This document shows, piece after piece, positions 1 to 29,548 of a stretch of DNA of 29,548 nt. The DNA is from Candidatus Aenigmatarchaeota archaeon. GTDB lineage: Archaea > Aenigmatarchaeota > Aenigmatarchaeia > QMZP01 > QMZT01. A model generated the notes under the pieces. That model was not told the origin of the DNA. It ran no database searches and saw nothing but the letters and a program-made list of their open reading frames with translations. The stretch lies in contig JAZGEG010000010.1 of NCBI GenBank assembly GCA_036478655.1, forward strand, positions 1-29,548, read 5' to 3'. The position numbers were made by a program, and so were the translations under genes. Positions within the stretch are counted from its first letter, which is position 1. Every line of letters starts with the position of its first letter.

Positions 1-1
1 T

Positions 2-322
2 CCTAATCGTCCTCTTCTGGAGATATATCATTTGAATGAGGGATTATGGGAAAAAATCCAATTAAATAGACCAATTGGGGGATTCCAAGACTGCATAAAT
101 GGAACTGTAAGAGGGAATTACATTACCTGGTGCGATGTTGTGGCTTGTTCGCCTGGAATTGTTAATTATCCATCTGAATACGAATGGGACATGAAAGTTT
201 TCGAGATAAAAGAAGGTTTATGCGAAAACGAAACATATACTTATCATGAAAAAGTTGATGTGTCCCCGGGGACATACAAAGCAAAATACGGGATGGCAGA
301 AGCGGTTTTTAACATTCAATGA
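2..322 (+). CDS. 3' part of a hypothetical protein; the frame is open from the window edge
   Basis: The track ORF at 32 starts on TTG, but the same frame has no stop back to position 2 (PNRPLLEIYHLNEGLWEK...). AT-rich, several Cys, no recognised motif. Overlaps the convergent gene by 14 bp. Confidence 0.6.
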   Translation, partial: PNRPLLEIYHLNEGLWEKIQLNRPIGGFQDCINGTVRGNYITWCDVVACSPGIVNYPSEYEWDMKVFEIKEGLCENETYTYHEKVDVSPGTYKAKYGMAEAVFNIQ

Positions 323-866
323 TCTCTTTCTCGGTTATTATCTTGTGTATGCGGACGTCCTTCCCGTCCGTGGGTATGTGGTTGACGATCTGGAGGTCAT
401 AGGCCAGAGCGATCAGAGGGATGTTCTTTTTCAAGGTTTTCAGGAACCTGTCGTAGAAGCCCATCCCGTACCCGACCCTGTTCCCCTTCTTGTCAAAAGC
501 GATCCCAGGGATCACGACGAGGTCGATCTTGTCCAGGGGGAAATCCTTTGGTTTTTTCGGCTCTGGTATGCCGAACGCCCCCGGCTCGAGTTCATCGAGG
601 TTGTTTATCTCGGATATCAGGAGGGTTTTTTCCTTGAGATTCGCGAAGGGGACGAGTATTCGTTTTCCCTTTTCGAGGGATTCCGATATCATCTTGTCCG
701 TCCTTACCTCACCCCTTACAGAGACGTAGAAAAGGATTATCTTGGCTTTCTTGAATTCAGGGAGCGAGAACATCTTGCCCTTTATTGCACAGTCCTTGCA
801 GAACCTGTCTTCTCCTTTATGATTCTCCCTGGCCGAGAGGATTTTCTTTCGTATGAGGTGTTTCAT
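309..866 (-). CDS. fau: 5-formyltetrahydrofolate cyclo-ligase
   Basis: Family motifs YVSVRGEVRT, FGIPEP, DLVVIPGIAFDKKGNRVGYGMGFYDRFL and HDV-like 'DGKDVRIHKIITE'. Confidence 0.93.
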   Translation of the reverse strand: MKHLIRKKILSARENHKGEDRFCKDCAIKGKMFSLPEFKKAKIILFYVSVRGEVRTDKMISESLEKGKRILVPFANLKEKTLLISEINNLDELEPGAFGIPEPKKPKDFPLDKIDLVVIPGIAFDKKGNRVGYGMGFYDRFLKTLKKNIPLIALAYDLQIVNHIPTDGKDVRIHKIITEKEIIEC

Positions 867-982
867 GTATAGAATATAGATTTTTGGATTAAAAAATTCA
901 CCTCAACAGCAAAGATTTTTATTCTTTAGGTTCATATTTATTCTATTGATATTTTTGTGCTCGTTAAAGGGGGGTGTGTTTG

Positions 983-3223
983 ATGGAAAAAGAAGTTAAG
1001 GTTGATGTGGAGTTGGCGAAAAATTTGGGACTTACGGAAGAGGAGTTTGATAAAATAAAGGAATTGCTCGGGAGAGAACCGAATTTCACCGAACTGGGGG
1101 TCTTCTCGGCCATGTGGTCTGAGCATTGCAGCTATAAAAATTCACGCAGGCTGTTTACACAGTTTCCCACCAAAGGCAAACAGGTATTGGTGGGCGCGGG
1201 GGAAGAAAATTCTGGAATCATTGATATAGGAGACGGTCTCGGGGTTGCCTTTAAGATAGAATCGCACAACCACCCCTCAGCAGTGGAACCTTTTGAGGCC
1301 TCAGCCACGGGCATCGGCGGATGCTTAAGGGACATATTTACAACAGGGGCAAGGCCTGTCGCTGGTCTGGCTGCATTGAGGTTTGGAAGTCTGGATAACG
1401 AAAGGGTTAAGTTCCTGTTTAAAGAGGTCATCAGGGGGTTGGCTCATTACGCCAATACAGCGGAGGTTAATGCGGTTGGCGGGGATGTCTATTTTGACGA
1501 GAGTTATGAAGGCAATCCCTTGGTTAACGCCTTTGTTGTGGGTATAGTAAAACATGATAATATTGTCAGGGGAGCTGCGTACGGGGTGGGAAATCCCGTA
1601 TATTACATAGGAAGGGATACGGGCAGAGACGGTGTAGGAGGAGCGAGCTTTGCTTCCAAGGAAATCACCGAGGAGTCTGATTCTGAGAAGGGAGCAGTTG
1701 CCATAGGCGATCCAGAGCTAGGGAAACGTTTAAGAGAGGCTTGTGTGGAGTTGATAGAAAAGGGGCTTGTCGTGGGGATGCAGGATATGGGAGCGGCAGG
1801 ACTTACATGCTCTTCCTGCGAAACGGCTTCAAGAAGCGAGACGGGCATTGAGATAGACGTTAGCTTAGTTCCCCAGTGCGAAAAGGGGATGACACCTTAT
1901 GAAATCCTCTTGTCCGAATCTCAGGAGAGGATGCTCGCCATCCTAAAGGAGGGTGAGGAAGAAGAGGCACTGGATATTCTGAAGAAGTGGGATGTCAATG
2001 CGGTAAAGATCGGAAAGGTAACAGATGATAAGATAATGAGGGTCAAGGAAGCGGGCGTGGTGGTTTGCGAGGTCCCCGCAGAAGCCCTGACGAAAAAGGC
2101 GCCCCTGTATGAGAGGGAATCTGCCGAACCTGCCTACTTGAAGGAAACGCAAAAGCTGAACCGCGAATCTTTGAAAGAACCGGACGACTTCAATGAAGTC
2201 TTACTACAATTACTTAACTCCCCTACTATTGCCAGCAAAGAATCGGAATATAAAAAATTCACTGCTCTGGACAAAGACGAAGTTAAAGTGGGTGCAGGCT
2301 CAGACGCGGCTGTGGTTAAAGTTAAAGGAACCAACAAGGCCTTGGTAATAAGCGTGGATTGCAACGGCAGGTATTGCTATCTGAATCCCCACCATGGAGC
2401 GATGATGACAGTAGCCGAGGCGGCGAGAAATATAGTTTGCGCCGGCGGAAGACCGCTTGCAATTACGGACGGTTTAAATTTTGGAAACCCGATGAAGCCT
2501 GAAAACTACTGGCAGTTTGAAAAGTGCATAGAAGGGCTTTCCAAGGCATGCACCGTCTTAAAGACGCCAGTTATCAGCGGAAACGTAAGCTTCTATAATG
2601 AAAACCCCAAGGGGGCGGTAGACCCAAGCCCGATAGTGGGCATGGTAGGGCTGATAGAAGATGCGGATAAATACGTTACCCAGGATTTTAAGAGCGAAGG
2701 CGATTTAATAGTCCTTTTGGGTGAGAACAAAGCCGATCTCTCAGGCAGCGAATACCTATACTTGGTGCACAACCAAAAAAAGGGCAATCCCCAGATAGAT
2801 ATGGACATGGAAAAAGCGGTTCAGGAAGCATGCCTTGAAGCGATCGGATCAGGTATTATCAATTCCGCCCATGATTGTTCTGAGGGGGGATTGGCAGTGA
2901 CGCTGGCTGAATCATGTATTTCAAACGCAAGCCAGATGTTGGGTGCGGTGATAAAACTGGACAGCCTGAAAAGCAACGATATAAGGCTGGATGAGATTCT
3001 GTTTGGTGAATCCCCTTCGAGGATAATGGTTTCTCTGAACAAGGATAACCTAAGCGCTTTAGAGGAGATAGCAAAGAAACATTCCATCCCTTATTGCATT
3101 TTGGGTGAAGTCAGCGGTGAAAAGCTCGTAATTCAATGCAAAGAAAAAACGATAACAGACCTTCCCTTGACGAGGCTAAGCGATACTTGGAGGGAGGCGA
3201 TTCCCTCTAGACTAGGGAAATAG
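983..3223 (+). CDS. purL: Phosphoribosylformylglycinamidine synthase subunit PurL (small, single-subunit type)
   Basis: Motifs MWSEHCSYK, KIESHNHPS, DMGAAGLT, SESQERM, GNVSFYN and HDCSEGG. I chose the ATG at 983 (G-rich SD-like run just upstream) over the track's GTG at 974. Confidence 0.96.
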   Translation: MEKEVKVDVELAKNLGLTEEEFDKIKELLGREPNFTELGVFSAMWSEHCSYKNSRRLFTQFPTKGKQVLVGAGEENSGIIDIGDGLGVAFKIESHNHPSAVEPFEASATGIGGCLRDIFTTGARPVAGLAALRFGSLDNERVKFLFKEVIRGLAHYANTAEVNAVGGDVYFDESYEGNPLVNAFVVGIVKHDNIVRGAAYGVGNPVYYIGRDTGRDGVGGASFASKEITEESDSEKGAVAIGDPELGKRLREACVELIEKGLVVGMQDMGAAGLTCSSCETASRSETGIEIDVSLVPQCEKGMTPYEILLSESQERMLAILKEGEEEEALDILKKWDVNAVKIGKVTDDKIMRVKEAGVVVCEVPAEALTKKAPLYERESAEPAYLKETQKLNRESLKEPDDFNEVLLQLLNSPTIASKESEYKKFTALDKDEVKVGAGSDAAVVKVKGTNKALVISVDCNGRYCYLNPHHGAMMTVAEAARNIVCAGGRPLAITDGLNFGNPMKPENYWQFEKCIEGLSKACTVLKTPVISGNVSFYNENPKGAVDPSPIVGMVGLIEDADKYVTQDFKSEGDLIVLLGENKADLSGSEYLYLVHNQKKGNPQIDMDMEKAVQEACLEAIGSGIINSAHDCSEGGLAVTLAESCISNASQMLGAVIKLDSLKSNDIRLDEILFGESPSRIMVSLNKDNLSALEEIAKKHSIPYCILGEVSGEKLVIQCKEKTITDLPLTRLSDTWREAIPSRLGK

Positions 3224-3283
3224 GGCAAAGCGCTGCGGAGCACGCGAAGAAGAGGTTTTGATTCTGTTTCCGGACATGCAAGC

Positions 3284-3292
3284 TTTTAAATA
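3284..3292 (+). promoter_or_regulatory. Archaeal TATA-like box upstream of the CxxC-x17-CxxC gene
   Basis: TTTTAAATA about 60 nt upstream of the ATG at 3353. An AAGGAG SD lies at about 3338-3343. Confidence 0.45.
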
Positions 3293-3352
3293 GCAAGTTG
3301 AAAGATAAAGGACATATAATAGAATAAATCATAAAAAAAGGAGTTAATTGGT

Positions 3353-3529
3353 ATGGCGTTTAGAGAAAGGCACTCCGATAGAAGAGAAGGCAGGAGAGAC
3401 TTCGGGCCCAGAGAGATGCACAAGGCAGTCTGTGCTGATTGTGGTCAAGAATGTGAAGTTCCGTTCAAACCCACAGAGGGTAGGCCAGTCTTTTGTAGAG
3501 AGTGCTTTGCCAAGAAGAGAAGAGAGTAG
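3353..3529 (+). CDS. CxxC-x17-CxxC domain small zinc-binding protein (58 aa)
   Basis: Hand translation: MAFRERHSDRREGRRDFGPREMHKAVCADCGQECEVPFKPTEGRPVFCRECFAKKRRE*. It has exact C-x2-C-x17-C-x2-C spacing, the family motifs 'VPFKP' and 'GRPVFC', and an AAGGAG SD. It is below the ORF-track length cut-off. Confidence 0.93.
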   Translation: MAFRERHSDRREGRRDFGPREMHKAVCADCGQECEVPFKPTEGRPVFCRECFAKKRRE

Positions 3530-3652
3530 ATTTGCAGTACATCGAGAATCGATAATTCTGTAGATACACTTAAGATCGGTCTTAGTTGCAGGTATGCCGT
3601 TTCTTCTAAAGGGGGGGACAAATTTTATAAAACACCTAACGATAGAATAGGT

Positions 3653-4045
3653 ATGAAAGTTCTCATCATATGTGGTAGCGAATCCGATCTCGAGGTCGCA
3701 AGGAAGGCAGAGGACGTTTTGAAGGACAACAAGATTCCTTTCGAAATCCACATCTCCTCCGCTCACAGGGATCCCGGGGGAACGGAGAAGCTCGTCAAGC
3801 ACGCGGATGCGGATGTGATAATAGCTGTGGCGGGTTTATCCGCGGCACTGCCCGGGTTCATCGCCTCGCACACGGACAAGCCCGTTATCGGCGTGCCTGT
3901 GAATGTCAAGCTTGACGGCCTGGACTCTCTGCTTTCGGTCATGCAGATGCCAAGCGGGGTTCCGGTCGCGACCGTGGGGATAGACAACGCGAAGAATGCG
4001 GCGCACCTAGCGATCAGGATTCTCAAGCTCAAGAAAGGTGAGTGA
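3653..4045 (+). CDS. purE: N5-carboxyaminoimidazole ribonucleotide mutase / AIR carboxylase catalytic subunit
   Basis: Motifs [35 protein letters not shown] and NAAHLA. Confidence 0.95.
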
Positions 4046-5071
4046 ATGGGAATTACATACAAGGACGCGGGCGTTGATATAGATGCGGGAAAAGAAGCTG
4101 TTGACAGGATAAAGGATTACGTGAAGCGCACGTTCAACTCAAGCGTTGTTCTCGGCGTAGGTAGCTTTGGCGGAGCGATAAACACGGAAAGGATAAAGGG
4201 CATGAAAGAGCCTGTTCTTGTCGCGAGCATAGACGGCGTGGGAACGAAGCTGAAGGTCGCTTCTGCTATGGGCAAATGGGATACTGTCGGAAAGGACATA
4301 GTAAATCACTCTGCAAACGATGTACTCGCGGTTGGAGCGGAACCATTTTATTTTCTTGATTACATAGCCACTGAAAAGATGAAGCCGGAGATAGTTGAAC
4401 AGATCTTGAAGGGAATGTCAGAGGCGTGTTCAGAACTCGGGATGCCCCTCATAGGAGGAGAGATCGCCGAGATGCCCGGGGTGTATGTGAAAGGAGAGCA
4501 TGACATAGTTGGTTGTATAAACGGGATAGTTGAAAAGAGGATGGTGATCGATGGTTCCGGGATAAAGGAGAACGACGCCTTGATAGGGCTGCATTCAACC
4601 GGCCTTCATACAAACGGCTTTTCCCTTGCAAGGAAGGTCCTCCTCTCGAAATACAACGTTAAGGATTTTGTTGAAGAGATAGGGATGACCGTGGGCGAGG
4701 CGCTTCTTACACCTCACAAAGCATACGTGAACGAAGTGAGGGAACTCAGGAAGGATTCCGAAATCCGCGGGATCGCGCACATAACAGGAGGGGGCCTGGT
4801 TGAAAACGTTCCAAGGATAATCCCCCATGGCCTTGGTGTCGAAATTAACAAGAAAGAGATTCCGGTTCTGCCAATTTTCAGGCTCATACAGAAAGAAGGC
4901 GACGTCCCCGAGGAAGACATGTGGAGGACCTTCAACATGGGCATAGGGCTGGTTTTGGTTTTGCCTGGGGAACAGGCGGAAAAAGCGGTCACTAAACTTA
5001 AATCCCTGGGAGCGGACGCTTCCCTGATAGGGAAAGTGGTTAAAGGAAGCGGGGTGAAGTTCAATGGATGA
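4046..5071 (+). CDS. purM: Phosphoribosylformylglycinamidine cyclo-ligase (AIR synthetase)
   Basis: Motifs TYKDAGVDI, DGVGTK, GGEIAEMPG, GLHTNGFSL, AHITGGG and TFNMGIG. It abuts the purE stop. Confidence 0.96.
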   Translation: MGITYKDAGVDIDAGKEAVDRIKDYVKRTFNSSVVLGVGSFGGAINTERIKGMKEPVLVASIDGVGTKLKVASAMGKWDTVGKDIVNHSANDVLAVGAEPFYFLDYIATEKMKPEIVEQILKGMSEACSELGMPLIGGEIAEMPGVYVKGEHDIVGCINGIVEKRMVIDGSGIKENDALIGLHSTGLHTNGFSLARKVLLSKYNVKDFVEEIGMTVGEALLTPHKAYVNEVRELRKDSEIRGIAHITGGGLVENVPRIIPHGLGVEINKKEIPVLPIFRLIQKEGDVPEEDMWRTFNMGIGLVLVLPGEQAEKAVTKLKSLGADASLIGKVVKGSGVKFNG

Positions 5072-6038
5072 TGATGCTATAAGTAAACAGCTCGAAAACA
5101 CCCTGGAGAAAACGGACTTCCCTGAACTCGGGAGCAAATACGAGGGGAAGGTAAGGGATAACTACACGCAGGAGGACAAAAGGATTATAATAACCACCGA
5201 TAGGATTTCTGCCTTTGACAGGGTTCTGGGGACGATCCCCTTCAAGGGACAGGTCCTGAGCCAGCTGGCTTCTTTCTGGTTCGATAAAACAAAACATCTC
5301 GTTAGGAATCACATGATCGATTCACCCGACCCGAACGTCATGGTGGTGAGTGAATGCAAGCCCATTCCCGTGGAGATGGTGGTCAGAGGCTACATAACGG
5401 GCGTCACTAAAACATCAGCATGGTACAACTATTCCAAGGGCGTGAGGAATTTCTGCGGGGTCCGCTTGCCCGAAGGGCTGAAAAAGGACCAGAAATTCGA
5501 TAGCCCGATAATCACACCGACCACGAAGGCTGAGCACGGTGAGCACGACAGGTCGATATCCCCCGAAGAAATCATTTCAGAAGGCATCCTTTCAAAGGAA
5601 ATGTGGGAAAAACTCAAGGAAATAAGCTTCAAGCTCTTCGGCTTTGGAGTGGAGTGGGCGAAGAAGAACGGCCTGATACTCGTGGACACCAAGTACGAGT
5701 TCGGCCTTATAGGTGATGAAATAGTTCTAATGGATGAGATACACACGCCCGACTCCTCGAGGTTCTGGTTCGCGGACGCGTATCAGGAACTCTTCAAAAA
5801 AGGTGAGGAGCAGAGGAAGCTCGACAAGGAATACGTGAGGACATGGCTGGCTGAACAGGGTTTCATAGGTGACGGAACCCCTCCAAGACTCACGGATGAA
5901 GTGCGAACGGAAGCCGCTAAGAGGTACATACGGGCATACGAGATCATAACAGGGGAGAAGTTCATGGTTGTTGAAAAACCCGTTACTGAGAGGATAAAGG
6001 AAAACCTAAGGGTAAAAGGATATCTGAAAGGAGGATGA
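5064..6038 (+). CDS. purC: SAICAR synthase
   Basis: Motifs GKVRDNY, TDRISAFD, VRGYITG, TPTTKA, DTKYEFG, DEIHTPDSSRFW and LDKEYVR. Overlaps purM by 8 bp. Confidence 0.96.
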   Translation: MDDDAISKQLENTLEKTDFPELGSKYEGKVRDNYTQEDKRIIITTDRISAFDRVLGTIPFKGQVLSQLASFWFDKTKHLVRNHMIDSPDPNVMVVSECKPIPVEMVVRGYITGVTKTSAWYNYSKGVRNFCGVRLPEGLKKDQKFDSPIITPTTKAEHGEHDRSISPEEIISEGILSKEMWEKLKEISFKLFGFGVEWAKKNGLILVDTKYEFGLIGDEIVLMDEIHTPDSSRFWFADAYQELFKKGEEQRKLDKEYVRTWLAEQGFIGDGTPPRLTDEVRTEAAKRYIRAYEIITGEKFMVVEKPVTERIKENLRVKGYLKGG

Positions 6039-6042
6039 TGTT

Positions 6043-7377
6043 ATGGCGATACACCCGATCGAGTACCGGTATTATTCGGATGATATGAAGAAGGTTTTTG
6101 ATGAGGAGACGAAATTGCAGACATGGCTTGATGTTGAGTCTGCGCTGGCGAAAGCCCAAGCGAAGCTCGGGAACATCCCGAGGAAGGCTGCCGTAAAGAT
6201 CGTGAAGAAGGCAAACATAAAATACGTCAAGCTGAAAAGGGTTAAACAGATAGACAAACAGATACACCACGACCTCATGGCGATGGTGAAAGCTCTGACA
6301 GAAGTTTGCGGCAGCGATGGTAAATACGTTCATTACGGTTCGACCTCTTACGACATTGAAGACACAGCACTCGCCCTCCAGCTGAAGGGGGCAATCGAAA
6401 TCATCGAGAAGGACTTGAAAGCGCTGAAAAAGGTCCTGGTTGGCCTGACAAAGAGATACAAGAAAGTGGTATGTATCGGGAGGACGCACGGCCAGCACGC
6501 GGTCCCGACAACGTACGGCCTGAAATTCGCAAACTGGCTGTGCGAAGTCCAGAGGGGCACTGACCGCCTGGAACAGGTGAAAAAGCGAATTCTTGTCGGG
6601 AAGATGACAGGAGCTGTAGGGACGCAGGCGACATTCGGGAAGAACGCGAGGGAATTGCAGAGACTTGTCATGAAAGACCTCGGACTGGAATCTGTCATGG
6701 TCTCCACCCAGGTTGTCCAGAGGGACAGGCATGCGGAACTCGTTTTCGCTCTTGCCCTAATAGGCTCGACCATGGAGAAGATCGCCAAGGAGATAAGAAA
6801 CCTCCAGAGAACGGAGATAGCGGAGGTTCTGGAGAAGTTCGGGGAGAAGCAGGTCGGGAGCTCGACCATGCCGCACAAGAGGAACCCATGGAAATCAGAA
6901 AACGTCTGCTCGCTCGCCAGGGTCCTGAAATCGCACGTTTCCATAGCCCTCGATAACAACCCGCTCGAGCACGAGAGGGACCTCACTAATTCCGCTAACG
7001 AGAGGATAATCTTCCCTGAGAGTTTCATGCTCCTTGACTTCATGCTGAGGAGGCTGACAGGGATTCTTGAGAACCTCGAGCTCCACCCGGAGAACATAAG
7101 GAGGAACCTCGACCTGACCAAAGGCCTTGTGATGAGCGAACACTTCATGATAGGCATGGTGAAGAAAGGGATCGGGAGGCAGGATGCGCACGAGATCCTC
7201 CGGACATCAGCGATGGAATCTTACAGGAAGAACGTCCCCCTGAAACAGATACTCATGAAGAACCCGGTCGTTAAAAAGAGGTTCACGAAAAGGGAGATGA
7301 GCCATTACCTCGACCCTAAAAACTATATCGGCACCGCGATCCAGCAGGTGGACAGCGTTCTGAGGGCGGTCAGGTAA
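6043..7377 (+). CDS. purB: Adenylosuccinate lyase (archaeal type)
   Basis: N-terminus AIHPIEYRY, GRTHGQHA, signature GSSTMPHKRNP and HERDLTNS. GGAGG SD upstream. Confidence 0.96.
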   Translation: MAIHPIEYRYYSDDMKKVFDEETKLQTWLDVESALAKAQAKLGNIPRKAAVKIVKKANIKYVKLKRVKQIDKQIHHDLMAMVKALTEVCGSDGKYVHYGSTSYDIEDTALALQLKGAIEIIEKDLKALKKVLVGLTKRYKKVVCIGRTHGQHAVPTTYGLKFANWLCEVQRGTDRLEQVKKRILVGKMTGAVGTQATFGKNARELQRLVMKDLGLESVMVSTQVVQRDRHAELVFALALIGSTMEKIAKEIRNLQRTEIAEVLEKFGEKQVGSSTMPHKRNPWKSENVCSLARVLKSHVSIALDNNPLEHERDLTNSANERIIFPESFMLLDFMLRRLTGILENLELHPENIRRNLDLTKGLVMSEHFMIGMVKKGIGRQDAHEILRTSAMESYRKNVPLKQILMKNPVVKKRFTKREMSHYLDPKNYIGTAIQQVDSVLRAVR

Positions 7378-7417
7378 AAGTCATAAGCGACAGAGAAAGT
7401 TTTCGTGGAATGTGCCA

Positions 7418-8635
7418 TCATAGATCCACATTCCCTTCCCCCGGCATGTTTTGAGGTTTTAGGGCGCTTGGCTCTTTTTCTGGGAATTCTTGTCGCTTGT
7501 AATGTTCTTCTAATTTTTCAAGGGCACTGTGACGGATTTGATTTGCCCTTTGTCTTGATAGCTCCATTATTTTTCCAATTTTTTCTAGCACATAATCATG
7601 AAAATGATAAAGTTCTATAGCTCCTTTTTCTCTTTCATCTGTTAAAGTAGAAAGGGCCTCCAGAACCATTTTCTTGGATTCCTTCGAAATGTACAGTTCT
7701 TCCGGATCTTTAGGTTCTTCCATTAATGATGCCTTGATACCGTTTTTTACTAATATCGGTTCATATGATTCTTGGTCCTTAACTGAGAATCCTGTTTCAT
7801 GCGCGTCCGTACCGAATAAATCTCCAACTTCTTCCAGAGAAAGTTCTATTGAATGTTCTCCTCCATTCAAGAAACCTTCATATCCTTCCCGGGACATTTT
7901 GGGTATCAGGCAGTATGGTTTGGTTTCACCAGGATCCTTTATTTCCCCTTCAAGTTCAAAAATATTTACTGGTTCACTATCCAGAGATTCTATCTTAATT
8001 AGATTTATAATTTCAAAAATTTTTTCAACTTTTTTTCTTGCTGATCTAATTAATTTTCCACCTGTCCCTTTAATTTCAATCGTTTCAGTAATTTCTTCTA
8101 TATTTGGATCATGCTCAAGTTTATGGAATAGGTATTTGCATGACTTTTCTAGTCTTGTAACACGAGACAGAAGTTTTTGGGGGATATGGACAATTAATCC
8201 ATTCTCATTTGTTTCATCGATAGCTTTTCTAATCCGCTGTCTTGCGTAAGAACCTAATTTTACTCCTATATCCGGGTCAAAATTTTCCAAACCTGCAATC
8301 GATCCTACTGCACCCCCCTGCTTAAGATCATCAAGTTCTGGTGTTATGAATTCACCCATTCCGCAGTAATCATATCGCCTTCCGGAAAATAACTTATGAA
8401 CACCCTCAGCTATACTATCTGCAAGACCCTGTAGGTCTATTAACATGGCTTTCCGAATTTGTTCTTCAGAGAGTCCAGCATCTTTTCTTACCTCTCTTAT
8501 ATTATAATTAAATCTTTGCAAAGCCCATCCGTATATTCTTGATATTTCATTGCGACTTGATTCAGGATTTTGTTTCACGTAAGCCAAAAGTTCTTTATGC
8601 CTCCCATTCCAATATTCATTACCATATTTCGGCAT
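7418..8635 (-). CDS. Sigma-70 family protein, FliA/WhiG (sigma28)-like, with an N-terminal extension and an insertion between regions 3 and 4
   Basis: Region 2 is DDLKQGGAVGSIAGLENFDPDIGVKLGSYARQRIRKAIDE (compare the FliA pattern DLxQxGxIGL...xD...GxxFxTYAxQRIRGAxxDE). Region 3 is IVHIPQKLL...LEHDPNIEEI...ESLD. Region 4 is EALSTLTDEREKGAIELYHFHDYVLEKIGKIMELSRQRANQIRHSALEKL. The match is recognised from memory of the family, not from a search. Confidence 0.82.
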   Translation of the reverse strand: MPKYGNEYWNGRHKELLAYVKQNPESSRNEISRIYGWALQRFNYNIREVRKDAGLSEEQIRKAMLIDLQGLADSIAEGVHKLFSGRRYDYCGMGEFITPELDDLKQGGAVGSIAGLENFDPDIGVKLGSYARQRIRKAIDETNENGLIVHIPQKLLSRVTRLEKSCKYLFHKLEHDPNIEEITETIEIKGTGGKLIRSARKKVEKIFEIINLIKIESLDSEPVNIFELEGEIKDPGETKPYCLIPKMSREGYEGFLNGGEHSIELSLEEVGDLFGTDAHETGFSVKDQESYEPILVKNGIKASLMEEPKDPEELYISKESKKMVLEALSTLTDEREKGAIELYHFHDYVLEKIGKIMELSRQRANQIRHSALEKLEEHYKRQEFPEKEPSALKPQNMPGEGNVDL

Positions 8636-8638
8636 TTT

Positions 8639-8683
8639 ATCACTTTTTAATTACAAATTGATAATAAAATCTATATTTATAAA
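8639..8683 (-). promoter_or_regulatory. TATA-like box and archaeal-style SD upstream of the sigma-like gene
   Basis: On the minus strand, TTTATAAATA lies at 8683-8674 and AGTGAT at 8644-8639, just before the ATG. The AT-rich tract is nearly symmetric, so the TATA orientation is ambiguous. Confidence 0.35.
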
Positions 8684-8693
8684 TAAACCAGGC

Positions 8694-9098
8694 TCACTCG
8701 AATACCCGGACGCTCACGTTTCTCGTTCTCGGTCCGTCAAGCTCCACAAAGAACAGGTTCTGCCATGTCCCGAGGTTAAGGGATGAATTCTCGATCGGAA
8801 GGACAAGATAGGGCTTTATTATCGAGGATATTATGTGGGCGTTCGCGTTCCCTTCCCCCAGCCTGTTGTGTTCGTATTTCCCCTCCCTGGGGATGAGCCT
8901 CAGGATGGTTTTCCTGAAATCCTCCAGGAATCCGCTCTCCTTCTCGTTCATTATCAGGCACGCGGTCGTGTGCGGGGTGAAAACAAAACACACCCCGTCC
9001 TTGGCCTTCGATCCCCTCACTGCCTCCTCAACTTTATCCGTTATTTCAAAGAGATCAAAAGTCCCGCTGGTCTGGATCGAGAAGGTTTTTGAAAGCAT
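8694..9098 (-). CDS. yjbQ: YjbQ / UPF0047 family protein (secondary thiamine-phosphate synthase)
   Basis: Motifs HTTACL..NE, YEHN, NANAHI and LGTWQNLFFVELDGPRTR. Confidence 0.93.
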   Translation of the reverse strand: MLSKTFSIQTSGTFDLFEITDKVEEAVRGSKAKDGVCFVFTPHTTACLIMNEKESGFLEDFRKTILRLIPREGKYEHNRLGEGNANAHIISSIIKPYLVLPIENSSLNLGTWQNLFFVELDGPRTRNVSVRVFE

Positions 9099-9140
9099 GA
9101 TATTTATAACGAATTTAAGTAATATATCTATCTGATTGTT

Positions 9141-9959
9141 ATGAAAGACGGGTGGAAGTTCTTTATCGGTCTTGGCGCGGGCGTTGGGGTTGTTGTGATA
9201 GTGATGATGCTCTTGCTGCTGTCCTCAGGGATCAGTTTCGGGAACAAGATCGCGGTCATAAACATCCGCGGAACAATCACCTCGAGCCCTTCTTTCCTGA
9301 TCGAGAGCATAACCCCTGATGACCTTTTTTCCCTTATAAAAAAGGCCGAGGATGACCCGAGTGTGAAGGGGATTCTCTTCGAGATAAACTCGCCCGGCGG
9401 GTCTGTTGTAGCCTCGAGGGAAATCGCATATGCGGTCAAAAACATGGAGAAGCCCACATTATGCTGGATGGGTGATATCGCTGCGAGCGGGGCGTACTGG
9501 GTCGCTTCCTCATGCGATTACATTATGTCGGACCCGCTGAGCCTGACCGGATCGATAGGCGTCACGGCCTCTTATCTCGAGTTTTCGAAACTGTTTGAGA
9601 AATACGGGGTCACATACGAGCAGATAACCTCAGGGGAGCGGAAAGATATCGGAAGCCCTTTCCGGAACCTCACGGAAGAGGAGAGGGAGAAAATCGAATA
9701 CCTAACATCCGAAATATTCGATTACTTCCTGAGGGATATAGTAGCTAACAGGGGTCTCACAGAAACGCAGGTCGAGCAGATAACCTCAGGTGACATCTTC
9801 CTCGGGAAGGATGCGATCGGGCTTGGACTGATCGATTCAGTGGGGACGATCCAGGACGCGAAAGAAAAGGCAGAGGAGATGGCCGGGACCGAACAGGCGG
9901 ATTTCGTGACCCTGAAGAAGAAGGGAATTGGCCTTTTTGATCTGTTGGGGATGCTGTAG
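9141..9959 (+). CDS. sppA: Signal peptide peptidase SppA (peptidase S49, short type) with an N-terminal TM anchor
   Basis: Motifs INSPGGSVVAS, AASGAYWVAS, TGSIGV, SGERKD and GDIFLG..A..LGLID. Confidence 0.93.
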   Translation: MKDGWKFFIGLGAGVGVVVIVMMLLLLSSGISFGNKIAVINIRGTITSSPSFLIESITPDDLFSLIKKAEDDPSVKGILFEINSPGGSVVASREIAYAVKNMEKPTLCWMGDIAASGAYWVASSCDYIMSDPLSLTGSIGVTASYLEFSKLFEKYGVTYEQITSGERKDIGSPFRNLTEEEREKIEYLTSEIFDYFLRDIVANRGLTETQVEQITSGDIFLGKDAIGLGLIDSVGTIQDAKEKAEEMAGTEQADFVTLKKKGIGLFDLLGML

Positions 9960-9968
9960 AACCGATGG

Positions 9969-9987
9969 AATATAACAGTGTTATATT
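9969..9987. terminator. Inverted repeat between the convergent sppA and gltX genes
   Basis: AATATAAC-agt-GTTATATT, perfect 8-bp arms with a 3-nt spacer, in a 31-bp gap. A terminator role is a guess. Confidence 0.35.
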
Positions 9988-9990
9988 TAT

Positions 9991-11655
9991 CTACTTGTGC
10001 GCGAAGTAAACCACAACTTCCTTCCGGTTATTCGAATCAACCCTTCCGAACCCGATCCTCTCCATCTGGATGAGCGTGTTGGGTTTCAAAGTCGCTAGTT
10101 CCGGTTCCCCGATACCTTCAAGCTTTCCATCCTTTCTCGCTATCCTGACCTTCACATTCGGCTCGCTCACCCACTGTATCTTGGGCATCTCCTTTATGAG
10201 CAGATCATCCGTGAACCTGGGCTTCCTTCCGAGGGTTATGTTGTATAATCCTTTCAAACGGATGAGCTTGCCGTTTAGTTCTTTATAATCCTCTTTCGAA
10301 ATATAGATCTTCGAATGGTTCAGGGAAATTTTCTTCTTTCCTCTGTCCGCGTGGTCAGGATGCAGGGGTTCGAAAACTTCGCGCTTCACGGGGGCGGAAC
10401 CTATCGAGAGCTTGACTGGATCTATCACAACCATGTAGCGGTTCGCTGTGGAGTCTATTATCTTCCTGTTCTGCGTGTCGAGGTTTTCCCAGCTCAGCTC
10501 GATATCATTCTTGCTCAGTCCGCACTGCATGGCAAGCGTCTTTATGGCCTCCGGCTGGAAGCCCCTTCTCAGGAGCGAGCGTATCGTAGGGAGACGGGGG
10601 TCGTCCCAACCTGACACCTTTCCTTCGGAAATCATCTCTTTGATGTCCCTCGTGTGGATCTTCTCCTCAGGGAAGCGGATCATCCCGAAGTTTATCACAT
10701 CCGGGAATTCCCATTTGAAAACGTCCGCTATTGATTTCTGAACAGCGGTGTTGTGCTCGTGCTCCTTCCCGCGTAAGACGTGAGTGATCTTCAAATCATG
10801 GTCATCAACAGCGCAGGCGAAGTTGTACAGAGGCCAGACCGAGAACTTCGTTCCCTTCAATGGGTGGGAAGCCTTGTTTATCCTTAAAAGTGGAGGATCG
10901 CGAAGGACGGGGTTCGGGTTACCCATTTCCCCTTTCAACCGCAGGACGGCAGAACCTTCCTCGAGTTTCCCTGAGACCATGGAATCCCAGAGCTTGATGT
11001 TTTTTTCTTTCCCATTCTGCCTGCACGGGCATTCCTTTTTCGAAAGCTTGTATTTCTTGAAATCCTCCGGCCTGCAGGAGCATACGTACGCCTTCTCCTT
11101 CTCTATCATCTCTTTCGCATGCTTGTAGTAAAGTGAAAGACGGTCCGACTGTAAAACAAGGATATCCCATTTGGTCCCCATGCGAAGCAAATCTTCCTTG
11201 ATCCATTCATACGCCTTGGGCTCGATCTTCCTCGCGTCCGTGTCCTCCACGCGGACGATGAACTTCCCCCTGTACTTCTTCGCGTAGGCATGGCTCAGGA
11301 AGACGGCGCGCATGAACTGGCCTATTGAAAGCGGACCGGTAGGGGACGGGGCGAACCTCGTTTTCACCTTCCCCTCCTTTGCTCCCGGAAGATCGGAGAG
11401 CCCCTCTTCCTTCTTTTCTTCTTTCTCGAGCATTTCAGGAGCGATGTCTTCGAGGGATTTCCTTTGCTCTTCCAGGCTCATGAGGTTGACCTCTTTAACA
11501 GTCTTCTCAACAAGCGAGCGGACTTCTTTCACATTCGATCTCGCCTCCGGGGACTGGGATATCACCTTCCCCAGAACAGCGGAAGGATTTGCCTTCCCTT
11601 TGTAGAATACCGCATTCTGCAAAGCGTATTTGAAAACCAGGTCTCGGAGTCTCAT
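9991..11655 (-). CDS. gltX: Glutamate--tRNA ligase (archaeal type)
   Basis: Archaeal N-terminal helical extension, TRFAPSPTG, RVEDTD, Zn site CSC...CPCR, WPLYNFACAVDDH, ITHVLRGKEH, GWDDPRLPT and C-terminal QMERIGFGRVD. Confidence 0.96.
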   Translation of the reverse strand: MRLRDLVFKYALQNAVFYKGKANPSAVLGKVISQSPEARSNVKEVRSLVEKTVKEVNLMSLEEQRKSLEDIAPEMLEKEEKKEEGLSDLPGAKEGKVKTRFAPSPTGPLSIGQFMRAVFLSHAYAKKYRGKFIVRVEDTDARKIEPKAYEWIKEDLLRMGTKWDILVLQSDRLSLYYKHAKEMIEKEKAYVCSCRPEDFKKYKLSKKECPCRQNGKEKNIKLWDSMVSGKLEEGSAVLRLKGEMGNPNPVLRDPPLLRINKASHPLKGTKFSVWPLYNFACAVDDHDLKITHVLRGKEHEHNTAVQKSIADVFKWEFPDVINFGMIRFPEEKIHTRDIKEMISEGKVSGWDDPRLPTIRSLLRRGFQPEAIKTLAMQCGLSKNDIELSWENLDTQNRKIIDSTANRYMVVIDPVKLSIGSAPVKREVFEPLHPDHADRGKKKISLNHSKIYISKEDYKELNGKLIRLKGLYNITLGRKPRFTDDLLIKEMPKIQWVSEPNVKVRIARKDGKLEGIGEPELATLKPNTLIQMERIGFGRVDSNNRKEVVVYFAHK

Positions 11656-11699
11656 AATCAGATATTTAAGCAGGGGAAATAAAAATTAATTGTGATTTC

Positions 11700-11837
11700 A
11701 TGAGGTTCGATGAGAAATGCAAGAACTGCGTTTTCTTCAAGGGGAACGTGCCATCAATGGTTGACTGCGCAAACAACGACGGGTCTATATGGAACCCGGA
11801 GGAAAGGGCGTGCGACAACTTCTCGAAGAAAAAATAG
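11700..11837 (+). CDS. Small 4-Cys protein (45 aa), probably metal-binding
   Basis: Hand translation: MRFDEKCKNCVFFKGNVPSMVDCANNDGSIWNPEERACDNFSKKK*. GTGA SD just upstream and TATTTAAG about 30 nt upstream. It fills an otherwise empty gap divergent from gltX. Confidence 0.65.
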   Translation: MRFDEKCKNCVFFKGNVPSMVDCANNDGSIWNPEERACDNFSKKK

Positions 11838-11902
11838 TTTTACTTCTTCTCCACTGAAAAAAGGAGAAACGGGATTTTAGGATTTCCCCTGCAAAGTCCA
11901 CT

Positions 11903-12727
11903 CTATTTTTTGATAGTTATGTAATAATTGACGTACGAGGAATACGCGAACAGCGTTAAGTAAGCTGTGAAAAATGTTCTTAGAATAAAGAAAGAAAGGC
12001 TCTGAAAAGACAACACCGAATATTGGCCTGCCACGAAAATGAAAACGGTCTCCGGTATTGAACTCGCCATCCATATTACAATGAAAATCACGAAGTAAAT
12101 TATAAGAAAAATGAACGTGTTCAGCTTGTTTTTCATGATGAGATTCCACGATTTCTTTATTGAATCCATAGGCCCTGTTTTCTCTAGAACGCAAAAAATG
12201 GGGGCTAGAAATATCGTGAACATCACGATTGCCCCTATTATTGATCCTATGAAAAACCAGATCACTCCTATTACCAGCAATATGTTTGTTTGTTGCGCAA
12301 GAAAGGAGAAAATGATGAAGAGGAACGCTCCTCCAAAACAAGCTGCGAATATTAGTATTATCACGATTGATGTTAACATCAGGGAGAAAAATCTCCCCTT
12401 CGCGATCTCGAAACTCTCGAGGATTGATCTCCCCTTCCCGTTGTAAAACCACATAGAATTGTCGAAATACATGGCCATGAGGAAAATCCCTATAAGCCAG
12501 CTTATGATTGTGACGGGCGCCAGGTAAATCATGTAAGAGGTGAATGTTCCAATAATCTCTGCTACCACAATTCCTTCCACCACGCCGATATCCCCCAGGA
12601 AATAACCTGTCAGGAACCAGATTGGCAGACCGAAAATCAGGGTGAATGCGAACAGCAGAAAGTAAACATCCTTTCTAAGAGGATACTTTAAAGCGGGGCC
12701 GAAAACCTTGCCGAAATCAACTGCCAT
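11903..12727 (-). CDS. Polytopic membrane protein (about 6 TM), function unknown
   Basis: About six long hydrophobic segments, an N-terminal 'FGKVFGPALKY' motif and 'GPMDSIKKSWNLI', as seen in uncharacterised archaeal membrane families. Confidence 0.8.
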   Translation of the reverse strand: MAVDFGKVFGPALKYPLRKDVYFLLFAFTLIFGLPIWFLTGYFLGDIGVVEGIVVAEIIGTFTSYMIYLAPVTIISWLIGIFLMAMYFDNSMWFYNGKGRSILESFEIAKGRFFSLMLTSIVIILIFAACFGGAFLFIIFSFLAQQTNILLVIGVIWFFIGSIIGAIVMFTIFLAPIFCVLEKTGPMDSIKKSWNLIMKNKLNTFIFLIIYFVIFIVIWMASSIPETVFIFVAGQYSVLSFQSLSFFILRTFFTAYLTLFAYSSYVNYYITIKK

Positions 12728-12757
12728 GGTTTATATTTATATCGGGCGGTTTAAATA

Positions 12758-13570
12758 ATGTCTAAGATTGACATGAAGATAACGTTTCTCGGAACCGCCG
12801 GCGGACGGATAGTTATAATGACGCAGATGCGAGCGTCGGGGGGATTCGTTCTCGAAATGGATAACGAACGAATACACGTAGACCCTGGTCCAGGAGCGCT
12901 CGTCCGGGCAAAGCAGTACGGCGTCAAGCTGCGAAAACTAACGGGTTTGATAGTTTCCCACGCCCACCCCGATCACTACACGGACGCGGAGATGATAATC
13001 GAATCAATGACCGATGGAACTCGAAAGAAGCGAGGGGTTCTGACAGGGAACGAATACGTGATAAAGGGGGGGAAGGATTACAGGCCAGCGATTTCCCCCT
13101 TCCATCTGAAACTCCTAGAAAGATACGAAATCCTCAAGCCGGGAGGGAAAACGAAAATAGGGAATATTGAGATAACCGCAACCCAAACGAAACACGGGGA
13201 GGAGAAGGCACTCGGATTCGTTTTCAAGGGATCTAAAACCTTGGGATACACAGGAGACGGGGAGTATTTCCAGGGGCAGGAGAAATATTTCAAAGGGTGC
13301 GATTATCTGCTTCTTAACGTGCTCAGATCTAGGGGAACTAAATGGCCTGAGCACATGAACACGGAGCACGCAGCGAAGCTCGTTTCGAAGGTCAGGCCCT
13401 CCCTCGCGGTCATACAGCACTTCGGAATGCTCATGCTGAAGGCGAACCCCGAAAAAGAGGCGACGTGGATAGAAAAACAAACGGGCGTGAGAACGATCGC
13501 CGCCCGCGATGGCATGACAATAGATTTTGAGAAAAGTTCGGAACACGGTCTGGATAAGTGGATTAAATAG
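12758..13570 (+). CDS. MBL-fold metallo-hydrolase
   Basis: Motifs FLGTAGG, VDPGPG, SHAHPDH, TKH, YTGDG, EH and QHFG. Confidence 0.92.
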   Translation: MSKIDMKITFLGTAGGRIVIMTQMRASGGFVLEMDNERIHVDPGPGALVRAKQYGVKLRKLTGLIVSHAHPDHYTDAEMIIESMTDGTRKKRGVLTGNEYVIKGGKDYRPAISPFHLKLLERYEILKPGGKTKIGNIEITATQTKHGEEKALGFVFKGSKTLGYTGDGEYFQGQEKYFKGCDYLLLNVLRSRGTKWPEHMNTEHAAKLVSKVRPSLAVIQHFGMLMLKANPEKEATWIEKQTGVRTIAARDGMTIDFEKSSEHGLDKWIK

Positions 13571-14057
13571 TCTTCAGAAATCCCTCTATCTGTTTTTCCC
13601 ATTCCTTCCCCGTGTCAACCACGAAATGCTTCTCTCTTACGGGCTCGAATTCCTTTTTGATCTTCATGTAAATCTCGAAATCAGCGTCGCTCGGGGTTTT
13701 TTGTTTTGTCCGTTTCCCCATCCTTTCTTTCAGGATTTCCTCATCACATCTCACTTCCACCACGTGGAACTCGCTGTCCGTCTTTTTAGCCATTTCCTTA
13801 ACCCTCTTTCTCAGTTCCTTTTTGTAAAAAGTCCCGTCAAGGACCACGTTCTTCGCGCTCTTTAGGAATTTCTCCGCCATCTCGAAAAGCAGGTCGTAAA
13901 CCAGCGACTTCTCTTTCTTGGTGTATTTTGGTTTTCCAAACAGCTCTTTCCTTATGATGTCCGTGTTGAAAACAAAGGACTTCGTTTTATCCGCTATTTT
14001 TTCCGCAACCGTTGTCTTCCCTGTCCCGGGCAGACCGCACACCAAAATCAGCCTCAT
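13563..14057 (-). CDS. P-loop kinase-like protein (AAA_33 / predicted nucleotide or sugar kinase)
   Basis: Walker A GLPGTGKTT, DIIRKEL, VVLDGTF and a LID-like RMGKR...SDAD. Confidence 0.85.
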   Translation of the reverse strand: MRLILVCGLPGTGKTTVAEKIADKTKSFVFNTDIIRKELFGKPKYTKKEKSLVYDLLFEMAEKFLKSAKNVVLDGTFYKKELRKRVKEMAKKTDSEFHVVEVRCDEEILKERMGKRTKQKTPSDADFEIYMKIKKEFEPVREKHFVVDTGKEWEKQIEGFLKTI

Positions 14058-14115
14058 GATTATCTCTTGTTTTGAAATATAAAATATTTTTAAACACTAT
14101 TTTCAACAATACCGT

Positions 14116-14445
14116 ATGGCAACAGTAGATAATTTTCTGAAGCTTGATATAAGGGTAGGGAGGATCATAAGCGTAAAGGATTTCCCAGAGGCGAGGAAAC
14201 CCTCCTACAAGCTAAGGGTTGATTTCGGAAAATACGGAATCAAAAGATCTAGCGCCCAAATTACCAAGTTGTATTCGAAAGAGGACTTGATGAACAGGCA
14301 GGTTGTTGCCGTTACGAATTTTCCTCCCAAGAAGATAGCGGATTTCAAATCCGAGGTTCTGGTTCTTGGAGTAATGTTGGAGGATGGAAAAATCGTTCTC
14401 CTCCAACCTGATAGAGAAACACCATTGGGCTACAAAATCGCGTAA
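14116..14445 (+). CDS. csaA: CsaA export-related chaperone / tRNA-binding OB-fold protein
   Basis: LDIRVGRI, FPEARKPSYKL.VDFG, SSAQIT, NFPPKKIA, SEVLVLG. Confidence 0.9.
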   Translation: MATVDNFLKLDIRVGRIISVKDFPEARKPSYKLRVDFGKYGIKRSSAQITKLYSKEDLMNRQVVAVTNFPPKKIADFKSEVLVLGVMLEDGKIVLLQPDRETPLGYKIA

Positions 14446-14446
14446 A

Positions 14447-15649
14447 CTACCTCATCTTGTCCTTGTCCACAACTTCTCCCGGGAGTGTCGAAAGCCCGGG
14501 CCAGATCTTCCTCCCCGGATAGATCGAGGTGTTTATTGCTGTCCGGACGTTGTCACCTATGAACGCCCCGAGTTTCGTAAGACCTGTTTCAACCCCTTTC
14601 CCTTTGACTATCGTTGTATGCGTTTTGCTGTCGTGGCGGTAGTCAGCTGTCACTGTTCCAGCCGCGATGTTCACGTTCTCCCCTATCACCGAGTGACCTA
14701 TGTAGCAGAAGTGTTTCGCCGTGGTCCCGTCCATTATCACCGAATTCACGGCTTCCCCGCGAAAGCGGACGTTGTTTCCGATTGTCGTGTTCGGCCTTAT
14801 GTACGCGTTCGGACCGATAGTGCAGTTATCCCCGATAAAGACAGGGCCCTCTATGTACGTCCCTGACTTCACAACAGTGAGTTTTCCGACGTGAACATTC
14901 CCCTTTATCGTGACGTCCTTCTCCGCCTCGCCCTTCATCTCGCTCTTCGTGCCCGCCAGGAGTTTCCGGTTGAGTTCAAGGATATGCCAGGGGTATACCA
15001 CAGAAATCCACTCCTTTGTGTAGAAACACCTGATCCTAAGCCTCTTGATTATTTCCTTCAAGGCATCCGTTATTTCATATTCGCCCCTCGGGGAAGGCTT
15101 GAGGTTTCGAGAGATGTCAAAAACCCTGTCGTTAAGAACGTACAGTCCTGTGTTCGCCAGGTCTGATCTTGGATCCTTGGGTTTCTCTTCAATTCCCTTC
15201 AAGAATCCCCCCTCGGTCAGGAATATCCCGTGTTCTTCGGGGTTGTTGGTCTTTTGGCCCAGAGCAGAGATCCCGTATGACACGCATTTCTCGATCGCCC
15301 CTCTCGGGTAAAGATTGTCTCCCATAAGAACAAGGAATTTCTCCTCATTCTTCACAAATTTCTCCGCATGCAGGAGGGCGTGAGCCGTTCCCTTCGCCTC
15401 CTTCTGCTCAGCATACCTTATCCTAATGTTTCCATAGCTGTTCCCGAGGACGTTCCTTATCACGTCCTTCCCGTGGCCGACCACGATTATCGCCTCATCA
15501 ACGATCCCGTCCAGGTTGTCCAGGTTGTGCTCAAGTAGCGTTTTCCCTGCCAGCGAAAGGGAGGGCTTCGGCCTGTTCACGGTCAAGGGATACGTCCTGG
15601 TCGATCTGCCGGCACATAAGATAACAGCTTTCATAAGACCTTTTTTCAT
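14447..15649 (-). CDS. glmU: Bifunctional sugar-1-phosphate nucleotidylyltransferase / acetyltransferase (archaeal GlmU-like)
   Basis: AVILCAGRSTRTYPLT..RPK, GTAHAL, ANTGLY, SPRGEYEITD and a C-terminal hexapeptide-repeat domain (IGPNAYIRP, GHSVIG, KLGAFIGD). The start is the ATG at 15649 or 15634 rather than the track's 15676. Confidence 0.85.
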   Translation of the reverse strand: MKKGLMKAVILCAGRSTRTYPLTVNRPKPSLSLAGKTLLEHNLDNLDGIVDEAIIVVGHGKDVIRNVLGNSYGNIRIRYAEQKEAKGTAHALLHAEKFVKNEEKFLVLMGDNLYPRGAIEKCVSYGISALGQKTNNPEEHGIFLTEGGFLKGIEEKPKDPRSDLANTGLYVLNDRVFDISRNLKPSPRGEYEITDALKEIIKRLRIRCFYTKEWISVVYPWHILELNRKLLAGTKSEMKGEAEKDVTIKGNVHVGKLTVVKSGTYIEGPVFIGDNCTIGPNAYIRPNTTIGNNVRFRGEAVNSVIMDGTTAKHFCYIGHSVIGENVNIAAGTVTADYRHDSKTHTTIVKGKGVETGLTKLGAFIGDNVRTAINTSIYPGRKIWPGLSTLPGEVVDKDKMR

Positions 15650-15693
15650 TTTCGGTTTTTTAAATGTTAATAGCAAGGGTTAAACGAATTAGT

Positions 15694-16086
15694 ATGGAAG
15701 ATATAGCTCATGCCTTTTCACTTACGGATCCGTTATACGAAACCTGGGAATCTCTGGGTTTTGAGAAGAAATGGGGCAAAAAATATGTTCCATCGCCTCT
15801 GGCCAAGCAGAATGCAGGTTGTATTGTGGGGCAGGATGGCATCAGGGGAACTTTACAGTTGCATTATATGAAGATGAAACGAAAGAGGCGTGGTGTTATA
15901 GGAATTCTAGAGCGTTGTTACAAGAAGTGGAAGAAGAAAGGAGATGGAGTATTTATTCAATTGGATTGTGATGGCAGGAACGTGTCTTTAAAGATAGCCG
16001 GAATATATCAAAATGATCCCTTAAAAATGGGAGAATTTCATGAAGTCCCGATCAATAAATTTGATAAGTATATTGGAAGTCTGTAG
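15694..16086 (+). CDS. Hypothetical protein (possibly PUA/EVE-like fold)
   Basis: AT-rich ORF in its own intergenic space; the ATG at 15694 avoids crowding the divergent glmU start. The fold guess is weak. Confidence 0.65.
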   Translation: MEDIAHAFSLTDPLYETWESLGFEKKWGKKYVPSPLAKQNAGCIVGQDGIRGTLQLHYMKMKRKRRGVIGILERCYKKWKKKGDGVFIQLDCDGRNVSLKIAGIYQNDPLKMGEFHEVPINKFDKYIGSL

Positions 16087-16140
16087 CTGTTAAAAACCAT
16101 TTTTCTAAACTAATAAAAAGCCTGAGTGTTACTACAATTT

Positions 16141-16473
16141 ATGATACCGAAGATAAACCTGGACGGGAAAATTGAAGAAATCGGGGGCAAGGCTTGGAAC
16201 CCAATCGAGGTTGCGATAGTCAATGATCAAGTTGTTAGGATGGCGTTGTGCAGGGGGGAATACCACTGGCATGAACATGCTGATGGGGATGAACTTTTCT
16301 ATGTTCTGAGAGGTGAGCTTACGATACAGATGAAACCCCCGTATTCAGACATAACGTTACGTGAAGGGGAACTGGCAGTAATACCAAAAGGTGTTGAGCA
16401 TTGCCCGAAAAGTTCAGTGGATACGTACATTCTGATGTTCGAACCGCATGCCCTCAAAAGCAGGGGGGATTAG
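16141..16473 (+). CDS. Cupin domain protein
   Basis: Cupin motif 1 YHWHEHADGDELFYVLRG and motif 2 GELAVIPKGVEHCP. ATG at 16141 preferred. Confidence 0.9.
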   Translation: MIPKINLDGKIEEIGGKAWNPIEVAIVNDQVVRMALCRGEYHWHEHADGDELFYVLRGELTIQMKPPYSDITLREGELAVIPKGVEHCPKSSVDTYILMFEPHALKSRGD

Positions 16474-16536
16474 GAGACCTCCCCTTATCCCCGCTAAGAT
16501 TTAGTTATTTAAGAGGGTTGGATCAAATATAAATCA

Positions 16537-17220
16537 ATGGTTGATGAAAGGCTGATCATTTACATAAGAGACTGCCTGAGAAGAGGCCACCCCGTAGATT
16601 CTATAAGACAAACACTGGTCAGTGAAGGCTGGAACAGCAATGATGTAAATGAAGCGATTGACTTTGTTCGGACTCCACCTCCACCCCGACCACCAATGGA
16701 TCGACCAACACCAAAAGCCCCGTCAGAACAGCCAGAACAACAAGCCCAGCCAAAACAACCGCCACAGTCAAAACCATCAACCCACTCAACATCACCATCC
16801 AGGCCAACAGGGATTACAATAATCTGTGTACTCGGTTTTTTGGTTTCTATTTTAGGGCTGGTTAGCGGGATTTTACTGTTAGGTCTTGGCGGACTTATAG
16901 GTGGCATGGGTTTAACGATTGGGGGTGAAACAGCCTCAATTGGTTTGGAGGGATTTGGTTCTTTATTTATGGTATTAGGATTTATTCCGCTCATAGTGGG
17001 CGTAGTTGGCTTAGTGGCTTTCTATCTGTTGCTTAAAATGAAAAAGATAGGCTTGATAATCGTAACCACACTGGGTGTAATAACAATAGCCCAGAGTATA
17101 TTACCAAGCCTGATGTCATTCAGCATAGAAGGCCTTCTGAACCTAAACACTATTCTAATAATTGTTTTATGGGCTGTGATAATCGGTTACCTGTTAACAA
17201 AGAAAAAGCTTTTCGTTTAG
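16537..17220 (+). CDS. Membrane protein with an N-terminal small helical domain, a Pro/Gln-rich linker and about 4 TM helices
   Basis: N-terminus L..YI...L..G.....I...L...GW....V..A, a low-complexity P/Q/S linker, then hydrophobic segments. Confidence 0.8.
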   Translation: MVDERLIIYIRDCLRRGHPVDSIRQTLVSEGWNSNDVNEAIDFVRTPPPPRPPMDRPTPKAPSEQPEQQAQPKQPPQSKPSTHSTSPSRPTGITIICVLGFLVSILGLVSGILLLGLGGLIGGMGLTIGGETASIGLEGFGSLFMVLGFIPLIVGVVGLVAFYLLLKMKKIGLIIVTTLGVITIAQSILPSLMSFSIEGLLNLNTILIIVLWAVIIGYLLTKKKLFV

Positions 17221-17229
17221 TTTTGTTGT

Positions 17230-18159
17230 TTAAACCGCGAAGTTGATCAGCCAGACCAGCCCATACCCTATCAGACACCCCGCTGTGAGGAATGGCATGG
17301 CGGGGTAGAACCGATCCTTCTTCGCCATGGTCAGCAGGAAGAAGAGGAATACCGTGACGATCACGGGGATTATAAGAGCCTGCAGGAAGGCGAAGTTTTT
17401 CGCCAGCACGCCTCCCTTTATCATGGAATCCATCACAACCCCGGCGAAGATCATGGGAAATGCGATGTCCCCTCCCCCTAAAATAGCACTCTTGAATTCC
17501 TCCCTGATTTCTTTGGCTTTCTTTCCCCCCTCTTTGGCCTTTTCGATCTTTTCCTTCACCTTTATCTTATACGAGAGCATAACGCCAGCGAAGGCCCTGC
17601 TCTTTGTCTGGAACTCAGCGAGCCTTATCATGTGCCTCGATTTCCAGACAGCGAACATGTCGTACGCTGAAATCGCCAGGAGGAGAAGGACAGCCCATAC
17701 AATATCGAGCAGGGGAACGAATATTATCGCGATGCCGGCGTAGATGAAGAGCTCCGTGAAGTTGTGCACCCATATGTTGGGTTTGTAGACCTTGAAGAAT
17801 GCGAGGAAAATGCAGAGTACAAGGGCCAATGTGGAATTTATGAACACGCCGATCGTTATCGAGCATGTCATCCACACGGAGAAGAAGAAAAGCGCCTTCC
17901 ATATGCTGATTTTTTTGAACCTGACCAGGAGCAGGATCAGCCCGGTTCCTATGAGTATCGCGACCAGCATGTAGGCGAAGGTTTCAGGGCCGTAGATTTC
18001 CGGGCGTTTCCCTATCGCGGTGTCCTCGTGTTCAACAATTACCTGCCCTTCAGGGGTCTGGGTAACTTTCGTGTTGACGTTCAGGGCGTAAAGGCCGATG
18101 ATCTGGGAGAGGAAGAATATGAGAACCATCAGAACCGTTATAGAAAACGTGTGCTTCAT
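17230..18159 (-). CDS. Presenilin / signal-peptide-peptidase-like GxGD intramembrane aspartyl protease (A22)
   Basis: About 9 TM segments, catalytic YD (SAYDMFAV), LGGGD and a PAL-like YPAMP motif near the C-terminus. Confidence 0.9.
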   Translation of the reverse strand: MKHTFSITVLMVLIFFLSQIIGLYALNVNTKVTQTPEGQVIVEHEDTAIGKRPEIYGPETFAYMLVAILIGTGLILLLVRFKKISIWKALFFFSVWMTCSITIGVFINSTLALVLCIFLAFFKVYKPNIWVHNFTELFIYAGIAIIFVPLLDIVWAVLLLLAISAYDMFAVWKSRHMIRLAEFQTKSRAFAGVMLSYKIKVKEKIEKAKEGGKKAKEIREEFKSAILGGGDIAFPMIFAGVVMDSMIKGGVLAKNFAFLQALIIPVIVTVFLFFLLTMAKKDRFYPAMPFLTAGCLIGYGLVWLINFAV

Positions 18160-18211
18160 TAAATTATTATTGATTGGAATGTTTATTAATCACCTCGGAC
18201 AAAATTAAATT

Positions 18212-18637
18212 ATGGTGTTCCCGATTGGTCCCGTGGAAACGGAAATGGTGATAAAACTTGTTCTTTCAGCAATTCTTGGGGGTCTCGTGGGGTTCGAGAG
18301 GGAGGTACACAGGAAACCCGCTGGCATGAGGACCCATTCACTTGTCTGCATAGGAGCCGCGCTCTTCACGATCATGTCCGTGAATATAATAGGTGCTGAA
18401 CCCTCGAGGGTTGCAGCGGGGATCGTAACGGGTATCGGATTCCTGGGGGCGGGAATGATATTCAAAGCAGAGGACAGGGTCAGGGGTCTGACCACCGCCG
18501 CCGAATTATGGGTCTTGGCCGCAATAGGCCTTGCAATCGGGATTGGTTATTACTTTGCCGCTCTGATCACGACAGTCATCGTCATATTCATACTCATCCC
18601 GCTGAAATATGTGGAAAAAGAAGCGAGGAAGATCTGA
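18212..18637 (+). CDS. MgtC/SapB family membrane protein
   Basis: GGLVGFERE, AGMRTH.LV, RVAAGIVTGIGFLGAG and GLTTAA.LW. Confidence 0.93.
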   Translation: MVFPIGPVETEMVIKLVLSAILGGLVGFEREVHRKPAGMRTHSLVCIGAALFTIMSVNIIGAEPSRVAAGIVTGIGFLGAGMIFKAEDRVRGLTTAAELWVLAAIGLAIGIGYYFAALITTVIVIFILIPLKYVEKEARKI

Positions 18638-18694
18638 AATAGCTAATTTTAATAAATTGTCAGTACATTAATGCTTAATAAGAGAGGTTTTCGC

Positions 18695-21100
18695 ATGCTC
18701 CCGAAAAGATACGATTTCCGGAAGAGCGAGAAGAAATGGCAGAAATTCTGGGTAACGGAGAAGGTATTCAAATTCGATCCCAAATCCAAAAAACCTATAT
18801 TTTCGATAGACACTCCCCCTCCGACTGTTTCAGGGAAGATGCACCTGGGGCATTCGTTTTCTTATTCACAGCAGGATTTCGTGGCGAGGTTCATGAGAAT
18901 GATGGGGTCCGAGATATTCTATCCTTTCGGAACGGATGACAACGGCCTCGCTACCATACGCCTGGTTGAAGGGGAAAGGGGGGTGAAGGGAACGAGTATG
19001 GGAAGGAAGGAGTTCGTAAAACTCGTTCTCGACACGCTCAGGGTGGTGAGACCCGGGTATATCCGAGACTGGAAAAAGATAGGCATGAGCTGTGACTGGT
19101 CGATTTATTACACCACCATAAACGACCACTGCCAGAGGATATCGCAAAAATCCTTCATAGACCTACATAAAGCCGGGAAGATCTACCGGAAGCGCACGCC
19201 ATTCCTGTGGTGCCCTGAATGCCAAACGTCCATCGCACAGGTCGAGATGAAGGACAAGGAAACTGAATCGAAATTCGTTTACATGAAGTTCGACACGAGC
19301 ATAGGAAAGCCAATAGTCATTGCAACAACAAGACCCGAACTTCTCCCCGCATGTGTAATGATTTATGTCCATCCGGATGACAAGAGGTATAAGAAGTTCA
19401 TAGGAGCGAAGGCGAAAATCCCGTTCTCCAGCAGGGAAGTGAATATAATGGCGGACAGGAGTGCTGATCCGGAATTCGGGTCTGGCGCTGTTTACCACTG
19501 CACGTTCGGGGACATGGACGATGTGGAATGGATGGAGAAATACAGGATAAAGCCGATAGAGATAATGAACAAGGACGGGAGGCTGAATGAAAGGGCCGGA
19601 AAATACAAGGGGATGAGTTCACAAGAGGCGAGAAACGCGATCATAGAGGACCTGAAAAAAGAGGGGGGGATTGAAAAGACCGAGCGAATAAAGCACGTAG
19701 TGAACACCCATGAGAGGTGCGGGGCGGAGATTGAAATCCTCATGACAGAGCAGTGGTTCATTCGTTACCTGAACCTGAAAAAGAAATTCCTTAAGGCAGG
19801 CAGGGGTATGGACTGGTTTCCTCCTTACATGCGCTCGCGTTACGATAACTGGATCAAAGGTCTTAAATGGGACTGGAACATCTCGAGGCAGAGGCATTTC
19901 GGGGTTCCCGTGCCATTATGGTTCTGCGAAAAATGCGGAGAAGCTCTGCTCCCGGAAGAAAAAGACCTTCCGGTTGACCCTACCGAGGACAGGCCGAAAA
20001 AAGCATGCAAATGCGGTTCCAGGAAATTCAGGGGCGACCCGGACGTTCTCGATACCTGGGCCACTTCGAGTCTGACCCCGCAAATTGCAGCTGCCATGTT
20101 TCCGAAAATCTATGACAAGCTATACCCCATGTCCCTGAGGCCGCAGGCGCACGACATTATCACGTTCTGGCTTTTCAACACCGTGGTTAAATCCCAGATG
20201 CACGGCAACATCAATCCATGGAAGCATATAATGATCTCAGGATGGGCGCTCGACCCGAAGGGGAAGAAGATGAGCAAATCCAAAGGCAACGTTATCGAAC
20301 CGCAGGATGTTATCGAAAGATACGGGGCGGATTCCCTCCGCTTCTGGGCAGCAGGCTCGAAACTCGGGGATGATCTGCCATACCAGGAAAAGGATCTCGT
20401 GACGGGGAAGAAGTTCTCCATAAAACTCTGGAACGCCTCAAGGTTCGCAATGCTTCACCTGAAGGGATACAGGCCGAAAAGACCGAAAAGTCTCCCCGAA
20501 ATCGACAAGTGGATCCTCTCGAAGCTCAACAATATAATAAAGGTTTCTACCGAGTTTTTCGAGAAATACGAATATTCCAGGACAAAGGCGGAAACGGAAA
20601 ACTTCTTCTGGCACACGTTCTGCGATTATTATCTGGAGATCGTTAAAGACCGCCTGTACAACCAGGATTCCTACGAAAGGTATGAGATAGATTCAGCGAA
20701 ATACACGCTTTACCACGTTCTGCTTTCCATCCTAAAACTAATGGCCCCGATAATGCCTCATATCACAGAGGAGATATACCAGCATTACTTCAGGAAGAGC
20801 GAACACTTGAAAAGCATCCACATTTCTAATTGGCCGAAGTTCGATAGCTCCCTTGCGGACAGGAAGGCCGAAAAGACCGGGGATCTCGCAATCGACGTGA
20901 TAGCGGGCATAAGGAAGTTCAAGTCGGAGAATTCGATCTCCCTTGCTGAACCAATAAAATACGTCACGATAGATTCGAACAGGGTAAAGCCAGTCCTGAA
21001 GGACATACAGAAAACCATGAAGATCAAGAGCATCAAGATAGGGAAGGCGAAAGGGAAAGAGACGGAAACGTTCAGGATAGGGCTGGAGATAGAGAAATAA
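18695..21100 (+). CDS. valS: Valine--tRNA ligase (archaeal type)
   Basis: IDTPPPTVSG.MHLGH, ATTRPEL, DWNISRQR, DTWATS, LRPQAHDII and KMSKS. The ATG at 18695 follows a GAGAGG SD. Confidence 0.97.
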   Translation: MLPKRYDFRKSEKKWQKFWVTEKVFKFDPKSKKPIFSIDTPPPTVSGKMHLGHSFSYSQQDFVARFMRMMGSEIFYPFGTDDNGLATIRLVEGERGVKGTSMGRKEFVKLVLDTLRVVRPGYIRDWKKIGMSCDWSIYYTTINDHCQRISQKSFIDLHKAGKIYRKRTPFLWCPECQTSIAQVEMKDKETESKFVYMKFDTSIGKPIVIATTRPELLPACVMIYVHPDDKRYKKFIGAKAKIPFSSREVNIMADRSADPEFGSGAVYHCTFGDMDDVEWMEKYRIKPIEIMNKDGRLNERAGKYKGMSSQEARNAIIEDLKKEGGIEKTERIKHVVNTHERCGAEIEILMTEQWFIRYLNLKKKFLKAGRGMDWFPPYMRSRYDNWIKGLKWDWNISRQRHFGVPVPLWFCEKCGEALLPEEKDLPVDPTEDRPKKACKCGSRKFRGDPDVLDTWATSSLTPQIAAAMFPKIYDKLYPMSLRPQAHDIITFWLFNTVVKSQMHGNINPWKHIMISGWALDPKGKKMSKSKGNVIEPQDVIERYGADSLRFWAAGSKLGDDLPYQEKDLVTGKKFSIKLWNASRFAMLHLKGYRPKRPKSLPEIDKWILSKLNNIIKVSTEFFEKYEYSRTKAETENFFWHTFCDYYLEIVKDRLYNQDSYERYEIDSAKYTLYHVLLSILKLMAPIMPHITEEIYQHYFRKSEHLKSIHISNWPKFDSSLADRKAEKTGDLAIDVIAGIRKFKSENSISLAEPIKYVTIDSNRVKPVLKDIQKTMKIKSIKIGKAKGKETETFRIGLEIEK

Positions 21101-21128
21101 TTTTAAAACATGCTGTTAATCTTTAAGC

Positions 21129-21497
21129 ATGAGGTTGGCCTTTTTCGTTGTGTTTTGCGTGATATTTCTTTCGGTTACGGTTCACGCCCAAGAATATTGC
21201 AAGGACGGGGAGAAGAGGGTATGCGGAACTGATATGGGAGTGTGCGAATCAGGGAGATCAGTATGCGAGGGTGGAAAATGGGTGGGCTGTGAGGGGCGCA
21301 AAGGACCGGTTTCGGGGATTGATATCTGCGGGAACGGTATGGATGATGATTGCAATGGAGAAATAGATGAGGGGTGCCTTCCTTGGGCGTCATTCATTCT
21401 TGTGGGATTGGTGATTTTTTTCATCGGGATAGGGCTTTACTACACGCAGAAAGGGGAGGGGGGAAGGATCATAACAGAAGGTCTGGGAAAGGATTAA
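21129..21497 (+). CDS. Small secreted, membrane-anchored Cys-rich protein with a MopE-like putative metal-binding motif
   Basis: Signal peptide ending VHA/Q, then C..GEKRVCG...GVC..G...C..G.W..C followed by DICGNGMDDDCNGEIDEGC and a C-terminal TM helix. Confidence 0.8.
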   Translation: MRLAFFVVFCVIFLSVTVHAQEYCKDGEKRVCGTDMGVCESGRSVCEGGKWVGCEGRKGPVSGIDICGNGMDDDCNGEIDEGCLPWASFILVGLVIFFIGIGLYYTQKGEGGRIITEGLGKD

Positions 21498-21544
21498 AAG
21501 CGAATGCGGTTACTCCTTTTACCCCAAAACCTTTTTAAAGCATA

Positions 21545-21617
21545 TTTATATATAAATCCTTTATACAATACTATAAAACCATATCAAATCGAATCTGATT
21601 AAAATATAGAAAGGAGG
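21545..21617 (+). promoter_or_regulatory. Promoter and SD of tuf
   Basis: TTTATATATAAA at 21545-21556 and AAGGAGG at 21611-21617, before the ATG at 21624. Confidence 0.55.
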
Positions 21618-21623
21618 GATAAA

Positions 21624-22895
21624 ATGGCAGAAAAGCCGCATATCAACATCATAACATCAGGACACGTGGACCATGGAAAGTCAACATTGATAGGGAGATT
21701 GCTATTCGATTCAGGAGCACTTGATGAGAACGAAATGAGAAAACTCAAAGAGAAGGCCAAGGAACTCAAGAAAGAAACGTTCGAATTCGCATTCGTGATG
21801 GACAATCTGAAGGAGGAAAGAGAGAGGGGATTGACCATTGACCTCATGCACAAGGAATTCAAGACGGACAAGTTTTATTTCACAGTTATAGATTGCCCCG
21901 GACACAGAGACTTCGTTAAGAACATGATTACTGGAGCTTCGCAGGCGGACGCTGCGATACTCGTGGTTTCTGCGAAGGATGGCATTCAGGAGCAGACGAG
22001 GGAACACCTGTACCTTGCAAAAGTACTGGGCATAGGCCAGATAGTCGTAGCGATAAACAAGATGGACGCGGTTAACTACGAGCAGGCAACATTCAACAAG
22101 ATCAAGGATGAAGTGACGAAATTGCTTCAGACTCTGGGTTACAAAACAGAAAACATGCCAGTAGTTCCTTGTTCTGCTTATGTTGGAGACAACGTTGTTA
22201 AGAAATCAGACAACATGGGATGGTACAACGGACCCACGATTATCGAGGCTTTGGACCAGACAATAACCCCGCCAGAGAAACCACTTAACAAGCCATTGAG
22301 GCTGCCAGTGCAGGACGTTTTCACGATAACAGGCGTTGGGACTGTTCCTGTAGGAAGGGTTGAAACAGGCATTCTGAAACCAGGAGATAAAATAGTCTTC
22401 GAGCCTTCCGGTGCGCAGGGAGAAGTGAAATCAATCGAGATGCATCACAAACAACTCGAAAAAGCAGAGCCAGGAGACAACGTGGGATTCAACGTCAGGG
22501 GTATTTCGAAAACGGACGTGAGGAGAGGAGACGTGGCTGGACATCCGGACAAGCCGCCAACAGTGGTGAAGGAATTCACAGGGCAGATAATCGTTCTTCA
22601 GCACCCGACTGTGATAACGAAAGGTTACACACCTGTATTCCACTGTCACACGGCGCATGCCGCAGGTAAAATAACAGAACTTGTCAAGAAACTCGACCCC
22701 AAAACTGGATCGACATTGAAGGAAAAACCGGATATGCTGAAGCCTGGTGACGCTGCTGTGATAAAGATCCAGCCCACACAACCGATAGCACTCGAAAAAC
22801 AGTCTGACTTCCCTGAGCTTGCGAAGTTCGCAATCAGGGACATGGGCAAGACAATAGCAGCAGGAATCGTGATCGATGTCGTGAAGGCGAAGTAA
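21624..22895 (+). CDS. tuf: Translation elongation factor EF-1alpha (archaeal)
   Basis: [51 protein letters not shown] and FAIRDMGKT. The eukaryote/archaea-type insertions are present. Confidence 0.98.
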
Positions 22896-22900
22896 AACAC

Positions 22901-22927
22901 TTCCCTTTCTTTTTCTTTATTTTTATT
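22901..22927 (+). terminator. Oligo-T / pyrimidine-rich archaeal terminator after tuf
   Basis: TTCCCTTTCTTTTTCTTTATTTTTATT directly after the stop codon. Confidence 0.7.
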
Positions 22928-22929
22928 CA

Positions 22930-22951
22930 GAGTTAGATGTACATCTAACTC
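22930..22951. repeat. Perfect 22-bp palindrome
   Basis: GAGTTAGATGTACATCTAACTC equals its own reverse complement. Confidence 0.9.
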
Positions 22952-22998
22952 CAGAAAATCCTGCACAATAAGCGTATAAAGGTTCGGAACAAACGAAA

Positions 22999-23277
22999 GT
23001 GAATGGGGAGAGCTATCTATCTGAAATATTCCGTTTGATCGGAGCAGCAAGGTATCTGGGTAGCTCAAGAAAGAAAGACCGAAAACACGGGGAGAAAATT
23101 TACGATTCTGTTGTGGGGAAACTTCATCACGAATCCAGGCACGGCCTCAACGCCAAAGAGCTTCTCAACCTTTACGAGTACAGCCATCTTATAGGAAGTT
23201 GTGATTACAATAAAGCTGAAAAGTTCGCTCAGAATTGGTTTGACAGGGAATGGTATGATTTTATTTCATTTCTGTGA
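22999..23277 (+). CDS. Hypothetical protein (92 aa)
   Basis: ORF with a GTG start about 20-25 nt after GTATAAAG (leaderless geometry). No motif recognised. Confidence 0.55.
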   Translation: MNGESYLSEIFRLIGAARYLGSSRKKDRKHGEKIYDSVVGKLHHESRHGLNAKELLNLYEYSHLIGSCDYNKAEKFAQNWFDREWYDFISFL

Positions 23278-23310
23278 TCAATATCACAATTTAAAACTTT
23301 CTGGTAAACA
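23273..23310 (+). promoter_or_regulatory. Promoter-like element copy A: TGTGA-N6-TCACA inverted repeat followed by TTTAAAA
   Basis: TGTGATCAATATCACAATTTAAAACTTTCTGGTAAACA. The inverted repeat is at 23273-23288 and the TATA-like box is about 25 nt before the ATG at 23317. Confidence 0.6.
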
Positions 23311-23316
23311 TAAATC

Positions 23317-23607
23317 ATGAGGATCCTAGGCAGAAAAGTGGAACTGTACGTGGAAAGCGGGAAATACGCCGTTTTCATGGGTCCGAAAGAACCTGGCAAA
23401 AAAATTTGCTTCTATGTTGACCTTGCAAAAATTCTTCAAAGGAAACCGTCTACTCCAGATCCCCACGAAGAAGGCGCTCTCTTGAGCTTAAAAAACAGTC
23501 AAATTGATGATTTTCTGAAATACGGGAACCAGCTGGATGATGAGATGAAGGAAGCTGTTCTAAACACAATAGAATCTTTAGAAGCAGTCGCTCCTTCTGA
23601 ATGTTAA
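23317..23607 (+). CDS. Hypothetical protein (96 aa)
   Basis: ATG-started ORF behind a TATA-like box. No motif recognised. Confidence 0.65.
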   Translation: MRILGRKVELYVESGKYAVFMGPKEPGKKICFYVDLAKILQRKPSTPDPHEEGALLSLKNSQIDDFLKYGNQLDDEMKEAVLNTIESLEAVAPSEC

Positions 23608-23619
23608 TTTACCTTTCTT

Positions 23620-23656
23620 TGATCACTATTAGAATTTAAAACTTCCGGGATAAACA
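23620..23656 (+). repeat. Promoter-like element copy B (imperfect direct repeat of 23275-23310)
   Basis: TGATCACTATTAGAATTTAAAACTTCCGGGATAAACA. It matches copy A at 31 of 37 aligned columns by hand, including the exact 12-mer AATTTAAAACTT. Confidence 0.75.
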
Positions 23657-23664
23657 CAGATGTT

Positions 23665-24513
23665 TTACCTCTCTTTAAGTTCCCTTTCTATCGGCTCCTT
23701 TACGAGCAGGGAATTCGGGAGGATCACGTTCTTTTTGTTGACGCGGAGCAGGACCGAGAAGGGATCGATCCTCTCGACCACCCCGGAATGCTTGCCAACC
23801 TTTATCCTGTCCCCCACCTTCAGCGTGTTTTTAAGGTGGATTCCTGCTGTGAAATTCGGGATGAGATCCCTCATGCCCATGGAGAAGACTATGACTATCA
23901 CAGCTAACAGGGCGGAGAAGAAGATCAGCATGGCATTTATGTCAAGTCCTACCAGGCCTAAAGCTATTATGACGGCTATCATTGATATCGAGTATTTAAT
24001 CAGGCCTCCTGAGAACTTCGCGAGCACGTCCTCCCTTAACAATTTTCTGGCTCCCTCCTCGAAAACCTTGCCGAAGAAATCGGCTATCATGAATCCTATT
24101 ATGACCGCGAGTATCGCGAGTATTACCTTGGGGACGAAAATTATGATCTGATTGAACAGTCCGGCAACAGTGGCGAAACCAAGAACCTGGACAACAACAG
24201 CCAGCGTTAGTATGTAGATACTCCATTTGATAAGGTCTCCTATGAATTCCACCACGTCCCCTTTGTATCCCGTCGCTTTCAGAACGTCTTCTGTCCACGT
24301 GCGGGCGGTCATCCTCCTGAGGCCCGTAACGTAAAGAATTTTCCCGACAATCGCTTTCGATATCCTCCCCGCTATGTAACCGACCACGATTATCAAGACT
24401 ATCTGGATTATCAATTGAATGTTCGGAACAATGTATTTAGGAAAAAGTTCCTTCAAAAAGTTGACGATCCACGCATAGGTTGATTGTAGGAAGGCGTTGA
24501 TATCGAAAGCCAT
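23665..24513 (-). CDS. mscS: Small-conductance mechanosensitive channel family protein
   Basis: Multiple TM helices, ALGLVGLD, DLIPNFTAGI, KVGDRIKVG..SGVVERI and ILPNS. Confidence 0.88.
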   Translation of the reverse strand: MAFDINAFLQSTYAWIVNFLKELFPKYIVPNIQLIIQIVLIIVVGYIAGRISKAIVGKILYVTGLRRMTARTWTEDVLKATGYKGDVVEFIGDLIKWSIYILTLAVVVQVLGFATVAGLFNQIIIFVPKVILAILAVIIGFMIADFFGKVFEEGARKLLREDVLAKFSGGLIKYSISMIAVIIALGLVGLDINAMLIFFSALLAVIVIVFSMGMRDLIPNFTAGIHLKNTLKVGDRIKVGKHSGVVERIDPFSVLLRVNKKNVILPNSLLVKEPIERELKER

Positions 24514-24558
24514 AGAGTTTTTTTGTGATTAGTATATATAAATGCAAATTTTCAGAGT

Positions 24559-25476
24559 TCACAGTAAATTTTTGTCCTTAAAAACGTCCTTCACCACGCT
24601 CTTCGCGTCCTCGAAGAATTTCATTAACATGGGCTTTTCCTTGTGCCTTTTGTAGTTCTCGTAGACCTGCCTTATTATTTCCTTAGGCAAATTGACCCCT
24701 GTTGCCTGACTCGGGATTATGAGGTTGGGTGAAAGACTTATGTTGACAACCTTCGGTTCGCCGTTTATACTTATATCAACTCTAGCGAGTTGCGTATCGA
24801 TCGCCTTCGCGGCCTCCAGGGCGATATGCTTGGTCTCAACATCTGGTTTATGCTTTCTGTATTTCCCTTTCGAGAATATGATGTCCTTTTCCTTTGTTTT
24901 TTTCTTAACGCTCGCTATCACGTCCGGTTCCGCTACGTAACAGGAAACCACATCCTTGACAAACTCTTCTATCAGTATTGACTTTTTCAGGCTTCCGAGC
25001 GCCTCTATGACCGATTTCGCCTCCGTGAACGTGTTGGCTACGATCCCTGTCTCCTTCCCCGGAATCCTTATGATTATGGGGAATTTCCCCTCTTCCAAAA
25101 TCCCCTGCGCCGCTTTCGGGGATTTCGCAAGCTGTATGTCGAGCGTACTCACCCCCCTTTTTCTCAGAACGCTGAGAAGGAAAAACCTCTCATCCGCCAA
25201 AAGAAAACTTATGGGCTTTATGGGGGTGTATGTTTCGGGGGGAAGCAAAGAAAGCAGTTGGTAGGCATAGGAATACAGAGAATGGGGGACCCTCGGGTAT
25301 ATGGAATCAAATTTCGTGAGATCCGAGGTTCTGTAGGAAATCGCGAACTTCTCCCCCAGACCTATCCTTATCCCATCCACCGAAACGAAAAATACCGAAA
25401 AGAATTTCTTTTTCGCCTCCTCGAGGAGTTTGAGGTTGGTCTCGGACTTCTCCTGGCCTATCAGACAAAGTGTCAT
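24559..25476 (-). CDS. RimK/LysX-like ATP-grasp protein with degenerate catalytic motifs
   Basis: It aligns by eye to the 26303-27181 protein (LTKFDSIYPRV vs LSKYDYILPRI; FPIIIR vs LPAVIK; ILIEEFV vs MLIEKYV; RVDI vs AVDM) but lacks E-x-N and D-x-R. The ATG at 25476 follows a G-rich SD. Confidence 0.75.
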   Translation of the reverse strand: MTLCLIGQEKSETNLKLLEEAKKKFFSVFFVSVDGIRIGLGEKFAISYRTSDLTKFDSIYPRVPHSLYSYAYQLLSLLPPETYTPIKPISFLLADERFFLLSVLRKRGVSTLDIQLAKSPKAAQGILEEGKFPIIIRIPGKETGIVANTFTEAKSVIEALGSLKKSILIEEFVKDVVSCYVAEPDVIASVKKKTKEKDIIFSKGKYRKHKPDVETKHIALEAAKAIDTQLARVDISINGEPKVVNISLSPNLIIPSQATGVNLPKEIIRQVYENYKRHKEKPMLMKFFEDAKSVVKDVFKDKNLL

Positions 25477-25576
25477 AAAAACCCCCAACTAAGTTATGAA
25501 ATTGTATGCTGGCTTAAAAAAGTTAATGTTTACGTGTACATGGGTGAATTTTAAATAAAAGGGTCAATTATTCTCT

Positions 25577-26302
25577 ATGGAAGATATACAAAAGAAGATC
25601 GAGGAGTGGATACGCTCGAAGGTCAAGGAAGCGGGGGCGAAGGGTGTAGTAATCGGGATGAGCGGGGGCGTGGACTCGAGCGTGGTGGCGGTTCTCGCGA
25701 AACATTCGCTCGGGAAGAAAGCGCTCGGCCTGATACTTCCCTGCGATTCGTGCCCCGGGGATGCGTTCAGGGCCGGCCTGGTTGCGGAGGAGTTCGGGGT
25801 AAGGACAGAGGAGGTGAACTTGAACAAAGTTTTCGGGTCGCTCAGGAAAACGTTCCCGAAGGCTGACAGGAAGGCCCTCGGGAACCTGAAAGCCCGGTTG
25901 AGGATGCTCGTTCTTTATCACTTCGCGAACAAAAATGGATATCTCGTTCTCGGAACCTCGAACAAGTCCGAGTTGAGGATTGGCTATATCACGAAATACG
26001 GGGATTCGGGGGTTGACCTCGAACCCCTCGGGGATTTGTATAAAACCCAGGTTATCGGACTCGCGAAACGCCTAGGGATACCGGAAAAAATCCTGGAAGC
26101 GAAACCTACGGCGGGGCTCTGGAAAGGGCAGACAGACTCGGAAGAGATAGGGGTTGGTTACGATAGGTTGGATCAAATTCTGGAAGCTATTGAAAAGAAT
26201 GAAACCGGTAAATTCGACCCTAAAGTTTACGAAAAAGTGAAAAAAATGATCAGCAGAAGCGGGCACAAAAGGCGAATGCCTGAAGTATGTAAGATGTCTT
26301 AG
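25577..26302 (+). CDS. nadE: NH3-dependent NAD+ synthetase
   Basis: SGGVDS, NLKARLRM, GTSNKSE..GY.TKYGD, LGDLYKTQV and PTAGLW.GQTD. No glutaminase domain. Confidence 0.95.
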   Translation: MEDIQKKIEEWIRSKVKEAGAKGVVIGMSGGVDSSVVAVLAKHSLGKKALGLILPCDSCPGDAFRAGLVAEEFGVRTEEVNLNKVFGSLRKTFPKADRKALGNLKARLRMLVLYHFANKNGYLVLGTSNKSELRIGYITKYGDSGVDLEPLGDLYKTQVIGLAKRLGIPEKILEAKPTAGLWKGQTDSEEIGVGYDRLDQILEAIEKNETGKFDPKVYEKVKKMISRSGHKRRMPEVCKMS

Positions 26303-27181
26303 CTACCTCTTCACCTCATCCTTCACGAATTCTATGATCCGTTTCGCGATGTTTATGTCCGTTGTTTTCTCTATCCCCTTCAGTCCAAAGTTTATGTTGA
26401 CCTCGATAACCTGAGGCCCCTCCTTCCCGATAATCATGTCCACCGCGCAAAGTTTGGACTTTATGGCCTTTCCTGCCTTGAAAACTATCTCCTCCATTTC
26501 AGGGGTAAGCTTATGCGAAATTGATCGTCCTCCAAGGCGTAGGTTCGCCTTCCTCTCCCCCTCAGCAGCTATCCTCTTGTAAGAAGCGATGATTTCATCC
26601 CCGGCCATAATCCCCCTTATGTCTTCCCCCGGGTTCTTGACGTATTTCTCTATGAGCATTTCCTGCTTGAGGATCTTCATGGTCTCTATGATGGATTCGA
26701 ACGCCTCCTTGGAATCAACCATCAGAACCCCCTCCCCCCCGAAGCCGCTAAGGAGTTTTATCACAGCGGGGAGTTTAACCTTTTCTATGATGTAGTTAGC
26801 TGATTCTTTCGAAGATGTCAGGTAGGTTTCAGGGATCGGTATCCCGTTTTTCGCGAGCTGTTCCAGGGTTATGAATTTGTTGTGCGCGATGATCACGGTT
26901 TCAGCCACGTAGGGCTTCCGAACGCCCAAGTGGTCGAGGAACCTCATTACAGGGTAGCCCACCTGCGCGCGTTTCGAGTCTATCCTCGGGAGTATGTAAT
27001 CGTATTTCGAGAGGCTGTTCTTTTCGTAAAACGCGTGTACGCCCTTCTTGCCTGTTTTTAGCCTGACGTCTATGACCGGTATCAGCTTCGCTTCTTTGAA
27101 CTCCTTGTTCGCCTCCTCCAGGATGCGCTTCGTGCTGTAGCCGATCTCGCTCTCCCTGGGCCCGAGAACCGCGATCTTCAT
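26303..27181 (-). CDS. RimK/LysX-family ATP-grasp amino acid ligase
   Basis: NKF, VIKLLSGFGGEG, LIEKYV, EDIR, KANLRLGG, AVD and IEVN are all intact. The substrate cannot be inferred from sequence. Confidence 0.9.
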   Translation of the reverse strand: MKIAVLGPRESEIGYSTKRILEEANKEFKEAKLIPVIDVRLKTGKKGVHAFYEKNSLSKYDYILPRIDSKRAQVGYPVMRFLDHLGVRKPYVAETVIIAHNKFITLEQLAKNGIPIPETYLTSSKESANYIIEKVKLPAVIKLLSGFGGEGVLMVDSKEAFESIIETMKILKQEMLIEKYVKNPGEDIRGIMAGDEIIASYKRIAAEGERKANLRLGGRSISHKLTPEMEEIVFKAGKAIKSKLCAVDMIIGKEGPQVIEVNINFGLKGIEKTTDINIAKRIIEFVKDEVKR

Positions 27182-29220
27182 AACAACCCCCTTATTATCT
27201 TTGATTTCTCGATCTCCAATCTATTATTCAAGCCGTTTATTAAATACTTTGAATTCTTATGGGTAACCATCCAGTAAGGATAATACACGGGCTTCACCTC
27301 AAGTATTCGCATTTCCCATATCTCCCCTATCTTGCGAACGAAGTCAGGGGAGACCATGAAATCGAGCTTCTCGCCTTCCATCTCCTTCTCTATGATTTTG
27401 CTGTCCATTTTCAAAAGGGAAGGCTCGAGCGGGACGTTGATTTCGAAAGCGCCCCGGAACATATATCCGTCTGAAGTGACGAGCTTCTTTTTCGCGAGGG
27501 ATTTGAGATTTGCGTGCGCGCTGCTGAGAAGGATTTTGAGATCGTTCGAAAGCTTCTCTATAGTCGCGTATTTGTTCTTTGTCAGGTAGAGCAGGATGCT
27601 TCTCTGTGAGGGGGGGAGTTCGAGTAGCGAGCGTATCCCCTTGCTGTATTCGATCGAATCGTCTTTCTCGAAAACTATCTCGCCCGTGATTCCATCCACG
27701 TAGAATTCGACCTCCTCGCCACGGTAAACCCCGAATATCTTCCACACCGGGTAGTTCAGAAACACCATCTCCTCTATCCCCTTGAAGCTCTTTTTCACGT
27801 CCTCCTCAAAGAATCTCGGGGCAAACATGAGTATCCTGTTTTCGATAGAAACCTTCCTCTCCATCGCCTTTATGACCTCCCCACCGTGCTCGCTCCTCCT
27901 TACCCGGACATCCACAAAGAGCGGCTGCTCAGTCGCCCCGACTATCATAGCGACCCCCACGGGCAGGTCCTTTATCTCCTCCCTCGTACCGAATTCGACC
28001 CCTTCGACCGATTCCATTATCGCCTTGATATCATTCGGGTTCGTGACCTTCAGGATTATCTGGGTCGAACACTGGGAGAGGACGTTCTTGTCAACCTTCG
28101 CGGGCCTCTGGGAGATTATGCCCAGGCCCATTCCGAACTTCCTCCCCTCCGAAGCGATTATCCTCAGGATTTTCGAGCTCGCCACCTCTCCAAGGCCCCT
28201 TTCCGGACAGAAATTATGTGCCTCCTCCATGAGAAAGAAGAATTCAGGGATTTCCCCACGCTTCCTGGCTGTGAAGAGCTCCTTTGCGATCTTAAGGACG
28301 ACAATCTGCTGTATCTCGGGGTTTGCCTCCTTGAGATCTATAATCGTTACCTTCCCCCTCTTCACGAGGTCTTTCGGTTTGGTTGGGTTTGCTGAAAAGA
28401 GCTTTGTATTCTCCAGCAATTCGAGCATAGAGATCAGATTCCATTTAACGTTGCTCTCTATCGAATCCACCTCCTCGGTTATGTCCCTAAGGGTGTAATC
28501 CTTACCTTCGAGATTTTTTATCGCTGAGTAAAGCAGGCCCCGCTGCGCTGATGAAACCTTCGCCGGCAGCATCTCGAAAATCTCATCCGTCGTGAGTTTC
28601 GAATCGAGCTTTACTGGGTTTTGCAGGCCGAGATCGAAAATCCGGACGCAATTCTTATAGGACTTCGGCTCTATCCCGAACCCCTCCATCTGGGATATTT
28701 CGTTTTCCTTCTTGTTCTTCTCAGCCAGCGTCCTGTACTCCCCGTGCGGATCGATGATCACGACAGGCGTTCCCTTCTCTGCGAGCTCTTCAAGCAGAAC
28801 GCCGGCTGCATAGGATTTCCCTACGCCTGTTTTCGCTAGTATCGCAACATGCTTGGTGATCAGGTGCTTCACCGGGAGGTTCACCTGTATCTTGTAACCT
28901 CCCAAGAGCCCCACGTAAAGGCCCTCATCCTTCAGGCCGAGCGTGTGCCTTATCAGATCCTCATCTGCCGTGTACACAGGGGTTTCAGGCTCGAAAGGAA
29001 CTGTTAAAGGTTTAAGAAAACCCCTGGAATCCCGAAAACCTATCACCTTCGCCTTCCCCACAGTCCTGTTCGGGTATTTCGTTATTGAATCCACATACGA
29101 TAATATCCATCTCCCCTCGAAATCCTTCACAGTGATATACTGCAGTTTCTTTACCCTGGCCTCGGCCTTGAAAGTGAAGTTCTTCGTCGTCACGCTCCCC
29201 GAGATCTTCCCCAACATCAT
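27178..29220 (-). CDS. HerA/FtsK-like ATPase (HAS barrel + DUF87-type ATPase) with a C-terminal repeat-wHTH-repeat extension
   Basis: Walker A AKTGVGKS, IIDPHGEY, Walker B LMEEAHNF, Arg finger EGRKFG, sensor ISQRP and SQCSTQII. The C-terminal wHTH is SQRSILLYL...TIEKLS.DL....SSAHANLKSL.KK.LV. ATGA overlap with the RimK-like gene. Confidence 0.9.
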   Translation of the reverse strand: MMLGKISGSVTTKNFTFKAEARVKKLQYITVKDFEGRWILSYVDSITKYPNRTVGKAKVIGFRDSRGFLKPLTVPFEPETPVYTADEDLIRHTLGLKDEGLYVGLLGGYKIQVNLPVKHLITKHVAILAKTGVGKSYAAGVLLEELAEKGTPVVIIDPHGEYRTLAEKNKKENEISQMEGFGIEPKSYKNCVRIFDLGLQNPVKLDSKLTTDEIFEMLPAKVSSAQRGLLYSAIKNLEGKDYTLRDITEEVDSIESNVKWNLISMLELLENTKLFSANPTKPKDLVKRGKVTIIDLKEANPEIQQIVVLKIAKELFTARKRGEIPEFFFLMEEAHNFCPERGLGEVASSKILRIIASEGRKFGMGLGIISQRPAKVDKNVLSQCSTQIILKVTNPNDIKAIMESVEGVEFGTREEIKDLPVGVAMIVGATEQPLFVDVRVRRSEHGGEVIKAMERKVSIENRILMFAPRFFEEDVKKSFKGIEEMVFLNYPVWKIFGVYRGEEVEFYVDGITGEIVFEKDDSIEYSKGIRSLLELPPSQRSILLYLTKNKYATIEKLSNDLKILLSSAHANLKSLAKKKLVTSDGYMFRGAFEINVPLEPSLLKMDSKIIEKEMEGEKLDFMVSPDFVRKIGEIWEMRILEVKPVYYPYWMVTHKNSKYLINGLNNRLEIEKSKIIRGLL

Positions 29221-29253
29221 AACTAAATTAATTGGGTTAAAGATTAATAATAG

Positions 29254-29547
29254 TTATTGTGATTTGCTCATGTATTCTCTTTTCAGAGTTCCCGGACGGA
29301 TGCTGAAATCTACCCACGTGAATAATTTTTTAAGGGCTTCATCTCTTTCCCTCTCAGGATCATCGAAATTTGTTCCATAAGAAAAGGCCTCTCTCACGAA
29401 CTTATTAGGAAAATCAACTTCCCCCATATGTTCTACCAATCCTTCTTTGGTGCACCCCTCTTCCAATTGATTTTCTACCTTCATTATATGATAAGACTCG
29501 CGATGATCATCTCCTGATGCACTATGTCTCCTCTTTTCAAAAACATA
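29254..29547 (-). CDS. 3' part of a hypothetical protein; the frame is open to the window edge
   Basis: The track ORF begins at 29484, but the same frame has no stop up to 29547 (YVFEKRRHSASGDDHRESYHIMKVEN...). AT-rich. Confidence 0.55.
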   Translation of the reverse strand, partial: YVFEKRRHSASGDDHRESYHIMKVENQLEEGCTKEGLVEHMGEVDFPNKFVREAFSYGTNFDDPERERDEALKKLFTWVDFSIRPGTLKREYMSKSQ

Positions 29548-29548
29548 C

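What the first reader, a model, noticed from the sequence alone, without database searches (positions are those of the whole stretch)
7418..8635. Intact bacterial-type sigma28/FliA-like sigma factor in an archaeal chromosome
Seen: an uninterrupted 405-aa ORF with colinear sigma-70 regions 2, 3 and 4, between an archaeal-type purB and yjbQ, on the same stretch as aEF-1alpha and archaeal aaRSs. Region 2.3 reads SYARQRIR, the FliA-type 'YAxQRIR' rather than the housekeeping 'YAxWWIR'. The gene is visibly more AT-rich than its neighbours and has archaeal-looking TATA/SD signals. Established: archaea initiate transcription with TBP/TFB, not sigma. Sigma region 2.2 docks on the beta' clamp coiled-coil, whose archaeal homologue in Rpo1 binds TFE and Spt5. 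Inference: this is a horizontally acquired sigma that is still maintained. It could be repurposed as a DNA-binding regulator, could be a clamp-binding modulator of archaeal RNAP, or could act on a bacterial partner's RNAP if the organism is a symbiont.
Basis: partly seen in the sequence, partly recalled or inferred. Interest (0 to 1): 0.88.

Follow-up and report, generated by a model that had tools for sequence, protein, structure and literature searches.

The report
Divergent sigma-70-like gene in DPANN archaeon
A small symbiont-type archaeon (Aenigmatarchaeota) carries an intact but highly divergent relative of the bacterial sigma-70 transcription factor in a variable chromosome slot; such genes are already reported in these archaea, but this one has a previously undescribed N-terminal domain that related archaea also attach to other borrowed bacterial transcription parts.

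Summary
Window 7418-8635 (-) is an uninterrupted 405-aa sigma-70 family ORF. Evidence: Sigma70_r4 and TIGR02937 above cutoff, r2.2-r3.0 aligned to RpoS/SigA, and a predicted fold matching sigma chains. It has SYARQRIR at aa 129-136, is AT-rich (GC3 0.26 against 0.52-0.71 in neighbours) and lies between purB and yjbQ in an archaeal (Aenigmatarchaeota, DPANN) contig.

It is not a FliA member (74.6 bits, cutoff 189.6). No bacterial donor can be identified: among 1.84 billion cluster representatives only one protein is close (P0005, 34% identity). P0005 sits at the same end of the pur cluster in an independent assembly of a congener, so a chimeric join is unlikely. Three other congeners have purM in that slot.

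Sigma70_r2 genes occur in 34 of 91 genomes of the order. None has a bacterial beta-prime, and the window's genome has TBP and TFB.

New here: a ~58-aa N-terminal helical module with no Pfam or PDB match. Related archaea carry it in tandem arrays on sigma-like proteins, on sigma-54-type AAA+ activators and on wHTH proteins.

Sigma-70 genes in DPANN are published (Castelle 2021), and this scan holds 252 earlier notes on the topic from other DNA. The mechanism is inferred, most likely a DNA-binding regulator.

The parts
7418..8635 (-). Whole sigma-70-like ORF, 405 aa (P0001)
8447..8623 (-). N-terminal ~58-aa helical module (aa 5-63), a lineage-specific repeat domain with no Pfam family or PDB fold match
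   Evidence: Seven copies in P0007 and six in P0012. Fused to bEBP AAA+ proteins in G034 and G037.
8198..8446 (-). Sigma domain 2 (aa 64-146). Region 2.1 is divergent and carries a loop at aa 85-100. Regions 2.2-2.4 are recognisable.
   Evidence: 84.8 bits against a generic sigma profile over aa 100-240
8228..8251 (-). SYARQRIR (aa 129-136), region 2.3 with the W-W pair replaced by Q-R
7997..8188 (-). Sigma domain 3 (aa 150-213), three helices
   Evidence: The orthologue P0005 reaches Sigma70_r3 at 25.4 bits (GA 25.3).
7721..7996 (-). Acidic ~90-aa insert between sigma 3 and sigma 4 (aa 214-305). Mostly low-confidence or disordered, but holds the motif best conserved with P0005 (IELS.E....LFG.D..E.GF.VK..ES.EP).
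   Evidence: The generic sigma profile does not match aa 241-300.
7484..7720 (-). Sigma domain 4 (aa 306-384) with the region 4.2 HTH
   Evidence: 72.7 bits
8636..8693 (-). Upstream intergenic region with TATA-like TTTATAAATATA (8672-8683) and SD-like GTGAT (8639-8643). GTGATAAAATG is identical in the L014 orthologue.
   Evidence: These are sequence features only; no transcript data.
6043..7377 (+). purB, convergent left flank (native; 86-89% aa identity to congeners)
8694..9098 (-). yjbQ, co-directional upstream flank (native; 87% aa identity to congeners)

Best explanation
The gene encodes an accessory, archaeal-adapted derivative of a bacterial sigma-70 factor, not a working sigma in the bacterial sense. 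Its layout is: a lineage-specific N-terminal helical module, sigma domain 2 (region 2.1 divergent, melting tryptophans lost), sigma domain 3, a ~90-aa acidic insert, and sigma domain 4 with an intact HTH. It sits as a single-gene, AT-rich cassette in a variable slot between the pur cluster and yjbQ of an Aenigmatarchaeota chromosome. It appears to be read from an archaeal TATA/SD context. The cell has TBP, TFB and archaeal RNAP but no bacterial core enzyme. I therefore infer that the protein acts as a sequence-specific DNA-binding transcription regulator, using the sigma 4 HTH and possibly sigma 2/3. The N-terminal module would serve as a shared regulatory or targeting domain. The same module heads sigma-54-type AAA+ activators, wHTH proteins and other sigma-like proteins in related archaea. 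Shown: family identity, fold, chromosomal context, patchy distribution, fast divergence under constraint, absence of a bacterial core, and the sharing of the module. Inferred: expression, DNA binding, and the regulator role.
For: Sigma identity. Native locus in an independent assembly of a congener, where the sigma gene overlaps the purM 3' end by 47 nt. Slot polymorphism (purM in that slot in G001 and G003). Constraint: the pair is colinear over its full length at 34% identity with no stops in AT-rich DNA. NG86 gives dN 0.59 and dS 2.98, against flanks with dN 0.08 and dS 1.05-1.18. No bacterial beta-prime above cutoff in 0 of 91 genomes of the order. Three TBP genes, one TFB and a single archaeal Rpo1 in the same genome. 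Region 4.2 is well preserved (34.3 bits Pfam, 72.7 bits generic profile). Module shared with bEBP, wHTH and sigma-like proteins in 14 of 371 genomes of the phylum. A second orphan bacterial transcription DNA-binding protein (Sigma70_r4 plus RNAP alpha-CTD) occurs in the same genome. Sigma-70 genes in DPANN are reported with mis-binning ruled out: PMC8204110.
Against: There is no direct evidence of expression or DNA binding. The region 4.2 HTH is not conserved in the only orthologue: P0005 has an 8-residue insertion in the turn and no Pfam r4 hit. That weakens sigma 4-mediated DNA binding as the conserved function. Region 2.2, the core-binding helix, remains recognisable (D-L-x-Q...G...FDP..G.K..SYA). 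A pure DNA-binding regulator would not obviously need to keep it. The best-conserved segment is the insert, whose role is unknown. Three congeners lack the gene, so it is dispensable.
Confidence: 0.45

Rival explanations
1. Hybrid initiation or clamp factor. The retained region 2.2 helix docks on the clamp coiled-coil of the archaeal Rpo1, the homologue of the beta-prime clamp helices. The protein would then modulate or redirect archaeal RNAP, competing with TFE or Spt5.
For: The region 2.2 signature is still recognisable in both P0001 and P0005. Sigma homologues persist in 34 of 91 genomes of an order that has only archaeal RNAP. TFE is barely detectable in the order, and no match was found in this 78%-complete genome.
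Against: Key beta-prime-contacting positions are changed: by my own alignment to E. coli sigma-70 numbering, the E407 equivalent is G and the N409 equivalent is A (alignment). Sigma presence does not clearly anticorrelate with TFE: by my count, 4 of 14 TFE-positive genomes and 30 of 77 others carry r2. The Pfam TFE model is too insensitive here to settle this. No complex modelling or biochemistry was possible. An earlier follow-up in this scan priced the same idea for Woesearchaeota sigmas at 8/100 (e1-2566095).
Confidence: 0.12
2. Cargo of the flexible genome (virus, plasmid or defence-island derived). A cassette exchanged among DPANN lineages and dropped into a recombination hot spot, serving the element or an arms race rather than host housekeeping regulation.
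For: GC3 is 0.26 against 0.52-0.71 in the flanks; the orthologue has 0.46 against 0.66-0.76. The pair's dS of about 3 exceeds the flanks' 1.05-1.18, which suggests the two copies are older than the surrounding DNA, that is, allele replacement. The gene is present or absent among congeners. The adjacent pur genes are themselves mosaic: purM is 39% and purL 31% identical between congeners. The relative P0012 lies beside Bro-N, RHH/DUF3368 and other variable genes. The best non-family hit lies on a phage-like contig.
Against: It is a single gene with no integrase, no att-like repeats and no neighbouring element genes. The only PADLOC hit is a generic sigma match to MzaA. The phage database gives one weak hit. 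The start context GTGATAAAATG is conserved between congeners, which suggests a settled chromosomal gene.
Confidence: 0.2
3. Decaying or functionless remnant of an old transfer.
For: It is dispensable in three congeners. Region 2.1 is divergent and the melting residues are lost. It evolves fast: dN is 7 times that of the flanks.
Against: The two copies are 66% different in protein yet both keep uninterrupted 371-405-codon frames in AT-rich, stop-prone DNA. They keep the same domain order and conserved motifs. Crude dN/dS is about 0.2. The domain models are confident (pLDDT above 90).
Confidence: 0.1
4. Effector aimed at a bacterial partner's RNA polymerase (symbiont hypothesis).
For: A bacterial-type core-binding helix is retained, and DPANN archaea are generally symbionts (PMC8204110).
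Against: The first 20 residues (MPKYGNEYWNGRHKELLAYV) show no obvious hydrophobic signal sequence, by inspection only. No secretion genes are adjacent. Known DPANN hosts are archaea (PMC8204110). The N-terminal module is shared with AAA+ activators and wHTH proteins, which look like cytoplasmic regulators.
Confidence: 0.05
5. Assembly or binning artefact (chimeric join of foreign DNA).
For: There is a sharp composition step at both borders. Read-level verification was not possible.
Against: Both flanks are syntenic with congeners, so two joins would have to return to the same locus. An independent assembly from another run (L014) has the orthologue physically overlapping purM at the same end of the pur cluster. 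The rest of the contig is uniformly archaeal.
Confidence: 0.03

Closest known systems
Sigma-70 homologues of DPANN archaea (fam00359 of Castelle et al. 2021, PMC8204110)
   Same: A bacterial-type sigma-70 family protein encoded in a DPANN archaeal genome that also has TBP, TFB and archaeal RNAP. There is no anti-sigma and the function is unknown. Here the family is common in the order (34 of 91 genomes).
   Different: The paper stresses Woesearchaeota; this organism is an Aenigmatarchaeota. P0001 is much more divergent than its order-mates: 161.9 bits against 185-261 bits on a generic sigma profile. It carries an extra N-terminal module and a ~90-aa insert, and has only one close relative in 1.84 billion representatives.
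Bacterial group 3 sigma factors, FliA/WhiG (sigma-28; TIGR02479; PDB 6pmi, 1rp3)
   Same: It has regions 2, 3 and 4 with no region 1.1 or non-conserved region. Region 2.3 has a YA.QRIR-type motif without the two tryptophans. FliA_WhiG is the best-scoring NCBIfam model, and region 4 aligns to FliA chains.
   Different: The score of 74.6 is far below the cutoff of 189.6. The protein is 405 aa rather than about 240, with an extra N-terminal domain and a sigma 3-sigma 4 insert. There is no bacterial core enzyme or flagellar regulon. The tree gives no affiliation.
Bacterial enhancer-binding proteins with variable N-terminal sensor domains (NtrC/PspF type), as found in Aenigmatarchaeota
   Same: The N-terminal module of P0001 occupies the position that sensory or regulatory domains hold in bEBPs. 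In G034 and G037 it is literally fused to Sigma54_activat + AAA_lid_14 + HTH_8 proteins, two of which have an intact GAFTGA.
   Different: P0001 has a sigma-70 output, not an AAA+ one. No sigma-54 DNA-binding domain was found in those genomes.
MzaA, the sigma-70 family component of the MZA anti-phage system (NF041931, PDLC02203)
   Same: A sigma-70 domain embedded in a longer protein of the accessory genome. It gives weak hits (E 7e-9 and 3.3e-9).
   Different: The score of 35 bits compares with a cutoff of 800. The match is confined to the generic sigma part, and no Mza partner genes are adjacent.

Membership tests
Sigma-70 family (TIGR02937; Pfam r2/r3/r4) | Superfamily HMM above the curated cutoff | tested here: met
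   TIGR02937 scores 58.9 bits against a cutoff of 42.9, spanning aa 99-377.
Sigma-70 family (TIGR02937; Pfam r2/r3/r4) | Region 2 (PF04542) present | tested here: inconclusive
   P0001 scores 19.5 bits, below GA 24, over profile positions 22-61 only. However, aa 101-188 align to regions 2.2-3.0 of RpoS/SigA at E 2.4e-12. The orthologue P0005 reaches 34.9 bits. Region 2.1 is divergent.
Sigma-70 family (TIGR02937; Pfam r2/r3/r4) | Region 4 HTH (PF04545) present | tested here: met
   34.3 bits against GA 24.1, aa 327-375. Not met in the orthologue P0005.
Sigma-70 family (TIGR02937; Pfam r2/r3/r4) | Sigma 2-sigma 3-sigma 4 helical domain architecture | tested here: met
   AF2 model with pLDDT above 90 in all three domains. 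Foldseek top hits are SigA, RpoS and SigB chains, probability 1.0, E 3.5e-8, about 400 aligned columns.
Sigma-70 family (TIGR02937; Pfam r2/r3/r4) | Binds bacterial core RNAP and directs promoter-specific initiation | not testable with these tools
   No cognate partner exists: bacterial beta-prime (TIGR02386) is above cutoff in 0 of 91 genomes of the order, including this one.
FliA/WhiG sigma-28 (TIGR02479) | Family HMM above the curated cutoff | tested here: not met
   74.6 bits against a cutoff of 189.6. WhiG scores 71.7 against 343, and FliA PRK06986 59.5 against 201.
FliA/WhiG sigma-28 (TIGR02479) | Region 2.3 motif YA.QRIR instead of YA.WWIR | tested here: met
   SYARQRIR at aa 129-136. 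That this motif is FliA-typical rests on my own knowledge of E. coli FliA, not on a tool result.
FliA/WhiG sigma-28 (TIGR02479) | Phylogenetic placement within the FliA/WhiG clade | tested here: inconclusive
   In a FastTree of 137 sigma domains, P0001 is a long branch at the base of a 56-leaf clade (support 0.75). No labelled FliA references were available, and IQ-TREE timed out.
DPANN sigma-70 homologues (Castelle 2021, fam00359) | Sigma-70 domain protein encoded on a contig whose other genes are DPANN-archaeal | tested here: met
   Archaeal markers lie on the contig. EF-1alpha is 73-83% identical to named Ca. Aenigmatarchaeota MAGs.
DPANN sigma-70 homologues (Castelle 2021, fam00359) | Membership of the published protein cluster fam00359 | not testable with these tools
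   The family's members or HMM are not in the held supplements.
MzaA (MZA anti-phage system) | Equivalog HMM above cutoff and Mza partner genes adjacent | tested here: not met
   35.1 bits against a cutoff of 800. The PADLOC hit covers only the generic sigma part. The neighbours are purB and yjbQ.

The most novel reading that the evidence does not exclude
The ~58-aa N-terminal module is a dedicated adaptor through which Aenigmatarchaeota and related DPANN connect borrowed bacterial transcription parts to the archaeal transcription machinery. Those parts are sigma-70-like proteins and sigma-54-type AAA+ activators that still carry GAFTGA. In P0001 the retained region 2.2 helix would contact the archaeal RNAP clamp. 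That would make it a real hybrid bacterial/archaeal initiation or regulation system.
Probability: 0.08. Interest if true: 0.9.

Novelty: new variant of a known kind. Interest (0 to 1): 0.5.

Why it matters
How archaea that initiate transcription with TBP and TFB use bacterial sigma factors is an open question, raised in print in 2021 and still unanswered. This locus does not answer it, but it adds three useful handles. First, it gives a positionally orthologous pair that shows which segments stay constrained without a bacterial core: the N-terminal module, regions 2.2-2.3 and a motif inside the insert, but not the region 4.2 HTH. Second, it identifies a compact, confidently folding N-terminal domain shared by sigma-like proteins, sigma-54-type activators and wHTH proteins in one archaeal class, which suggests a common partner or signal. 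Third, it shows that these genes can behave as exchangeable cassettes in a hot spot. The module and the minimal 405-aa protein are practical targets for pull-downs with archaeal RNAP and for DNA-binding assays.

Tried and rejected
1. Read-level junction check. Only one served run matched; it held 231 bp of yjbQ and a spurious 42-nt match, so no verdict was possible.
2. More subfamily members. Scans of metagenome contigs and genome contigs with the P0001+P0005 alignment found none. The word-indexed search with P0001 found only itself plus two weak hits. The same search with the P0012 repeat array found only itself.
3. Phylogeny. IQ-TREE with bootstraps timed out. The FastTree was unresolved for P0001, and P0005 lost half its columns, so no clade claim is made.
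4. Recent phage origin. The phage database gave one weak 26%-coverage hit. Rejected as unsupported.
5. Defence-system membership. PADLOC gave only a generic MzaA sigma match. Rejected.
6. Mobile-element borders. No flanking direct or inverted repeats beyond chance-size matches.
7. 'Sigma replaces TFE' test. The Pfam TFE model is too insensitive in this order (14 of 91 above cutoff at 22-31 bits) and no anticorrelation was seen. Inconclusive.
8. Is the module a duplicated sigma 4 HTH? hhalign probability 1.1%. Rejected.
9. Module fold assignment. Foldseek against PDB gave a best E of 3.4. The Atlas structural neighbours are wHTH proteins at TM 0.5-0.63, which means little for 60 residues. Pfam HTH_24 scored 19.6 bits, below GA. 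HTH-like remains only a lead.
10. Second region-4.2-like motif in the insert (sibling note e1-5299425). The generic sigma profile gives no match in aa 241-300. Only a short LEEVGDLFG resemblance is visible.
Full report
OBSERVATION

The window holds an uninterrupted 405-codon frame at 7418..8635 on the minus strand. It belongs to the sigma-70 family.
- Pfam Sigma70_r4 scores 34.3 bits (gathering score 24.1).
- Sigma70_r2 scores 19.5 bits, below the threshold, and covers only profile positions 22-61.
- The NCBIfam superfamily model TIGR02937 scores 58.9 against a cutoff of 42.9.
- phmmer against PDB sequences aligns aa 101-188 with regions 2.2-3.0 and aa 305-380 with region 4 of RpoS and SigA (E 2.4e-12).
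- The motif SYARQRIR is at aa 129-136, with Q-R in place of the two tryptophans of region 2.3.
- An AlphaFold2 model built on a 100-row alignment has mean pLDDT 78.2, with values above 90 in the N-terminal part and in sigma domains 2, 3 and 4. Residues 228-306 are mostly below 50.
- Foldseek returns SigA, RpoS and SigB chains at probability 1.0 over about 400 columns.

The gene is strongly AT-rich: GC 0.37 and GC3 0.26, against GC3 0.52-0.71 in ten neighbouring genes. The neighbours are purB and yjbQ. The contig also carries EF-1alpha, archaeal-type GluRS, Arch_glmU and ValRS, all above their cutoffs.

ORGANISM

The genome is 847 kb in 116 contigs and 77.6% complete. EF-1alpha is 73-83% identical to MAGs named Candidatus Aenigmatarchaeota, several from cold seeps. 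The only public run sharing exact words is a cold-seep metagenome. The genome has three TBP genes, one TFB and one archaeal Rpo1.

IS IT REALLY PART OF THIS CHROMOSOME?

Reads were not available, but synteny answers the question. Both flanks align at about 81% nucleotide identity to congeners G001 and G003.

The single close homologue found by an exhaustive phmmer search of 1.84 billion representatives is P0005 (371 aa, E 9e-31, 34% identity). It lies on an independently assembled 14-kb contig (L014). There it is convergent with purM-purB-purC-purE-purQ-purL-purS and overlaps the purM 3' end by 47 nt. The purB and purC of L014 are 86% identical in protein to the window's, so L014 is a congener. 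Both sigma genes are preceded by the identical GTGATAAAATG. A chimeric join is therefore very unlikely.

A VARIABLE SLOT

In G001 and G003 the space between purB and yjbQ holds purM, co-directional with purB, and no sigma gene. P0001 finds nothing in three same-genus genomes (92-95% complete) or in 19 further same-family genomes. In the window, purM lies upstream of purC-purB instead and is only 39% identical to the congeners' purM. purL is 31% identical between the window and L014.

The two sigma genes differ far more than their surroundings:
- amino-acid identity: 34% for the sigma pair, 86-89% for the flanking genes
- NG86 dN: 0.59 for the sigma pair, about 0.08 for purB and purC
- NG86 dS: about 3 (saturated) for the sigma pair, 1.05-1.18 for purB and purC

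Both copies are compositionally foreign, but to different degrees (GC3 0.26 and 0.46). A synonymous divergence well above that of the flanks suggests the two copies are older than the DNA around them, meaning cassette or allele replacement at a hot spot. The different base compositions also inflate dS, so this remains an inference. No att-like repeats or element genes mark the borders.

CONSTRAINT

The pair is colinear from end to end, including the insert, and both frames are open despite 66% amino-acid difference in stop-prone AT-rich DNA. Crude dN/dS is about 0.2. The best-conserved 45-residue window (44% identity) is aa 271-315, which spans the C-terminal part of the sigma 3-sigma 4 insert and the start of sigma 4; the next is aa 91-135, covering regions 2.2-2.3 (38%). 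The region 4.2 HTH, well preserved in P0001, carries an 8-residue insertion in P0005, which has no Pfam r4 hit.

NOT A FliA, AND NO DONOR

FliA_WhiG is the best NCBIfam model but reaches only 74.6 bits against a cutoff of 189.6. Apart from P0005, all 5,740 hits are at the generic sigma level (E of 2e-13 or weaker, about 30-38% identity over some 90 residues). The three nearest I looked up lie on a phage-like contig of small unannotated ORFs, a short contig, and a 14-Mb eukaryotic chromosome. The phage database gives one weak hit.

A FastTree of 137 sigma domains leaves P0001 on a long branch at the base of a 56-leaf clade (support 0.75). The 21 Aenigmatarchaeota sigmas included split into at least 13 lineages, so no single archaeal clade appears. 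The tree is weak and the background set was chosen by similarity to P0001.

THE LINEAGE BACKGROUND

Sigma70_r2 is found above cutoff in 34 of 91 genomes of the same order and in 23 of 45 genera. Many of these are full sigma-70 proteins scoring 185-261 bits on a generic profile, against 161.9 for P0001. None of the 91 genomes has a bacterial beta-prime above cutoff. All have the split archaeal Rpo1 at about 260 bits against a cutoff of 963.5.

Castelle et al. 2021 (PMC8204110) already reported sigma-70 genes in DPANN. They ruled out mis-binning, found no anti-sigma factors and left the mechanism open. This scan holds 252 notes on the topic from at least 208 genomes. One follow-up (e1-2566095) reported the same pattern of same-place sigmas far more divergent than their neighbours. 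None of those notes shares sequence with P0001 or P0012.

WHAT IS NEW: THE N-TERMINAL MODULE

Residues 5-63 form a discrete unit. P0001 and P0005 have one copy. P0007 (835 aa) has seven and P0012 (775 aa) has six in tandem, each followed by a degenerate sigma 2-like stretch and a good Sigma70_r4.
- The consensus is ..E.W..R...L..YLR.NP....(variable)...FY...IN.AK.DAG..EE.I.
- It matches no Pfam family above threshold; HTH_24 scores 19.6 bits against GA 21.9.
- It folds confidently into four short helices (pLDDT 93.8).
- It has no PDB fold match (best E 3.4).
- It is not detectably related to sigma 4 (hhalign probability 1.1%).
- Atlas structural neighbours are wHTH proteins at TM 0.5-0.63, which is only a lead for so short a domain.

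The module occurs in 14 of 371 genomes of the phylum (11 of 170 genera), all in one class. In G034 and G037, tandem copies precede Sigma54_activat + AAA_lid_14 + HTH_8, the architecture of bacterial enhancer-binding proteins. Two of these keep an exact GAFTGA. No sigma-54 DNA-binding domain was found in those genomes, which are 71-82% complete. Elsewhere the module precedes a wHTH, a weak sigma 4, or stands alone in arrays. It therefore behaves as an N-terminal domain attached to DNA-binding or transcription outputs, in the position that sensory or regulatory domains hold in bacterial activators.

MECHANISM

Shown: family, fold, context, distribution, constraint, the absence of a bacterial core enzyme, and the sharing of the module.

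Inferred: the protein is made from an archaeal-type promoter. A TATA-like box at 8672-8683 sits about 43 nt upstream of the ATG, and an SD-like GTGAT lies at 8639-8643. It would then act as a DNA-binding regulator, with the N-terminal module as a regulatory or targeting domain (confidence 0.45). A second orphan protein in the same genome, Sigma70_r4 fused to a bacterial RNAP alpha-CTD, fits the idea that these archaea reuse bacterial transcription DNA-binding modules as free-standing parts.

Points against this reading: region 4.2 is not conserved in P0005, while the core-binding region 2.2 stays recognisable. That keeps the clamp-binding rival alive (0.12). A TFE anticorrelation test was inconclusive because the Pfam model barely detects TFE in this order. 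The remaining readings and their confidences are:
- cargo of the flexible genome: 0.2
- relic: 0.1
- effector against a bacterial partner: 0.05
- artefact: 0.03

VERDICT

This is a real feature of a kind already published and often seen in this scan. It is not a FliA and not a fresh bacterial import. Its particular value lies in the minimal, fast-evolving subfamily, its variable slot, and the undescribed shared N-terminal module. I class it as a new variant of a known kind, interest 0.5.

Noticed in passing
G000 contig C44 (L033:4224-5096, minus strand), outside the window: A 291-aa protein beside PolB combines Sigma70_r4 (27.9 bits, GA 24.1) with a bacterial RNA polymerase alpha-subunit C-terminal domain (PF03118, 39.3 bits, GA 23.8). 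It is a second orphan bacterial transcription DNA-binding protein in the same archaeal genome.
   Followed up: partly
L028:3070-5541 (-) in G034; L030:175-2181 (-) and L029:1-1848 (+) in G037: Archaeal proteins with the bacterial enhancer-binding architecture (Sigma54_activat up to 183 bits, AAA_lid_14, Fis-type HTH_8). They are preceded by tandem copies of the same N-terminal module as the sigma-like protein. Two keep an exact GAFTGA loop. No Sigma54_DBD was found in those genomes.
   Followed up: partly
window 974-6038 compared with L014 and L009: The pur cluster is mosaic among congeners. purB and purC are 86-89% identical in protein, but purM is only 39% and purL 31% identical between the window and L014. 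purM also sits at a different position: upstream of purC in the window, downstream of purB in G001, G003 and L014. This suggests xenologous replacement within the operon.
   Followed up: partly
G000 contigs C96, C61, C108: There are three separate TBP genes, each with two TBP repeats, in an 847-kb genome with a single TFB (C48).
   Followed up: no
L016:8001-10328 (P0012, GCA_053535175.1): The six-module sigma-like relative is divergently transcribed from rtcB, with archease about 3 kb downstream of it. The layout recalls bacterial rtcR-rtcBA, where a sigma-54 activator sits divergent from rtcB. Bro-N and RHH/DUF3368 genes lie on the other side.
   Followed up: no
L122:2668-4137 and L122:4198-6246 (G340 contig C91): Two adjacent ORFs of 490 and 683 aa carry three and six tandem copies of the module. 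Neither has a recognisable effector domain; the only hit is a weak AbiEi_4 match.
   Followed up: no
order-wide: TFE (PF02002) is above cutoff in only 14 of 91 genomes of the order, at 22-31 bits, and is not found in the window's genome. TFE is either very divergent or often missing in this lineage.
   Followed up: no
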